This document shows positions 1-64,000 of a DNA stretch of 64,000 nt, piece after piece. The stretch comes from Thermoanaerobaculia bacterium. Its GTDB lineage: Bacteria; Acidobacteriota; Thermoanaerobaculia; Multivoradales; UBA5704. Under the pieces are notes generated by a model that saw nothing but the letters and a program-made list of their open reading frames with translations, was not told where the DNA came from and ran no database searches. Location: positions 10,665-74,664 of the forward strand of contig DASYTJ010000038.1 in NCBI GenBank assembly GCA_036002325.1, given 5' to 3'. The position numbers and the translations under genes are program-made. Each line of letters begins with the position of its first letter. Position 1 is the stretch's first letter.

Positions 1-90
1 CGGCGGAAGCCCCAGCCGGAGGAGCCGGAGAATCCGCCGGCGCCCGAGGTCGAAGCCGCTGAACCCGCGGCACCGGCCAAGCCGGAGTGA
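1..90 (+). CDS. 3' end of an upstream gene running off the window (Pro/Glu/Ala-rich tail, stop at 88-90)
   Basis: Open frame from base 1 translating RRKPQPEEPENPPAPEVEAAEPAAPAKPE then TGA. Low-complexity, no family assignment. Confidence 0.3.
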   Translation, partial: RRKPQPEEPENPPAPEVEAAEPAAPAKPE

Positions 91-112
91 GCCGCGAAAG
101 GAGGAACGCACG

Positions 113-481
113 ATGAGTCAAAGCAGTTCGTTCGCGCAACGCATGAAGAGGTTCCGGAAGCTGCTCCAGGCGGCGAAGGCGCATGAGTTGGAGATACCCC
201 AACTCGGCCCCTTCACGGCCGCCCTGGAGGAGGCGATCGAGGACCTCACCCTTCTCAAGGTCCGGCAGATGAAGCTGCAGGGCGAAAGCCGGCAGACCAC
301 CGAGGCGGTCAAGGCGGCGCTCTCCTGGGGCTCCGAGCTGGAGATGAAGCTGAAGAGCTTCGTCAGGGCCGTCTTCGGCCGGAGAGACGACCGGCTGGCC
401 GAGTTCGGCGTCAAGGCCCTCGGCCGGCCCCGCGGGTCTCGGAAGGAGAAGAAAGGAGGCTCCCCCGGCTATACCCACTGA
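113..481 (+). CDS. hypothetical protein (122 aa, charged/helical, no recognised domain)
   Basis: ORF with ATG 8 nt downstream of GGAGGAA. Followed by a strong GC hairpin at 506-537. Confidence 0.4.
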   Translation: MSQSSSFAQRMKRFRKLLQAAKAHELEIPQLGPFTAALEEAIEDLTLLKVRQMKLQGESRQTTEAVKAALSWGSELEMKLKSFVRAVFGRRDDRLAEFGVKALGRPRGSRKEKKGGSPGYTH

Positions 482-505
482 GGACGCTAGACCGCAGTAA
501 GTGAC

Positions 506-537
506 CGCCGGGGGCGTGTGTGTAGCACGCCCCCGGC
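506..537 (+). terminator. GC-rich hairpin (CCGCCGGGGGCGTG...CACGCCCCCGGC) downstream of the 113-481 ORF
   Basis: Perfect 12-bp inverted repeat read directly; no U-tract, as is common in high-GC genomes. Confidence 0.4.
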
Positions 538-621
538 CTTTCCCAGGAGAGCCCGGAGAGCCAGTATACACAACTCTCGCGAATTTACCTAGATCGGTAA
601 CACAGCGGCGGCCCGCCAAAC

Positions 622-1065
622 TTACCCGACCCGCAGGATCGCCTTGATGTTGCCGGCCGACACGGTGCCGCCGGCGCACTGGCCCGTGCTGGTGGCGATC
701 CCGATCGTCCGCCAGCCGCCCGGCGTGGGTTGGTCCGCGCAGACCACCATCGCCGATCCGGGCGCCTTGTTGGTGAAGATCTCGATCACCCAGGCATCGC
801 CGCCGCAGGTGGCCGGGCTCGAGATGACGTCGACCTTGATCCAGCCGGCGGGGATGGGATCCGGAGGGCAGATGACCTGGCGGGACGAGATCTGCGCGGG
901 CGCCCGCGCTACCCCGGCGAACAGGACGAGGAGAGCCGTCAGTGCGAATCGTAGGAGGTTGCGTCTCATCGGAACATCCTTCCAACCTCGGATGTTGCAA
1001 ATGTGCGGCCAACGCCCCGAGGTGAGGTCGATTGACTCCCCCGTGGACCGCTCCCTATACTTCAC
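622..1065 (-). CDS. hypothetical secreted protein (N-terminal signal peptide, Cys/Gly-rich mature part)
   Basis: MRRNLLRFALTALLVLFAGVARAPAQ signal-like N-terminus. 5 Cys in mature region. No family recognised. Confidence 0.45.
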   Translation of the reverse strand: MKYRERSTGESIDLTSGRWPHICNIRGWKDVPMRRNLLRFALTALLVLFAGVARAPAQISSRQVICPPDPIPAGWIKVDVISSPATCGGDAWVIEIFTNKAPGSAMVVCADQPTPGGWRTIGIATSTGQCAGGTVSAGNIKAILRVG

Positions 1066-1571
1066 CGGCCCGGAAAGTCATTGCCTTGAGTGAAATCCGC
1101 GAAACCAGGGGGGCCGCGAACGGCGCCGGAAGGCGGTTCGGCATCGTCGCGTCGCGCTACAACTGGGCGGTCGGCGAGCGGCTGGTGGCGGGCGCCGTGG
1201 ACTGCCTGCGGCGGCACGGCGTCGAGCCGGAGAACATCCGCCTGGTGTCGGTGCCCGGCGCCTGGGAGATTCCGCAGGCGCTGCAGGAGGTGGCCGCCGG
1301 CGGCGGTCAGCAGGGGCTGGTGGCGATCGGCGTCGTCATCCGGGGTGAGACGCCGCATTTCGATTACATCTGCGCTGAGGCGAGCCGCGGCATCGCGGCC
1401 GTCGCCGAACGTTACCGGGTGCCGGTGGGCTTCGGCCTGCTGACCTGCGACACCGCGGAACAGGCCCAGGAGCGCGCCGGCGGCAAGGCAGGCAACAAGG
1501 GGTGGGAGGCAGCACTGGCGGCGCTCGAGATGGCCGATCTCTTCGCGAGACTTCGGGGGTCCAACCTGTAG
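1032..1571 (+). CDS. ribH: 6,7-dimethyl-8-ribityllumazine synthase
   Basis: GRRFGIVASRYNW...VPGAWEIPQA...GETPHFDYICAEASRGIAAVAERYRVPVGFGLLTCDT matches the lumazine synthase family. The N-terminus is uncertain, with an alternative TTG start near 1086. Confidence 0.85.
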   Translation: MTPPWTAPYTSPARKVIALSEIRETRGAANGAGRRFGIVASRYNWAVGERLVAGAVDCLRRHGVEPENIRLVSVPGAWEIPQALQEVAAGGGQQGLVAIGVVIRGETPHFDYICAEASRGIAAVAERYRVPVGFGLLTCDTAEQAQERAGGKAGNKGWEAALAALEMADLFARLRGSNL

Positions 1572-1751
1572 AGGCGGCCCTGCGTGGCCGCCCTCCCCCC
1601 AGGGCGCCCACATAGGGACGCCCCTACAGAGAGACCTAGCGATAGGCTGCAACCCCGGCTATGATTGCGCCGCGAAAGCGGCCGTTCCCGATTGCGGGAG
1701 CGGCCCTTGTTGTCGATGAAGTCTTCGAGTGGAGTCTTTGAGGCGAGGTCC

Positions 1752-2261
1752 ATGACGGCGGGAAAGCGGCGCACGGCACGGGAGATGGCGGTCCAGATGC
1801 TGTACCAGAGCGACCTCGGCGGCAGCCCCCTGCCGCACATCTTCAGCACGTTCGATCTGTCGGAGTACGTGGCGAAGGAAGCGCCCGCCGAACGCAGGAA
1901 GGGCCGGCCTACGACGGAAGAGCGCGAGGAGGCGGCGAAGCGCCGGCGGCGAGTCGAGGAAGCGTTCGAGTATGCCCAGGCCCTGGTCCGCGGCACGCTC
2001 GAAGACCGCGAGAAGATCGACGAGCTGATCCGCAGCCAGGCCGACAACTGGCGGTTGGAGCGCATGCCGGCGGTGGACCGCAACATCTTACGCCTCGCCA
2101 TCTACGAGATGCTCCACGAGCAGGACACGCCGAAGCTCGTGGTGCTGGACGAGGCCATCGAGCTGGCGAAGAAGTTCGGCTCCGAACAGTCAGGGCGGTT
2201 CGTCAACGGCCTGCTGGACGGCTTGTTGAAACAGCACACCTTCCCGGGCAGCCTGACCTGA
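1752..2261 (+). CDS. nusB: transcription antitermination factor NusB
   Basis: MTAGKRRTAREMAVQMLYQSDLGG...RLAIYEM...VVLDEAIELAKKFG. Classic ribH-nusB gene order. Internal ATG at 1752 is preferred over the upstream ORF start at 1665. Confidence 0.85.
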   Translation: MTAGKRRTAREMAVQMLYQSDLGGSPLPHIFSTFDLSEYVAKEAPAERRKGRPTTEEREEAAKRRRRVEEAFEYAQALVRGTLEDREKIDELIRSQADNWRLERMPAVDRNILRLAIYEMLHEQDTPKLVVLDEAIELAKKFGSEQSGRFVNGLLDGLLKQHTFPGSLT

Positions 2262-2301
2262 CCGGTATCCGCTGCGGCCCCGCGGCAAGAGAGCAAGAGG
2301 G

Positions 2302-4779
2302 ATGAGCACTGCATACGACCACAAGGCGGTCGAAACCAAGTGGCAGGACCGCTGGGAAAAACAGCGGGCGGCCGAGGTCGACCTGCGGCATACCCGCGGC
2401 AAGTACTACATGCTGATGATGTTTCCCTACCCGTCGGGAGACCGTCTCCACGTCGGCCACGGGCGCAACTACATCCTGGGGGACGCGCTCTACCGTTTCC
2501 TGCGCATGAACGGCAAGCGGGCGCTCAACCCTATGGGATGGGACGCCTTCGGCCTGCCCGCCGAGAACGCCGCCATCCAGCGCGGTGTGCATCCGCGGGA
2601 CTGGACGCTGGGCAACATCAAGGTGATGAAGGAGCAGTTCAAGCGCTGGGGGATCCTCTACGACTGGTCGAAGGAGATCGCCTCCTGCTTTCCGGAGTAC
2701 TACCGCTGGAACCAATGGCTGTTCCTGCGCATGCTGGAAAAAGGCCTCGCCTACAAGAAGATGGCGCCGGTCAACTGGTGCCCGAGCTGCCGCACCGTGC
2801 TCGCCAACGAGCAGGTGGTGGAGGGCGCCTGCGAGCGCTGCGGCACGCCGGTGGTGCAGCGCGATCTGGAGCAGTGGTTCCTCCGCATCACCGACTATGC
2901 CGAGCGCCTGCTGGCCGGGCTCGACCAGCTCGAAGGCTGGCCGGAGAAGGTCAAGGTGATGCAGCGCAACTGGGTCGGCCGCTCGGAAGGGGCGGAGATC
3001 CGGTTCGAGATCCCCGCCCTGAAGGAATCGCTGACGGTGTTCACCACCCGGCCCGACACAGTGCATGGCGCCACCTTCATGGTGCTGGCCCCCGAGCACC
3101 CGCTCACTTCGCGGCTGATCGCGAGCCATCCGCGAAGGGCGGAGATCGAGGCCTGGATCGAGAAGGTGCGTAACACGCCGCGCATCCAGCGCTCGGCCGA
3201 GGAGACGCCCAAGGAGGGGCGCGACACCGGCGCGGTGGCTCTCAACCCGGCGACCGGGGGCGAGATCCCCATCTGGCTTGCCAACTATGTGCTCCCCGAG
3301 TACGGCACGGGCGCCGTGATGGCCGTGCCGGCCCACGACGTGCGCGATCTTGCCTTCGCACGCCAGGAGAGGCTGCCCGTGCGGCTCGTGTATCACTTGG
3401 AAGACCACGATGTCGATCCCACCACGATGACGGAGGCGATCCTGCACGAGGGTGTCATCCGCAACGCGCCGCCCTTCGATGGTCTGAGGGACGCTCCGGA
3501 GACCATCCAGCGGGTCATCGGGTGGCTGGAGGAGAAGGGCTGGGGCCAGGGGAAGGTCACCTACCGCCTCCGCGACTGGTTGATCTCGCGCCAGCGCTAC
3601 TGGGGAACGCCGATCCCCGTCCTCTACTGCGAGACCTGCGGCATGGTGCCGGTGCCGGACGGCCAGCTCCCCGTCGAGCTGCCGTACGACGTCGAGTTCA
3701 CCGGCCGCGAGGGGAACCCGCTGTCCCGCTCCAAGGCATTCGTGGAGACGGTGTGCCCGAAGTGCGGCGGCGCCGCCCGGCGGGAGACCGACACCATGGA
3801 CACCTTCGTCGACAGCTCCTGGTACTACCTGCGGTTTCTCTCGCCCCGCGATTCAGCCCGCATGTTCGATCCGGAGACGGCGAACCGTTGGATGGCCGTC
3901 GACCAGTACATCGGCGGCATCGAGCACGCCATTCTCCACCTGCTCTACGCCCGGTTCATCTGCAAGGTGTTGCACGACTTCGGGATGGTGGACGTCGAGG
4001 AGCCTTTCCAGAACCTGTTCAACCAGGGGATGATCACCCGCTGGTCGGATAAGTCCGGCCGGGTGGAGAAGATGTCGAAGTCGCGCGGCAACACCGTCTC
4101 TCCGGACGAGCTGATCGAGGAGATGGGAGCCGATACGGAGCGGGTCTATACCCTGTTCATCGGTCCACCCGAGAAGGAGGCCGAATGGAGCGACGAGGCA
4201 GTCTCAGGCGCTCACCGGTTCCTGCAGCGGGTCTGGCGGCTGCTCGAGCGGTTGCCCGAGGCCTTGCCCACGGCGCCGGCTGACGCCGAGCTGGAGCGGG
4301 ACCGCCACGCCACCATCCAGCGGGTGACTCATAGCCTCCAGCGCTTCTCCTTCAACACCGCCGTGGCCGCGCTCATGGAGCTGTCGAACAGCCTCTCCCG
4401 CGCCCTGGAAGAGAAAACCGCCTCGCGGCTGCGCTGCGAGGAGACCTACGATACGCTGCTGCAGCTCCTGCATCCCATGGCGCCGCACATCACCGAGGAG
4501 CTGTGGGAGCGGCGGGGCTACACCGAGAGCCTGCTCGAGACCTCCTGGCCGGAGTACGATGAAGCCAAGATCCGCCGCCAGCGCATTCACCTGGTCGTGC
4601 AGGTCGACGGCAAGCTGCGCGACCGGGTGGAGGTCGACGCCGGGGCGGATGAGAAAGAGGTCCGCGCCGCCGTTCTCGCCAGCCCCAGAGTGAAGGAACA
4701 TCTGGCGGGCCGCGAGCTGGCCAAGGCCGTGCTGGTGCCCGGCCGGCTGATCAACCTGGTGACGAGGAAGTCCGCATGA
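2302..4779 (+). CDS. leuS: leucyl-tRNA synthetase
   Basis: PYPSGDRLHVGHGRNY (HIGH-type motif), KMSKSRGN, 825 aa class I aaRS architecture. Confidence 0.95.
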   Translation: MSTAYDHKAVETKWQDRWEKQRAAEVDLRHTRGKYYMLMMFPYPSGDRLHVGHGRNYILGDALYRFLRMNGKRALNPMGWDAFGLPAENAAIQRGVHPRDWTLGNIKVMKEQFKRWGILYDWSKEIASCFPEYYRWNQWLFLRMLEKGLAYKKMAPVNWCPSCRTVLANEQVVEGACERCGTPVVQRDLEQWFLRITDYAERLLAGLDQLEGWPEKVKVMQRNWVGRSEGAEIRFEIPALKESLTVFTTRPDTVHGATFMVLAPEHPLTSRLIASHPRRAEIEAWIEKVRNTPRIQRSAEETPKEGRDTGAVALNPATGGEIPIWLANYVLPEYGTGAVMAVPAHDVRDLAFARQERLPVRLVYHLEDHDVDPTTMTEAILHEGVIRNAPPFDGLRDAPETIQRVIGWLEEKGWGQGKVTYRLRDWLISRQRYWGTPIPVLYCETCGMVPVPDGQLPVELPYDVEFTGREGNPLSRSKAFVETVCPKCGGAARRETDTMDTFVDSSWYYLRFLSPRDSARMFDPETANRWMAVDQYIGGIEHAILHLLYARFICKVLHDFGMVDVEEPFQNLFNQGMITRWSDKSGRVEKMSKSRGNTVSPDELIEEMGADTERVYTLFIGPPEKEAEWSDEAVSGAHRFLQRVWRLLERLPEALPTAPADAELERDRHATIQRVTHSLQRFSFNTAVAALMELSNSLSRALEEKTASRLRCEETYDTLLQLLHPMAPHITEELWERRGYTESLLETSWPEYDEAKIRRQRIHLVVQVDGKLRDRVEVDAGADEKEVRAAVLASPRVKEHLAGRELAKAVLVPGRLINLVTRKSA

Positions 4780-5300
4780 GAAGAGAACTGCTTTCCCCGG
4801 CCCTCGGGGCCCTGCTCCTGATCCTTTCCGGCTGCGGTTACGCGCTCGTCGGGCGCGGCAGCAGCATTCCCGAGGACGTGCGGTCGGTCTACCTCCAGCC
4901 GCTCGCCAACCGCACCCAGCGCTCGCAGGTGGAGCAGGCCCTCACCCGCGCCATCGCCGACGAGCTGGTGACCCGCCAGCGCTTCGCCGTGGTGGGCAGC
5001 GAGGCCGAGGCCAACGCCGAGATCCTCGGCTCGGTGACCGGATTCGGCGTGACGCCCGTCACCTTCGACAACGAAGGCCGCGCCACCGAGTACGAGATCT
5101 CGATCACCGCCCAGATCACCTTCAAGCGCGTGGGTGCGGAAGGGGCGGTGCTGTGGAAGAGCGACCGCTACACCTTCCGCGAGAACTATCCCGTGGATCC
5201 CTCCGCGGCCGAATACTTCGACCGCGAAGACCAGGCGATCGAGAAAGCCTCGGAGCGCTTCGCCGAGACGCTGGTGACAAACCTGCTGGAGGGGTTCTAA
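4776..5300 (+). CDS. lptE: LPS-assembly lipoprotein LptE (RlpB-like)
   Basis: Lipobox LSGCG after a signal peptide and ~170 aa. Sits immediately downstream of leuS with a 4-bp overlap, as in the proteobacterial leuS-lptE arrangement. Weak similarity pattern to LptE (LTRAIADEL / ATEYEISITAQITF). Confidence 0.7.
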   Translation: MRRELLSPALGALLLILSGCGYALVGRGSSIPEDVRSVYLQPLANRTQRSQVEQALTRAIADELVTRQRFAVVGSEAEANAEILGSVTGFGVTPVTFDNEGRATEYEISITAQITFKRVGAEGAVLWKSDRYTFRENYPVDPSAAEYFDREDQAIEKASERFAETLVTNLLEGF

Positions 5301-5304
5301 AAGA

Positions 5305-5392
5305 CGTCTTGGGTCCTGGGTCTCGAGGACCCGGGGAGCTCACGCCGCGCGCACCTCTCCTTCCTGGGCCTTCAAAACCCAGGACCCAAGAC
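5305..5392. terminator. long inverted repeat (arms GTCTTGGGTCCTGGGT / ACCCAGGACCCAAGAC) between convergent lptE and rpsT; likely bidirectional terminator or REP-like stem-loop
   Basis: 16-bp perfect arms at 5305-5320 and 5377-5392 read directly. Lies between two convergent gene ends. Confidence 0.5.
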
Positions 5393-5417
5393 CCAGGACT
5401 GGGAGGGGGCGGGCCGC

Positions 5418-5684
5418 CTACTTGCCCAACGCGGCGACGTTCTTGGCGAGGCGGGCTTTGGTGCGCGAGGCGGTGTTCGCGTGGATGACCTTCTTCTGCG
5501 CCGTCTTGTCGATGATGCTCAAGGTCGCGGGCAGGAGCTCGCTGGCCTTCGCCGCGTCTCCGCTCGCCACTACCTGGCGGAGGCTCTTGACGGCGGTGCG
5601 TAGGCGCGAGCGTTGCGCCCGGTTCCGCTCCCGCTGCTTGACGTTCTGACGGTGCCGCTTCTCGGCCGACTTGGTATTCGCCAT
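5418..5684 (-). CDS. rpsT: 30S ribosomal protein S20
   Basis: MANTKSAEKRHRQNVKQRERNRAQRSRLRTAVK... matches S20. AAGGAG Shine-Dalgarno upstream. Confidence 0.95.
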   Translation of the reverse strand: MANTKSAEKRHRQNVKQRERNRAQRSRLRTAVKSLRQVVASGDAAKASELLPATLSIIDKTAQKKVIHANTASRTKARLAKNVAALGK

Positions 5685-5703
5685 AACTCCTTCGTCGCTC
5701 CTA

Positions 5704-5736
5704 ATTTAAAAAACGAAATCGCACCGAAGTGCGACG
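5704..5736 (-). terminator. hairpin (TCGCACTTCGGTGCGA) plus U6 tract on the - strand: terminator of ybgF and/or leader structure of rpsT
   Basis: On the - strand it reads GCCCGTCGCACTTCGGTGCGATTTCGTTTTTT, ending ~20 nt before the rpsT SD. Confidence 0.4.
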
Positions 5737-5756
5737 GGCTTTTATAGCATCCGGCC

Positions 5757-6572
5757 CTAGCCGACGTCAAGCCCGATCTCGCGCAGCCGCTGCCGCGCCA
5801 GGTTGGCCTCGTCGCTCGTGGGGTACTGGCGGATCACGTGCTGGAGCTGGACGACCCCTTGCGAGCGCTCGCCCAACTCGAGGTGGGCATAGCCCTTTTT
5901 GAGCAGTGCGCTCGGCACTTTGTCGCTGCGGGGATAGCGGCTCAGCACGGCGTCGAACTGGTCGATCGCCTGCCGGAAACGCCGCTGGCGGTAGTAGGCC
6001 TCGCCGATCCAGTAGGTGGCGTTGTCCGACAGGTCGGTGCTGGGGAAGTTGGCCAGGTACTCCTGGAACTCCCGCAGGGCGAGATCGTAGTTGCCCTTCA
6101 GGTAGTCGTTGTAGGCGGCGTCGTAGAGGCTCTTGGGGTCGGCCCCTCCCCCTGGATTCGGCGGTGGGGCGGCCGGCGCGGCGGTGTCAGGAGCGGGAGC
6201 AGGGGCCGACACCTGGTTGCGGAAGGTCTTCAGCTCCTGATTGGTGGTGGCGATCTGCTGCGAGAGCTGGGCGAGGCGGTAGTTGGTGTCCTCGAGCTTC
6301 GCCTGCAGGGCCTCGATCTGGCTCGAGAGGTCTTGCAGCTTCACCTGCATGTCGGCTTCGGTCTTGAGCAGCGACTGCATCTGGCGGCCGACGTTCGACT
6401 CCAGGTCGGCCACCTCCTGCTTGCTCGGCGCCTGCTTCTGCATCTGCAGCATCTGGCGCTGGATGTCCGAGAGCTGCGCCTGCAGGTTCTCGATGTCCTG
6501 GGTCGAGACGCACCCCGCGGCGGCGAGGGCCGCGAGGCAACCGGCGAGGGGGAGGAGGCGGAGCCGCTTCAT
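5757..6572 (-). CDS. cpoB: Tol-Pal system protein YbgF/CpoB (coiled coil + TPR)
   Basis: Signal/lipo N-terminus, long Q/L-rich coiled coil, C-terminal TPR (NYDLALREFQEYLANFP...YWIGEAYY). Last gene of the tol-pal cluster. Confidence 0.8.
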   Translation of the reverse strand: MKRLRLLPLAGCLAALAAAGCVSTQDIENLQAQLSDIQRQMLQMQKQAPSKQEVADLESNVGRQMQSLLKTEADMQVKLQDLSSQIEALQAKLEDTNYRLAQLSQQIATTNQELKTFRNQVSAPAPAPDTAAPAAPPPNPGGGADPKSLYDAAYNDYLKGNYDLALREFQEYLANFPSTDLSDNATYWIGEAYYRQRRFRQAIDQFDAVLSRYPRSDKVPSALLKKGYAHLELGERSQGVVQLQHVIRQYPTSDEANLARQRLREIGLDVG

Positions 6573-6573
6573 G

Positions 6574-7173
6574 TCAGCCGACGTTGGACCTGCCGGTGAT
6601 GATCATGTGGGCGCGGCGGTTCTGCGACCAGCAGCTCTCCTCGTTCTGGGTGCAGACGGGGCGCTCCTCGCCGTAGGAGATGGTGCGCAGGCGGCCGGCG
6701 GCGACGCCCAGCGAGCCCAGATAGTCGCGGACCGCGTTGGCCCGGCGCTCGCCGAGGGCGAGGTTGTACTCGTTGGTGCCACGCTCGTCGGCGTGCCCCT
6801 CGATGGTGACCGAGAACTGGGCGTTGCTCTTCAGCAGGTCGGCGTTGCGGGACAGCTTGTCCCGGGTATCGTCGGTCAGCGTGCTCTCGTCATAGTCGAA
6901 GTACACGTCCGGGCTGAAGCCGCGCCGCACCAGCTCGTCGTTGACCACCTGCATATCCGCAGATTGGAGAGGATCCTCGGTCTGATCGTTCACCTGGGGA
7001 GCTGCCGGCTGCTGCACCTCTTCCGGCTGGGTCGGCGCCGGGGCCGGCACCGTGGTGGTATCGACGTTCAGGTCCGCGGGGGGCGTCGCCGGCTTCTTCT
7101 TGGGGCAGCCAACCAGGAAGGTCAACAGAACCGGCGCCGCAATCCATATCATCCACTTTCGGTTCATCGTCAT
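6574..7173 (-). CDS. pal: peptidoglycan-associated lipoprotein Pal (OmpA-like domain)
   Basis: Lipobox LVGC. FDYDESTLTDDTRDKLSRNADLLK...TIEGHADERGTNEYNLALGERRANAVRDYL matches the OmpA_C family. Confidence 0.9.
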   Translation of the reverse strand: MTMNRKWMIWIAAPVLLTFLVGCPKKKPATPPADLNVDTTTVPAPAPTQPEEVQQPAAPQVNDQTEDPLQSADMQVVNDELVRRGFSPDVYFDYDESTLTDDTRDKLSRNADLLKSNAQFSVTIEGHADERGTNEYNLALGERRANAVRDYLGSLGVAAGRLRTISYGEERPVCTQNEESCWSQNRRAHMIITGRSNVG

Positions 7174-7281
7174 CTCCTCAATTCAGGGCTCGTCGATACG
7201 ACTCTCACACTTCAAAACCAGACTCTATCAAACCGCGATGGAACGTCGCAAACCGCTTTTCCCGTTCGGGTTGAGCGGGCG

Positions 7282-8640
7282 CTACTTCTCCGGCACGCTG
7301 CGTGACCAGTCGGCGAGGTCGTTGTTCCCCTCGGTCGTGATCTGCCGCAGGTTGCCGCCGTCGAGGTCCATGACGTAGATCTGCTTGCGGCCGCTGCGCC
7401 GCGAGGTGAAGGCGATCTTGCGGCCGTCGGGGGAGAAGGTCGGCGATTCGTTCTCGCCGGGCCCGGAGGTCAGCACCGCCGTCTCCAGAGTGCCGACGTT
7501 GGTCACCGCGATCTGGAAGGCCCCCTCGCGGCGGCTGGTGTAGGCGACCAGATCGCCGTCCGGGCTCCAGGCGGCGCCGTCGTTGTAGGCGCCGTCGAAG
7601 GTCAGCCGCCGCTGGTTGGCGCCTTCGGCGTCCATGAGGTAGAGGTGCGGGTTGCCGGCGCGGCTGGAGGTGAAGGCGATCTCGCCGCCCTTGGGACTCC
7701 AGGCCGGATTGGTATCGATGGCGTTCGAGTTGGTCAGCCGCCGCAGGCCGCCGCCGTCGGCGTCGGCGAGGAAGATCTCGATGTTGCCGTCGAGCGAGCG
7801 GGCGAAGGCGATGCGGCGGCCGTCGGGCGAGAAGCTGGGGCTGGTGTTGAGCGAGCCCGAGGCGACGACCGGCCGCTTCTTGCCGCTAGCCAGGTCGGCG
7901 AAGTAGATGCCGGGCGGACCGTTGAAGAACGAAGTGTAGGCGAGCGCGCCGCCGCCCGGGCTCCAGGCCGGCGACATCGAAGTGGAGCGGTGGCCGGTGA
8001 TGCGGCGCTGGTCCGCTCCGTCGTAGTCCATGACGTAGATTTCTTTGTTGCCCGTGCGGTCCGAGCTGAAAGCGATGCTGGAGAGCGCGATCCCCACCTT
8101 GCCGGTGAGGAAGCGGATCACCTCGTCGGCGAAGGTATGGGCCATGCGCCGGCTGACGGTGAAGGGTCCCTTGTAGCGCTTGGCGAGCACCGCCTGGCCG
8201 CTGCCGAGGTCGAGCACCCGGCCCTCGAAGACGATGCGGTCCCCCTCGGTCCGGACATCGCCCAGCAGCAGCACCTCGTTGCCGGTGGAACGGTAGGCCG
8301 CGAGGTCCTGCTGCACGTCGCCGGTGAGCGCCAGGCCCGAGAGCACGTCCGGGCCCTGGATCTCGAAGTAGCCGGAGAGGTCCAGGTCGCGCCGCACCGT
8401 CTCCTCCAGCTCCCGTCCCGCCTTGCCGGCGTCGCCCGCCATCTGGCCGGGGCCGCGAAAAGCGGGAAAAGCGAGCTTGATCTTCCGCGCCTGACCGCCG
8501 CGGTTGAGCTCGAGCGTCACTTGGGGCGGCTGCTGCTCGTCCGGCGGCGGCGCCGGTGCCGGCGGCTGCTGAGCCGCGAGCACCAGGGCGAGCAGGAGCA
8601 GGCACGACAGGACGGTCAGGGCGACGTTTCGCGGTCTCAT
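7282..8640 (-). CDS. tolB: Tol-Pal system beta-propeller protein TolB
   Basis: N-terminal TolB domain plus repeated SP[DA]G/WSPDG propeller blades. Position between tolA-like and pal. Confidence 0.9.
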   Translation of the reverse strand: MRPRNVALTVLSCLLLLALVLAAQQPPAPAPPPDEQQPPQVTLELNRGGQARKIKLAFPAFRGPGQMAGDAGKAGRELEETVRRDLDLSGYFEIQGPDVLSGLALTGDVQQDLAAYRSTGNEVLLLGDVRTEGDRIVFEGRVLDLGSGQAVLAKRYKGPFTVSRRMAHTFADEVIRFLTGKVGIALSSIAFSSDRTGNKEIYVMDYDGADQRRITGHRSTSMSPAWSPGGGALAYTSFFNGPPGIYFADLASGKKRPVVASGSLNTSPSFSPDGRRIAFARSLDGNIEIFLADADGGGLRRLTNSNAIDTNPAWSPKGGEIAFTSSRAGNPHLYLMDAEGANQRRLTFDGAYNDGAAWSPDGDLVAYTSRREGAFQIAVTNVGTLETAVLTSGPGENESPTFSPDGRKIAFTSRRSGRKQIYVMDLDGGNLRQITTEGNNDLADWSRSVPEK

Positions 8641-8655
8641 GGCACCTCGGTGTTC

Positions 8656-9438
8656 TCAGCGGACGATCAGGTTGACTCCCAGAGAGTCGTGGCGGTACGC
8701 CCTCGGCAGGGGAGGGAAAGGCGACGCGTTCTGGACGGCGCGCAGAGCCGCCAGGTCGAAGGAATTGTAGCCCGAGGACTGGGCCACCTCGAGGTCGGTG
8801 ATGCTGCCGTCCCGTTCGATGCGGAAGGAGATGATCGCTTGGACCTCGTCGCTCAAGGGCGGCCGCAGCCATTTGGCATCGATGGCCGAGAGGAGCTGGT
8901 CGATGTAGTAGCCGAACTTGAAGTCGGGGTTGTCGAGGCCGGCGATCTGGGAGCCGAAGGCCGAGCTGCCGAGGGGACTTCCGGTGGGCCCGCCGCGCCG
9001 GCCGGCCTCGCCGTCCGGATTCGGCTGCGGCGAGGTGCCCGCAGGATTGGTGCCGGTGCCGGCCTCGGTCCGCGGCTTCGGCTCGGGCGGCTTCTTCTCC
9101 GGCTTCTCCGGTGGCAGGACGGGAACGTCCTTCCGCGGCGGCTCCGGGACGGGCTCCTCGGGCTCGGGCTGCGGCGCGGCCTTTTCGGGCTCCGGTTCCG
9201 GCGGTTTCCGGGCTTTCGGCCGGCTCGCCGGCCGGCGTACGCCGAGCGCCTGGGCGGGGATGATCTGCACCGGCACGAACGACAGCGCCGGTGGAGAGGG
9301 AGCGAGACGGGGCAGCAGCAGGATGAGACCGACCGCGACTCCGTGGAGCAGCGCCGCAGCCGTCAGGCTGATGGCCTCCGGCCGCCTGCCGGCGCGGCGC
9401 GACCGCCGCTCCAGCACGTGATCGACCGCCGCGCTCAC
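8656..9438 (-). CDS. TonB_C-domain energy transducer (TolA-equivalent of this cluster)
   Basis: N-terminal TM, Pro/Glu/Lys-rich spacer (KPPEPEPEKAAPQPEPEEP), C-terminal TonB-type domain. Located between tolR and tolB. Confidence 0.7.
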   Translation of the reverse strand: MSAAVDHVLERRSRRAGRRPEAISLTAAALLHGVAVGLILLLPRLAPSPPALSFVPVQIIPAQALGVRRPASRPKARKPPEPEPEKAAPQPEPEEPVPEPPRKDVPVLPPEKPEKKPPEPKPRTEAGTGTNPAGTSPQPNPDGEAGRRGGPTGSPLGSSAFGSQIAGLDNPDFKFGYYIDQLLSAIDAKWLRPPLSDEVQAIISFRIERDGSITDLEVAQSSGYNSFDLAALRAVQNASPFPPLPRAYRHDSLGVNLIVR

Positions 9439-9866
9439 GTCCGGCGCTTCCTCTGGCGCTCTGTCACCATCCCGACGTGCACGATGCCGCCTTGATGGAG
9501 GACGTCGAGCACCTCGATCACCTTGCCATACGGAACGTCGCGGTCGCCCTTGAGGAAGACCGTATCGTCGCCCCGCGAGGCGATCTGGGTCTTGACCCGG
9601 GAGACCAGCTCGTCGGTCTCGACCGCCGATTCGCGCAGGTAGACCCGGCCGTTGCGGTCGATGGAGATCACCAGCGGGTCCTGCACCCGCAGCGGCAGGT
9701 TCGCCGCGTCGGCTTTCGGCAGGGCGACCTCGACTCCCTGATGCAGCATGGGTGCGGCGATCATGAAGATGATCAGCAGCACCAGCATCACGTCCACCAG
9801 CGGGGTGACGTTGATGTCCGCCAGGACGGGATCTTCGTCGCCGCCGTTGCCGAGAGTGAAAGCCAT
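9435..9866 (-). CDS. tolR: TolR/ExbD biopolymer transport protein
   Basis: INVTPLVDVMLVLLIIFM motif characteristic of ExbD/TolR. 143 aa. Confidence 0.85.
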   Translation of the reverse strand: MAFTLGNGGDEDPVLADINVTPLVDVMLVLLIIFMIAAPMLHQGVEVALPKADAANLPLRVQDPLVISIDRNGRVYLRESAVETDELVSRVKTQIASRGDDTVFLKGDRDVPYGKVIEVLDVLHQGGIVHVGMVTERQRKRRT

Positions 9867-9896
9867 GTCGATTCCTTCGCTAGAGACGGTCCGGAG

Positions 9897-10628
9897 CTAG
9901 GTGAAGTTTCGCTCCGCGAGGTTGAGGAACTCGAGGGTGAAGTCGTCCATTTGCAGGCGCAGCCGGCGGGCATGCTGGGAGTAGTAGTTGTAGGCGATCA
10001 GCGCCGGGATGGCCGCCGCCAGGCCCGCCGCGGTGTTGATGAGGGCCTCGGCGATGCCGGGCGCTACGGCGACGATCGAGGTGGAGCCCTGGAGGCCGAT
10101 GTCGTTGAACGCCTGCATGATCCCCCACACGGTGCCGAAGAGACCGATGAAGGGGGTGGCGGCGGCGGTGGTGGCGAGGAAACCCAGCCAGCGCGTCACC
10201 GCCAGCAGCTCGACGTTGGCCGCCCGGGCGAGCGTGCGCTGCAGCGCCGGCAGCGAGGTGATGCGATAAGCCCGTTTCTCGCCCGGGCGGTCCGGGTCGG
10301 GGGCGTTCTTGATCTGGCTGTCGATCTCCGCGTAGCCCGCCTGGAAGATGCCCACCAGCGGCGAGGCGCCTACCTTGCCGGCCACGGCGTTGACTTCGCT
10401 GAACCGCTGGCTGCGGTGAAAGGTGTCGAGAAAGCGCTCGCTCTGCCGGTTGGCGCGCCGGAACTGCACCATCTTGCCGAGAATGACGGACCAGGAGCCC
10501 ACGGAGAAGACAACCAGCACGGCGAGGACGAACTTCCCCATTGGCCCGCCGCGCAGAAAGAAATCGAACGCGCTCGGTCCCCGGAGACCGCCGCCGATTT
10601 GGAGGAGGATCAAAGCCGTCGTGAACAT
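9897..10628 (-). CDS. tolQ: TolQ/ExbB (MotA/TolQ/ExbB proton channel)
   Basis: Three TM helices; ...GLFGTVWGIMQAF...IAEALINTAAGLAAAIPALIAYNYY. Start set at internal ATG 10628 (MFTTALILLQ), shorter than the ORF-track start at 10697. Confidence 0.85.
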   Translation of the reverse strand: MFTTALILLQIGGGLRGPSAFDFFLRGGPMGKFVLAVLVVFSVGSWSVILGKMVQFRRANRQSERFLDTFHRSQRFSEVNAVAGKVGASPLVGIFQAGYAEIDSQIKNAPDPDRPGEKRAYRITSLPALQRTLARAANVELLAVTRWLGFLATTAAATPFIGLFGTVWGIMQAFNDIGLQGSTSIVAVAPGIAEALINTAAGLAAAIPALIAYNYYSQHARRLRLQMDDFTLEFLNLAERNFT

Positions 10629-10712
10629 GCGCTCTCCCTTGTCACCCTGGTGCGCCCGCGGCCGGGCCAACGTACCATGGCGCCGCCGGGTCAGCAAAGC
10701 TCGTGCCGGAGA

Positions 10713-11612
10713 TTACCGTGCCTCGCTGGCGGGGGTCGCAGAAGAGCCTACGGCCGGCTCTTCCAAAGCGGGTGGCAGGACCACCTTGTGGCGGCTCAGG
10801 AAGTCCTGGAGGGCGCGGGTCACCACCTCCACCGCCTGCTCGACCGAATCCACCCAGACGGCCAAGTTCAGGTCCTGAGGCGAGGCGCGGCCGGGCGCCA
10901 CGATCTCGCGTTCGATCCAGTCCCGCAGGCCGCGCCACATCGGGCCGACGAAGATCAGCGGCCGGCCATTGAGCATCTGCACCTGGAGGAGCTGCCAGAC
11001 CATCATGGCTTCCAGGGTGGTGCCGATGCCGCCGTCCATGACGACATAGGCGTGGGAGAGGCGGATGAACTGGTGGAGCCGTGAGAAGAACGTGGAGTGC
11101 TGGGCCACCTCGTCGAGGAACGGGTTGGGCTGTTCTTCCATCGGCAACAGGATGGTGAGGCCGTAGGAGCGGGTTTTGTAGTGGTAGGCGCCGGCCCGGG
11201 CTCCCTCGTTGGCGGCCCGCATCAGGCCGGGGCCGCCGCCGGTGACGATGTCGCACCCCATGTAGGAGAGCTGCCGGGCGAGCTCGCGCACCTGGGCGTA
11301 AATCTCGTCCTCCGGCTGGATCCGGCTCGATCCGAAGATGGCCACCCGGAAGTATCGCTTCTCGATAGGGGCCCGCCGGTCGAGCCAGGAGATCAGCCGG
11401 TAGAGGGAGAGAATGGCGCGGTCGAACCAACGCAGGACATAGGTGCGGCGCTTGCGGCGCCACCGTTGGCTGCGAGTCTCGCCCGGCGAGGCGGCGGGGG
11501 CGGGAAGAAAGAAACGGCGCGGCGACGACATAGGGGGGAGATTGTAAAGCGTTGCAAGGGTTTTCAACGCGGGATCTTCGGCTGGGCGGCGCCCGTTGCG
11601 CGGCTCCGGCAC
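10713..11612 (-). CDS. LOG family protein (TIGR00730, Rossmann-fold nucleotide-binding, cytokinin riboside 5'-monophosphate phosphoribohydrolase-like)
   Basis: GGGPGLMRAANEGA...PGGIGTLEE-like MDGGIGTTLEAMMVWQLLQ motif. The true start may be the internal ATG at 11531. Confidence 0.75.
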   Translation of the reverse strand: MPEPRNGRRPAEDPALKTLATLYNLPPMSSPRRFFLPAPAASPGETRSQRWRRKRRTYVLRWFDRAILSLYRLISWLDRRAPIEKRYFRVAIFGSSRIQPEDEIYAQVRELARQLSYMGCDIVTGGGPGLMRAANEGARAGAYHYKTRSYGLTILLPMEEQPNPFLDEVAQHSTFFSRLHQFIRLSHAYVVMDGGIGTTLEAMMVWQLLQVQMLNGRPLIFVGPMWRGLRDWIEREIVAPGRASPQDLNLAVWVDSVEQAVEVVTRALQDFLSRHKVVLPPALEEPAVGSSATPASEAR

Positions 11613-11710
11613 TTCCGGGCCGCCACCCGTGATAGTCTCGCTCCCGTTCCGTTACAGCACCTATAAGGCCGTGGCGGAGCGAGCCTAGCCGTACCCACCC
11701 TGGAGAGAGC

Positions 11711-12409
11711 ATGACCGGGCGAGTCCTCATCACCGGCGCCGCGGGCGCCCTGGGGCGCAGCGTGGTGGCGCGCTTCCTCGACGCGGGAGACCGCGTGCTG
11801 GCCGTGGATTTCAATGAGGAGGCGCTCGCCGAGCTGACCTCCCTGGCCCCCTCGGACGCGCTGTCCGTGCGGCGGGCCGACCTGGCGGAGACCGCCGAGG
11901 TCGAGCGGCTGTTCGACGAGGCGGAGGCGGCTTCCGGGGTCCCGCGGGCGGTCGTCCATCTGGTGGGCGGCTTCCGCTGGGCGCGCTTCGCCGACTGCTC
12001 GGACGCCGACTGGAACTACCTCGTGAAGCTCAACCTGGAAGGCACCTTCCGCGTCTTTCGCGAGTGCGCCCGCCGCTTCGAGCGGGCCGGCGGCGGAGCG
12101 GTGGTGGCGGTCTCCGCCCCCGCCGCGCTGCTGGGCGAGGCCGGAGTCGGCGGCTACGCCGCGGCCAAAGCGGGGGTGCTGCGGATGGTCGAGTCGCTGG
12201 CGCGGGAGATGGCGCCGTTCGGCGGCCGGGCCAACGCCGTGCTCCCCGGCACTATGGACACGCCCGCCAACCGGGCCGCCATGCCCGACGCCGATCCGGC
12301 GAAATGGGCCAGCACCGCGGATGTCGCCGCGGTCATCCACTTCCTCACGACTCCCGCCGCGGCGGCCGTCAACGGCGCCGCAGTGCGGGTTCCGGGACCC
12401 ACCTTATGA
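11711..12409 (+). CDS. SDR family short-chain dehydrogenase/reductase
   Basis: N-terminal ITGAAGALG (TGxxxGxG) Rossmann motif, ~230 aa. Confidence 0.8.
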   Translation: MTGRVLITGAAGALGRSVVARFLDAGDRVLAVDFNEEALAELTSLAPSDALSVRRADLAETAEVERLFDEAEAASGVPRAVVHLVGGFRWARFADCSDADWNYLVKLNLEGTFRVFRECARRFERAGGGAVVAVSAPAALLGEAGVGGYAAAKAGVLRMVESLAREMAPFGGRANAVLPGTMDTPANRAAMPDADPAKWASTADVAAVIHFLTTPAAAAVNGAAVRVPGPTL

Positions 12410-12915
12410 ACCATTCCCTGGATTGCCACGTTTACTACGACTCCACGCGCCACGCGGCGCCGCCCGCCGACTGCGCGCAGCGCGTCGATCTCGCCGTACA
12501 GCCCCAGGCCGCCGGCCGTCTGGCGCGGCTGGGCATCTCGCCGGAGTCGGACCTGCCGGCCGTGCTGTTCACCGAGCCCGACGGCAACGTCCGCATCGCC
12601 GGCCTGCGCCTGACCTCCGAGGAGACGTCCGATCTGGCGGCCGGCCTTGCCGGCGTTCAGGCGCACGATCTGGTGGTCTACAGCTCCTCCTGGTGCCCCG
12701 ATTGCCGGCGCGCCAAGCGCGTGCTGGAGGAGACGGAGACGCGGTTCGACGAGGTGGACATCGACCGCGACGCCGGCGCCGAGGCTGTGGTGCTGCAGAG
12801 GAGCGGCGGCCGGCGCATCGTGCCCACTTTGCGGTTCGGTGACCGCGTATGGGCGTTCAACCCGGCTCCGCCGCTGCTCCGCCGGCTGCTGGGCGGCCGC
12901 GCGAAGGACGTCTGA
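12406..12915 (+). CDS. glutaredoxin/NrdH-like thiol-disulfide protein with an ~80 aa N-terminal extension
   Basis: WCPDC redox motif followed by RRIVPTL... (Grx-like fold) in the C-terminal half. ATG at 12406 overlaps the SDR stop. The longer ORF-track frame starting at 12064 is judged spurious. Confidence 0.55.
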   Translation: MNHSLDCHVYYDSTRHAAPPADCAQRVDLAVQPQAAGRLARLGISPESDLPAVLFTEPDGNVRIAGLRLTSEETSDLAAGLAGVQAHDLVVYSSSWCPDCRRAKRVLEETETRFDEVDIDRDAGAEAVVLQRSGGRRIVPTLRFGDRVWAFNPAPPLLRRLLGGRAKDV

Positions 12916-12933
12916 GCCGGAGCCCGAGGGGAT

Positions 12934-13733
12934 TTGCGCATGAAGATCGCCGTCTGTATCAAGCAGGTGCCCAACACCGAAGCGCGGCTGCGCGTCAGCC
13001 GCGACGGGCGGTGGCTGGAGGAGGAGGACCTGCCGTTCATCATCAACGAGAGCGACGAGTACGCCCTGGAAGAAGGCCTGCGCATCGCCGAGAAGACGGG
13101 CGGCGAGGTGGTGGTGTTCAGCCTCGGGCCGGAACGCGTGAAAGAAGCGTTGCGCAAGGCGCTGGCGGTGGGAGCGGCGCGGGCCGTCCACCTGGCGGAT
13201 CCGGCGTTTCTCGGCGGCGACGCCCTGGCGGCCGGCCGCGCGCTGGCGGCCGCGCTGGCCCGCGACTCCTTCGACCTGGTGCTCACCGGCTCGCAGTCGG
13301 ACGACGTGGGCTACGGCGGCACCGGCTCGGTGATCGCCGGCCATCTCGGCTGGCCCCACGTCTGGCTGGTCATGGGCGTCGAGCTGGAGGAGGGCAACCG
13401 TTCGGCCAAGGTCACCCGCGAGATGGAGAGCGGGGTCAACGAGGTATCGCGCGTCCGCTTGCCGGCGGTGCTGGAGATTCAGGCCGGCCTCAACCACCCT
13501 CGCTACGCTTCGCTCAAGGGCATCATGGCGGCGAAGAAGAAGGAGATCGCCACGGCGACTCCGGCCGACCTGGGGCTGGACGCGTCGCAAGTGGGGGAGG
13601 CGGGCTCGCGGCTGGAGATCGTCTCGGTCAGCTTCCCGCAATCCGGCAAGGGCGCCCAGATCCTGGAGGGCGATGCCAAGGCCGCGGCGTCGGCGCTCGT
13701 CGCCAAGCTGCAGAAGGAAGCGAGGGTGCTCTG

Positions 13734-13734
<1 letters not shown>
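12934..13734 (+). CDS. etfB: electron transfer flavoprotein beta subunit
   Basis: MKIAVCIKQVPNTEARLRV...LVLTGSQSDDVGYGGTG matches the EtfB/FixA family. Confidence 0.9.
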
Positions 13735-14713
<979 letters not shown>

Positions 14714-14717
<4 letters not shown>

Positions 14718-17296
14718 GGGAGTGGGTCGTCCTCAAGTTCGGCGGCACCAGCGTCTCCACCCCTGAGCGCTGGGCGACGATCGCCGCCCTCGTCGAGAGG
14801 CGGCTGGGCGAAGGGCTGCGGCCGTTCGTCGTCTGCTCCGCCCTCTCGGGCATCTCCAACCGGCTGGAAGCGCTGCTCGCGCTGGCCGTCGACGGGCGGC
14901 ATGAGGAGGAGCTCGCGGCCATCCGGGCGCGGCACCTGGAGCTCGGGGCCGGCCTCGCGGTCGACGCCGGCGGCCTGCTGCGGGCCGATTTCGAGGAGCT
15001 TTCCCGCCTCACCCTGGCCGCCTCGCTGCTGCGCGAAGCGGGCCCGGCGCTCAAGGCGCGGGTGATGGCGTTCGGCGAGCTGATGTCGACGCGGCTGGGC
15101 GCCGCCTACCTTTCCTCGCGCGGCATCGCGGCGGACTGGCACGACGCGCGGACCTCGCTCGTGACCCGCGAAGACCCGCTCGCCGACGGGCCGCGGGCCT
15201 ACCTCGCGGCCACCTGCGGCTGGGAGCGGGATGAGGAGCTGCGGGAGAGGCTGGCCGGCAGCCCCGCCGCGGTGGTCCTCACCCAGGGCTTCATCGCCCG
15301 CAACCGGGAGGGGCAGACGGTGCTGCTCGGCCGCGGCGGCTCGGATACCTCCGCCGCCTACTTCGCCGCCCGTCTCGGCGCCGCGCGGTGCGAGATCTGG
15401 ACCGACGTCCCCGGTCTGTTCACCGCCAATCCGGCGCTCATCCCTTCCGCCCGCCTGCTGCGCGCCCTTAACTACGAGGAGGCGCAGGAGATCGCCACCA
15501 TGGGCGCCAAGGTGCTCCACCCGCGGTCCATCCCGCCGCTGCACGCCCACGCCATCCCGTTGCACGTGCTTTCGACCGACCACCCGGACGCGCCCGGGAC
15601 GGTGATCTCGGCCGCCGGCCCGGTGACCGGTCCGCAGGTGAAGGCGATCTCGTCGCGCCACGGGCTCACCCTGATCTCGATGGAGACCGTGGGGATGTGG
15701 CAGGAGGTGGGCTTTCTGGCGCGGGCCTTCGAGGTCTTCGCCCGCCACGGCCTTTCGGTGGACTCGGTCTCCACCTCCGAGACCAACGTCACCGTCTCCA
15801 TCGACTCTCTGGCCAACGCCCTGGAGCCGGCGGTGCTCTCGGCGCTGCTGCGCGACCTGGCGGCTTTCTGCGAGCCGCACGTCATCGCGCCGACGTCGTC
15901 CCTGTCGCTGGTCGGACGCGGCATCCGCGCCATCCTGCATGAGCTGGGGCCGGTGCTCGAGGCTTTCGAGGAGCTCACGGTGCACCTGGTCACTCAGGCG
16001 GCGAGCGATCTCAACCTCACTTTTGTCGTGGACGAAGACCAGAGCGAACGCCTGGTACGCCAGCTCCATGGCCTGCTTTTCGCCCAGAAGGGAGAAGGCG
16101 AGGTTTTCGGACCCACCTGGAGCGAGCTGTTCGGCGAGCCACTGGAAGAGGCAGCCGCGGCACCGCGCGAGTGGTGGCGCCGGCGCCGGATCGAGCTGCT
16201 GGACCTCGCCGGCGAACATGGAGCGGTCTACGTCTACGACGCCGGCAGCCTGAAGTCCGCGGCCGAGGCTCTGCGCTCGCTCGACGCGGTGGACCGCGCG
16301 TTCTACTCGCTCAAAGCGAACTGCCACCCCGACGTGCTGCGGGTCTTCCACGCCGCGGGCCTGGGCTTCGAGTGCGTATCCGCGGCCGAGCTCGACCATG
16401 TGCGGAGCCTCTTTCCCAGTCTCGACGGCTCGCGGCTCCTGTTCACTCCCAACTTCGCTCCCCGCGAGGAGTACCGCCACGGCTTCGAGCTGGGAGCGCG
16501 GGTGACGATCGACAATCTCCACCCGCTGCGGGAATGGCCGGAGGTCTTCCAGGGCCGTGAGGTCTTCCTGCGGCTGGATCCGGGGAGGGGGAGAGGGCAC
16601 CATGCCCACGTCCGCACGGCCGGAGCACAATCCAAGTTCGGCCTGGCCCCCGAGCAGATCGACGACATCCGGCCGCTGCTCGCGGCGTGCGGCGCACGGG
16701 TGGTGGGGCTCCATGCCCACGCCGGCAGCGGCGTGCGCACGCCGGAGGCCTGGAGCGAGGTGGCGCTCTTCCTGGCCGCCGCCGCCGAGCGATTCCCGGA
16801 GGTGCGGATCCTGGACCTGGGAGGCGGCCTCGGGGTGCCGGAGCGTCCGGGCCAGAGCCCGCTGGATCTCGCCGCCCTGGGCGAGCTGCTGCGGCGCTTC
16901 AAGGCTGCCCATCCGCGGTTCGAGCTGTGGCTGGAGCCCGGCCGGTTCCTGGTCGCGCCGGCGGGAGTGCTGTTGGCACGGGTGACGCAGGTCAAGCGCA
17001 AGGGCGAGATCACCTATGTGGGGCTGGAGACGGGAATGAACTCACTGATCCGGCCGCCGCTCTACGGTGCCTATCACCCGATCGTGAACCTCTCGCGGCT
17101 CGACGAGCATCCTGCCTGGATCGCTCATATCGTGGGTCCCATCTGCGAGACGGGAGACATCCTCGGCCGCTCGCGCCGCCTGCCGCCTACCGCGGAAGGA
17201 GATGTCCTGCTGATCGCCAACGCCGGCGCCTACGGCAGGGTCATGAGCTCGCGCTACAACCTGCGCGAGCCGGCGGGGGAAGTGGTGCTGCCCTGA
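14714..17296 (+). CDS. bifunctional aspartokinase / diaminopimelate decarboxylase (LysC-LysA fusion)
   Basis: N-terminal VLKFGGTSV kinase and two ACT-like regions. The C-terminal half carries SLKAN (PLP Lys), LDLGGGLG and CETGD motifs of DAP decarboxylase. A single 860-aa frame. Confidence 0.85.
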
Positions 17297-17342
17297 AACC
17301 CACCCTGCCGCCTCTGCGTAGTCTCCTGCGGGGAGGCACCAC

Positions 17343-18071
17343 ATGAACGCGAACTCGAGGGATGACATAACGCTTGCCGACGCCGTAGTTCACTTCTTTA
17401 CGGCGCCGCTGCGGCTGAGGACCTATACCAACCTGCTGTACCTGCTGCTGGCAATGCCGTTGGGGCTGATCTACTTCATCTTCCTGAGCGTCGGGCTGAC
17501 CACCGGATTCGGGCTGGTCATCGTCTGGATCGGGATTCCCATCCTCGCCCTGGTCTTCGCCGGGAGCTGGGGGCTCGCCGCCCTGGAGCGGCAGCTCGCC
17601 ATCCATGCGCTGGGCGCCGAGGTTCCGCCGATGCTCCCGCAGATCGCGCCGCCGCCGGCCAGCGAACCGGCGCCGGGCTTCTGGAAACGGGTCGGGGCAT
17701 TCCTTTCGAATCCTGTGACCTGGAAGGGCATGGCCTTCCTGCTGCTCAAGCTGCCCCTGGGCATAGTGAGCTTCACCGCCGTCGTGGCGTTGTTGGCGAC
17801 GACGGCCGGCTTCCTGCTGGCCCCGGCCGTGTGGTTTTTCGGATCCTGGAGCCTGGATTTCGACTTGGATATCGACGGCTGGATCATCGACTCGCCGGCC
17901 GCCGCCCTGGCCGTTGGAGCGCTCGGCGTGGTCTTCTTCTTCCTCTCCCTCAATCTGCTGAACGGTCTGGCTCTCGTCTGGCGCTGGACGGCCAGCTTCC
18001 TGCTCGGCAGCGAGCGCTTCGCGCCCGCCGCGCCGCTGCCGCCCGTGCTGCCCGAGCCGGCCGCCGCCTGA
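17343..18071 (+). CDS. membrane protein resembling the N-terminal 'putative sensor' domain of LiaS-type histidine kinases, stand-alone
   Basis: LLYLLLAMPLGLIYFIFLSVGLTTGFGLVIVWIGIPILAL...ERQLA pattern. No kinase domain follows. Assignment made from memory of the family, not searched. Confidence 0.5.
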   Translation: MNANSRDDITLADAVVHFFTAPLRLRTYTNLLYLLLAMPLGLIYFIFLSVGLTTGFGLVIVWIGIPILALVFAGSWGLAALERQLAIHALGAEVPPMLPQIAPPPASEPAPGFWKRVGAFLSNPVTWKGMAFLLLKLPLGIVSFTAVVALLATTAGFLLAPAVWFFGSWSLDFDLDIDGWIIDSPAAALAVGALGVVFFFLSLNLLNGLALVWRWTASFLLGSERFAPAAPLPPVLPEPAAA

Positions 18072-18177
18072 GCCGCGACCATCCTCGAGAGCTCCGCAGG
18101 GCGGTCCTACGGGGCCGCCCTGGTCGTATCCGGGTCCGGCGCGGTAGCATTGCCGCGTCCCTGAGATCCGCGCCTCC

Positions 18178-19521
18178 ATGAAAACCCCCACTCTCGACGA
18201 GCTCGTGCTGCTGCCCGAGCCGCTGGCGTTGCAGCGCCATTTCGATGCCAAGAACTCTCGCGTCTTCCGGATTCTGCTGATCGTGCTGCCGCTCTTCTGC
18301 CTCTCCGGGATCGCTAACTCAGGCAGGCACGGCGACCCCTACGGGCTGACCATCTACATCGCCGACTTCCTCCTCAGCGTCGTCTTGTTCATCCTGCGCA
18401 ACCGGAGCCTCGTCACCAGGAACCTCCGCCCGATCCTCCTGGTCTACCTTTTCGTTCAGATCCTGGTGCTGAAGTTCGCCACGATGCCGCTCGGCGAGGG
18501 GGACTTTGGACCTTTCTACGCCGTGGTGTTCCTGCTCCTCGTTTTCCGGTTGCGCCTGGCGGAGCACGTCATGTTGTTCGTGTCGTTCTGGGCGGCGGCG
18601 ATCTTCCCCCTGTCCTGGCTGGGAGTGCACCAGAAGCCGGCCCCACCGGATGAGATCGAGGGCGGAGTCATCGCGATTTCGATCGTGACGCTGATCTTCC
18701 TGTTGGTCGCGGCGGCCATCACCCAGGTCAGCCGGCGCCGCTTTCTCGTGGTGTGGCGCCGGGAGAGCTCCCGGAACCGCGAGCGCCTGCGGATGCGCGA
18801 GGAGATCGATTACGCCCGCAAGATTCAGCTCAGCATGTTGCCGCAGAAAGCGCCAGAGGTGGAGTGGCTGGACCTGGCGGCGGCCTCGCTGCCGGCGACG
18901 GAGGTCGGCGGCGACTACTACGAGTTCTTCGAAGCGGGCGAGTCGCGAATCGTCGTGGTGATCGGCGACGTCGCCGGGCACGGCCTGGCGAGCGGTCTGC
19001 TGCTGTCCGGGGTCCGGAGCTGCCTCTATCTGCTTGAAGAGAATCTGACCTCTCCCGTTCAGGTCCTGGAGCGGCTGAATCACATGGTGCGGCGAACGAC
19101 GGACAAAAGGACCTACGTCACGCTGCTCTGCGCCGTGCTCGATCGGGCCGAGGACGTCCTCTCCGTGGTGAGCGCCGGCCATCCTCCGGTCCTCCACCAC
19201 GACCCGCGTTCCGGCAGCTTCGACGAGGTCGGGGTTGGCGCGCCGCCCCTCGGCACCTTCCTGGAGACCGAGTACCGAACGGTCCAACGACCACTGGCGA
19301 CCGGCGACCTGCTAGTTTTCTATACCGACGGCCTCGTCGAGGCGTGCAACGCCCACGGCCAGGAGTACGGAGCGGCGCGCCTCCAGCGCGCTGTCGCCCG
19401 CGCCGCCGCCAGCCGCACCGCGCGCGAGGTCCGCGACGCCATCCTGGGCGACCTCTCCAATTTCAAGGGCGACCAGGAGCAGGCGGACGACCTGACTCTG
19501 GTGGTGGTGCGGCTGCGGTAG
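18178..19521 (+). CDS. membrane-anchored PP2C-family Ser/Thr phosphatase (SpoIIE/RsbU-like)
   Basis: ~5-6 TM N-terminus, then DYARKIQLSMLP...GGDYYEF...VIGDVAGHG...TDGLVEA...DDLTLVVVRL PP2C signature. Confidence 0.8.
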   Translation: MKTPTLDELVLLPEPLALQRHFDAKNSRVFRILLIVLPLFCLSGIANSGRHGDPYGLTIYIADFLLSVVLFILRNRSLVTRNLRPILLVYLFVQILVLKFATMPLGEGDFGPFYAVVFLLLVFRLRLAEHVMLFVSFWAAAIFPLSWLGVHQKPAPPDEIEGGVIAISIVTLIFLLVAAAITQVSRRRFLVVWRRESSRNRERLRMREEIDYARKIQLSMLPQKAPEVEWLDLAAASLPATEVGGDYYEFFEAGESRIVVVIGDVAGHGLASGLLLSGVRSCLYLLEENLTSPVQVLERLNHMVRRTTDKRTYVTLLCAVLDRAEDVLSVVSAGHPPVLHHDPRSGSFDEVGVGAPPLGTFLETEYRTVQRPLATGDLLVFYTDGLVEACNAHGQEYGAARLQRAVARAAASRTAREVRDAILGDLSNFKGDQEQADDLTLVVVRLR

Positions 19522-19629
19522 GGGACGGCGGGGCGTCTCCGCGGCGGCGAGACCGTTCCGGCATCTCCTTGTCGCGCCGGCGAGGGAACAGATATCGTAG
19601 CGTGTCCCTCTGTAAGGAGAATCCCCGAA

Positions 19630-22548
19630 GTGAAAGCTCTCCTCATGAAGTCCTTGATCTCTGCTCTTTTCGCGGCGCTCGCTCTCGGCACCTCTCCAGC
19701 GATCTCCGCCCAACCTCCCACCCCTCCCGCCGTCGTCGTCCATGAAGAGCCCATTGCTCCCGGCGAGCCCGGCGGGCCGGAGCCATGGCTGCCCGACCGG
19801 CCCGAGCCGGAAAGCGTCGAGAAGATCAAGGAATACACCACCGCGCCCGAGTTCCTTCCCGAGTCGGTCTCCTACGTGCCGGACTCGGAGACCGTGCCTT
19901 CGCCCACGAAGGTCCTCGGCCACCTCGTCGGAGCGCCGGACGAGCTCTCCCGGGTGGCGGACGTCCACGGCTACTTCCGCCGCCTGGACGAGACCAGCGA
20001 CCGCGTCCAGACCCGGGTCATCGGCACCAGCGAAGAAGGCCGGGAGATCCTGCTCGCCCTGGTCTCTGAGCCGGAGAACCTCGCCGAGCTCGACCGCTGG
20101 CAGGACATCACCGCCCGGCTCGCCGATCCCCGCCGCATCTCGCGCGAGGAAGCCCGCAAGTTGGCGGAGGAAGGCAAGGTTTTCTACTGGCTCACCGGCG
20201 GCCTCCACTCGGGGGAGACCGGCAGCCCCGAGATGCTGATGGAGCTGGCTTACCGGCTCGCGGTCTCGGAAAAGCCGGAGATCCAGACCATCCGCCGCAA
20301 CGCCGTCGTCCTCGTCACGCCCGTCACCGAGCCGGACGGCCGTGACCGGGTCGTGGACTGGTACTACCGCCACGTGCGCGGCCGCAAGATGCCCTATGAG
20401 GAGCTGCGGGAGATCCTCACGCCACCCTACTGGGGGCACTACGTCTTCCATGACAACAACCGCGACGGCATGCAGGTCACGCAGGCGCTCACCCGCGCCA
20501 TCCACGAGACCTACTACGCCTTTCATCCGCAGGTGATGCACGACCTGCACGAGTCGCTGCCGCTGCTCTACATCATGACCGGCTACGGCCCCTACAACCG
20601 CGCCATCGATCCGGTGACGATCAGCGAGTGGACCCAGCTCGGCTATCACGAGGCGGGGGCCCTGGCGGCCCAGGGCCTGCCCGGCGTCTGGACCTGGGGT
20701 TTCTTCGACGGCTGGTGGCCCGGCTATCTCAATTCGGTGGCCAACACCCATCACTCGGTCGGCCGTTTCTACGAGACCTTCGGCAACAGCTCGGCCGGCA
20801 CCTTTGACCGCGACCTTTCGCGGTCGCGCTTCGTGGGCAAGCCGGTGACCGACGTGCAGTGGTACCGCCCCTGGCCGCCGAAGAAGAAGCTCCGCTGGTC
20901 GCTGCGCAACAACACGAACTACATGGAGGCGGGAGCGCTGGCGGCGCTGGAGTACGCGGCCCTCCACCGCCAGGAGCTGCTGGAGAACTTCTGGACCAAG
21001 GGCGAGCGGTCGCTGGCCAGGGGCCGGACGGAGGCGCCCTACGCCTGGGCCTTCCCACCCGAGCAGCGCGATCCGGCCCGCCTCGCTTACCTGATCAACC
21101 AGCTCCGCCAGCAGCGCATCGAGGTCCACCGTTTCACAGGTGAGACGAAGCTCGGCGCCAAGACCTGGCCCGCCGGGACCTACGTGGTGCGCATGGATCA
21201 GCCGTACCGCGATCTCGCCGTCAACCTGCTCGAGGAGCAGAAGTTTCCGGCCGACGAGCCCAACCCGCCGTACGACGACGTGGCCTGGACCTGGCCGCTG
21301 CTCTACGGCGTCGAGGGTGAACGTGTGTCGGACAAGAAGGTGCTCGACGCCGCCATGGAGCCGGTGACGGCCGACGTGACGCCGGAGGGGGCGGTCGAAG
21401 GCGCGGGCGAGGTCTTCCTGGTGCGCGATACGGGACAGACGGCGCTGCTCGAGGCGCGGGTCCTGCTGGGGACGAACCAGGTGGACGCGGCGGAGGCAGG
21501 TTTCACGGCCGGCGGCGTCTCCTACCCGCCGGGCAGTTGGATCGTGCAGGCACCGCGCGAGGCGGTGGAGGAGGTGGCACGCCGCACCGGGCTCTCCTTC
21601 CGGGCGGCCGTCCTCCCCGACGTGCGGCGGCACCTGGTGGACCTGCCGCGTCTCGGCCTCCTGCATTCATGGATCGATACCCAGGACGCCGGCTGGGCGC
21701 GCTACACCTTCGACCGCGGCAAGGTCCCGTATACGCTGATCAACGACGACGATCTGAGGCGTGGCGGTCTGGCCGGCCGGTTCGACGTCATCCTCGTCCC
21801 GGAAACCGGCGGCAGCCTCACCGATCTGGTACACGGCATCGATCCCAAATTCGCTCCGCTGGCCTACACCCGCACGCCGGAGTTCCCCAGCCACGGGGTG
21901 CCCGACGCCGCGGACGACATCACGGGCGGCATGGGGCTCGAGGGGCTGCTCAACCTGCAGAAGTTCGTGCAGGAAGGCGGCGTGCTGATCGCCATCGGCA
22001 ACGCCGGGACGCTGCCGGTCGAGGGCGGCCTGGTGCGCGGCGCAGCCACCGCTCCAGCCGGCGGCTTGAACAACCCCGGCTCGGAGCTGCGGGCCAAGGT
22101 GGTGCGGCCGGAGCACCCGATCGCCTACGGCTATGAGACGCTGACCAGCGTCTTCCGCGGCAACGGCCCGCTCTTCGACGTGCCACGTTACGACCGGTCG
22201 CGGGTGGTGCTGCAGTTCGGCACCAAGAAGCCGGAGGACGAGGAGGAGAAGCAGGACTCCGGTCCGGCGGGCGCCATCGAGGAGGAGGACATCGATACCC
22301 CGGACGCGCCGGAGGCGAAGGCCGAGAAGAACGAGGCGAAGGACGAGAGGCAGGCGGGCCCGCTGGTGCTCTCGGGCTTCCTCAAAGGCGCCGAGGCGAT
22401 CGACGGCAAACCGGCCATCCTCGACCTGCCGGCGGGTAAGGGGAGGGTGATCCTCTTCGCCTTCAACCCGCTCCACCGCTACCTCAACCTCTCGGACTTC
22501 CGGTTCGTCTACAACGCCCTGCTCAACTGGAACGACCTGCCGCAGTGA
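19630..22548 (+). CDS. secreted M14-family zinc carboxypeptidase-like protein (972 aa)
   Basis: Signal peptide, then GGLHSGETGSPEMLMELAYRL (HxxE zinc motif context) in the N-terminal third and a long C-terminal extension. Confidence 0.7.
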   Translation: MKALLMKSLISALFAALALGTSPAISAQPPTPPAVVVHEEPIAPGEPGGPEPWLPDRPEPESVEKIKEYTTAPEFLPESVSYVPDSETVPSPTKVLGHLVGAPDELSRVADVHGYFRRLDETSDRVQTRVIGTSEEGREILLALVSEPENLAELDRWQDITARLADPRRISREEARKLAEEGKVFYWLTGGLHSGETGSPEMLMELAYRLAVSEKPEIQTIRRNAVVLVTPVTEPDGRDRVVDWYYRHVRGRKMPYEELREILTPPYWGHYVFHDNNRDGMQVTQALTRAIHETYYAFHPQVMHDLHESLPLLYIMTGYGPYNRAIDPVTISEWTQLGYHEAGALAAQGLPGVWTWGFFDGWWPGYLNSVANTHHSVGRFYETFGNSSAGTFDRDLSRSRFVGKPVTDVQWYRPWPPKKKLRWSLRNNTNYMEAGALAALEYAALHRQELLENFWTKGERSLARGRTEAPYAWAFPPEQRDPARLAYLINQLRQQRIEVHRFTGETKLGAKTWPAGTYVVRMDQPYRDLAVNLLEEQKFPADEPNPPYDDVAWTWPLLYGVEGERVSDKKVLDAAMEPVTADVTPEGAVEGAGEVFLVRDTGQTALLEARVLLGTNQVDAAEAGFTAGGVSYPPGSWIVQAPREAVEEVARRTGLSFRAAVLPDVRRHLVDLPRLGLLHSWIDTQDAGWARYTFDRGKVPYTLINDDDLRRGGLAGRFDVILVPETGGSLTDLVHGIDPKFAPLAYTRTPEFPSHGVPDAADDITGGMGLEGLLNLQKFVQEGGVLIAIGNAGTLPVEGGLVRGAATAPAGGLNNPGSELRAKVVRPEHPIAYGYETLTSVFRGNGPLFDVPRYDRSRVVLQFGTKKPEDEEEKQDSGPAGAIEEEDIDTPDAPEAKAEKNEAKDERQAGPLVLSGFLKGAEAIDGKPAILDLPAGKGRVILFAFNPLHRYLNLSDFRFVYNALLNWNDLPQ

Positions 22549-24239
22549 CGGAGCCGTCCGAGATCCTGGAGCCGACCGCGCCGGAAGCGCCGGACCGCCG
22601 GCGCGGCGGCGCCGCCAAGGTCTTCGCCGGCATCCTGCTCAGCCGTGCCATGGGCTTCGTGCGCGAAGGCGCGTTCGCCCGCTACTTTGGAGTCGGGCCG
22701 CACCAGGACGCGCTGACGGCGGCGATGCGCGTCCCCAACGTCCTGCAGAATCTGCTGGGCGAGGGCATCCTCTCCGCTTCTTTCATTCCCATCTACAGCA
22801 ATCTGCTCGAAGAGGGGCGCGAGGAGGAGGCCGGCCGCTTCGCCGGCGCCGTCTTCGGCCTGATGCTGGCGGCGGCAGCCGGCTTCGCGCTGCTGGGAAT
22901 CGCGCTGGCGAAGCCGATCGTGGTGCTGCTCGCGCCCGGCTTTCTGCGCGACGCCGCCGCGGTCGCCGCCGGCACGATGACGGTGGACCGCTTCGCCCTC
23001 TCTGTGGCCGGCGTCCGCATCCTCTTCCCCATGGCCGGCGTGCTGGTGCTGTCGGTTTGGGCGCTGGCCGTCCTCAACAGCCACCGGCGCTTCTTCCTGC
23101 CGTACTTCGCGCCGGTGCTGTGGAACTCGGCGATGATCGCCGCGCTGGTCTTCGCCGCCCGGCAGCTCGCCGCCAGCGGCCAGAGCGCGGCCGGGCAGGC
23201 CCACCTCTTCTACGCCGCCTGCTGGGGCGGGTTCATCGGCGGCCTGCTGCAGTTTCTCGTGCAGCTTCCGGGCGTGGCGCGGGTCGCCAAAGGATTCCGC
23301 CTCTCCTTCTCGCTCGGCGTGCCCGGAGTGCGCCAGGCGCTCGCCGCCTGGTGGCCGGCCGTGGCGGGGCGCGGCGTCGTGCAGCTCGCCGGCTATATCG
23401 ACCTCTTCCTCGCCACTCAGCTCGCCACCGGCGCCGCGTCGGCGGACCGCTTCGCGCAGATGTTCTACCTGCTCCCCATCAGCCTCTTCGGCATCTCGGT
23501 GGCGGCTTCCGAGCTGCCGGAGCTGTCGCGCCTGCGCGGCGAAGGGATGGCCGCCGCTTTGCTGGCCCGCGTCCGGCGCGCTTTGCGCTACGTGGCCTTC
23601 CTCAACGTGCCGACGGTGGTCGGCTACCTCGCCTTCGGCTACCTCGTCGTCGGTCTCTACCGCCGGGGCAGCTTCGGCGTGGCCGACAACTGGCTCGTCT
23701 ATCTGGTGCTCTGCGGCTACTCGACGGGGATCCTCGCCACCACCACTTCACGGCTGCTGCAGAACACCTTTTATGCCCTGGGGGACACCCGCTCGCCCGC
23801 GCGCATCGCGGCGATCCGCGTCGGGACGTCGGCGCTGGTCGCCGTGCCCCTGATGCTCTGGCTGGACCGGTTTCCCCTGTCGGCCATCGCGGGACCGCTG
23901 CCCGGCCGCACGCTCTATCTGGGCTCCGTCGGTCTCGCACTGGCCTCGGGGTTCGGCGCCTGGATGGAGCTCGCGCAGCTCCGACGAGCCCTGCGGCGCC
24001 GTCTCCCGGAGTTTGCGCTCCCCTGGCGGGACGATCTGCGCATGGCCGGCGTTGCCTTCGCCGCCGCCCTACCGGCGGCGCTGGTCTGGTGGCTGCTGCC
24101 ACCCCTCCACCCCATGATCAAGGCCGCTCTGGTGCTGGGCACGTATGGCGCCGGCTACCTCCTACTCTCGCGTCTGGCCGGAGTGGAGGAGGTCGAGGCT
24201 TTCGTGAGCGGTTTCAAGCGGCGGCTGACGAAGCGCTAG
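22545..24239 (+). CDS. murJ: lipid II flippase MurJ (MviN)
   Basis: ILLSRAMGFVREGAFARYFGVGPHQDALTAAMRVPNVLQNLLGEGILSASFIPIY matches the MurJ N-terminus. ~14 TM, 564 aa. Confidence 0.9.
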   Translation: MTEPSEILEPTAPEAPDRRRGGAAKVFAGILLSRAMGFVREGAFARYFGVGPHQDALTAAMRVPNVLQNLLGEGILSASFIPIYSNLLEEGREEEAGRFAGAVFGLMLAAAAGFALLGIALAKPIVVLLAPGFLRDAAAVAAGTMTVDRFALSVAGVRILFPMAGVLVLSVWALAVLNSHRRFFLPYFAPVLWNSAMIAALVFAARQLAASGQSAAGQAHLFYAACWGGFIGGLLQFLVQLPGVARVAKGFRLSFSLGVPGVRQALAAWWPAVAGRGVVQLAGYIDLFLATQLATGAASADRFAQMFYLLPISLFGISVAASELPELSRLRGEGMAAALLARVRRALRYVAFLNVPTVVGYLAFGYLVVGLYRRGSFGVADNWLVYLVLCGYSTGILATTTSRLLQNTFYALGDTRSPARIAAIRVGTSALVAVPLMLWLDRFPLSAIAGPLPGRTLYLGSVGLALASGFGAWMELAQLRRALRRRLPEFALPWRDDLRMAGVAFAAALPAALVWWLLPPLHPMIKAALVLGTYGAGYLLLSRLAGVEEVEAFVSGFKRRLTKR

Positions 24240-24462
24240 GGAAGGGTATATAAGCGAATTCTAGCTCCGGAATGGTCCAGGATTTGCACCTCAACCACGC
24301 AGCGAATTCCCCTCGCGAGAGTAGAGCTCGTCCAGCGGGACGGGCGTGCTATCCGGTTCGCAGGGGAGATCGCTTGGAGTTTCTTTTTTCCAAATTGACT
24401 CCCGGAATTACACGGGCCGCCGGCGTTCCGTTCCGGGCGTCCCAGGTGAGGTGAAGTCGCGG

Positions 24463-26499
24463 ATGTCGAATCCTGGGGAGGGCGGGAGCCATCGCCGGCG
24501 GCTTGGTCAGGAAGCGGGAAAGCTCCTGGCGGGGACCGCCGGGCTCGCCGCCGTCTACTTCGTGGCGGGCCGGCTGGGTCTGCTGGCCCCGATTGTTCAT
24601 GACCATGTGACCCTGCTCTGGGCGCCGACGGGGATCGCGCTCGCGGCCGTCCTTCTCTTTGGCCTCCGCGCCGTGCCGGGGATTCTCATCGGCGCCTTTC
24701 TGGTGAACTTCACCATCGGCGGCCCCGCGGCCGGCGCGGCCGGCGTCGCGGCCGGCAACACCTTGGAAGCTGCCGTGGGTGCCTGGCTCCTTCGGCGGGC
24801 CGGCTTCCGCGTCTCGCTCGAGCGGGTGCGCGACGTCCTGCTGCTTCTCGGGCTCGGGGTCGTCGCAGGTCCGGCCATCAGCGCCGCGATCGGCGTGGCC
24901 AGCCTCACCGCGTCCGGCCAGATTTCGGGCGATCTGAACCCGTTGAACCTCGCCAGCTACTGGTGGCTGGGCGACGCCATGGGCGCCCTGCTGGTGACGC
25001 CGGTCATCTTGACCTGGGCCCGACTGCCACGCCCCTGGTCTATCCGCAGGGAAAGGCTGCTCGAGGTGATCCTCCTCGTCACCGGCTTCCTGGTGGTCAG
25101 CGACTTCACGCTCGGCACCTGGACGACGAACCCGATCCTCCACCCGCCGCTCGCTTTCACCCTGTTCCCTTTCCTCGCCTGGGCCGGCATTCGGTTCGGT
25201 CCGCGGGGCGCCGCCACGGCCACCCTGCTGGCGGCGGCGATCAGCATCTGGGCCACCCTCGAGGGGCGGGCCCCCTTCGCGCGCGGCACGCTCGAAGAGC
25301 GGCTGATGTTCCACCACACCTACATGGCGCTGGCGTCGATCACCTCGCTGCTGCTGGCGGCGGTCTTCGCCGAGGCCCAGGCGGCCAGCGAGGCCAAGGA
25401 CCGGTTTCTGGCCAGCCTCAGCCACGAGCTGCGGACGCCGCTGACGCCGGTGCTGGCGGTGGTCTCGGCCCTCGAGGGGGACGAGCGGGTCCACCCGAAC
25501 CTGCGGCGGCCGTTGGACCTGGTCCGCCGCAACGTCGAGCTCGAAGCACGGCTGATCGACGACCTCCTGGACCTGACGCGCATCGTCCGCGGCAAGCTGG
25601 AGCTGCGCCCGGAGGTCATCGACGCGCGCCGGGTCATCGAGCACACGGTGGAGATCTGCTGCAGAGGAGAGACGGCCGGCGGCCTGTGGGTGGTGACGGA
25701 CCTGGCGGCCGAGGACCACCGGATCTGGGCCGATCCTTCGCGCCTGACCCAGGTGCTGTGGAACCTGCTCAGCAATGCGGTGAAGTTCACGCCGGCGGGA
25801 GGAACGATCACGGTCCGCTCCTGGAACGAAGGGGACCGCCTGGTCCTGCAGGTTTCCGACACCGGCGTCGGCATCGATCCAGGAGCGCTGCCCCAGGTTT
25901 TCGACGCCTTCGAGCAGGGCCGCGCGCGCAGCCCCCGCGGCGTCGGCGGACTGGGCCTGGGCCTCGCCATCAGCAAGGCGATCGTCGAGCTGCACGGCGG
26001 CCGGTTGACGGCGGAGAGCCGGGGCCGCGGACAGGGCGCGACGTTCACCGTGTCGCTGCCCTCGTCGCTGCCGCGGGTGGACCAGGAGACGGGAGAGATC
26101 GAGATCGCCGGGGAGCCCGTCGCGACGCCGGAGCCCGCGCCAGGCCCCCTCCGTATCCTGCTCGTCGAGGACCACGCCGACACCGCCGAAGCCATGGCCG
26201 AGCTGCTGTCCCTGCTCGGCTACCAGGTGACCACGGCGTCGACGGTGGCCGAAGGCCTCGCCGTGGCGAGCGCCGAGAAGTTCGATCTCATGCTGAGCGA
26301 CCTCGGACTGCCCGACGGCAGTGGCCTCGACCTGATGCGGGAGCTCGCCTCCCGCAACGGCCTGCCCGGCATCGCCCTCTCCGGCTATGGCATGGAAGAC
26401 GACGTGCGCGAGAGCCTGGAAGCGGGTTTCCGCAAGCACCTCACCAAGCCGGTGACCCTGCAGCAGCTCGAATCGGCGATCCGGGAGGTGGTGGGGTAG
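24463..26499 (+). CDS. hybrid sensor histidine kinase (MASE1 membrane domain - HisKA - HATPase - receiver)
   Basis: MASE1-like multi-TM N-terminus, then LSHELRTPLTPVL (H-box), then LTQVLWNLLSNAVKFTP...DTGVGI...GLGLGLAISK, then C-terminal ILLVEDHADT...MLSDLGLPDGSG receiver. Start at ATG 24463. Confidence 0.85.
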   Translation: MSNPGEGGSHRRRLGQEAGKLLAGTAGLAAVYFVAGRLGLLAPIVHDHVTLLWAPTGIALAAVLLFGLRAVPGILIGAFLVNFTIGGPAAGAAGVAAGNTLEAAVGAWLLRRAGFRVSLERVRDVLLLLGLGVVAGPAISAAIGVASLTASGQISGDLNPLNLASYWWLGDAMGALLVTPVILTWARLPRPWSIRRERLLEVILLVTGFLVVSDFTLGTWTTNPILHPPLAFTLFPFLAWAGIRFGPRGAATATLLAAAISIWATLEGRAPFARGTLEERLMFHHTYMALASITSLLLAAVFAEAQAASEAKDRFLASLSHELRTPLTPVLAVVSALEGDERVHPNLRRPLDLVRRNVELEARLIDDLLDLTRIVRGKLELRPEVIDARRVIEHTVEICCRGETAGGLWVVTDLAAEDHRIWADPSRLTQVLWNLLSNAVKFTPAGGTITVRSWNEGDRLVLQVSDTGVGIDPGALPQVFDAFEQGRARSPRGVGGLGLGLAISKAIVELHGGRLTAESRGRGQGATFTVSLPSSLPRVDQETGEIEIAGEPVATPEPAPGPLRILLVEDHADTAEAMAELLSLLGYQVTTASTVAEGLAVASAEKFDLMLSDLGLPDGSGLDLMRELASRNGLPGIALSGYGMEDDVRESLEAGFRKHLTKPVTLQQLESAIREVVG

Positions 26500-26567
26500 G
26501 ACCTCGGGAGGGGGTGCAGTGCTAAGCTCCCCCCGCTCAATTTCTTTTAGATCCCGAGGAGCCCTCC

Positions 26568-29500
26568 ATGCCCATTCGTGAGACACGTTTCCGTCTCGTC
26601 GCCTTCCTTCTGTTCCTGCTGGCCGTCCTGCCGGTCCTGGCGGCGCCGGCGAAACAGGCGTCCACGCCGGCTTTCTCCGATCTTCCCGAGCTCAAGCCCT
26701 TCAAGTATCGGTTGATCGGTCCGGCCTGGGGCGGCCGGGTGGCGCGCGCCACCGGCGTGCCCGGCAATCCCAGCGTTTACTACGCCGCCACGGCCTCGGG
26801 CGGCGTCTGGAAATCCGCGAACGGCGGCCTCTCGTGGAGCCCCGTTTTCGACGAGCAGGCGATCTCGTCCATGGGCTCGATCGCCATCGCCCCGTCCGAC
26901 CCCAACGTCGTCTATGCGGGCTCGGGCGAGGCGAACATTCGCGGCAACGTGGCGGCGGGCAACGGCATCTACAAGTCCATCGACGCCGGCAAGACCTGGA
27001 CGCACGTCTGGAAGCAGGAAGGGCAGATCGGCGAGATGGTGGTTCACCCCAAGAACGCCGACGTCGCCTTCGCCGCCGTCCTCGGGCACGCCTTCGGCCC
27101 CAACCCCGAGCGCGGCGTCTACCGCACGCGGGACGGCGGCAAGACCTGGGAGCAGGTGTTGAAGAAGGACGCCGAGACCGGCGCTTCGTCGGTCGCCCTC
27201 GATCCTTCCAATCCCAACGTCGTCTTCGCCGGCCTGTGGCAGGCGCGTCGCCGCCCGTGGGAGCTGACGAGCGGCGGACCGGGCAGCGGCCTGTGGGTCT
27301 CGCGCGACGGCGGCAGCACCTGGAAGCAGCTCACCGGCAAGGGCCTGCCCGAAGGCATTTGGGGGAAGGTCGGAGTGGCGGTGGCGCCCTCCGACGGCCG
27401 GCGGGTCTACGCGCTCATCGAAGCGGAGAAGGGAGGGCTCTTCCGGTCCGACGACGGCGGCGAGAGCTGGACCCTCGCCACGGCGGACCGCAAGCTGCGG
27501 CAGCGGGCCTGGTATTACACGACCCTGACAGTGAATCCGGCCAACCCGGACGAGATCTGGGCGCCCAACGTGCCGCTCCTCAAGAGCATCGACGGCGGCA
27601 AGACGTTCGAGATCTACAACGCTCCGGGCCTCAACCACGGCGACTATCACGACATCTGGATCGATCCGCTCAACGCCCGCCGGATGATCGCGTCCGACGA
27701 CGGCGGCGTGTACATCACCACCGACGGCGGCGAGAGCTGGCTGGACCCGAACCTGCCGATCGGCCAGTTCTACCACGTGTCGGCGGACAACCGGATACCG
27801 TTCCACGTGGCGGGGCCCCTGCAGGACATCGGCACCGCGCAAGGGCCCAGCGACTCGCTGACCCGCGGCGGGGTGCCCAACTCCTTCTGGCACGGCGTCG
27901 GCGGCGGCGAGGCCGGCTGGGTGGTCTCCGATCCGTCGGACCCCAACATCGTTTATGCCGGCGAGTACCTCGGCTACCTCTCCCGCTACGACCATCGCAC
28001 CGGTGAGCAGCGCGACGTCAGCCCGTGGCCGGAGAACCCCTCGGGCCATGGCGGCGAAGACATGCGCTACCGCTTCCAGTGGGTCGCGCCCATCGCCGTC
28101 TCGCCGCACGATCCGAAGGTGGTCTACTACGGCGCCAACGTCGTCTTCCGCACCGCCGACGGCGGCCAGACCTGGACCGCCATCAGCGGCGATCTGACGA
28201 CGAACGACAAGTCGAAGCAGAAGTGGTCCGGCGGCCCCATCACCGGCGACAACACCGGCGTCGAGACCTACTGTACCGTGTTCGTCATCGCCGAGTCGCC
28301 GGTGCAGAAAGACCTCATCTGGGCGGGAAGCGACGACGGACTGGTGCACGTCACCGACGACGGCGGCAAGACCTGGCGCAACGTCAACGCCAGCGTTCCC
28401 GGCCTGCCGCAATGGGGAACGGTCAACATGATCGAGCCCTCGCACTTCGAAGCCGGCACCGCCTACCTGGCGGTGGACGCCCATCGGCTCGACGACATGA
28501 CTCCCTATCTCTGGAAGACGACCGACTTCGGCCGCACCTGGAAGCGCCTCGACGGCGGCCTGCCGCGCGACGTCTATCTCCACTCCGTGCGCGAGGATCC
28601 GGCGCACCGCGGCCAGCTCTACCTCGGCACCGAGCGCGGCGTCGCCTTCTCCCGCGACGACGGCGCCACCTGGCACCCGCTCAAGCTCAACCTGCCTACT
28701 GTCGCCGTGCACGACCTGGTGGTGAAGGACGACAAGCTCGTGGTCGGCACCCACGGCCGCTCGCTGTGGATCTTCGACGACCTCGCCGTGGTGCGCGAGC
28801 CGGTGCCGGAGTCGGCGAAGTCGGCCGGCTTTTATCTGTATCCCGCGCCCGAGGCCGTGCGTTGGGAGCTCCGCGGCGGTCCCGCCGACTCGTGGACCGG
28901 CCAGAACCCGCCTCGCGGTGCCCGCGTCTACTACTGGCTGGCGAAAGAGCCCAAAGGGGACGTCACCCTGGAGATCCTTGACGCCTCCGGCACCGTCGTC
29001 GCCACCCTTTCGAGCAAGCCCAAGGAGCCCACCGGCGCCTACGAGTACGTGAAGGAGGAGCGCGAGCAGCTCAAGGAGCTGGCCCTGCCCAAAGGCGAGG
29101 GCGTGCAGCGCGCCGTATGGCCCTTGGCCTGGGACGGCGCCGAGATGATCCCCAACGCCAGGCTGGATAGCGGTTACCCGGGCGTCGGACCCACCGCCCT
29201 GCCGGGCACCTACAGCGTGCGCCTGACGGTGGACGGCAAATCCGCCTCGACCTCCCTGGTCCTGCGTCCGGACCCGCGCGTCACCGCCTCGCAGGCCGAC
29301 GTGGAGGAGCAGCTCCGCTTCTCGCTGGAAGTGCGCGACGCCGTCACCCGTCTCACCCGCGCCGTGGTGCGGCTGCAGACCGTCCGCCGCCAGCTCGCGC
29401 AGCGCAACGAGCTGCTGGCCAAGGAAGACAAGGCCAAGCCTCTGATCGACTCCTCGCAGGCGCTGATCGCCAGATTGGACGACTTGGAGGCGCGCATGCA

Positions 29501-29765
29501 TAACCCGAAGGCCGAGGTCTCCTACGACATCCTGGCGATGCAGGGCGGCACCAAGCTCTACTCGCGCATGTCCCCCCTCCTCTCCTGGATCGACGGCGGC
29601 AACGGCGCGCCGACCGCGGGCATGCGGGAGGTGTTCGCCGCTCAGCTCGAGGAGCTCACGGGCTACGAGGCCGAGCTCTCCACGCTGATCGAGAAGGACC
29701 TGGCGGACCTCGACAAAACCGCCGGCCAGCTCGGCGTGCCGGGGATCTACGTGCCGGCGAAGTAG
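26568..29765 (+). CDS. secreted BNR/Asp-box repeat protein (Sortilin/VPS10-like, 1065 aa)
   Basis: Signal peptide plus at least 11 Asp-box motifs (SxDxGxTW: SIDAGKTWT, TRDGGKTWE, SDDGGESWT, TADGGQTWT...). Confidence 0.75.
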   Translation: MPIRETRFRLVAFLLFLLAVLPVLAAPAKQASTPAFSDLPELKPFKYRLIGPAWGGRVARATGVPGNPSVYYAATASGGVWKSANGGLSWSPVFDEQAISSMGSIAIAPSDPNVVYAGSGEANIRGNVAAGNGIYKSIDAGKTWTHVWKQEGQIGEMVVHPKNADVAFAAVLGHAFGPNPERGVYRTRDGGKTWEQVLKKDAETGASSVALDPSNPNVVFAGLWQARRRPWELTSGGPGSGLWVSRDGGSTWKQLTGKGLPEGIWGKVGVAVAPSDGRRVYALIEAEKGGLFRSDDGGESWTLATADRKLRQRAWYYTTLTVNPANPDEIWAPNVPLLKSIDGGKTFEIYNAPGLNHGDYHDIWIDPLNARRMIASDDGGVYITTDGGESWLDPNLPIGQFYHVSADNRIPFHVAGPLQDIGTAQGPSDSLTRGGVPNSFWHGVGGGEAGWVVSDPSDPNIVYAGEYLGYLSRYDHRTGEQRDVSPWPENPSGHGGEDMRYRFQWVAPIAVSPHDPKVVYYGANVVFRTADGGQTWTAISGDLTTNDKSKQKWSGGPITGDNTGVETYCTVFVIAESPVQKDLIWAGSDDGLVHVTDDGGKTWRNVNASVPGLPQWGTVNMIEPSHFEAGTAYLAVDAHRLDDMTPYLWKTTDFGRTWKRLDGGLPRDVYLHSVREDPAHRGQLYLGTERGVAFSRDDGATWHPLKLNLPTVAVHDLVVKDDKLVVGTHGRSLWIFDDLAVVREPVPESAKSAGFYLYPAPEAVRWELRGGPADSWTGQNPPRGARVYYWLAKEPKGDVTLEILDASGTVVATLSSKPKEPTGAYEYVKEEREQLKELALPKGEGVQRAVWPLAWDGAEMIPNARLDSGYPGVGPTALPGTYSVRLTVDGKSASTSLVLRPDPRVTASQADVEEQLRFSLEVRDAVTRLTRAVVRLQTVRRQLAQRNELLAKEDKAKPLIDSSQALIARLDDLEARMHNPKAEVSYDILAMQGGTKLYSRMSPLLSWIDGGNGAPTAGMREVFAAQLEELTGYEAELSTLIEKDLADLDKTAGQLGVPGIYVPAK

Positions 29766-29771
29766 GTTCCC

Positions 29772-29806
29772 ACCGCTGGTGTAGGGGCGCAGGCTGCTGC
29801 GGCCCC
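29772..29806. repeat. direct repeat 1 (CCGCTGGTGT + imperfect hairpin GGGGCGCAG..CTGCGGCCCC) upstream of the FN3-GH gene
   Basis: Shares the CCGCTGGTGT..AGGGGCGCAG..GCTGCG(G)CCCC arrangement with 32868-32909. Confidence 0.5.
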
Positions 29807-30041
29807 TAAAAAGATCCGTTCTCTCTGGAGTGCTGTGCCGTGACGGCGCCTCAATTCCGCATGCGGATATGTTTGTCTCCTCATCTTCCAATACATTAAC
29901 ATAATTGCAAAAACTAATCAGACATGATATGAATGTCGGTTGAGCTTCCTGACGCAGATGAGCTCGCCAGGATGAATGCTCACAGGAGTTGCGACGCTCG
30001 CGACTTCCTGCACCGCGAAATCTCACTGGAACGGAGTGAGC

Positions 30042-32852
30042 ATGAAATCTAAGTGTGTGTCCTTGATCATCCTGTCCTACATTCTTCCCCAGCTTGCAGC
30101 GTTAGCGACGAGCGCTCCAAGCAACTTGGCGGCAACCGGAGTGTCGAGCAGTCAAGTCAATCTGACCTGGACGGATAATTCGTCCAGCGAAACCGGCTTC
30201 ACTTTCGCCTTCGATACGAACAGCGGACTGACGAGCCCGACGTACACCTACGCGGGCGGAGTCAACACCACCAGCTACTCCCATACGGGACGAAATGCGG
30301 CAACGACGTATTATTACAAGATCAAGGCTGAAGGAAACCCGGACTCCGCGTGGTCCACGGTGGACAGCGCCACCACGGCGCCTGCCAACCTGGCGGCCAC
30401 GGCCACTTCCAACAGCGCGATCAATCTCACCTGGTCCGGCAACGGAAGCAACGCAGCGATTACCGGCTATACCTACGGCTACGCCGCCAACAGCTCCTTC
30501 ACCGGCGCGACGTATCATTACGTGGCGGGAAATGGGAGCACCAGCGCCTCACGAACGGGATTGGGTACGGCTACAACTTACTGGTTCAAGCTCAAGGCCG
30601 AAGGAACCTCAGACGCTTTGGACTCGCCCTACGGAACGGTCGTCAAGGCAACGACGACTCCCGCCGGCTTGGTGGCGAGCGTCGTCTCGAGCAGCCAGAT
30701 CAACCTCTCCTGGACGGGGAACTCCGGCAATTCGAATCTCATCGGCTATACGATCGCCTACGCCACTAACAGCTCGTTTTCGGGTGCGGTCTATCAGTAC
30801 GTTGCCGGAGCGGGCGCCACGAGCTACAGCAATACGGGCCTCTACGCGGGCACGACCTACTACTACAAAATCAAGGCGGAAGGCACGTCGGATTCGTATG
30901 ATTCCGCGTTCACCGCATTCATCTCTGCGACGACGACAGCGGCCGCGCCGAACCCTCCCAGCGGGCTGACCGCAGTGACGGCATCCAGCTCCCGGATCGA
31001 TCTGAGCTGGACGGATAATTCCAGCGACGAGACGGGGTTCGAAGTCAAGCGCGCCACGGACAGCGCCTTCACCCAGAACGTCGTCTGGATCGGCGGGATC
31101 CAGGGCACGACCTTCTCCAGCACCGGCTTGAGCGCCGCAACCACCTATTACTACAAGGTGAGGGCGCAAGGAGCGACGCAGAGCTCCGCTTACTCGGCCG
31201 CCGTCAGCGCGACTACGGACCCTTCCGGAGAGACGATTCCCAATGCGCCGAGCGGATTGGCGGCGACAGCGGTGTCCAGCACTCAGGTCAATCTGAGCTG
31301 GACGGATAACTCCAGCAATGAAACGGGATTTGAAATCAAACGCGCCACCGATAGCGCCTTCACCCAGAACGTGGTATGGATCGGCGGGATTCAAGGCTCC
31401 ACCTACGCCAATACCGGCTTGAGTCCCGCAACGACTTATCATTACAAGGTCCGGGCCGAGGGGACGGCAGGAAAGTCCGCATACTCGGCCGCGGTGAGCG
31501 TGGCGACCAGCGGTTCTTCCGTTTCCTCAGGCACACCGATCTCGCCCCATTTCGCGGGCATCAACGCCTGGATGCCCTATCAGATCGGACCCCATGTCTA
31601 CAACGGGAAGTTGGAGTCGAAATGGGCGGAGGTGCAGGCGAGCGGCGTGCAAATCATGAGGTATGGAGGCAATGGCGTCGATCACTATGCGGACCCGACC
31701 TGGGTGGAGACCATGGATCAGTACGTGGTGCTGGCCGACGCCATGAGGAGCAGGGGGATCGAGCCGGTGCTGCAGGTCCCCGTGTATGGGGATGCCTTCA
31801 GTGCGTCCCAGGCCGCGGATATCGTCAGACACGTCAACATCGACAACGCCCGGGCGGTGAAGTATTGGAGCATCGGCAATGAGCCTGATCTGACCAGCGG
31901 CGTCTATCAGATGACGACCGCGGCTCAGGTAGCATCCTACTTCAAGCCCTTCGCCTCGGCCATGAAGGCGGTTGACCCCAGCATCAAGATCATCGGCCCC
32001 GACACCGCGTGGTATCACGAGAGCATCATCGACGGATTGACGAGCTGTGACGGAAGTGCGGACGACATTACGGGCACGGACGGCAACGGCAACTTCTACG
32101 TGGATATCCTTTCGTTCCACATCTATGGGTTCGACGGCTCGCAAAGCACCCGGTCGCAAGTGATCTCGAAGCTCACGGCAGCGGGCGGTTTCAATGACGA
32201 TCTCGGCACCCTGAATGCGCGAGTGGCCGTCTGTAACAGCTATTATGGAAGGACCGGCGGCAACGCTCTCAAGGTGGCCGTCACCGAGGCGAACGTCGAT
32301 TATGAGAACCCTGCGGGGGACGGCGTCACCGGCCTGGGAGCGAAGAGCTTCATCGGTGGGCAGTTCTGGGCCGAATTGATGGGCATCGCCATGCAGCGGG
32401 GAGTCGACTTCGTCACCTTCTGGAGCACGATCGAAGGGGACGAGCTCGGTTATCTCAGCGGCGATGGCAGCACCAAGCGGCCCTCCTACTATCATTTCCA
32501 GATGATGGCTCAGAACTTCAGAGGGAACTCGGTTGCGGCGACGGACAACAGCCAACCTAATGTGAAGACATTCGGCGCCCAAGACGTCGACCAGATCGCC
32601 GTGATGATCATGAACCAGGACTCGGCGAATGGCTTCGATTATAGCGTTCGGCTGGACACCGGCACCGTATCCGGCATCAATCCCCTGAAGATCAATATCG
32701 ATGCGGGCGTCGCCGTTCAGTACAATGGGACGATCTCCACCGAATCGAGCATCGTGCTGATCTTCGACGCCTCCGGGGCCTTCAAAAAGAAGATCGAATA
32801 CAAGCGCAGCGGCCATGCGGACCTGAATCTGCCGCCGACGGTAACACCCTAA
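30042..32852 (+). CDS. secreted protein with 5 tandem fibronectin type III domains and a C-terminal clan GH-A (TIM-barrel) glycoside hydrolase domain
   Basis: Signal peptide (MKSKCVSLIILSYILPQLAALA). Five repeats of ...INLSWTDNSS.ETGF...YYYK(V/I)(K/R)A... Catalytic-type motifs WSIGNEPD (acid/base) and VAVTEANV (nucleophile). The gene is markedly lower in GC than its surroundings. Start set at ATG 30042 with a GGAGTGAG SD. Confidence 0.75.
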   Translation: MKSKCVSLIILSYILPQLAALATSAPSNLAATGVSSSQVNLTWTDNSSSETGFTFAFDTNSGLTSPTYTYAGGVNTTSYSHTGRNAATTYYYKIKAEGNPDSAWSTVDSATTAPANLAATATSNSAINLTWSGNGSNAAITGYTYGYAANSSFTGATYHYVAGNGSTSASRTGLGTATTYWFKLKAEGTSDALDSPYGTVVKATTTPAGLVASVVSSSQINLSWTGNSGNSNLIGYTIAYATNSSFSGAVYQYVAGAGATSYSNTGLYAGTTYYYKIKAEGTSDSYDSAFTAFISATTTAAAPNPPSGLTAVTASSSRIDLSWTDNSSDETGFEVKRATDSAFTQNVVWIGGIQGTTFSSTGLSAATTYYYKVRAQGATQSSAYSAAVSATTDPSGETIPNAPSGLAATAVSSTQVNLSWTDNSSNETGFEIKRATDSAFTQNVVWIGGIQGSTYANTGLSPATTYHYKVRAEGTAGKSAYSAAVSVATSGSSVSSGTPISPHFAGINAWMPYQIGPHVYNGKLESKWAEVQASGVQIMRYGGNGVDHYADPTWVETMDQYVVLADAMRSRGIEPVLQVPVYGDAFSASQAADIVRHVNIDNARAVKYWSIGNEPDLTSGVYQMTTAAQVASYFKPFASAMKAVDPSIKIIGPDTAWYHESIIDGLTSCDGSADDITGTDGNGNFYVDILSFHIYGFDGSQSTRSQVISKLTAAGGFNDDLGTLNARVAVCNSYYGRTGGNALKVAVTEANVDYENPAGDGVTGLGAKSFIGGQFWAELMGIAMQRGVDFVTFWSTIEGDELGYLSGDGSTKRPSYYHFQMMAQNFRGNSVAATDNSQPNVKTFGAQDVDQIAVMIMNQDSANGFDYSVRLDTGTVSGINPLKINIDAGVAVQYNGTISTESSIVLIFDASGAFKKKIEYKRSGHADLNLPPTVTP

Positions 32853-32867
32853 CGAACGATCGAGGGG

Positions 32868-32909
32868 GACAGCCGCTGGTGTGCAGGGGGGCGCAGCAAG
32901 CTGCGCCCC
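32868..32909. repeat. direct repeat 2 (CCGCTGGTGT + hairpin GGGGCGCAG-CAAG-CTGCGCCCC); terminator between convergent FN3-GH and HAF genes
   Basis: Perfect 9-bp stem with a 4-nt loop. Same prefix motif as 29772-29806. Confidence 0.55.
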
Positions 32910-32946
32910 GTCAGATTCCTCGCGGCCGGCGAGGAACGTCCTTTCC

Positions 32947-34101
32947 CTACGGCACCGGCGTCGCCAAAAACGCCGGCCGCTCGCCGGTGGCCGGATCGAA
33001 GGCCCGGCCGGTGATCTCGCCGCGGTCGTTGATGTCCTGCGCCGTGGTGAGCACGCCGGTATAGCCGGGCGCGACGAGCGCGTTGAGGTCCCGTATGAGG
33101 CCGTCCTGCCAGAGGAAGGCCCGGCAGGCGCCGCCCGCGTCGCAGGAGATGCCCACTACCTGGCCGCGGTCGTTGATGCCGTGCGCCTCGCTGTATACGT
33201 CGCCCGGCAGCGTGCCGAGATTCTGGATGCCGTCGCGCCGGGTCCACAGGAAAGCCCGGAGCTGGGGATTATCCGGATCGTCGCCGGGCTGACTGAGAAA
33301 GCCCACGACGTCACCCCGTTGATTGATGGCCGTCGGCGTGTTCCAGGTGTCGCCTCCGATATTGCCGAGGTCGATCACCGTGCCCTTCTCCCAGAGCACG
33401 GCGTGAGCGGCGGTGAAGCGGCCCACCGCCTGGTCGCAGGTGCCGGAGATGCCGACGATCTGGCCCTTGTCGTTGATCGCGGTGGCGGCGCCGGACGTGT
33501 CGCCCGGCAGCGGCGGCAGCTCGTGGATCTGGTCCGTTCGCGGCTCCCACACCACGGCCCGGAACTGCAGCACCTGGGGCGGCACGCAGGTCGAATCGTG
33601 CACCATGTTCTCCGCCCAGCCGACCACCTGGCCGCGGTTGTTGGCGCCGGCGGCGTAGCCATTGTTGCCCCCCAGCGTGGGCAGCGCCCGCATCACGCCC
33701 CCTTCCCAAACGAAACCGAGGCAGATGTGGCCGGTGGCGGTGGCCGGAGGGAAGAATGCCGAGCAGCTCCAGTTTTCACCCAGCGGATCGGGATCGGCCG
33801 TCTGGGAGATTCCCGCCAGCAGGCCGCGGTTGTTCTTCACCGGCCAGGCCACGCTGCTGTTGGGGCCGCCCAGGGTGCCGAGATCGAGCGCCTCGCCGTC
33901 CCGCCACAGCGTGGCGTGCCGGGTCAGGTTCCCCACCAGGTTGGAATAGCCTGAGACCCAGCCCCGATTGTTGATGCTGTTCCCCCGGCTCACCGCGCCG
34001 CCGAGCGAGGGGAGGTTGGTGACGTGGTACTCGCCGCCATAGGCGGCGCCGGCCAGCAACGCCGACGCGAGGATGACGATTCGTGCGCGCAGGGACTTCA
34101 T
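32947..34101 (-). CDS. secreted HAF-family extracellular repeat protein
   Basis: Signal peptide. Repeated units ending ...NN/INxRGQVVG... and HA(V/T)LW / RAFLW, typical of the HAF repeat family (TIGR03803-like). Start at ATG 34101. Confidence 0.65.
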   Translation of the reverse strand: MKSLRARIVILASALLAGAAYGGEYHVTNLPSLGGAVSRGNSINNRGWVSGYSNLVGNLTRHATLWRDGEALDLGTLGGPNSSVAWPVKNNRGLLAGISQTADPDPLGENWSCSAFFPPATATGHICLGFVWEGGVMRALPTLGGNNGYAAGANNRGQVVGWAENMVHDSTCVPPQVLQFRAVVWEPRTDQIHELPPLPGDTSGAATAINDKGQIVGISGTCDQAVGRFTAAHAVLWEKGTVIDLGNIGGDTWNTPTAINQRGDVVGFLSQPGDDPDNPQLRAFLWTRRDGIQNLGTLPGDVYSEAHGINDRGQVVGISCDAGGACRAFLWQDGLIRDLNALVAPGYTGVLTTAQDINDRGEITGRAFDPATGERPAFLATPVP

Positions 34102-34265
34102 GGTTGCCTCCTTCAGGCCGAACACTCTGCGACAGTGCGAGTGCACGGCTAAAACCCTACGAACCCCGCGCCTCGATTGCTCGCCATTTTCGGACGCTGA
34201 AACTGCGAAATTACGAGTCCGAATCCGGCGAGACGCCGGCCTGCCCGCGGGTGTAGGGTGGTGAC

Positions 34266-35726
34266 GTGCTCGAACCCATCGGCTTTCCTCCGACCCTGCC
34301 CGCCCACATCTGCCAGCGCGCCCTCGACGCGCGCGACCCCCGCTTCGACGGCCTCTTCTTCGTCGGCATCGTTACCACCCGCATCTACTGCCGGCCGACC
34401 TGCCCGTCGCGGCGGGCGGATCCCGATCACCGGCGCTTCTTCAACTCTCCCGCCGCCGCCGAGCGCGCGGGGTTCCGGCCCTGCCTACGCTGCCGACCGG
34501 AGCTGGCGCCGGGGCGGGCGCCCATCGATCCGGTGTCGCGCCTCGCCTACAAAGCCGCGCACCGCATCGCCGCCGGAGCGCTGAACGGCCGCAAGGTGGC
34601 CGATCTCGCCGCCGACCTGTGCGTCAGCGAGCGGCATCTCCGCCGCGCCCTGCAGCGTGAGATGGGCGTCTCGCCGGTCGAGCTGGCGCAGACCCACCGG
34701 CTGCTGCTCGCCAAACGCCTCCTCGCCGAGACCGCGCTCTCGGTGACCGATGTCGCCTTCGCCAGCGGCTTCGAGAGCCTGCGGCGCTTCAACTTCGCCT
34801 TTCACGAGCGCTACGGGATGAGCCCCAGCGCGCTGCGGCGGCCGGCGCCGGTGAACGATCTCCTGCGCCTGACGCTGGCCTACCGTCCGCCGCTTGCCTG
34901 GGAGGAGCTCATCAGCTTCCTGGGTCGCGAGGCCACGCCGGGCGTCGAGGCCGTGGCGGGCCGCCGTTACAGCCGTACGGTCCGGCTCGACGGGCGGAGT
35001 GGCGTCGTCGTCGCGGAGGACTCGCCGGCCGAAGCGCAGGTGACGGTCGACGTCTCCTCCTCGCTCCTGCCGGTGCTCATGCCCCTGCTCGCGCGCCTGC
35101 GGCAGCTCTTCGACCTCGACGCCCAGCCCACCGTGGTGGACGCCCATCTCGAACGGGGCGGGCTCGCTGCGCTCGTCCGCCGGCGGCGCGGCGTGCGCCT
35201 CCCCGGCGCGCTCGACGGCTTCGAGGTCGGCCTCCACGCCCTGCTCAGCGGCGGTGCGTCATCGGCAGCGGAGGCGCGCGAGCTGGCCGGCCGCATCGCG
35301 GCCGCCCTGGGGGAACCGCTCGACACCGGCGTTCCGGGTCTCGACCGGCTGGCCCCGAGCGCCGAACACGTGGCCGAGGCCGGAGCGCCGGGGCTGGCCG
35401 CGTGCGGCGTACCGTCACCGTGCGCGGAGATCCTCACGGCCTTCGCCCGGGCCGTCGCCGGCGGAGCGCTGCCTCTCGAGCCGGGGAACGACGTGGCCGA
35501 GACGCATCGCGCACTGATGGAGGTCGCCGGCATGGATGAAGCCCTGGCGACCACGATCGTGATGCGCGCGCTTTACTGGCCCGATGCCTTCCCCTGGACC
35601 GACCCCGGCCTCCTCAGCGCGGCGGGAGCTCCCAGCCCCCGCGCTCTCCGCACCCGAGCGGAGAAGTGGCGCCCCTGGCGCGCCTATGCGGCGCTCCACC
35701 TCTGGCTACGGCAGGAAGAGGTCTGA
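34266..35726 (+). CDS. Ada-type regulatory domain (Zn-binding + AraC HTH) fused to AlkA-like DNA-3-methyladenine glycosylase II (HhH-GPD)
   Basis: N-terminal CQRALDARDPRFDGLFFVGIVTTRIYCRPTCPSR...CLRC (Ada Zn domain), AraC-type HTH (HLRRALQREMGVSPVELAQTHRLLLAKRLL), C-terminal AlkA N-domain plus HhH-GPD region. Confidence 0.8.
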   Translation: MLEPIGFPPTLPAHICQRALDARDPRFDGLFFVGIVTTRIYCRPTCPSRRADPDHRRFFNSPAAAERAGFRPCLRCRPELAPGRAPIDPVSRLAYKAAHRIAAGALNGRKVADLAADLCVSERHLRRALQREMGVSPVELAQTHRLLLAKRLLAETALSVTDVAFASGFESLRRFNFAFHERYGMSPSALRRPAPVNDLLRLTLAYRPPLAWEELISFLGREATPGVEAVAGRRYSRTVRLDGRSGVVVAEDSPAEAQVTVDVSSSLLPVLMPLLARLRQLFDLDAQPTVVDAHLERGGLAALVRRRRGVRLPGALDGFEVGLHALLSGGASSAAEARELAGRIAAALGEPLDTGVPGLDRLAPSAEHVAEAGAPGLAACGVPSPCAEILTAFARAVAGGALPLEPGNDVAETHRALMEVAGMDEALATTIVMRALYWPDAFPWTDPGLLSAAGAPSPRALRTRAEKWRPWRAYAALHLWLRQEEV

Positions 35727-35790
35727 TCCTTTCTTTCCTTAAAATTTTGGGTCTTCCGCAGAATCTGTGGGTCGACAGCGTTGGGTCGGT

Positions 35791-35811
35791 GGGGCGTCTG
35801 GCAACGCCCCC
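35791..35811 (+). terminator. hairpin GGGGCGTCTGGCAACGCCCC downstream of the Ada-AlkA gene
   Basis: 7-bp GC stem read directly. Confidence 0.35.
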
Positions 35812-35919
35812 GCCATTGCGCCTTCTTCAATCAGCGATGGGTGGTGCGTCGCAAGCGGCGGGGCGCCGAAGCCCAACGGCTCCGACTTGATTATCTTTCT
35901 TACGATGATGAAAAAATAA

Positions 35920-36228
35920 CTCCTTCTTCGTCGGCGCCCTGGCGGAGCAGAAGCACACATCCGTTTCGAGACGGACATCGATCTTGCCCTCGGCGAGGTC
36001 GTAGTGGATCCGCTGCGGCTCAGGCAGGTCCTCTACAACTATCTTTCGAACGCCCTGAAGTTCACCCCTGCCGAGGGCCGCGTAACGGTGCGTGCCCGCG
36101 TCGAGGGCGAGCGGCACTTCCGGCTCGAAGTGGAGGATACGGGGATCGGCATCCGGCCGGAGGACATCGGCCGTCTCTTCGCGGACTTCGAGCAGCTCGA
36201 AACGGGCAGCACGAAGAAGCAGGCGGGG
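35920..36228 (+). pseudogene. histidine kinase fragment (end of HisKA/start of HATPase_c: D-box/N-box/G1), truncated at both ends
   Basis: In-frame translation ...DPLRLRQVLYNYLSNALKFTPAEGRVTVRA...LEVEDTGIGIRPEDIGRLFADFEQLETGSTKKQAGT breaks exactly where GLGLAI should follow. A stop codon lies just upstream at ~35917 and there is no sensor/H-box. Confidence 0.5.
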
Positions 36229-36289
36229 ACGGTCAGGGGAGTACCTTCTTCGCCGTTCTCCCCCGCGTGGCCGGGGAAGCTCCTACGAT

Positions 36290-36450
36290 TTCTAGAACCT
36301 CAAGCTGAGGTCAAGCCCGAAAATGTTGGCGGTGTAGTCGCCGACGTCCGCGTTGAGGAGCATGGCGCCCGGCAGGTAGTTCTGCAGGCCCTGGAGGATG
36401 AAGCTGTCGATGGCGTAGTCCTCGCAGCGGTAGAAGAGGCCGGCCGTGGC
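36290..36450 (-). pseudogene. possible C-terminal remnant of an outer-membrane beta-barrel protein (ends ...DYTANIFGLDLSLRF-stop)
   Basis: ~50 codons without a start, terminal Phe and alternating hydrophobic pattern. Weak. Confidence 0.25.
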
Positions 36451-36526
36451 TCACGGGTGTGGGTCCTGGACGCACCGTCCAGATTCAGGATGGATCCTTC
36501 TGCGGACGATCCAGCTCGAAGGCTAA

Positions 36527-37432
36527 ATGACTGATTCTTCGTGGCAACTCTCCACGGCCCCGGTGGCGCGGGGCTTGCTCTTTCCGAGGCCAGAGACGCG
36601 AAGCCGGAAAGCCGTTCATGCCGGGACCTCGCGCGGAAAGGCCCGGGCCATGCGCCAGGAACGACAGAGTCCTGCTGTCCATCGATCCTCCGGAGGAGCG
36701 CGCATCCTGCGCCGGCATCCGTGGCTCCTCGGGTACCTGCACGTGGCTGGCTTCGCCACCCTGCTGGCTCTGGGCTTGGTGGTCGAGCGCGCGGAGTCGG
36801 CGGCCGATCACTTGCTCTCCTGGCGCGCGCGAGCTGTGAGAGTCACCAGCCTGCTCGGCCACCTGCGCTGGCAGCTCAGCGAGCTCGAGAACGCGGAGCG
36901 CGGATTCATCATCACCGGCGATCCGCGGTGGGTCGACCGCTGCCGCGGTGGCGTGGAGACGGTTCAGCAGGATCTGATGCTGCTGCGGCTGCTGGTCGTG
37001 GATGGCGGGCAGCGGCTTCGCCTGGACCGGCTGCAACCCCTCATCGCCGCCCGTCTCGCCTACCTCGGGGAAACTCTCGATGTCCGCCGGCGAGAGGGCA
37101 GGGGAGCGGCGGGCTCGGCGATCGTTAGCGGCCGTGACGAGGCACTCAGGGACGAGATCCACCGCCGGATCTCGACCCTGCTCAAAGGCCAGGAGCGCCT
37201 GCTCGCCTACGGCGACGCGCGCCTGCGGACGCGCGTCATGCAGGCGCGCTGGTGGCTGCTGGTGGGATTGCTGTGGAGCGTCCCACCGCTGGCGCTGCTG
37301 GTTCGCTGGTCGCGGCGCCAGGTCCGGCATTGGAAGGAGATGGTCGACTTCCAACAGGCGAACGGCAGGGGAGCACACGGCGGCTTAGCCGGTTGTCACG
37401 TCTTGGATGGACGCCCTCACATGGATAGGTGA
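36527..37432 (+). CDS. CHASE3-type periplasmic sensor domain protein lacking any transmitter (truncated sensor kinase N-terminus)
   Basis: TM1 (HPWLLGYLHVAGFATLLALGLVV), periplasmic region with ENAERGFIITGDPRW (CHASE3-like ERG(Y/F)L(L/I)TGD motif), TM2 (WWLLVGLLWSVPPLALLV), then stop. Real start possibly ATG 36650. Confidence 0.6.
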   Translation: MTDSSWQLSTAPVARGLLFPRPETRSRKAVHAGTSRGKARAMRQERQSPAVHRSSGGARILRRHPWLLGYLHVAGFATLLALGLVVERAESAADHLLSWRARAVRVTSLLGHLRWQLSELENAERGFIITGDPRWVDRCRGGVETVQQDLMLLRLLVVDGGQRLRLDRLQPLIAARLAYLGETLDVRRREGRGAAGSAIVSGRDEALRDEIHRRISTLLKGQERLLAYGDARLRTRVMQARWWLLVGLLWSVPPLALLVRWSRRQVRHWKEMVDFQQANGRGAHGGLAGCHVLDGRPHMDR

Positions 37433-37443
37433 CGGGCGCCGGG

Positions 37444-38958
37444 CTATGTCGCATCCGGCGGCTGGAGCAGCCGCAGTACGCCCAGCAGAGTCTGGGGCTC
37501 ATGCTGCGTGCTGCGCCACCGCCGGGTGGCGAGGACCAGGTCTTGGACCTGCCCGCCTGCCGCCTTGCCGCCGGCCACCAGCACGCCCGCGGCACCATCG
37601 GGGCCGCCGGTCTCCAGCCGTTGCACCATCGCGCGCATGAGCTCGAAGCCTGCGACGCTGCGCACCCAGATGAGCATCCCGGCGCAGTAGGCCACGGCGG
37701 CGCTGATCTGTGGCGACAGCGGCCCGGCGAGCACCTGCACGTGCAGGGAGAGCCGGCCGCGCCGGCTCTGAAAAGTGGCGCTGCCGGCCCGCTGTTGCTC
37801 GACCTGCTGCGCCAGGCGGCGCAGCTCCTCGTTCTGGCGAAATCCCGGCGCCTCGGTCAGCAGCCGGCGGAGCGAGGGCCAGACATCCGGCTCCACCAGC
37901 AGCAGGTAGGGCAGGACGGAGCCGGAGAATCCCGCCTGCCCGGCCGCCTCGATCAGGTCCTCCACGGCGAGGTCGAGGAAGATGGCACTGGAAATCTCGC
38001 GGGTGTTCTGCAGCTCCGTCTCGGTCTCGGGCGTCTGCATGGCGATGGCGCCGTGCTCCACCAACAGGGCTACCGCGAGACGGGTGGAGGTCGGCGCTTC
38101 CGCCTCGTCGGCGATCATGTCAAAGAGCCGCACTCCCGGTTGCTGGAGCACACGGTCGAAGATCCGCCGCAGCGGCAGGCCGTGAAACTCCTCGTCCAGC
38201 GCCGGGAGCTGCGGAGTGAGGGCGTGCAGCGGCTGGCCGGTGGCGGGAAGCCGGTGCCGCCGCTTGCCGAGCTCGTCCTTGAGCCAGGCGGCGTCCAGGA
38301 TCACCTCCTGGAGGTGCAGGCCCACGGCGGCGCCGGACGGCGATTCGCCTCCGGACGGATGGGGATCGAAACGGAAGCTGCCCTCCTCGAGCGACAGAAG
38401 GGCGAGCAGCGCCTCGCGGCCGTGAAGCTTCAGCCAGCGGGCCTCGATCGCCTCGCCGTCGCGCATCTCGACGGAGCCCGACCCGGCCGGACTCTTCACC
38501 CGCAGGACGCCGTTCTTGCGCGCCTGCCCGAGGAACTGCAGCACTTCCCACGCGGGATGATTCGCGAGGTCCCCCTGCAGCTCCTGCAGAGCGGCGGTGC
38601 GAGCGGCAAGCAGGCGGTCCAGCCGCAACAGCAGCTCCTCCAGATCGCACGGCCGGGTGACGTAGTCGTCGACGCCGGCGCGCAGGGCGGCGACGCGGTC
38701 GGCCGCCTCGCCGCGGTCGGAGAGCATGAGGATGGGCACCGCCCGGGTTGCAGGCTGGCCGCGCAGGGCCTCGACTTCGCCCAGCCCGGCGTTCGTTGAT
38801 TCGCCCAGCACCACGAGGTCCATGTGCTCGTCCGCGGCCGTGACGGCGGCCCGCGCGCCATCCGCCAGCCGCCGCACCTCGTGGCCGGCCACGTGCAGCC
38901 GGTCGGCGAGCACGGCCGCGAACACGGAGTCGCTCTCGATCAGCAGGACTTTGGCCAC
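37444..38958 (-). CDS. response regulator: receiver domain + DUF4388 (PATAN-like) + ~280 aa uncharacterised C-terminal region
   Basis: KVLLIESDSVF...DLVVLGESTN...PILMLSDRGEAADRVAALRAGVDDYVTRP (REC), then ANHPAWEVLQFLGQARKNGVLRV (DUF4388 hallmark). Start placed at GTG 38958 so as not to overlap higA. Confidence 0.7.
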   Translation of the reverse strand: MAKVLLIESDSVFAAVLADRLHVAGHEVRRLADGARAAVTAADEHMDLVVLGESTNAGLGEVEALRGQPATRAVPILMLSDRGEAADRVAALRAGVDDYVTRPCDLEELLLRLDRLLAARTAALQELQGDLANHPAWEVLQFLGQARKNGVLRVKSPAGSGSVEMRDGEAIEARWLKLHGREALLALLSLEEGSFRFDPHPSGGESPSGAAVGLHLQEVILDAAWLKDELGKRRHRLPATGQPLHALTPQLPALDEEFHGLPLRRIFDRVLQQPGVRLFDMIADEAEAPTSTRLAVALLVEHGAIAMQTPETETELQNTREISSAIFLDLAVEDLIEAAGQAGFSGSVLPYLLLVEPDVWPSLRRLLTEAPGFRQNEELRRLAQQVEQQRAGSATFQSRRGRLSLHVQVLAGPLSPQISAAVAYCAGMLIWVRSVAGFELMRAMVQRLETGGPDGAAGVLVAGGKAAGGQVQDLVLATRRWRSTQHEPQTLLGVLRLLQPPDAT

Positions 38959-38971
38959 GCTGCTTCTCGCT

Positions 38972-39277
38972 TCAGGCTGTCCGGCGAGACCGGACTCGCG
39001 GCTCAACCTCTGGCCAGACGTCACGCCTGGCAATCTTCAGGTCGTAGCGCGACTGCAGATTGAGCCAGAACTGTGCTGGAACGCCGAAGTATTTCTCGAG
39101 CCGCAGCGCCGTATCCGCGGTGACGCTGCGGCGGCCATGAACCAGCTCGCTGATGCGCGCGACAGGTACGTCGAGGTCCCGCGCGAGCTGATTCTGACTG
39201 ATTCCCAAGGGCTCCATGAACTCGTAGCGCAGGATCTCCCCCGGAGGGATGGGGTCGAGAGGGTGCCCTTCTTCCAT
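38972..39277 (-). CDS. higA: HigA-family antitoxin (XRE-type HTH)
   Basis: ISQNQLARDLDVPVARISELVHGRRSVTADTALRLEKYFGVPAQFWLNLQSRYDL matches the HigA antitoxin family. Confidence 0.85.
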   Translation of the reverse strand: MEEGHPLDPIPPGEILRYEFMEPLGISQNQLARDLDVPVARISELVHGRRSVTADTALRLEKYFGVPAQFWLNLQSRYDLKIARRDVWPEVEPRVRSRRTA

Positions 39278-39296
39278 AGCGGGTTCCTTTGAGGCT

Positions 39297-39575
39297 TCAG
39301 TGGCAATCCACGATCTCTACGTTAAAGCTGTCTCCCTCAGACCACTCGAAACAGATTCTCCATTGATCGTTGATTCGGATGCTGTACTGCCCGGCGCGGT
39401 CTCCTTTAAGCGCTTCCAGGCGATTTCCAGGAACGAGGGAAAGCGCGGCGAGACTCGGCGCCGCGTCGAGTACTTCGAGCTTCCTGCGCGCCGTCCTTTC
39501 AATAGCCTGAAAGCGCCGCACGAACCGGTCCGCGAACAATGCCTCGGCATCTCGGCACCGGAACGTCCTGATCAC
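39297..39575 (-). CDS. higB: HigB-family toxin (RelE/ParE superfamily, 'plasmid maintenance system killer')
   Basis: MIRTFRCRDAEALF...RRKLEVLDAAPSLAALSLVPGNRLEALKGDRAGQYSIRINDQWRICFEW matches HigB. Located 20 bp upstream of higA. Confidence 0.8.
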   Translation of the reverse strand: MIRTFRCRDAEALFADRFVRRFQAIERTARRKLEVLDAAPSLAALSLVPGNRLEALKGDRAGQYSIRINDQWRICFEWSEGDSFNVEIVDCH

Positions 39576-39696
39576 TGCGACAGTCTATTCTGTGGTGCGT
39601 ATTCCGTCAAACGGAATGGCCTTCCTCGCTATGGCTACGGCTTGAGTTGCCCAGCCTTCACGTGCGATCACGGTATGATCTTCGCTCGATGGCCGC

Positions 39697-41484
39697 ATGG
39701 GCCTGCTGAGGAGTCAGTTGGAAGTCACCGGCGCCGGATTATCACTACGACTCCCGAGCCGTGCTCTGCTGCTTGCCGTCTCGTTGCTGGCCATGGCCGC
39801 CGCGCCGGCCGGGCGCTGGTTCGAGGACGTGACCGCCCGCGCCGGCGTCGCCGCGAAGCACGGCAATCGCGTCTTCCACAATCCCTACGCCGAGATCATG
39901 GCGGGGTACACCGCCCTGGGCGCCGCCGCCGCCGTGGCGGACTTCGACGGCGACGGCTTCGAGGACCTCTTCGTCACCGACTCGTCTGAAACCGGCAAAA
40001 ACCACCTCTACCGCAACAACGGCGGCTTCACCTTTACCGACGTGGCGGCGAAGGCGGGCGTGGCCGGCGGCAACGACGCCGCCAACGCCTCGGCCGACGC
40101 CCTCTGGTTCGACTACGACAACGACGGCCGGCCGGATCTCTTCGTGGTCCGCTTCGGCCGCAGCCAGCTCTTCCACAACCTGGGCCAGGGGAGCTTCCGC
40201 GAGGTCACCCGCGAAGCCGGGCTGGACCGTTACGCCAACGCCATCACCGCCGCCGCCTTCGACTACGATCGCGACGGCGATCTCGACCTGTTCGTCGGCG
40301 GCTACTTCCGGCCGGTCGATATCTTTCATCCCGAGACGCCGCGCTTCTTTCCCGAGAGCTTCGAGACGGCCGAGAACGGCGGCGGCGTCACCTTGTGGCG
40401 CAACGACGGCCGGGGGCGTTTCACCGATGCGACGCGCGCTGCCGGCCTGGCGCTCTCCGGTTGGACCCTGGACCTCGGCCACGCCGACGCCGACGGGGAC
40501 GGCGACGACGATCTCTACGTGGCCTGCGACTTCGGCACCGACCGCTTCCTCCGCAACAACGGCGACGGCACGTTCAGCGACCGGACCCGCGAGGCCACCG
40601 GCATCGACACCAAGAAGGGGATGAACGCCGAGTGGGGAGATTACGACAACGACGGCCGGCTGGACGTCTACGTCACCAACATCACCGACGACTACATGCG
40701 CGAGGGGAACTTTCTCTGGCGCAACAACGGCATGAACGGCTCGGGCGAAGTGACGTTCTCCGACGTCGCGCGGGAGACCGGCACCCACGACACCGGCTGG
40801 GGCTGGGGCGCCAAGTTCTTCGACTATGACGACGACGGCTGGCTCGACCTGTACGTGGTCAACGGCTGGGTCTCGGCGGGCCCGGAAAGCTATGTGCCGG
40901 AGATCTTCGCGATGATCATTCGGCCGGACGTCGACCTCGCCGATGCGCGCAACTGGCCGCCCATCGGCGGCAAGAGCTTCTCCGGCTATCAAAAGAAGCG
41001 GCTCTTCCACAACGAGGGCGGCCTGTTCCGGGACGAGGCAGCGCGCCACGGTCTCGACTCGGCCCGCGACGGCCGCGGCATCGCCGTCGCCGACTTCGAC
41101 AACGATGGCCGCCTGGATCTGTTCGTGACCAACGCCAAGGCCGAGCCCTACCTCTATCGCAACGTCCGGCCCGCCGCGCACTGGGTGCAGTTCCTTCTCG
41201 AAGGCAGGCCATCGAGCCGCGACGCCGTGGGCGCGCAGTTGCGCGCCACCGCCGCCGGACGCTCGCAGCTCCGCTTCGTGGACGGCGGCAACGGCTTCGC
41301 CGGCCAGAGCAGCCGCCGCGTCCACTTCGGCCTCGGCGCCGCGGCGGCGGTAGATCGCCTCGAGGTGCGCTGGCCCTCGGGACTGCGCCAGATCTTCGAT
41401 AAAATCCCGGCGGACCGCACCTGGCGCATCGTCGAAGGTGAACCGGAATTGAAACCTTTTCAGGCCGTTGCCAGGAAACAATGA
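39697..41484 (+). CDS. CRTAC1-family protein (FG-GAP repeats + ASPIC/UnbV domain), copy 1
   Basis: Repeated DFDGDGxxDLFV FG-GAP motifs and a C-terminal ...RDAVGAQLRATAAGRSQLRFVDGGNGFAGQSS..HFGLG... ASPIC/UnbV signature. Confidence 0.8.
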   Translation: MGLLRSQLEVTGAGLSLRLPSRALLLAVSLLAMAAAPAGRWFEDVTARAGVAAKHGNRVFHNPYAEIMAGYTALGAAAAVADFDGDGFEDLFVTDSSETGKNHLYRNNGGFTFTDVAAKAGVAGGNDAANASADALWFDYDNDGRPDLFVVRFGRSQLFHNLGQGSFREVTREAGLDRYANAITAAAFDYDRDGDLDLFVGGYFRPVDIFHPETPRFFPESFETAENGGGVTLWRNDGRGRFTDATRAAGLALSGWTLDLGHADADGDGDDDLYVACDFGTDRFLRNNGDGTFSDRTREATGIDTKKGMNAEWGDYDNDGRLDVYVTNITDDYMREGNFLWRNNGMNGSGEVTFSDVARETGTHDTGWGWGAKFFDYDDDGWLDLYVVNGWVSAGPESYVPEIFAMIIRPDVDLADARNWPPIGGKSFSGYQKKRLFHNEGGLFRDEAARHGLDSARDGRGIAVADFDNDGRLDLFVTNAKAEPYLYRNVRPAAHWVQFLLEGRPSSRDAVGAQLRATAAGRSQLRFVDGGNGFAGQSSRRVHFGLGAAAAVDRLEVRWPSGLRQIFDKIPADRTWRIVEGEPELKPFQAVARKQ

Positions 41485-42221
41485 AACGTTTTTGGATCCC
41501 TTCGCTGCTCGCGCTCTGCCTCGGCTCCGCCGCCGTCGCGGGCTCGTTCGAGGAGGCGATGAAGGCCGTCGCCGCCGGCAACGACGCGGCGGCCTTGCAG
41601 CTCTTCGAAGCGGCGCTCGCGACGGATCCGGATAACCTGCAAGCTTCCAACGAGTATCGCAAGGCCGTCATCCGCACCGGCCAGTACGACCGGGCCATCG
41701 ACTTCTACGGCAAGCTCACCGCTGCTCAGCCTCAGGCCGCCTTCGCCTGGCTGAACTACGGCTACGCTTACGTGGACAAGATCCCGGCCGCCGGCTCGAT
41801 CACGCGGGTGATCCTGGCCAACAACTCCATCACCAACTTCTCCAAGTCGATCGAGATCAAACGCACCTGGATCGCACTTTATACGCGGGGCAACGCCTAT
41901 CTTTACTGGCCCAAGGTCTTCGGCCGCGCGCCGCTCGCCGTGGCGGACCTCGAGGAGGCGGTGGCGATCGCCCGCAAGGAACCGCAGCGGAAGAAGGTCT
42001 ACGTCCGCGCCTGGATCGCCCTCGGCGACGGTTACTTGAAGACGGACCAGCCGGAGAAGGCGAAGGCGGTCTGGCGCGAGGCGCAGCAGCTCTTCGGGAA
42101 CCAACCGCAGCTCCAGGAGCGGCTCTCTCGCGACGGCGAGGAGTTGGAAAAGTACGTCTACGACCAGCTCGACCCCAACCTGCGGGTGAACACCGATCTG
42201 GCGCCGTTGTGGGAGGAGTGA
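41481..42221 (+). CDS. secreted TPR-like repeat protein
   Basis: Signal peptide. Helical repeats with A/L/Y/G pattern (AWLNYGYAYV, ALYTRGNAYLYW). Confidence 0.55.
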   Translation: MKRFWIPSLLALCLGSAAVAGSFEEAMKAVAAGNDAAALQLFEAALATDPDNLQASNEYRKAVIRTGQYDRAIDFYGKLTAAQPQAAFAWLNYGYAYVDKIPAAGSITRVILANNSITNFSKSIEIKRTWIALYTRGNAYLYWPKVFGRAPLAVADLEEAVAIARKEPQRKKVYVRAWIALGDGYLKTDQPEKAKAVWREAQQLFGNQPQLQERLSRDGEELEKYVYDQLDPNLRVNTDLAPLWEE

Positions 42222-42346
42222 GGGTGCTGTCGGAAGAGCCTCGAAGGGGTGGCGGCAGCTCGGGGCGTTCTGGGGGGGCGCAGTCGAAAGGATCTTGCCG
42301 AGCTCGGGCCTCCTTTTTCGGCATAAAGGTTGTGAATCGTTCCCCC

Positions 42347-42385
42347 TCGCCCGTCAGGGAGAGGGGGCCAGGGGGTGAGGCTTCG
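42347..42385 (+). repeat. REP-like dispersed repeat, copy A (TCGCCCGTCAGGGAGAGGGGGCCAGGGGGTGAGGCTTCG)
   Basis: Core of 23 bp or more identical to 48891-48931 and, in reverse orientation, to 54129-54145 and 59241-59264. Confidence 0.7.
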
Positions 42386-42409
42386 AAGGGCATACCCCTC
42401 CTACTTTCT

Positions 42410-44146
42410 ATGCTCCTCCTGATCTGCACCTCCCTCTTCGCCCAGGACCCAGGACCCAAGACCCAGGACCCTCCCCCCGCCAGCCCCATCCGCTTCGAGG
42501 AGATCTCCGATGCCGCCGGCGCCCGCCTCGTCCATCACACCCGTACCTTCCGAGGGAAGCACGCCGACGTGCTCGGCATGTTCACTTCCGGCGGCGCCGC
42601 GGTGGCGGTGGGGGACTACGACGGCGACGGCGACGATGACCTGTTCGTCACCGACTCCGCGGTGGGACAACCCAACCACTTACTGCGCAACGAGCTGCGG
42701 CCTTCGGGCAAGCTGGTCTTCACCGACGTGGCGCGCGAGGCCGGGGTCGCTGGAGGAAACGACGAGCGCGCCATCGTCTCCGATGCCCTGTGGTTGGACG
42801 CCGACAACGACGGCCGGCGCGATCTGCTGGTGGCCCGCTTCGGCGCGCCGCTGCTGTATCGGAATCTGGGGCGGGGAAGGTTTCGCGAGATGGCGAAGGA
42901 GGCCGGCCTCACGAAGTTCGGCAACACCATCGCCGCCATCGCCTTCGACTACGACAACGACGGCCGGCTCGACCTGCTGTTCGGCAATTACTTCCAGCCG
43001 GTCGACCTGACCGAGCTGCCGACGCCGCACGTCCTGCCCAACAACCTCGACAACGCGGTCAACGGCGGCGGCGTCACGCTGTGGCGCAACGTCACCGCAC
43101 CGGGCTCCGGCGAGCTTCGCTTCGTCGAGACGACGGCGAAGGCCGGCCTCGCTCATCACACCGGCTGGACTCTCGATCTCGGCCACGGCGATCTCAACAA
43201 CGACGGCTGGCAGGACCTCTATCTCGCGGTCGACTACGGCACCGACCGCCTCTTCTTCAACAACGGCGGCGGCACCTTCCGTGACGCCACGAAGGAGGCT
43301 GTCGGGTTCGACTCGCGCAAAGGGATGAACGTCGACGTCGCGGATTACGATCGCGACGGCTGGCTCGACATCTACGTCACGAACATCACCGACGAATACA
43401 TGAAAGAATGCAACATGCTCTGGCACAACGACGGCGACGGCACCTTCACCGACCTGGCGAAGGAGACCGGCACCTGCAATACGCTTTGGGGCTGGGGCGC
43501 CAAGTTCGGCGACTTCGACGGCGACGGCTGGGAGGACCTCTTCGTGATGAACGGCTTGCGCTCGGCCGGCCCAGAGAACTACATTCCGGTCCTCTTCGAG
43601 ATGATCGTCACGCCGGGCATCGACTTCACCGACGTCAACAGCTATCCGCCGATCGGTGCGATGAGCTGGAGCGGATATCAGCGCAAGAAGCTCTTCCGCA
43701 ATCTCGGCACGCAGGCCTTCAAGGAGATGGCGGCCGCGGCTGGGGTCGATAACGACCGCGACGGCCGCGGCATCGGCATGGCCGACTTCGACGACGACGG
43801 CCGGCTCGACCTCTATCAGACCAGCGTCGATCAGCCCGCGCTTTTGTATCGCAACGTCTCCCCGGCGCGCCACTGGCTCGAGCTGAAGCTCATCGGCACG
43901 AAATCGAACCGCGACGCCATCGGCGCCCGAGCCACCTTACGGGTCGGCGGCGCGACCCTGATCCGCGAGGTCAACGGCGGCAACGGCTACGCCAGCCAGA
44001 GCACCGTACGTCTTCATTTCGGATTGGGAGCGGCGGCGAAGGTCGATGCCGTCGAGATCCGCTGGCCGAGCGGGCGTGTCGAGAAGGTAGCCGTGCCGGT
44101 GGACCGGATCACCACGATCAAGGAAGGAACGGGGGTGGTGAAATGA
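42410..44146 (+). CDS. CRTAC1-family protein (FG-GAP + ASPIC/UnbV), copy 2
   Basis: Same architecture as copy 1 (DYDGDGDDDLFVTD..., ...RDAIGARATLRVGGATLIREVNGGNGYASQS). Start at ATG 42410, after the REP element. The ORF-track start at 42209 overlaps the TPR gene and is rejected. Confidence 0.8.
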   Translation: MLLLICTSLFAQDPGPKTQDPPPASPIRFEEISDAAGARLVHHTRTFRGKHADVLGMFTSGGAAVAVGDYDGDGDDDLFVTDSAVGQPNHLLRNELRPSGKLVFTDVAREAGVAGGNDERAIVSDALWLDADNDGRRDLLVARFGAPLLYRNLGRGRFREMAKEAGLTKFGNTIAAIAFDYDNDGRLDLLFGNYFQPVDLTELPTPHVLPNNLDNAVNGGGVTLWRNVTAPGSGELRFVETTAKAGLAHHTGWTLDLGHGDLNNDGWQDLYLAVDYGTDRLFFNNGGGTFRDATKEAVGFDSRKGMNVDVADYDRDGWLDIYVTNITDEYMKECNMLWHNDGDGTFTDLAKETGTCNTLWGWGAKFGDFDGDGWEDLFVMNGLRSAGPENYIPVLFEMIVTPGIDFTDVNSYPPIGAMSWSGYQRKKLFRNLGTQAFKEMAAAAGVDNDRDGRGIGMADFDDDGRLDLYQTSVDQPALLYRNVSPARHWLELKLIGTKSNRDAIGARATLRVGGATLIREVNGGNGYASQSTVRLHFGLGAAAKVDAVEIRWPSGRVEKVAVPVDRITTIKEGTGVVK

Positions 44147-47100
44147 GGCCGGCCCTCACCCTTCTCGGGCTCCTCCTCATGGCTGCCGCGCCGCCGCGGA
44201 CACCTCCGAACGACGAGCTCCTCTGGCACCATCGCAACCTCGGCAAGGCGTTCTACGAGAACCCGGCGACGCAGTATCAGGCGGTGGACGAGCTCAAGGC
44301 GGCGCTGGATCTGTCTCCCGACTCCGTCCGCGAGCGGCTCAACTACGGCCTCGCTCTGCTCCGGGCGGGCAAGACGGCCGAAGGCATCGCCGAGTTGGAG
44401 AAGGTGCAGAGGCAGGACCCGTCGCTCCCCCATACCTGGTTCAATCTCGGCATCGCCTACAAGCGCGCCGCCGACTACGACCGCGCCACCGCGCAGTTCG
44501 AAAGGTTGGTCGCGCTGGTCCCCGACGAACCGGTGGCGCGCTACAACCTCGGGGTGCTCTACAAGCTCGCCGGCAAGGCCGACCTCGCGCTGCGCCATTT
44601 CGAGGAAGCGGAGCGGCTCGCTCCCCATTTCGTGGGCCCCCACTTCCAGCTCTTCAACGCCTACCGGTTCGCCGGCCGCGAGGCAGACTCGAAGCGCGAG
44701 CTGGCCATCTTCCAGGAGGTCCGCAAGCAGCAGGAGGGCGCCGCCGTGCCCGAAGACCTGGAATGGAGCCGCTATGCCGAGCTCTACGACGAGCCCGAGC
44801 CGGCGAGCCCCGTTGCCCCGACCGTGCCGCCGAAATGGGAGGCCCGCGAGCTGAAGACGGGCCTCGACCCTGGGACGGCGGTGCTCGCCGTGCTCGACGC
44901 CGAGGGTGACGGCCGGCCGGATCTCCTCGCCGCCTCGGCGCTCGGCGCGGCCCTGTTCCGGCAGGGTACGGACCCGGTCGAGGCGAGCGGCCTCGCCGAG
45001 ATCCGGGGAGTCACGGGCGCGGCTCTCGGCGACTTCGACAACGACGGCCTGGCGGATCTCTGTCTGATCGCGGGCGGCGGCGCGTCGCTGTGGCGCAACG
45101 CCGGCGGACGATTCGAAAAGGTTTCTGTTCTGTTTCCTGCCGGCAAGTTCCGCGACGCCGTCTGGCTCGACTTCGATCACGATTACGACCTCGATCTGAT
45201 CCTGCTCGGAGAGAGCGCCGCTCTGCTGCGCAACCAGGGGACCGCCGGCTTCCAGGACGAGACGCGCCGGTTTCCTTTCGTGACCGGCAACGCGCTCGGC
45301 GCCGCGGTGCTGCACGTCGTCTCCGACACGCAGGGGATGGACCTCGCCGTGGCCTACGCGGACCGGCCGGGAGTGATCTACCGCGACCGGCTGGGCGGCA
45401 GTTATGAGGCCGAGACCGTAGCGGCGCTGCCCGCCGGGGCGGCGCCGCTCATGGCGGTCGACTTCAACGGCGACGGCTGGACCGACCTCGCCGCGGGCGC
45501 CACGGTGCTGGTCAACGGGCAGGGGAAAGGGTGGACGGCGGAGAAGCCCACGTCCGCACCTCCGTTCGTGCCGGCCGATCTGGACAACCGGGGGACCGTC
45601 TCGCTCGTCGCGGCTCCCCAGGGCTTCGCCGCTACGGCATTGGCGGCCGCCGATTTCGACGCCGACGGCCGGGTGGACCTTGCGGCGGCGGGGAAGGACG
45701 GCTCACTGAGGCTCTTCCGCAACGCCACGGAGACCGCCAATCGCTGGCTGGCCGTGCGTCTCGAAGGGGTCAAGAACCTGAAGCTCGCGGCCGGCGCGGA
45801 GATCGAGGTCAAGGCCGGCAAGCTGTATCAGAAGCGCAGCTATCAGGGAGTGCCCCTGATCTTCGGCTTGGGGGCTCGGAACGAGGCGGACGCCGTCCGC
45901 ATCACCTGGCCCAACGGGCTGATCCAGAACGAGACGCGCCAGGCCGCCGGCAAGCTCGCCGCCGATCTTTCCACCTATAAAGAAGCCCCCCGCCTCTCCG
46001 GCTCCTGTCCGATGATCTTCACCTGGAACGGCGAGCGGTTCGAGTTCATCACCGACGTGCTGGGCGTCGCGCCGCTCGGCGCTTCGGCGGGCGACGGCGA
46101 GTACTTTCCGGTGGATCACGACGAGCACGTGCGCATCCCCGGCGAGGCCCTGGCCGCCGTCGACGGCCACTATGAGGTGCGGATCACCGAGGAGCTGCGC
46201 GAGGTGGCCTATCTCGACCAGGTGCGCCTGATCGCCGTCGATCACCCGGAGGCGACGGAGGTCTTCACCAACGACAAGTTCCAGAGCCCGCCGTATCCCG
46301 AGCTGCGGCTTTACGGGATGGAGCGACGAGTGCGGCCTCTGGCGGCCCGCGACTCGCAGGGCAGAGACGTGCGCGACCGGCTTCTCGCCCGCGACCGGCG
46401 TTACCCGGACGACTTCCGCCGCACCTCCTCCGGCATTGCCGAGATGCACCATCTGGATCTCGATTTCGGCCGCGTTGCGCCGGACGGCCGCGCCCTGCTC
46501 GTGCTCTCCGGATGGGTGGACTGGGCCGACGGCAGCACCTTCCTCGGCGCCGCCCAGGAGGCGGGCGGCGGGCTGGTGATGCCGCGCCTGCAGGTCAAGG
46601 ACGCCGCCGGCCGCTGGGTGACGGTGCTCGAAGACATGGGCATTCCGGCCGGCAAGCCCAAAACGATCGTGGTGGACCTCACCGGCAAGTTCCTCTCCGA
46701 CTCTCGCGAGGTCCGCATCGAGACCAATCTCTGCGTGTATTGGGACGAGATCTTCCTGGCGGAAACGGCTGGGGAGACGCCGATGGAGCTGACCCCCATG
46801 GCGCCCATGACGGGCAACCTGCGCTTCCGCGGTTTCTCGCGGCCGGTGATCCATCCCGAGCGCAAGCAGCCGGAGAGCTTCGATTACCAGACGTGGATGC
46901 CGCTCTCGATGTGGAACCCCACGCCGGGGCTCTATACCCGCTATGGCGACGTGCGGCCGCTGCTCGCCGAGGTGGACGACCGCATGGTGGTCATGGGCTC
47001 TGGCGACGAGATCCGCCTGCGTTTCGACGCGCGTGCCCTGCCGGCCCTGCCCGCCGGCTGGCGGCGCGATTTCCTGCTCAAGGTCGACGGCTGGGCCAAG

Positions 47101-47298
47101 GACGCCGACGCCAATACGGCCTTCTCGCAGAGTGTCGAGCCGCTGCCGTTCCACGCCATGAGCCGCTATCCCTATCCCGAGAGGGAGCGCTTCCCGGACG
47201 ACGAGGCGCACCGGAAGTACCGGGAGGAGTACAACACCCGGCCGGCGCTGCGGCTGATCCGGCCGTTGCAGCAGCCCGGCGATAAATCGCCGGGCTAA
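44143..47298 (+). CDS. large secreted protein: N-terminal TPR + FG-GAP repeats + ASPIC/UnbV domain + ~450 aa C-terminal domain of unknown function
   Basis: TPR helices (LNYGLALLRAGK...WFNLGIAYKRAADYDRA), FG-GAP (DFDNDGLADL, VDFNGDGWTDL, DFDADGRVDL), ASPIC/UnbV (WLAVRLEGVKNLKLAAGAEIEVKAGKLYQKRSYQG...GLG), then an unassigned tail from SGSCPMIFTWNGERFEF onward. Confidence 0.7.
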   Translation: MRPALTLLGLLLMAAAPPRTPPNDELLWHHRNLGKAFYENPATQYQAVDELKAALDLSPDSVRERLNYGLALLRAGKTAEGIAELEKVQRQDPSLPHTWFNLGIAYKRAADYDRATAQFERLVALVPDEPVARYNLGVLYKLAGKADLALRHFEEAERLAPHFVGPHFQLFNAYRFAGREADSKRELAIFQEVRKQQEGAAVPEDLEWSRYAELYDEPEPASPVAPTVPPKWEARELKTGLDPGTAVLAVLDAEGDGRPDLLAASALGAALFRQGTDPVEASGLAEIRGVTGAALGDFDNDGLADLCLIAGGGASLWRNAGGRFEKVSVLFPAGKFRDAVWLDFDHDYDLDLILLGESAALLRNQGTAGFQDETRRFPFVTGNALGAAVLHVVSDTQGMDLAVAYADRPGVIYRDRLGGSYEAETVAALPAGAAPLMAVDFNGDGWTDLAAGATVLVNGQGKGWTAEKPTSAPPFVPADLDNRGTVSLVAAPQGFAATALAAADFDADGRVDLAAAGKDGSLRLFRNATETANRWLAVRLEGVKNLKLAAGAEIEVKAGKLYQKRSYQGVPLIFGLGARNEADAVRITWPNGLIQNETRQAAGKLAADLSTYKEAPRLSGSCPMIFTWNGERFEFITDVLGVAPLGASAGDGEYFPVDHDEHVRIPGEALAAVDGHYEVRITEELREVAYLDQVRLIAVDHPEATEVFTNDKFQSPPYPELRLYGMERRVRPLAARDSQGRDVRDRLLARDRRYPDDFRRTSSGIAEMHHLDLDFGRVAPDGRALLVLSGWVDWADGSTFLGAAQEAGGGLVMPRLQVKDAAGRWVTVLEDMGIPAGKPKTIVVDLTGKFLSDSREVRIETNLCVYWDEIFLAETAGETPMELTPMAPMTGNLRFRGFSRPVIHPERKQPESFDYQTWMPLSMWNPTPGLYTRYGDVRPLLAEVDDRMVVMGSGDEIRLRFDARALPALPAGWRRDFLLKVDGWAKDADANTAFSQSVEPLPFHAMSRYPYPERERFPDDEAHRKYREEYNTRPALRLIRPLQQPGDKSPG

Positions 47299-47358
47299 AA
47301 TCGCCAACCGTCCCGCTTTTGGCCATGCCTGCACTTATTAAGCGAACGGGCGCTGCGG

Positions 47359-48408
47359 GTGCGGCGAGACGCAGGAGGTGCGGTCGTGGCCATCAGAGTC
47401 GTCAGTTACGAAGAGATCCGCCGGCTGGTGCGGCTGGAAGACGTCATCGCGCCGGTCCGCGAATCGTTCAAGAGCTACTCGCTGGGCCGGGCCAACATCC
47501 CGCCGGTCCAGCATCTCGAGATGCCCGCTCGCCAGGGCGGGGCGCTGCACATCAAGACCGGGCACGTCGAGCCGCTCGACTTCTGCCTGGTGAAGGTCGC
47601 CTCGACGTTCCCCGAGAATACGCGGCGGGTGCCTCCCAGCCCGTCGATCAACGGCGCGATCATGGTGTTCAGCGCCGTCGACGGCGAGCCCCTCGCGCTG
47701 CTCGAGGACCGGGCCTGGATCACTCAGGCGCGGACCGGAGGCGCCGGCGCCGTGGCGGCCGAGCTGCTGGCGCGCCCCGGCGCCGCGACGCTCGGAGTGA
47801 TCGGCTCCGGCACGCAGGCCCGGCTGCAGGCCACTGCGATCCTCCACGTCCTGCCGGATCTCCGTAAGCTCGTGACCTGGGGCCGGTCGGCGGAGAAGGC
47901 CCGGCAGTTCGCCGCGGACATGAGCGCCTCCTATCCCTTCCTCGCCGTCGAGGCCGTGGAGAATCCCGAGCAAGCCGTCCGCGCCGCGGACATTCTCGTG
48001 ACGACCACGTATGCCGCGGAGCCCATCGTGCGCGGCGAGTGGCTCCCCGAGGGGGTGCTGGTCATCGGCATGGGCGCGGACTCCATCCACAAGCGGGAGC
48101 TCGATCCCGGGACCCTTCTGCGGGCTGACAAGGTGTACGTCGACAGCCGCTCGCAGAACGAGATCCTGGCCGAGATCGGTCACGGCCTCCGTGAAGGCCT
48201 GTTCGACGCCGGCCGCATCGACGGCGAGATCGGCGATCTCCTGGCGGACGGCGTCGCCGCGGGCCGGATGTCGGACCGCGAGCGCATCGTCTGCAAGCTG
48301 ACCGGCGTGGCCGTGCAGGAGGTCTTCGTCTGCGACTACCTGCTGCGCAGCCTCGGGATCACCGGCCGCAGGCGCGAGACGGCGGAGGTTCTGGCGGCGG
48401 CGTCGTAG
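47359..48408 (+). CDS. ornithine cyclodeaminase/mu-crystallin family protein
   Basis: Rossmann region GVIGSGTQARLQATAIL and the overall OCD_Mu_crystallin pattern. Confidence 0.8.
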   Translation: MRRDAGGAVVAIRVVSYEEIRRLVRLEDVIAPVRESFKSYSLGRANIPPVQHLEMPARQGGALHIKTGHVEPLDFCLVKVASTFPENTRRVPPSPSINGAIMVFSAVDGEPLALLEDRAWITQARTGGAGAVAAELLARPGAATLGVIGSGTQARLQATAILHVLPDLRKLVTWGRSAEKARQFAADMSASYPFLAVEAVENPEQAVRAADILVTTTYAAEPIVRGEWLPEGVLVIGMGADSIHKRELDPGTLLRADKVYVDSRSQNEILAEIGHGLREGLFDAGRIDGEIGDLLADGVAAGRMSDRERIVCKLTGVAVQEVFVCDYLLRSLGITGRRRETAEVLAAAS

Positions 48409-48521
48409 GCAAAACGCTACATAGTTCAAGGCCCCGACACCTCAACGGAGGAGCTGTGCTAGCCGTACCTTTGTACGGCATCTCGTAAACGCGACGGACG
48501 TCACCGATGGAGGTGAGAAAA

Positions 48522-48761
48522 ATGAAATTGCTACGGCTGGTGGGACTGGTTTCGCTCTTCGCCGTCTGTTTGATGCTGATGCCATCCGCAGGCGTCGAGA
48601 CCGCTCGTGCCGCCGCTACTGGTTATGGGTGTTATGCGGATTGTTGCGGCGGAGGGTGGGCTATGGGCGTTGGCGACACCGTCGACCAAGCATACCAAAC
48701 CCTCGACTGTGGAAGATACGGTGTGTGCGGGACGATCGAGTGTGAGCAGATAAATTATTAG
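48522..48761 (+). CDS. small Sec-secreted cysteine-rich peptide (79 aa precursor, ~50 aa mature, 7 Cys)
   Basis: Perfect SD GGAGGTGA 7 nt upstream of ATG 48522. Signal peptide MKLLRLVGLVSLFAVCLMLMPSAGVETARA|AATG. Mature part GYGCYADCCGGGWAMGVGDTVDQAYQTLDCGRYGVCGTIECEQINY. Low-GC gene in a high-GC genome. Confidence 0.5.
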   Translation: MKLLRLVGLVSLFAVCLMLMPSAGVETARAAATGYGCYADCCGGGWAMGVGDTVDQAYQTLDCGRYGVCGTIECEQINY

Positions 48762-48890
48762 CGCCCCCACTTCATGATTCATCTTGACGTGACCGGGTGA
48801 GACCTGCTGGACGGGCTTGATCCCCAGGAGCGGGCCCGTCCCCCGGTTCCGGGACCGCTCCTGATGCTTCGCTCCGCGCCAGGGTAGGCG

Positions 48891-48931
48891 GCTCGCCCGT
48901 CAGGGAGAGGGGGACAGGGGGTGAGGCTTCG
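48891..48931 (+). repeat. REP-like dispersed repeat, copy B, immediately 3' of Omp85-like paralogue 1
   Basis: GCTCGCCCGTCAGGGAGAGGGGGACAGGGGGTGAGGCTTCG. One mismatch to copy A over 39 bp. Confidence 0.7.
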
Positions 48932-48949
48932 CGCGCAGACGGCCAGGCT

Positions 48950-50734
48950 TCAGAACGTATCCCTGGTCGTCACCAGCCACTGCACCCGTTCGATCGAGCG
49001 GTTGGCGTCCAGGGGAAACGCGACGTCGAGGTGCAGGACGGCGCCGCGGGAGGAGCGGCTGGAGCCGAGGCGCAGGCCGAGGCCGGCGTCCTTGAGAATC
49101 CGGCGCTCCTGGGCGGCGAGCTTGGGGTCCCGCTGCGACCGGGGGTTCACGAACCAGGCCTGGCCGGCGTCGAAGAAGACGGCGGCACCCAGGTGGACGA
49201 GGTGGAAGAGCTCGCGGTCGCTGAAGAACCGCTGCTCGAGCGTGAGCAGGACGCGGCGGTCGCCGGCCTGGTAGCGGAGGGGATAGCCGCGCAGCCCGCT
49301 GTCGCCGCCGAGCAGGAGCTGGTCTTCGCCGTCGAGGCGGTGGGCTAGGTCGGCGCCGAGCGCGGCGTAGAAGACCTGGTCACCGAAGTCGCGCGCGTAC
49401 CAGCGCACCTTGCCGCCGGCCACCAGGTCCTCGGCGTCGCCGTCCGCCCAGCGGGTGGAGCCGCCGAGCTGGGCGAGGACGAGCTGGCGCCGGGTGGGCC
49501 GCCAGCCGGTGGAGGCCGCGCTCTGGACGATCCAGCGCTCGCCGTCGCCGCCGAAGGCCGGGGAGGACAAGCCGAGGAGGAGGTTGAACTGCCGGCCGAG
49601 GTTGAGGTCCTCCGAGCGCTGGATGCGGTCGAGATCTCGCTCCACCACGAAGCGGTCCTGCACCGACTCGAAGCTGATCCAGGGGTAGGCGAGCCGGCGG
49701 TCGGGCGGCAGGGTAACCAGCTTCGGAATGGAGGAGGAGGCCTTGAAGGCAGACCGCGAGAACTTCGACGACAGCGTGAACGCGTCGTCCGACCAGGTGA
49801 AGCCGAAGCGCAGCCGCCGCGCCGCGCCCTCCCGGAGGCCGCTCGAGAGGCCGCCGTAGATCTCCAGGAACTCGTGCTCATGGTTGAAGCCGACGATGGC
49901 CTTGCCGGCGGTATAGAGCTGCTCGAGGCGGTCGTCGCGGAACGCGCGCACGCCCGCCGCCCAGCGCGAGCTGAGCGAGTAGAAGGGCCGCTCCAGCTCG
50001 AAGCGCTCCCGCCCGCCGTCGCTGTTGTCGGCATAGGAGAGGGTCAGCCGGACGCGGCTCCCGAGCAGGTTGGGATCGCGGTAGCGGACGAGGTTCGAGG
50101 TGCGGTCCACCGTCCCGATGCGCGAGATGGAGAGCTCTTTACCGGTGCCCAGGACGTTGGTGTCCTCCACCCACAGGCTCGTGTTGTTGGCGCCGCCCGA
50201 GCGGCTGAAGCTGGCGCCGCCCTCCAGCGTCCAGACGTCGCGGGTGGTCACCTCCACGTCCACCTTGCCGTCCTCGCGCAGCACCGGACGGATGTCCACG
50301 TCGTAGAGATAGTCGTTCTGCCGCAGCAGGCGCGCGGACTCGGCGATCAGCTCGGGAGAGAACACGTCGCCCGGCTTGAAGAGGAGCTGCCGCTCGATCA
50401 CCCCCGGGCGGGTGGAGCGGTGCACCTGGTTCGCCAGCCGGAACAGCCGGCCGTCTTCGCCGGGCTTCTCCGGATCAAAGAGGTCCTGGGCGACGACGCG
50501 CACCTCGCCGATGACGCTCCCCGGCGGAATCGCCGGAGCGCCCCGGACCTCGATGCCGGTAGCCAGGACCGGGGGCCGCGAAGCCCGCAGCCAGGAGGAG
50601 AGATTCGGGGACGGCTGCGCCGCTCCTGGATCGGGATGGGCCAGGAACAAGGCGCCGACAAGCGCACTGGCGGCCGTCAGCCGGCAGACACGGTCAAAGA
50701 CTGGCGGGCGGCGGACGCCGCGGCTCGAATCCAT
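48950..50734 (-). CDS. Omp85-superfamily outer-membrane beta-barrel protein with a single POTRA-like domain (BamA/TamA/TpsB-like), paralogue 1
   Basis: Signal peptide, POTRA-like segment (GEVRVVAQDLFDPEKPGEDGRLFRLANQVH...FKPGDVFSPELIAESARLLRQNDYLYDVDIRPV), barrel with LRGYPLRY loop-6-like motif, C-terminal ...TTRDTF. Confidence 0.6.
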   Translation of the reverse strand: MDSSRGVRRPPVFDRVCRLTAASALVGALFLAHPDPGAAQPSPNLSSWLRASRPPVLATGIEVRGAPAIPPGSVIGEVRVVAQDLFDPEKPGEDGRLFRLANQVHRSTRPGVIERQLLFKPGDVFSPELIAESARLLRQNDYLYDVDIRPVLREDGKVDVEVTTRDVWTLEGGASFSRSGGANNTSLWVEDTNVLGTGKELSISRIGTVDRTSNLVRYRDPNLLGSRVRLTLSYADNSDGGRERFELERPFYSLSSRWAAGVRAFRDDRLEQLYTAGKAIVGFNHEHEFLEIYGGLSSGLREGAARRLRFGFTWSDDAFTLSSKFSRSAFKASSSIPKLVTLPPDRRLAYPWISFESVQDRFVVERDLDRIQRSEDLNLGRQFNLLLGLSSPAFGGDGERWIVQSAASTGWRPTRRQLVLAQLGGSTRWADGDAEDLVAGGKVRWYARDFGDQVFYAALGADLAHRLDGEDQLLLGGDSGLRGYPLRYQAGDRRVLLTLEQRFFSDRELFHLVHLGAAVFFDAGQAWFVNPRSQRDPKLAAQERRILKDAGLGLRLGSSRSSRGAVLHLDVAFPLDANRSIERVQWLVTTRDTF

Positions 50735-51119
50735 GCTGGGAACTCCTTGAACGACCGTCAGTTCGGTGGATCATAACCCAAGGCGCCCCGAAAGTATCGT
50801 GTAGCAGCATCTTTCAGGGAGCGGCAAAGTCGGCTGAGGTGGTCTCTTCTTCAGAAGGCACCTCTGTGTGGACGCTCCGGGGGGCGGGCAGCCATGTTGG
50901 GCTGCCTCGACATGGAATCTCCTTGTTCCGACGATTTTGGCGGAGCCTTCGGCTTGTTTCAGGGAGCGGCGACTGGCCTGACGGTCAGGGTCCTCCGACA
51001 CACGCGGCGGCGGGTCAGGATGAGGGTCCTGCGAGCCCATGCCGGGTCTCGGCACCGCAAGCTGAATCGCACCGCCGCGGGCTCGCGGGCCGGTTTTTTG
51101 TGTTCGTGGAGCGCCACCG

Positions 51120-51745
51120 TCAGATGACGGGACGATTTCTCAGATGACGGAGCGATACCGCCAGATGAGGGCGTGATTTCTGAGATGGCGGAGCCGCCCC
51201 GTCATCTGACGGAGCGCTTTCTGATCCTGGGGAGCGCCGCCCCATCCTGCGGCGTTGTTTCTGAGATGAGGGAGCGCCGCCGTCAGATAAGGGCGCGGAT
51301 TCTGAGATAACGGAGCGGCTCCCCCATCTGACGGAGCGCTTTCTCATCCTGGGGAGCGCCGCCGTCATCCTGGGGCGCCGTTTCTCAGATCAGGGAACCC
51401 CGCCGTCAGATGAGGGCGCGGTTTCTGAGATGACGGAGCGGCTCCCCCATCTGACGGAGCGCCTTCTTATCCTGGGGAGCGCCGCCGTCATCCTGGGGCG
51501 CCGTTCCTCAAATGGGGGAACCCCGCCGTCAGATGGGGGCGCGGTTTCTGAGATGACGGAGCGGCTCCCTCATCGGCGGAGCGCCTTCTCATCCTGGGGA
51601 ACGCCGCCGTCATCCTGGGGCGCCGTTTCTCAGATGGGGGAGTCCCGCCATCAGATGGGGGCGCGGTTTCTGAGATGATGGAGCGGCTCCCTCATCTGGC
51701 GGAGCGCCTTCTCATCCTGGGGAACGCCGCCGTCATCTGACGTAG
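51120..51745. repeat. tandem repeat array: ~5 units of ~120 bp, each built from alternating inverted copies of a GTCAGATGGGGG(C)GCG-like motif
   Basis: Unit starts at about 51304, 51424, 51544 and 51664 (85-95% identical), with degenerate copies from 51120. Both strands are interrupted by stops. Confidence 0.8.
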
Positions 51746-52000
51746 CGAGGCCGTCACTTGACGGAAAGGCACCACAAGGCTGTGGCGCGAGGCTGCGAGC
51801 TGCTGCGGTGCAAGCCGCGAAGCCTTATTGAGGAACCATTTAGAGCGACGAGAAGCTTGGGCGCCGGCACCCGAGCTCAGCCGCGGGCGCTCTAGCCTCC
51901 GTCGTAGCCCGCCTCGACGAGCGCCGCGAGCTTCGTTGAGCTTTAGCCTGCATGGCAGTACTGTCTTGGCGGCCGCGGCTCATGGAGGCAAGGAACACCT

Positions 52001-52396
52001 ATGGATAGGGCGGACTGCGTTTCGATAGAGGAAATGACGGCGGCGATTTGGGCGCGGCTCCTCGCCCAGTGGGAGGGCTGGAAGAACCAGGATCCGGCAC
52101 CCAATGACGCGATCATCGCCGATGACTTCCATTCCTTTTGGCCCGACGGCTCGCGCCATACAGGCAGGCCCACGGCACAGCAGATGGCCGAGCAGCCCAT
52201 TTCCGGGTACAAATTGTCAGAGTTCCGCGTCGTGCCGGTTGGCGCGGATACGGCGCTCGTCACGTACTTCGCCGATATCCATACTCCCGGCGACACTCCC
52301 GGCGACACCGAGCACCATATGGCCGTCGGAGAGGTCTGGGTGAAGCGCAACGGCCAGTGGCAAATCTGCGGCTACTCGGGCACGCTGATGAAGTAG
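52001..52396 (+). CDS. SnoaL-like/DUF4440 (NTF2-fold) protein
   Basis: ...ADDFHSFWPDGSRHTG...GADTALVTYFADIH...VGEVWVKRNGQWQICGYSGT pattern typical of DUF4440/NTF2-like proteins. Confidence 0.5.
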   Translation: MDRADCVSIEEMTAAIWARLLAQWEGWKNQDPAPNDAIIADDFHSFWPDGSRHTGRPTAQQMAEQPISGYKLSEFRVVPVGADTALVTYFADIHTPGDTPGDTEHHMAVGEVWVKRNGQWQICGYSGTLMK

Positions 52397-52402
52397 AGCC
52401 TC

Positions 52403-54085
52403 TCAGGGCCGCGCCCACCGCAGGCTCGCTCCCTCTCTCAGCCGCAGCTCCGGCGAGTAGGTGACCCAGCCGGCCGGCGAGACATATTCGATCCGCAAGG
52501 GCAGCACGTCGAGTCGGCCCACTTTGAAGCCGGCCCGCCGCGGCATGTCGTAGGCTTCGGCGCCGTCGGCCAGGACGAAGCGGTACCGGCCATCGTCGTA
52601 CGGTCCGAGATTCCAGAAGAGATCCTCGCCGGCGAAGCGGAAGGAGGCTTTCAGCGGAGCGCGGCGAATCGACGAGCAGTGCCGAGCCCGCAGAGCCGGA
52701 ATCGATGGCGCGAGGTCGACGATGCGATGCGAGGCCTCGTCATAACCCCAGACCCGCCCGAGCCGGCCGCGATGAACGCAAAGGTACAGGTCGTCCTGAA
52801 ACCAGCCCCCGCCCGGGGGACGATGAAAGACCGCTTCCTTCATCCACGCCAGCTCTCTGAGCGAGGCCGCCAGGGTGAGCGGATGCCGCAGAACGTCCTC
52901 TTTCCTCATTTCCAGGAGGAAGCGGTTCTCGGCGCTCATCCGTTCGACCCTGGCGAAGCGGACGGCCCAATCCTGGCGGTTCAGCCACAGGCCCGAAGCG
53001 CAGGCCGCAAGGGCGAGGGCCGCACCGGTCCGACGCCTCGCCGCGGCCAGCGTCCGGCAGCCGGCCGCGAAGGCGACCGCCACGACGAGCCACGCCGGCA
53101 GCGCGTAGCGCGGCTCCATCCGCGTCGAGACGGGCAGCGCCGGCAGCGCGGCGAGGATCAGCGCGAAGGCGAACAGGGCGGTTGCCTTCCAGCCTCGCAT
53201 CAGGAGAAGCGCCAGGATTCCCACGGCGAGAACGGCGCCGAAGAGGACCGCCGCCGGCGAGAGCCGTCCGCCCACGATCTGCGCAGCGATCTTGCCCGGC
53301 AGCTCCAGGGCGAGGCGCGGCAGGCTGGAGCCGCTCGCGATGAAACCGTAGCCGCCGAACGGCGTGCCCAGCACCGCGTAACGGAGACCCAGGTAGAGAA
53401 GGGCGGCCGCCGCGTGCGGCATCGCGAGACGCGATCGCTGCCGGAAACCGGACTGCGGGGCTCCCGCCGGAACCGGCAGGAAAGGAAGGACCGCCACGAA
53501 AGGTACCGCGATCTCCTTCGCCATGCAGGCGGCGAAGTAGAGCAGCGCCGAGAGCCACGTCCACCTCCAGGCTCGTCCCCCATTTCGATACAGCGCCGCG
53601 GCCCAGGCCGCCACGGCGAGCGCGGAGAGGAGGAGGGTCTCGACGTAGTGGTGCGCCAAAACGAGCGCCAGGGAAGCGGTGACCGGGCCGATAAGGAAGA
53701 GCCACGCTCCGGCCGCGGACCAGGAGCGCCGCAGCCAGAGGCGCAGGACGGCATAGAGCGCCGGCGGGCACAGAGACAGTGACAGGAGTTGATGCACGTA
53801 GAAGGGGCGGGGCTCGAGGCCGAACAGCCAGCGGTCCAGATCCAGCGAGAGGAAGAGCAGCGGCGTCAGCAGCCTGGAGGGGAAGTCGCGGTAGCCCGCC
53901 GAGTCGAAGATGTACCAGAGCGGGCGGTGGGTGAGCTGAAACCGCAGGTGAAAGAAATCGTCACCCGTCCACCAGAGCCGGAGGACGGAGCCGTACAGCA
54001 GCCACGCCGCGCCGGCCAGGGCCAGCAGGACGGCCCCTTCCGCCGCGGCCCGCCGAGCTTTGGCTTTGGGATGTTGCGCGAACAC
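52403..54085 (-). CDS. polytopic membrane protein, putative GT-C glycosyltransferase (ArnT/PMT/GT39-like)
   Basis: ~11-13 TM helices in the first 400 aa with a DDxxH-like WWTGDDFFHLRF near TM1 and a soluble C-terminal domain. Family call is tentative. Confidence 0.45.
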   Translation of the reverse strand: MFAQHPKAKARRAAAEGAVLLALAGAAWLLYGSVLRLWWTGDDFFHLRFQLTHRPLWYIFDSAGYRDFPSRLLTPLLFLSLDLDRWLFGLEPRPFYVHQLLSLSLCPPALYAVLRLWLRRSWSAAGAWLFLIGPVTASLALVLAHHYVETLLLSALAVAAWAAALYRNGGRAWRWTWLSALLYFAACMAKEIAVPFVAVLPFLPVPAGAPQSGFRQRSRLAMPHAAAALLYLGLRYAVLGTPFGGYGFIASGSSLPRLALELPGKIAAQIVGGRLSPAAVLFGAVLAVGILALLLMRGWKATALFAFALILAALPALPVSTRMEPRYALPAWLVVAVAFAAGCRTLAAARRRTGAALALAACASGLWLNRQDWAVRFARVERMSAENRFLLEMRKEDVLRHPLTLAASLRELAWMKEAVFHRPPGGGWFQDDLYLCVHRGRLGRVWGYDEASHRIVDLAPSIPALRARHCSSIRRAPLKASFRFAGEDLFWNLGPYDDGRYRFVLADGAEAYDMPRRAGFKVGRLDVLPLRIEYVSPAGWVTYSPELRLREGASLRWARP

Positions 54086-54128
54086 GGCGGGAGTTTACTG
54101 CCATAAATCGGCCGCATTGCCCGCGCGA

Positions 54129-54160
54129 CCTCACCCCCTGGCCCCTTCTACGTGAGGCTT
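54129..54160 (-). repeat. REP-like dispersed repeat, copy C (reverse orientation), immediately 3' of Omp85-like paralogue 2; forms a CCTCAC...GTGAGG hairpin
   Basis: CCTCACCCCCTGGCCCC is the reverse complement of the GGGGCCAGGGGGTGAGG core. Confidence 0.65.
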
Positions 54161-54206
54161 CCCTGTCCTTGTTGTCCTTGCTGTCCTTTGTGTCCTTGGT
54201 TTTCTA

Positions 54207-55916
54207 TCAGAACGTATCCTTGGTCGACACCAGCCACTGCAGGCTCTTGACGTCGCGGCCGCCGTCGAGCGGGAAGGCGAGGTCGAGGTGGACCATGGTG
54301 CCGCGGGCGGAGGAGCGGCTGGAGCCGATGCGCAGGCCGATGCCGACGTCCCGCAGCAGCTCCCGGTCAGCCGCGAGCTTGCCGTCGACATCCTGGAACC
54401 AGGCCGAGCCGGCGTCGAAGAAGACTGCGGCGCCCAGATGCGCGAGATGGAAGAGCTCCCGGTTGCTGAAGAACCGCTGCTCGACGGTGAACAGCACGCG
54501 GTTGTCGCCTTGCAGGTAGCGCAGAGGGTAGCCGCGCAGACCGGTGTCACCTCCGAGCAGGAGCTGGTTCTCAGGGTCGAGATCGTGCGCCACGTCCCAT
54601 CCCAGGCTGACGTAGAAGAGATTGTTGCCGAAGTCGCGGATGTAGTAACGGAGACGGCCGCCCACCAGCAGGTTCTCGGCCACGCTGCGGTTCATCCGCG
54701 AGCCGCCCTGCAACGACGCCAGCACGAGCTGGCGCGGGCTCAGCCGCCAGCCGACGGAGCCGCCGACGTCGGCGATCAGGCGGTTGGCGTCGCCGCCGAA
54801 GACGGGGGAGGACCAGCCGAGGCGCAGATGGTACTGCTGCCCCAGGTTCACGTCTTCGGTCCGCTCGAGGCGGTCGAGGTCGCGGACGGTGAAGTAGCCG
54901 TCGTTGACGAACTCGTAGCTCAGCCAGGGATAGGCCAGGGTGCGGTCCGCCGGTATCAGCGACGGAGGCTCGAAACCCTCGGCGGTCGAGAAGCGGTCTC
55001 TCTCATAGGTGAAGCCGGTGCGCCAGCGGTGGGTCGAGCGATTGGCAAGGCCGGGCGAGAGACCGGCGTAGACCTCGAAGGTGTCCTGCCGGTGCTGGAA
55101 CCGGTCGAAGACGTGGCCGCGGTCGTAGAGGGGATCCACCCGGTCGTCCAGGTTCGCCGACAGCCCCAACGCCCAGCGCGTGTCGAGAGAGTAGAACGGC
55201 CGTTCCAGCAGCAATCTCGCGACGGCGCCGTCGCTGTTGGCGGAGTAGGCGGTGTCGAGCCGGCCGTGAGTTCCGAAGAGGTTCGGGTCCCGGTACTCGA
55301 TAAGGTTGGCCGTGCGGTCGACCGAGGTCTGGTGGGATACCGAGATGGCTTTGCCGGTGCCGAGGAAGTTGATGTCCTCGACGTCGAAGTGGACGGTATT
55401 GGTGCCGCCCGACCGGCGGAAGCCGACTCCCCCTTGCAGGGTCCAGACGTCGCGGGTGACGACTTCGAGGTCCACCTCGCCCTCGCCAGTCGGTACCGGG
55501 CGAATCCTCGCGTCGTAGAGGTAGGGATTCTTCCGCAGGATCCTCTCGGACTCCGCCGCTTGCTCCTCGGAGTACTCGTCGCCGGGCCTGAGGAGCACCT
55601 GGCGCTCGATCACCTCCGGCCGCGTGACGAAGTGGAAGCGGTCCGCCAGCCGGAAGAGGAGCTTGTCCTCCCCGGGCTCTTCGAGATCGAAGATGTTCTC
55701 CGTGACGACGTGGATCTGCCGCACTTTGGGCGGCTCAGAGGTGGCGGGTTCCTGGACCGGCAGCGTCTCGAGGCTGGCGTCCGGCGGCGCCACCTGCTGG
55801 GCCGGTGCCGGCTGTGCGGGAATCAGCGTGAGACCGAGAAGGAAGGGACAAAACGACGAGATGCGACGGCTGCGGCGGGTCGGCGACATGACGAACGGCT
55901 CCTGTCCTCGCCGCAT
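54207..55916 (-). CDS. Omp85-superfamily outer-membrane protein, paralogue 2
   Basis: Collinear with paralogue 1 (IHVVTENIFDLEEPGEDKLLFRLADRFHFVTRPEVIERQVLLRPGDEYSEEQAAESERILRKNPYLYDARIRPV...; C-terminal ...STKDTF). The 3' flank CAGAACGTATCC(C/T)TGGTCG shared with paralogue 1 is visible at DNA level. Confidence 0.6.
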   Translation of the reverse strand: MRRGQEPFVMSPTRRSRRISSFCPFLLGLTLIPAQPAPAQQVAPPDASLETLPVQEPATSEPPKVRQIHVVTENIFDLEEPGEDKLLFRLADRFHFVTRPEVIERQVLLRPGDEYSEEQAAESERILRKNPYLYDARIRPVPTGEGEVDLEVVTRDVWTLQGGVGFRRSGGTNTVHFDVEDINFLGTGKAISVSHQTSVDRTANLIEYRDPNLFGTHGRLDTAYSANSDGAVARLLLERPFYSLDTRWALGLSANLDDRVDPLYDRGHVFDRFQHRQDTFEVYAGLSPGLANRSTHRWRTGFTYERDRFSTAEGFEPPSLIPADRTLAYPWLSYEFVNDGYFTVRDLDRLERTEDVNLGQQYHLRLGWSSPVFGGDANRLIADVGGSVGWRLSPRQLVLASLQGGSRMNRSVAENLLVGGRLRYYIRDFGNNLFYVSLGWDVAHDLDPENQLLLGGDTGLRGYPLRYLQGDNRVLFTVEQRFFSNRELFHLAHLGAAVFFDAGSAWFQDVDGKLAADRELLRDVGIGLRIGSSRSSARGTMVHLDLAFPLDGGRDVKSLQWLVSTKDTF

Positions 55917-55952
55917 GATACAGCCAAAGGTGCCCTCGCCTCCCTACGCCGG

Positions 55953-56363
55953 CTACGGTTCCAACCCTTGCGTGAGATCCCGAATGCGGGGCGCGAGCCG
56001 TTGGATCTCTTCGAGATGAGCCGCCGAAAGCCGCTGCAGGGTCTGGGCTCCCAGCGGGCTCAGGCGCAGGCGGACGATGCGGCGGTCTCCCGCATCCTCC
56101 TGCCGCTCCACGAGGCCCGCCTTCTCCGCCCGATCCACGAGCCCGACCGCGCTGTGGTGGCGCAGCATGAGATAGCCGGCGACGTCGCCGATGGTCGGAC
56201 CCCGATCGCCGTCGTGTCCGCGCACGGCGAGCAGGAGCTGGTGCTGGGCAGGCGTCAGCCCCGCTTTCTCCGCCTGCTCCTCGCTCCAGCGCAGAAAACG
56301 GCGCAGGTCGGTGCGGAACTGGAGAAGCCGCCGGTAGTCGGCGTCTTCCAGTTGGTTGGGCAT
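55953..56363 (-). CDS. MarR family transcriptional regulator
   Basis: winged-helix region LTPAQHQLLLAVRGH...IGDVAGYLMLRHHSAVGLVDRAEKAGLVERQEDAGDRRIVRLRLSPLG. Confidence 0.85.
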   Translation of the reverse strand: MPNQLEDADYRRLLQFRTDLRRFLRWSEEQAEKAGLTPAQHQLLLAVRGHDGDRGPTIGDVAGYLMLRHHSAVGLVDRAEKAGLVERQEDAGDRRIVRLRLSPLGAQTLQRLSAAHLEEIQRLAPRIRDLTQGLEP

Positions 56364-56529
56364 GGAGTCAGTGTATCGCAGGCGACCGTCGTGCTACGAT
56401 GCATCGCGTCGCGATACAAGCGGCGAGCCCGAGGTCTCCGTGAAAGCTCAGACAGCCCTGCGAATTTATCGGGGATCTGCGCTCCGAAGCCTACCGGCGA
56501 AATTTTCACAGACTCCAAAGGAGAGGGGA

Positions 56530-57711
56530 TTAACGAGCCGGCCACGCCTTCTGCTGCGCCAGCGTCGCCTCCCAGTGCGCCTTGAGCTCGGCCATCGAGT
56601 CGCCGCCCAGCTTTTCGAGGAGCGCGTCGGCGAGCACCAGGGCCACCATGGCCTCGGCGATGACGCCGGCGGCGGGGAGGGCGGTGACGTCGCTGCGCTC
56701 GTACTGCGAGGCGTGCGGCTCCAGGGTGTCGAGGTCGACGCTCGGCAATCCCTTGCGCAGGGTGGAGATGGGCTTCTTGTAGGCAGTAAGGACGAGGTCC
56801 TCGCCGTTGGTGACGCCGCCTTCGAGTCCGCCGGCGCGGTTGGTGGGGCGCGTCCAGCGGCCGTCCGCCGAGCGCTCGATGGCGTCGTGGGCGGCGCTGC
56901 CGAAACCGCGGCAGGCTTCGAGGGCGGCGCCGATCTCCACCGCCTTCACCGCCGGCACGGAGAGGAGCGCCTGGGCGAGGCGGCCGTCGAGCTTCTCGTT
57001 CCATTGTACGTGGGAGCCGAGCCCCGCCGGCACGTTGTGAGCGATGACGGTCACCGCGCCCCCGAGCGTGTCTCCTTCCTCTTTGGCCTGCTCCACGAGA
57101 CGGACCATTTCCGGCTCCAGCGAGCGGTCGATGGCGCGCAGGGGCGAGGTCTCGTCGACCTGTTGGAGATCGTCCCAGGTGGGGACCGGCCGGCCGGCGC
57201 CGACGGAGCCCAGGAAGCGCACGCCGCTGCGGATCTCGACCCCGAACTCGGCGAGGAGCATGCGAGCGAAGGCGCCGGCCGCGACGCGGGCGGTGGTCTC
57301 GCGGGCGGAGGCCCGTTCGAGGATGTCGCGCAGGTCTTGCCGTTGATACTTGAGACCGCCGGCGAGGTCCGCGTGGCCCGGCCGCGGCGCCTTGAGCCGC
57401 CGGTTCTCGGCGAGCCGCGGATCGACCGCCTCCGGCCCCATCACGCCTTCCCAGTTGGCGTAGTCGCGGTTGGCGATCCACAGGACGATGGGGGAGCCGA
57501 GGGTTTCGCCGCCGCGCACGCCGCCGCGGATCTCGGCCGTGTCCTTCTCGATCTGCATCCGCCGGCCCCGCCCGAAGCCATGTTGACGGCGGGCCAGGTC
57601 GCGCGCGAGGAGGTCGAAGTCCACGCGAATTCCGGCGGGCATGCCCGTGAGGATCGCGGTGAGGCCGGGGCCGTGGCTCTCGCCGCCGGTGGTCAGCTCG
57701 AGCCGGCGCAT
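56530..57711 (-). CDS. aroC: chorismate synthase
   Basis: TTGGESHGPGLTAILTGMPAGI...RHQGFGRGRRMQIE...GGRSSARETxxRVAAGA-type motifs throughout. Confidence 0.95.
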   Translation of the reverse strand: MRRLELTTGGESHGPGLTAILTGMPAGIRVDFDLLARDLARRQHGFGRGRRMQIEKDTAEIRGGVRGGETLGSPIVLWIANRDYANWEGVMGPEAVDPRLAENRRLKAPRPGHADLAGGLKYQRQDLRDILERASARETTARVAAGAFARMLLAEFGVEIRSGVRFLGSVGAGRPVPTWDDLQQVDETSPLRAIDRSLEPEMVRLVEQAKEEGDTLGGAVTVIAHNVPAGLGSHVQWNEKLDGRLAQALLSVPAVKAVEIGAALEACRGFGSAAHDAIERSADGRWTRPTNRAGGLEGGVTNGEDLVLTAYKKPISTLRKGLPSVDLDTLEPHASQYERSDVTALPAAGVIAEAMVALVLADALLEKLGGDSMAELKAHWEATLAQQKAWPAR

Positions 57712-57712
57712 G

Positions 57713-59185
57713 TCAGCGTTCCCGCGCGAAGTCGATGAAACCGCGCTCGACGTCGGTCGAGATCAGGCGGACCCGCAAGCGGTCGCCGACGTCGAGCCCC
57801 TCGAAGCCCCGTTCGAGCCGGCCCTCGACGATCGGCCGCTGGCAGGTGCGCACCCAGGTGCCCTTCTCGGAGGCGCCGGTGACGACGGCTTCGAAGGTAT
57901 CGCCGATGCGGCCTTCGAGCAGCAGGGCCGCCGCTGCTTTCCGCACCTGCCGCTCGACCTTGTTGGCGGCGTCCTCCTGCCGCGTGCAATGTCGGGCGAG
58001 AGCCTCCAACTCGTCCATCGAGTAGGAGGCCGTCCTGCCTTCGAACGCCGCTTTGAGCAGGCGGTGGGTGATGAGGTCGGGGTAGCGGCGGTTCGGCGCC
58101 GTGGCGTGGGTGTAGTCCTTGACCGCCAGGCCGAAGTGGCCGGGAGGATCGCCCCCGGGCGGGTCGACGGCGTACTCGCCGGGCCCCAGCAGCTTGACGA
58201 CGGAGAGCGACAGCTCGGGAAAGCCCTGCGGATCGCTCTGCCGGCGCCCCTCCAGGAACTCGTGGAGGGCGCGGGCGTCCGGCTCCGCGGGCAGGTGGCC
58301 GCCGTAGCCCGCCGCCAGCGCGACGATGCGCGGCCAGCGCTTGGGGGTGCGCACTACGCGGCGCAGCGAGGGCAGACCGTGGGTGTCCAGGTACCGCGCC
58401 GTGACGCCGTTGGCGGCGATCATGAAGTCCTCGATCAGCTCCTTGGCGCGGTTCTTCCGTTCCTCCTTGAGATCGGTGACGACGCCGTCGACGAAGACGG
58501 GCCGCGCCTCGCTGGTCTCGAGGTCCAGGGCTCCCCGCTCGTGGCGCAGGCCGCGCAGGCGGGAGGCGGCGAGGTCCTGCAGCCGGACCTGGCTCTCGAT
58601 TCCCGGCACCTCGGCCATGCGCGGGGGCATCGGACCGCCGCCGTCGAGCCACGCGGCCACCGCGTCATAGGCGAGCTTGGCGCGGTTGCGCACCCGGGCC
58701 CGGTAGAGGTCCGCGGCGGCGATCGAGCCGTCACGGCTGACCGACATCTCGATGACCACGGCCAGGCGGTCCTCGCCATCGTTGAGCGACGTCAGGCCGG
58801 TCGACAGCCGCTCCGGGAGCATCGGAAACGTGCGGGCGGCGGTGTAGACCGAGGTGGTATTGACCCGCGCATGGGCGTCGATGGCCGAGCCGGTACGCAC
58901 CAGGGCGTCGACGTCGGCGATGGCGATGAGGACCCGGATAGCGTCTTCCGCCAGCGCTTCGACGACCTCGAGCTGGTCGAGATCGCGGGTGTCGTCGTTA
59001 TCGATGGAGGACCATAGGAGTTGTCGCAGGTCGCGGATGGAGGAGGCGCCGTCGTCGTGCGAATCCGGCCCGAGCCGCTCCGCCTCGGCAACCGCCGCCG
59101 GAGGGAAGTCCGGCTCCAGGCCCCGCTCCTCCATGGCACGGCGGGCGATCGCCTGGAGATCGTGACGGTGCCGGCCGGGACGCAT
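57713..59185 (-). CDS. RNB-domain exoribonuclease (RNase II/R family, short form)
   Basis: DIDNDDTRDLDQLEV...IADVDALV (RNB catalytic Asp cluster), ...YTHATAPNRRYPDLITHR (RNB C-terminal motif). Confidence 0.8.
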   Translation of the reverse strand: MRPGRHRHDLQAIARRAMEERGLEPDFPPAAVAEAERLGPDSHDDGASSIRDLRQLLWSSIDNDDTRDLDQLEVVEALAEDAIRVLIAIADVDALVRTGSAIDAHARVNTTSVYTAARTFPMLPERLSTGLTSLNDGEDRLAVVIEMSVSRDGSIAAADLYRARVRNRAKLAYDAVAAWLDGGGPMPPRMAEVPGIESQVRLQDLAASRLRGLRHERGALDLETSEARPVFVDGVVTDLKEERKNRAKELIEDFMIAANGVTARYLDTHGLPSLRRVVRTPKRWPRIVALAAGYGGHLPAEPDARALHEFLEGRRQSDPQGFPELSLSVVKLLGPGEYAVDPPGGDPPGHFGLAVKDYTHATAPNRRYPDLITHRLLKAAFEGRTASYSMDELEALARHCTRQEDAANKVERQVRKAAAALLLEGRIGDTFEAVVTGASEKGTWVRTCQRPIVEGRLERGFEGLDVGDRLRVRLISTDVERGFIDFARER

Positions 59186-59240
59186 GGGGGGAGGATATCA
59201 GGGGCTTTGTCCAATGGCGCGCAGGCCATGTAGGCGGCAC

Positions 59241-59290
59241 GTCCTGCGAAACCTCACCCCCTGGCCCCCTCTCCAGCGGAGCTGGAGAGG
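59241..59290 (-). repeat. REP-like dispersed repeat, copy D (reverse orientation) plus CCTCTCCAGC-GGA-GCTGGAGAGG hairpin; intergenic terminator-like element
   Basis: ACCTCACCCCCTGGCCCCCTCTCC is the reverse complement of the 24-bp GGAGAGGGGGCCAGGGGGTGAGGT core. Confidence 0.65.
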
Positions 59291-59303
59291 GGAACGAGAA
59301 GGT

Positions 59304-60053
59304 CTATCCCGCGTACTTCGGCAGGTCCGAGGCGGCCTTGGCGGCGTAGGAGTAGAGGAAGGTCCCGCCCTTGATGGTGTCGATCACGGCCGGAGCGATC
59401 TTCTCGGAGAGCGCCGGGCAGCCCCAGCTCCGGCCCAGCCGGCCCTGGCTGCGCGCTTGCTCCGGGCTCACGTACCAGGCGCCGTGCATGACGATATGGC
59501 GCTCCGCGGCGAGGTCGTTGAGGCCCTTGTCGAGCCCCTGGAGCTTGAGCGAGTAGCCGTTACCGCCCCGGTAGGTGCCGCCCGTCAGGAAGAGGCCGAG
59601 GCTGGTCTGCCGGCTGTTCATCTCATTCGAGAAACGGGTGGCGTAGTTGGCGCCGCTGCCGGAGCCGTGCGCCACCAACTCGTGGAAGAGCACCTTGCCG
59701 CGCGCGATGTCGAGCACCCACAGCCGGGGCTCGGTCGAGGGCAGGGAATAATCGATGATGGTCAGCAGGTCATCCTGCCCGGCGATGCCGCGGGCGCGGG
59801 CGCTGGCGACTGCGTCGAGCGCCATCGTGAGGACCTGCGGCGACAACCCGGCCACGCCGTGCGCGAAGGCGGTGGTCGCCGACGGTGCGGCTTTCTCGGC
59901 CTGCGGTGCCGGAACCGCCTTGGGAATGGAAGCGGGAACCACTCTGGGCGTCGGGGCGGCGACGGCCGCGGGCGTCTCGGGAATATTGGCCAGCGGGCTT
60001 ACCGCGGCAAGGGCCAGGAGGATGACGGGCAGGCGCAGCTTCTTTGGCGTCAT
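59304..60053 (-). CDS. secreted L,D-transpeptidase catalytic-domain-like protein (YkuD_2-like)
   Basis: Signal peptide. HGAWYVSPEQARSQGRLGRSWGCPAL fits the H..(S/T)xGC L,D-transpeptidase catalytic motif. Confidence 0.55.
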   Translation of the reverse strand: MTPKKLRLPVILLALAAVSPLANIPETPAAVAAPTPRVVPASIPKAVPAPQAEKAAPSATTAFAHGVAGLSPQVLTMALDAVASARARGIAGQDDLLTIIDYSLPSTEPRLWVLDIARGKVLFHELVAHGSGSGANYATRFSNEMNSRQTSLGLFLTGGTYRGGNGYSLKLQGLDKGLNDLAAERHIVMHGAWYVSPEQARSQGRLGRSWGCPALSEKIAPAVIDTIKGGTFLYSYAAKAASDLPKYAG

Positions 60054-60213
60054 GCGAAATAAAATCTCCTAGATGTCATACGTGCCTTCGCAAGGCGCGT
60101 CGGAATCGACCGGATTTGTCTGTCCACTCCTACAACCCAGCCGCGAGAGTCGAAATTTCCCGGAATAAGGACCTCCTGAGTGTAAATCCTGCCAGAGGCG
60201 AACGGCAACCCCT

Positions 60214-60645
60214 TTATTCCAGGGGGCCGCCGCTCAGGCGCAGAAAGGGCTCGCGGAGCGCCTCCGGGGTCCTGCACGGGCGGCCGCTGGCCTTGTCGAT
60301 CCAGACGTGCTCGGTGGTCCCGGTGACCAGCTTCGCCTCGCCGTTGCGGACCTCGTAGGCGAAGCGCAGGCCGCGGCTCCCCAGCCGCTCCAGCCAGCAG
60401 CCGACGCGGACCACGTCGCCATAGCGGGCGGGCCGGTGATAGCGCACCTCGACGCCGGTGACCATCAGCAGGTAGCCGGAGCGCTCGATGTCGGCGTAGT
60501 GGAAGCCGGAGAGCGAGCACAGCCGCGTGCGCGCCAGCTCGAACCAGACGACGTAGTTGGCGTGATGGACGACGCCCATCTGGTCCGTTTCGGCATAGCG
60601 GACCTCGACGTCCATCTCGGAGCGGATGGGTTGGCGGTCGGGCAT
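60214..60645 (-). CDS. acyl-CoA thioester hydrolase (4HBT/YbgC-like hotdog fold)
   Basis: VEVRYAETDQMGVVHHANYVVWFELARTRLCSLSGFHY... pattern. Start ATG 60645; an alternative start at 60672 gives a 4-bp overlap with the upstream GT2 gene. The long ORF-track frame to 60918 is rejected. Confidence 0.8.
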   Translation of the reverse strand: MPDRQPIRSEMDVEVRYAETDQMGVVHHANYVVWFELARTRLCSLSGFHYADIERSGYLLMVTGVEVRYHRPARYGDVVRVGCWLERLGSRGLRFAYEVRNGEAKLVTGTTEHVWIDKASGRPCRTPEALREPFLRLSGGPLE

Positions 60646-60658
60646 CGGCAGGCTCTCT

Positions 60659-61369
60659 TCAGTCGCGGACATGGCGGGCGACGGTCCATAGGATCTTGTA
60701 GCCGGCCCGGAGGGTGCCGGAAACCGTGCCGGTGATCTTGGAGACGCCGACGCGGTGGCGGTAGGAGACGGGAACCTCGGTACAGCGCAGACCCCGGCGC
60801 ACGGCTTTGACCTGCATCTCGGCCGTCCAGCCGAAATCGGGATCCGACATCTCCAGGCGCTCCAGGGCGTCCCAGCGGACGGCGCGGAACGGACCGAGAT
60901 CGGTGAAGCGGTGGCCATAGAAGAGCAGGATCAGCAGGCAGGCGACGAGGTTGCCGGCCCGCGCCTGCGGCAGGAGCGCTCCCCGCTCGCGCTTCCCGAG
61001 GACCCGCGAGCCGATGACCAGGTCGGCTTCGCCGGCCAGGATCGGCGTCACCAGCGAGGGCAGCTCGTCGGGATGGTCCGAGTAGTCGGCGTCGACGAAC
61101 ACGACGGCGTCCGGCGGACCCGTCCGGCGCAGATGGTCGAGGCCGGCCAGGCACGCGCTGCCATATCCGCGGCGAGGCGCGGTCACCACCTCCGCGCCGC
61201 CTTCCCGGGCGACGCGGGCCGTGCCGTCGGTCGAGCCGTTGTCGGCCACCACGATCCGGCGTACCGGCGGCCGCGGAAGGTCCGCCAGCACCAGCGGCAG
61301 GGAGCCTTCTTCGTTGAGGGCGGGAATGACCACGTCGATGGTGGGCGGGTGCTGAGGGCCTTTGGACAC
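60659..61369 (-). CDS. family 2 glycosyltransferase (polyprenol-phosphate sugar synthase/DPM1-like)
   Basis: IDVVIPALNEE...VVADNGSTDGTARVA...FVDADYSDHPDEL (DxD) GT-A signature. Confidence 0.85.
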   Translation of the reverse strand: MSKGPQHPPTIDVVIPALNEEGSLPLVLADLPRPPVRRIVVADNGSTDGTARVAREGGAEVVTAPRRGYGSACLAGLDHLRRTGPPDAVVFVDADYSDHPDELPSLVTPILAGEADLVIGSRVLGKRERGALLPQARAGNLVACLLILLFYGHRFTDLGPFRAVRWDALERLEMSDPDFGWTAEMQVKAVRRGLRCTEVPVSYRHRVGVSKITGTVSGTLRAGYKILWTVARHVRD

Positions 61370-61440
61370 CGGCAGATTTTATGCCATGCTCTTGCGCCCC
61401 GGCCTCAGGGGCCGGAGCGCTGTGGAAGAGGACGCAGGAC

Positions 61441-62013
61441 ATGAGTCTCCGCTTTACGATCGCCTCCATGATTCTGGCAGTGTTACCGGCTCTCGCCCTC
61501 GCCGCCGAGCCGGCGACGCCTGCGCCCGGCGAAACCTTCCATCGGGTCGAGCTGAAGCCCACCGCAGGTCAGGGCAATCCGCTCCCCTACACGATCGAGG
61601 TGCCGCAGGAGTGGCAGATGCGGCAGGTCGCCGAGTACCCCGGCCTGTGGATCGGACCGGCCGACGCCAAGCCGCCCGAGGACCCTCGTCTGATCTGGGT
61701 GCGCGGCAGCAAGGTCTCCATGGCCAACCCGGAAGAGGTCGTGGCTAATATCAAGGCCAACGACGCCGCTCAGGCCGGGTGGTCGGCGCCGCAGGTGGAG
61801 GTGAAGGAGGTGGGCGGAGTCCGCGGCGTGCTGGTGCGGATGGACTCTGGAGAAGCCGGCAAGGAGCGCAGCAGCCTCACGCTCAAGCTGCCGCTCGCGG
61901 GCATGGCGATCGATTTCATCGCCTCCGCCGACCGCAAGGAGTTCGAGCAGCGGCGGCCGCTCTACGAGCGCATCCTGTTCTCGGTGCGGCCGACTCAGCC
62001 GGCGAACCCTTAG
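61441..62013 (+). CDS. hypothetical secreted protein (190 aa)
   Basis: Signal peptide MSLRFTIASMILAVLPALALAA. No family recognised. Confidence 0.4.
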   Translation: MSLRFTIASMILAVLPALALAAEPATPAPGETFHRVELKPTAGQGNPLPYTIEVPQEWQMRQVAEYPGLWIGPADAKPPEDPRLIWVRGSKVSMANPEEVVANIKANDAAQAGWSAPQVEVKEVGGVRGVLVRMDSGEAGKERSSLTLKLPLAGMAIDFIASADRKEFEQRRPLYERILFSVRPTQPANP

Positions 62014-62018
62014 CCGCC

Positions 62019-62576
62019 ATGCCCCTCCATCCGTACCAGGGGCGGTGGCCGGTCCTGGGCGCCCGGGTGTTTCTGGCTCCGGGCGCGCACGTCGCCGGCG
62101 ACGTCACCCTCGGGGAGGACGTTTCCTTCTGGTTCCATACCGTGGCGCGCGGAGACGTCAACTCCATCCGGGTCGGCGCGCGGACGAACGTTCAGGACGG
62201 CACGGTGCTGCACGTGACCCACGTCCGGCATCCGCTGGTGATCGGCGCCGGGGTCGTCATCGGCCACCAGGCCGTGCTCCATGGCTGCACCGTCGAGGAC
62301 GGCGCGCTGATCGGCATCGGCGCCCGCGTGCTGGACGGAGCGGTGGTGGAGCGGGGCGCTCAGGTCGGTGCCGGCGCGGTGGTGGCGCCGGGGCACAGGG
62401 TGCCCGCCGGGCACCTGGCGTTGGGTATTCCGGCCCGGGTGGCGCGGCCCCTGACGGAGGAGGAGGCGTTGCGCATCGCGGACACCGTCGAGCGCTACGC
62501 GGCCCTGAAAGAGCACTACCGCGAGGTCCTGGGCTCCGGCACCTCGCGGACGGACGGAATGGAAAAGGAGACGTGA
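62019..62576 (+). CDS. gamma-class carbonic anhydrase / hexapeptide-repeat protein (YrdA/PaaY-like)
   Basis: Left-handed beta-helix hexapeptide repeats with conserved His (FWFHTVARGDVNSIRVGARTNVQDGTVLHV...HGCTVEDGALIGIGA). Confidence 0.8.
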   Translation: MPLHPYQGRWPVLGARVFLAPGAHVAGDVTLGEDVSFWFHTVARGDVNSIRVGARTNVQDGTVLHVTHVRHPLVIGAGVVIGHQAVLHGCTVEDGALIGIGARVLDGAVVERGAQVGAGAVVAPGHRVPAGHLALGIPARVARPLTEEEALRIADTVERYAALKEHYREVLGSGTSRTDGMEKET

Positions 62577-64000
62577 TGAAGCGCCGGGGAGCGGGGACCA
62601 TCCGAATCGAGGACGTGGGAAGCCGGGTGAAGCTGCAAGCCTGGGTGCAGCGCCGCCGCGATCACGGCGGCCTGATCTTCCTCGACCTGCGGGACCGCAG
62701 CGGCGTCGTCCAGGTGGTGTTGAGGCCCGAAGAGCGGCCGGAGCCGACCGAGGCGCTGGCGCCGGCCCGCGGCGAATGGGTGGTGGAAGTGGAGGGAGAG
62801 GTCGTGCGGCGCGAGCCCGAGCACGTCAACCGCGACCTGCCGACGGGCGAGGTCGAGGTGGTGGCCGAGCGGGCGGCGGTCCTCTCCCGCTCGGAGCCGC
62901 CGCCGTTCTCCCTCGACGGCAAGGCTGACACCGCCGAGGAGACGCGGCTGCGCTACCGCTTTCTCGACCTGCGCCGGCCCGAGCTGCAGAAGAACTTTCT
63001 GCTGCGCGCCCGGGTGACGAACGAGGTCCGCAACTACTTCCACGAGCTCGGCTTCATCGACGTCGAGACGCCGATCCTCACCAAGTCGACCCCCGAAGGC
63101 GCACGCGATTACCTGGTGCCCTCGCGCGTTCACCGGGGCAGCTTCTACGCCCTGCCGCAATCGCCGCAGCTCTTCAAGCAGATCCTGATGGTGGCCGGCT
63201 TTGAACGCTACATCCAGATCGCCCGCTGCTTCCGCGACGAGGATCTGCGGGCGGACCGCCAGCCCGAGTTCACGCAGATCGATGTCGAGATGTCCTTTCC
63301 CAGCGAGGAAGACGTCTACGAGCTGATCGAGGGCCTCTTCGCCCGGGTCTTCCCCTTGGCCGGCATCGAGCCGCCGTCGGTCTATCCGCGGATGAGCTAT
63401 GCCGAAGCCATGGCGCGCTACGGCAGCGACCGTCCCGACCTGCGCTTCGGTCTGCCGATCGTCGACCTCTCGGAGCGTCTGGGAGAGAGCGGCTTCCGCG
63501 GCTTCAAGGAGACGGTGGCCGCGGGCGGAGTGGTGCGGGGCTTCGCCGTGCCCGGCGCCGCCGAGGCCAGCCGCAAGGAGGTGGACGGCTGGGCCGACAT
63601 CGCCCGCCGAAGCGGCGCAGCCGGTGTGCTCACGCTACGGCGCAAGGGTGGGGAGATCGCCTTCCAGGTCAAGAACGCGCTCACCGATGCCGAGCTCCAG
63701 GGCGCCGCCGAGGCGCTCGGGCTGGAGGAGGGCGGCCTCGCGCTGCTGGTGGCCGCTCCGGCCCCTGTGGCCGCCACCGCGCTGGGTGCTCTCCGCCTGG
63801 AGCTGGCCAGGACCTACAAGCTGATCCCCGAAGGCAAGCACGCTTTCCTGTGGGTGACCGAGTTTCCCCTGCTCGAGTGGGACGAGGGGGAGGGCCGCTG
63901 GTTCGCCATGCACCACCCCTTCACCAGCCCCGACCCGCGGGACCTCGGCAAGCTGGAGAGCGATCCCGGCTCCGTCCGCGCCCGCGCCTACGACGTGGTG
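62576..64000 (+). CDS. aspS: aspartyl-tRNA synthetase (5' part; continues beyond the window)
   Basis: OB-fold N-terminus (VKLQAWVQRRRDHGGLIFLDLRDRSG), class II motifs (FYALPQSPQLFKQ, QIARCFRDEDLRADRQPEFTQID). ATGA overlap with the preceding gene; no stop before base 64000. Confidence 0.9.
   Translation, partial: MKRRGAGTIRIEDVGSRVKLQAWVQRRRDHGGLIFLDLRDRSGVVQVVLRPEERPEPTEALAPARGEWVVEVEGEVVRREPEHVNRDLPTGEVEVVAERAAVLSRSEPPPFSLDGKADTAEETRLRYRFLDLRRPELQKNFLLRARVTNEVRNYFHELGFIDVETPILTKSTPEGARDYLVPSRVHRGSFYALPQSPQLFKQILMVAGFERYIQIARCFRDEDLRADRQPEFTQIDVEMSFPSEEDVYELIEGLFARVFPLAGIEPPSVYPRMSYAEAMARYGSDRPDLRFGLPIVDLSERLGESGFRGFKETVAAGGVVRGFAVPGAAEASRKEVDGWADIARRSGAAGVLTLRRKGGEIAFQVKNALTDAELQGAAEALGLEEGGLALLVAAPAPVAATALGALRLELARTYKLIPEGKHAFLWVTEFPLLEWDEGEGRWFAMHHPFTSPDPRDLGKLESDPGSVRARAYDVV

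What the first reader, a model, noticed from the sequence alone, without database searches (positions are those of the whole stretch)
51120..51745. Non-coding array of ~120-bp tandem repeats made of alternating inverted GTCAGATGGGGG motifs, upstream of an Omp85-like gene
From 51120 to 51745 the sequence is a minisatellite with higher units starting at about 51304, 51424, 51544 and 51664 (roughly 85-95% identical) and degenerate copies before them. Each unit is built from a ~15-20-bp motif (consensus roughly TCAGATGGGGG(C)GCGCCG) occurring in both orientations, e.g. CGTCAGATGGGGGCGCG and CCCCCATCTGACGG. The region can therefore fold into many hairpins or cruciforms, or present an array of palindromic protein-binding sites. 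Both strands carry stop codons. The only ORFs called here (51120-51368 -, 51430-51678 +) are repetitive artefacts. The array sits ~380 bp upstream of the start of Omp85-like paralogue 1 (start codon at 50734, - strand) and ~260 bp before the SnoaL-like gene. It is not a CRISPR array: there are no unique spacers, the period is ~120 bp and no cas genes are nearby. Candidate roles are a regulatory binding-site array, a structured or small RNA locus, a recombination hot spot, or a satellite of a mobile element. I do not recognise this as a described element.
Basis: seen in the sequence. Interest (0 to 1): 0.75.

Follow-up and report, generated by a model that had tools for sequence, protein, structure and literature searches.

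The report
Orphan 41-bp tandem repeat array
This is a real, non-coding block of about 720 bp made of strictly 41-bp repeats; it belongs to an apparently undescribed family of repeat arrays in soil Thermoanaerobaculia (Acidobacteriota) that normally sit just after a small conserved protein gene, which is missing here, and its function is still unknown.

Summary
The repeat is real. It spans window 51079-51800: 15 clear 41-bp units (51137-51749) plus degenerate head and tail units. Each unit is two 20/21-bp half-units, and the units form five 123-bp higher-order copies. It is non-coding, is not a CRISPR array, and matches no Rfam family and no plasmid record. It is not an Omp85 regulator: orthologous loci with 83% and 76% identical Omp85 lack it, and related arrays lie next to unrelated genes.

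Pattern scans found at least 20 related arrays in soil metagenomes and in two Thermoanaerobaculia MAGs, with several arrays per genome. Spacing is exactly 41 bp in 276 of 307 unit intervals. Many arrays share the three-unit higher-order pattern and canonical ends that form 16-34-nt inverted repeats.

In 14 of 14 loci that encode a particular ~135-aa helical protein (conserved PFRGR basic motif, no known family), the gene is followed by the same terminator hairpin and then a 20-20.5-bp-period array. This holds even at 57-64% protein identity and in different genomic contexts. The window copy is an orphan with no detectable gene remnant.

Best guess (inferred): a phased DNA binding platform for that protein, bound in trans. 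Rivals are a read-through RNA or a selfish foldback-like satellite.

The parts
51079..51800 (+). Whole repeat element: an orphan array including its degenerate head and tail units. The + strand is the orientation in which gene-linked family members follow their gene.
   Evidence: The ends align in register with the canonical 5' and 3' ends of related arrays.
51079..51136 (+). Degenerate head. The canonical start GGGCTCGCGG lies at 51079-51088. It is followed by a decayed unit (GCCGGTTTTTTGTGTTCGT replaces the canonical AGCGCCGCCCCAGGATGACGG) and a weak unit at 51096. The hairpin plus T6 here looks like a terminator but is a mutated repeat unit.
51137..51749 (+). Core array of 15 units of 41 bp (two are 40 bp in the window), each made of two half-units of 21 and 20 bp. 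They form five higher-order A-B-C copies: 51137-51258, 51259-51381, 51382-51504, 51505-51626 and 51627-51749. Unit scaffold: TTCTsA-N6-GGAGCGCCGCC-ytCA-N6-GGnGCg.
51750..51800 (+). Degenerate tail. CCGTCACTTGACGGAAAGGCACCACAAGGCTGTGGCGCGAGGCTGCGAGC aligns to the canonical tail ...CCGTCATCTCAGATGCGGCTCCCCCATCCTGGGGAACGCCGCCGCGAGCC.
51118..51130 (+). Left arm of the residual terminal inverted repeat (CGTCAGATGACGG). It pairs with 51730-51742.
   Evidence: Read directly from the sequence. Overlapping longer, imperfect arms were reported (I4). Much longer equivalents occur in related arrays.
51730..51742 (+). Right arm of the residual terminal inverted repeat (CCGTCATCTGACG).

Best explanation
The window holds an orphan copy of a repeat-array family specific to Thermoanaerobaculia.

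In its complete form the family is a module with these parts in order:
- a strong sigma-70-type promoter;
- a conserved ~170-nt leader;
- a ~135-aa three-helix protein with a conserved ...EFGLQPFRGR(K/R) basic motif and a Pro/Glu-rich disordered tail;
- a conserved intrinsic terminator;
- a 0.4-0.9-kb tandem array with a 20-20.5-bp period.

Genomes carry one or two complete modules plus several arrays without the gene. The window copy is one of the latter.

My proposed mechanism is inferred, not shown. The array acts as DNA. Each ~20.5-bp half-unit (two helical turns) places an A/T-containing patch and a GC block on the same face of the helix. The small protein oligomerises through its helical domain and docks its basic RGR-type motif on these phased sites. 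It would bind its own downstream array in cis and orphan arrays such as this one in trans. The result would be a discrete nucleoprotein block that could titrate the protein or act as a structural or organising landmark.

The array changes length by gain and loss of whole units. This keeps the centre homogeneous while the ends decay.

My confidence differs by part. Family membership and orphan status: about 0.95. A functional gene-array coupling in the family: about 0.8. The DNA-binding-platform mechanism: about 0.4.
For: Family and dispersal:
- A scaffold-pattern scan of metagenomes found 12 array-bearing contigs among 21 hits.
- A genome scan found arrays on 7 contigs of MAG JBIOVX01 and on 2 contigs of MAG CAVZUZ01, both Thermoanaerobaculia.
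- The window's Omp85 orthologues are named Thermoanaerobaculia by their sources.

Register:
- 329 units in 22 arrays show a spacing of 41 bp in 276 of 307 intervals, 21 bp in 23, and 40 or 42 bp in only 3.
- Tandem Repeats Finder independently reports 0% indels for most arrays, although adjacent units are only 64% identical.
- The A-B-C higher-order pattern is shared by arrays at different loci and in different genomes.
- The canonical 5' and 3' ends are shared by orphan and gene-linked arrays.

Gene coupling:
- All 14 gene-bearing loci have a downstream array: L006, L009, L013, L016, L022, L027, L028, L029, L038, L054, L055, L057, L058 and L059.
- This includes five loci where the protein is only 57-64% identical, the genomic context differs, and the unit sequence has diverged completely while a 20-20.25-bp period is kept.
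- The terminator stem GGGGAGCGTGC...GCACGCTCCCC plus T-run is conserved throughout.
- Two paralogous modules occur in one long-read MAG (L029, L038).
- L037 shows a module whose gene is largely deleted, a plausible route to orphans.

DNA rather than RNA:
- No sigma-70-like promoter lies between the terminator and the array, or beyond it, whereas the gene's own promoter is detected as a positive control. None is found around the window array either.
- There is no base-pair covariation within units, and the L057 array has no inverted repeats at all.
- A/T content is phased at 20.0-20.5 bp in seven of the eight arrays tested, and at 10.0 bp in the eighth, L059.

Protein:
- The AlphaFold2 model has pLDDT 79.6, three long helices and a disordered tail.
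- P102 and R104 are invariant, and F103, G105 and R106 nearly so.
- The signature persists in remote members.

Analogy: on L008 a Cro/C1-type HTH gene is followed 35 bp later by a 21-bp-period array.
Against: - No binding has been shown and the protein has no recognisable DNA-binding fold. Pfam, NCBIfam, PHROGs, PADLOC and PDB sequence searches, and Foldseek against PDB, gave nothing significant.
- Reading PFRGR as an AT-hook/RGR-like motif rests on my own knowledge of H-NS, Lsr2 and HMGA, not on a test.
- Strict register could be partly a by-product of unit-wise expansion and contraction.
- Co-divergence of protein and array is also what neutral drift of a linked sequence would give.
- A scan for unit-like operators in the gene's leader found nothing above background.
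- The window's 64 kb holds no copy of the gene, so action in trans is assumed.
- The long terminal inverted repeats are not explained by a simple binding-platform model.
Confidence: 0.42

Rival explanations
1. The array is a selfish or neutral foldback/MITE-like satellite. It would be a non-autonomous repeat element bounded by terminal inverted repeats. It would spread or persist by recombination or transposition and change length by unequal crossing-over, with no host function. Its position downstream of the small gene would mark the family's source site.
For: - There are several copies per genome at unrelated loci, and about half lack the gene.
- The terminal inverted repeats are long, 16-34 nt and up to 24/24 perfect. 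The arm sequences differ between arrays but match within an array.
- Strains with the same flanks differ in the number of whole units (L009, L013, L016).
- The window copy has decayed ends and a homogeneous centre.
- The array is absent from the orthologous Omp85 loci.
Against: - I saw no target-site duplication at the boundaries of any array I inspected.
- No transposase or recombinase is consistently nearby.
- The protein was not found in viral contigs, and the array has no plasmid match.
- A purely selfish element would not be expected to stay immediately after the same terminator of the same gene across 57-100% protein identity while its sequence turns over yet keeps a ~20-bp period and a 0.4-0.9-kb length.
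Confidence: 0.28
2. The array works as RNA. Terminator read-through from the small gene, or local transcription at orphan copies, would give a long repeat RNA closed by the terminal inverted repeats into a panhandle. This RNA could act as a sponge or scaffold for an RNA-binding protein, possibly the small protein, or could be processed into 20-41-nt pieces.
For: - The order gene, terminator, repeats recalls terminator-controlled stoichiometry in type III toxin-antitoxin loci (my own knowledge).
- Both strands fold far better than shuffles, with z of -8.1 and -10.1, and the flanks pair in the minimum-free-energy structures.
- The terminal arms co-vary between arrays.
- AGGAUG/CAGGAUG-like motifs recur in the units.
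Against: - The arrays have no promoter of their own.
- No Rfam family matches.
- There is no compensatory covariation within units.
- The distant L057 array lacks any inverted repeat.
- Low folding energy on both strands is expected for any array with pseudo-palindromic cores, so it is not diagnostic.
- Orphans sit in every orientation relative to their neighbours.
Confidence: 0.17
3. The array is a cis-regulatory operator array for the divergent Omp85-like and DUF4440/SnoaL-like genes.
For: The array lies in a divergent intergenic region, about 345 bp from the Omp85-like start and about 200 bp from the DUF4440 ORF.
Against: - Syntenic loci L050 and L052 keep MarR, Omp85, a ~570-aa protein, Omp85 and the ornithine cyclodeaminase gene but have no array.
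- The segment between the two Omp85 paralogues is variable in content.
- Family members flank unrelated genes in all orientations.
Confidence: 0.04
4. The region is a protein-coding repeat gene or pseudogene, an assembly artefact, or a CRISPR array.
For: - 123 bp equals 41 codons, and one + frame is open through most of three higher-order copies.
- Gene callers place ORFs on several arrays.
- The window and the JGI record disagree by an indel inside the array.
Against: - Related arrays have periods that are not multiples of 3.
- The ORFs called on arrays have no Pfam family on record.
- The family is present in many independent assemblies, including MAGs with contigs of 207 and 461 kb.
- There are no unique spacers, and no Cas families among the neighbouring genes.
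Confidence: 0.02

Closest known systems
Centromere-like arrays next to their binding-protein gene: F plasmid sopB-sopC (12 x 43-bp repeats) and ParR-parC of type II partition systems (my own knowledge)
   Same: Both have a tandem array of direct repeats with helical phasing placed immediately next to the gene of a small protein. The unit size (41 bp against 43 bp) and the position downstream of the gene resemble sopB-sopC.
   Different: - No ParA, ParM or TubZ-type NTPase is nearby.
- The protein has no ParB, ParR or ribbon-helix-helix signature.
- The arrays are chromosomal and multi-copy, and include orphans.
- There is no plasmid or phage match.
- The arrays are two to three times longer than sopC.
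Iterons of theta-replicating plasmids, with the inverted half-sites used for Rep autoregulation (my own knowledge)
   Same: Both have ~20-22-bp direct repeats in helical phase. Here one or two inverted units sit at the head of the array, which recalls the combination of direct iterons and an inverted operator.
   Different: There is no Rep-like protein, no DnaA boxes or AT-rich unwinding region, 15-40 units rather than 3-7, and many arrays per chromosome.
MIRU-VNTR minisatellites of Mycobacterium tuberculosis (my own knowledge)
   Same: Both are 40-100-bp tandem repeats at many intergenic loci of one genome, with strains differing in the number of whole units.
   Different: There is no sequence relationship. 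MIRUs have no dedicated adjacent gene, no canonical array ends, no terminal inverted repeats and no conserved higher-order structure.
REP/REPIN elements with their RAYT gene (my own knowledge)
   Same: In both, a dispersed non-coding repeat family coexists with a low-copy protein gene that is physically flanked by the same repeat, which suggests action in trans.
   Different: REPs are single or paired ~20-35-bp palindromes, not long tandem arrays. RAYT is an HUH transposase homologue, whereas the protein here is a 135-aa helical bundle with no nuclease motifs.
Eukaryotic satellite DNA with higher-order repeats and foldback elements (my own knowledge)
   Same: Shared features are diverged monomers organised into a conserved multi-monomer higher-order unit, a homogenised array centre with degenerate edges, and terminal inverted repeats built from the repeat units.
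   Different: The scale is under 1 kb rather than kilobases to megabases, the host is bacterial, and there is no evidence of a centromere role.
ToxI-type repeat RNAs of type III toxin-antitoxin systems (my own knowledge)
   Same: Both have tandem ~36-41-nt repeats separated from a small protein gene by an intrinsic terminator.
   Different: The order is reversed here, with the gene first. The protein is all-helical and unlike ToxN. There are 15-40 units rather than 2-6. No Rfam or PADLOC match was found.

Membership tests
CRISPR array | Short direct repeats separated by unique spacers of similar length | tested here: not met
   The units abut one another and all interior sequence is repeat.
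CRISPR array | cas genes or a leader nearby | tested here: not met
   No Cas families appear among the genes called within 10 kb on either side.
Partition centromere (sopC/parC/parS type) | Phased tandem repeats adjacent to the gene of the centromere-binding protein | tested here: inconclusive
   The layout is met in 14 of 14 gene-bearing family members, but the window copy has no adjacent gene and binding is untested.
Partition centromere (sopC/parC/parS type) | A partner NTPase (ParA, ParM or TubZ) in the same operon | tested here: not met
   The neighbouring genes differ at every locus and none is a partition NTPase.
Partition centromere (sopC/parC/parS type) | A binding protein of the ParB, ParR, RHH or winged-helix class | tested here: not met
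   There are no Pfam, NCBIfam or PDB hits, and Foldseek's best E-value is 1.6.
Plasmid iterons / origin of replication | An adjacent Rep initiator gene and residence on a plasmid or phage replicon | tested here: not met
   The array has no plasmid match, the small protein was not found in viral contigs, and the flanking genes are chromosomal housekeeping genes.
MITE / foldback transposable element | Terminal inverted repeats | tested here: met
   The arms are 16-34 nt in related arrays. In the window only 13 bp plus the decayed outer GGCTCGC/GCGAGC survive.
MITE / foldback transposable element | Target-site duplication flanking the element | tested here: not met
   I saw no direct duplication at the boundaries of any array I inspected. 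No filled and empty site pair was available.
MITE / foldback transposable element | A related autonomous element that encodes a transposase with matching ends | tested here: not met
   No transposase is consistently nearby. The rve/IstB pair in L058 lies outside the array and is unrelated to it.
MIRU-like interspersed minisatellite (VNTR) | The same tandem repeat family at many intergenic loci, with copy-number polymorphism between strains | tested here: met
   Arrays lie on at least 7 contigs of one MAG. L009, L013 and L016 share flanks but differ by whole units.
MIRU-like interspersed minisatellite (VNTR) | Sequence homology to mycobacterial MIRUs | not tested
   The host is a different phylum and the units have a different consensus. 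No direct comparison was run.
Type III toxin-antitoxin (ToxI/ToxN-like) | A repeat array upstream of an endoribonuclease toxin gene, with a terminator between them | tested here: not met
   The array is downstream of the gene, the protein is a helical bundle with no PADLOC hit, and no Rfam family matches.
Repeat-rich regulatory RNA (CsrB/RsmZ-like sponge) | Its own promoter and terminator, with conserved hairpins presenting the motif | tested here: not met
   No promoter was found, there is no covariation, and no Rfam family matches.
Repeat protein gene | A period that is a multiple of 3, an open frame, and protein homologues | tested here: not met
   Stops occur in all frames in the window. 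Related arrays have periods of 82, 144, 164, 81, 20 and 100 bp.

The most novel reading that the evidence does not exclude
Thermoanaerobaculia may carry a dedicated 'satellite plus reader' system. A small helical protein would polymerise on strictly phased 20.5-bp sites. These sites are organised in conserved higher-order repeats, bounded by inverted terminal units and distributed at several chromosomal positions. Together they would form heritable nucleoprotein blocks that organise, insulate or mark the chromosome. That would be a bacterial counterpart of satellite DNA with its binding protein, and unrelated to ParB-parS, MatP-matS or H-NS-type systems.
Probability: 0.25. Interest if true: 0.85.

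Novelty: new variant of a known kind. Interest (0 to 1): 0.62.

Why it matters
Thermoanaerobaculia are abundant soil bacteria known mostly from metagenome-assembled genomes, and nothing is known about their chromosome biology.

This family combines several features I could not find described together in bacteria:
- strict two-helical-turn phasing that is kept while the sequence turns over;
- a conserved higher-order repeat;
- canonical inverted termini;
- several arrays per genome;
- a tightly linked, very diverse small protein family (984 clusters at 50% identity) with no known domain.

If the protein binds the arrays, this would be a new protein-DNA recognition module and possibly a new kind of chromosome landmark.

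There is also a practical side. The arrays break short-read assemblies, since many gene-bearing contigs are only about 1 kb long. They also attract spurious gene calls of 62 to 278 aa. Recognising them would improve MAG assembly and annotation for this class. They could also serve as strain-typing VNTR loci.

Tried and rejected
- A gene remnant upstream of the window array. By eye, AAMLGCL and FGGAFGLFQG resembled the small protein. However, tblastn, blastn and a maximum-sensitivity hmmsearch of the six-frame translation gave nothing, with all scores negative. Rejected.
- The hairpin plus T6 at 51075-51100 as a real terminator. It aligns as a mutated repeat unit. Rejected as a separate feature.
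- A conserved hairpin within each unit (pairs i+j=36) or a palindromic H2 site (i+j=57). Only the outer GG/CC and A/T pairs hold. The inner positions are mostly non-complementary and show identity covariation rather than Watson-Crick covariation, for example position 11 with 32. Rejected as a family property.
- Known RNA families, tested with Rfam at gathering and E-value thresholds on the window, on ten related loci and on the gene leader. The results were chance sub-threshold miRNA hits plus two Acido-Lenti-1 RNA hits outside an array.
- Known protein families for the small protein. Pfam, PHROGs, NCBIfam, PADLOC and PDB sequence searches, and Foldseek against PDB, returned nothing significant. 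The AlphaFold database library was unavailable.
- A plasmid or phage origin. There was no match.
- A unit-like operator in the gene's promoter or leader. PWM scores were within background.
- An ArgR connection. ArgR is next to the module in some loci (L009, L013, L055) but on different sides, and it is absent from most others. I treat this as locus history, not function.
- Literature. Five searches found nothing relevant.
Full report
**1. The observation**

The repeat is real and far above chance.
- Tandem Repeats Finder reports 51136-51737 with period 123, 4.9 copies, 90% matches and no indels, plus a nested 41-bp period.
- Laying the sequence out in 41-bp rows shows 16 units from 51095 to 51749.
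- Each unit is two half-units of 21 and 20 bp. The scaffold TTCTsA-N6-GGAGCGCCGCC-ytCA-N6-GGnGCg is conserved and the hexamer cores vary.
- Three unit types (A, B, C) alternate to give five 123-bp higher-order copies.
- The core motif occurs 10 times against 0.18 expected, and the scaffold pattern 8 times against 0 expected. Both occur only here in the 64 kb.
- The half-units all run in the same direction. Only the central CAGATG/CATCTG hexamer flips, so 'alternating inverted motifs' is only partly right.
- All six frames carry stops.
- There is no Rfam family at gathering or permissive thresholds and no plasmid match.

**2. Source and reliability**

- The window is part of JGI metagenome contig Ga0376049_0000078, 144 kb.
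- A Logan contig from another run carries the identical Omp85-like gene and ends about 70 bp into the array, which is typical of a repeat-induced assembly break.
- The JGI record differs from the window inside the array by a 1-bp indel and a few substitutions; the first mismatch is at 51575, where the JGI record has an extra T. One of the two 40-bp units in the window is 41 bp there.
- The array is therefore genuine, but its exact copy number and fine detail are uncertain.

**3. It is not tied to the Omp85-like gene**

- The neighbours are two Omp85/POTRA paralogues, an unknown 560-aa protein, a DUF4440/SnoaL-like protein, MarR, ornithine cyclodeaminase and FG-GAP/TPR proteins.
- Omp85 orthologues are named Thermoanaerobaculia by their sources.
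- Syntenic loci with 83% (L050) and 76% (L052) identical Omp85 keep the surrounding gene order but have no array. The segment between the two Omp85 paralogues varies in content.

**4. A family of arrays**

- A metagenome scan with the scaffold pattern returned 21 contigs, 12 of them with similar arrays.
- A scan of one genome per species returned arrays on seven contigs of MAG JBIOVX01 and two contigs of MAG CAVZUZ01, both Thermoanaerobaculia. There are therefore several arrays per genome.
- A position-weight scan collected 329 units in 22 arrays. Spacing is exactly 41 bp in 276 of 307 intervals, 21 bp (a half-unit) in 23, and 40 or 42 bp in only 3.
- Adjacent units are only 64% identical.
- Higher-order periods are 82, 123, 144, 164 and 226 bp, that is multiples of about 20.5 bp and often not of 3.
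- The A-B-C pattern recurs in arrays from different loci and genomes.
- Flanking genes are unrelated: M28 peptidase, cobalamin adenosyltransferase, ArgR/acyl-CoA dehydrogenase and a GNAT protein.
- Arrays at the same locus in different strains (L009, L013, L016) differ by whole units.

**5. Canonical ends**

- Arrays at different loci begin with ...GGCTCGCGGAGCGCCGCCCAAGGATGACGGGCTCGTATCTGA... and end with ...CATCTCAGATGCGGCTCCCNCATCCTGGGGAACGCCGCCGCGAGCC....
- The two ends are inverted copies of each other. Examples are 24 of 24 nt in L032 and L044, 34 nt in L028, 19 of 19 nt in L012 and 16 of 16 nt in L005, against a maximum of 9-12 in shuffles.
- The arm sequences differ between arrays but match within each array.
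- A distant member, L059, likewise starts with about two inverted units.
- The window's ends align in register with these termini but are decayed, which sets the element at 51079-51800.
- The 'terminator plus T6' at 51075-51100 is a mutated unit.

**6. The linked gene**

- In nine array loci the array directly follows the 3' end of a conserved ORF and an intrinsic terminator, GGGGAGCGTGCGGTACGGCGCTCCCC followed by a T-run.
- The protein is ~131-136 aa: MLRENTNAGMLGQL...AEFGLQPFRGRRRK, followed by a Pro/Glu-rich tail.
- It has no hit in Pfam, PHROGs, NCBIfam, PADLOC or PDB sequences.
- There are 533 homologue clusters at 90% identity; every source name that gives a taxon says Thermoanaerobaculia or, once, Acidobacteria. 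There are 984 representatives at 50% identity.
- The AlphaFold2 model (pLDDT 79.6) shows three long helices, a short helix and a disordered tail. Foldseek against PDB finds only generic helical bundles, with best E = 1.6.
- P102 and R104 are invariant, and F103, G105 and R106 nearly so. The EFGxQPFRGR signature persists in remote members.
- Five more distant homologues (57-64% identity to the query protein; L054, L055, L057, L058, L059) lie in entirely different contexts. All are followed by the same terminator hairpin and then a tandem array. The unit sequence is different but the period is 20, 20.25 or about 20 bp, and the length is 0.25-0.7 kb.
- The association is therefore 14 of 14.
- One MAG with contigs of 207 and 461 kb has two paralogous modules (L029, L038).
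- L037 keeps only a fragment of the gene fused to its array.
- The window has no detectable gene or remnant. It is an orphan.

**7. DNA or RNA?**

- The gene has a near-consensus promoter (TTGACA, 17 nt, CATGAT, with an extended -10 TG). No promoter-like site lies between the terminator and the array, or beyond the array. None is found around the window array.
- There is no Watson-Crick covariation within units. The strongest long-range signal is identity covariation between equivalent positions of the two half-units.
- The L057 array has no inverted repeats at all, so hairpin potential is not a family property.
- Both strands of the window array fold much better than shuffles, with z of -8 and -10. 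This is expected for pseudo-palindromic repeats and does not discriminate.
- A/T content is phased at 20.0-20.5 bp in seven of the eight arrays tested, and at 10.0 bp in L059.
- What is conserved is a two-helical-turn periodicity of short sequence patches. That fits a DNA-binding platform better than a structured RNA.

**8. Interpretation**

- Shown: the window feature is an orphan member of a multi-copy, Thermoanaerobaculia-specific array family. The family's complete form is a promoter-leader-gene-terminator-array module.
- Inferred: the small protein recognises the array. Its helical domain would oligomerise, and its PFRGR basic motif, which resembles AT-hook/RGR minor-groove motifs (my own knowledge), would contact phased sites. 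Orphans would be bound in trans.
- Supporting analogy: on L008 a Cro/C1-type HTH gene is followed 35 bp later by a 21-bp-period array.
- Not explained by this model: the long terminal inverted repeats and the way copies reach new loci.
- Rivals: a selfish foldback/MITE-like satellite, which has the inverted termini and the dispersal but no target-site duplication and no transposase; and a read-through RNA closed into a panhandle, which has no promoter and no covariation.
- A role in regulating Omp85, a coding gene, CRISPR and assembly artefact are effectively excluded.

**9. Comparison with known systems**

- The nearest functional analogies are sopB-sopC and ParR-parC centromeres and plasmid iterons. 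These share phased repeats beside the binding-protein gene.
- The nearest genomic analogies are MIRU-VNTR minisatellites, REPIN-RAYT pairs and eukaryotic higher-order satellites or foldback elements.
- Membership fails for each on at least one defining feature: no partition NTPase or ParB/ParR fold, no Rep, no transposase or target-site duplication, and no toxin.
- I found no description of this family in Rfam or in the searchable literature.
- I therefore rate it a new variant of known kinds (interspersed minisatellite; repeat family with a cognate gene). I see a real chance, about 0.25, that it is a new type of chromosomal protein-DNA system.

Noticed in passing
L006:1879-2078 (also L016, L022, L027, L028, L029, L038, L057); not in the window: The small-protein gene has a near-consensus promoter (TTGACA, 17 nt, CATGAT) and a conserved, hairpin-rich 5' leader of about 170 nt. 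The leader includes the palindrome GGCGCCATGGTGGCGCC and a CUGG-N8-CCAG hairpin. It matches no Rfam family. It is a candidate new cis-regulatory leader.
   Followed up: partly
L008:2013-2665: A 136-aa Cro/C1-type HTH protein gene is followed 35 bp later by a different tandem array with a 21-bp period (about 10 units of GTAATGCCGAGGGACCGTCCT, with 42/63/84-bp higher orders). A CHAT-domain gene comes next. The same contig also carries a 41-bp array. This is a second 'small DNA-binding gene plus phased array' layout.
   Followed up: partly
window 51575-51600 compared with L001: The window and the JGI record of the same contig differ inside the array by a 1-bp indel and a few substitutions, and are otherwise identical over the next 2,000 bases compared. 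This may be assembly or version heterogeneity within the repeat.
   Followed up: partly
L055:9014-9060 (-) and 9180-9226 (+): Two Acido-Lenti-1 RNA (RF01687) matches above the gathering score form a 62-nt inverted pair just downstream of a distant family array.
   Followed up: no
L029:1398-5374: A CRISPR array with the 37-nt repeat GTCGCAATCCCACCGTCCTGATCTGGTCAATTCCCAC lies about 1 kb upstream of the small gene in MAG CAVZUZ01. This is probably coincidental.
   Followed up: no
window 52403-54085 (-), between the two Omp85-like paralogues (48950-50734 and 54207-55916): A conserved 560-aa protein with no Pfam or PADLOC hit sits between two Omp85/POTRA paralogues downstream of a MarR gene. The arrangement is conserved in L050 and L052, while the segment next to it is variable: DUF4440 plus the array here, four other genes in L050, nothing in L052.
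   Followed up: partly
window 51553-51741 (+); L058:4333-5169; L059:4640-5260: Gene callers place ORFs of 62, 278 and 206 aa on the arrays. None has a Pfam family on record, so they are probably spurious annotations caused by stop-poor GC-rich repeats.
   Followed up: partly
Homologue table: Many contigs carrying the small protein gene are only about 0.6-2 kb long. This fits short-read assemblies breaking at the adjacent array, so the family is probably under-represented in MAGs.
   Followed up: no
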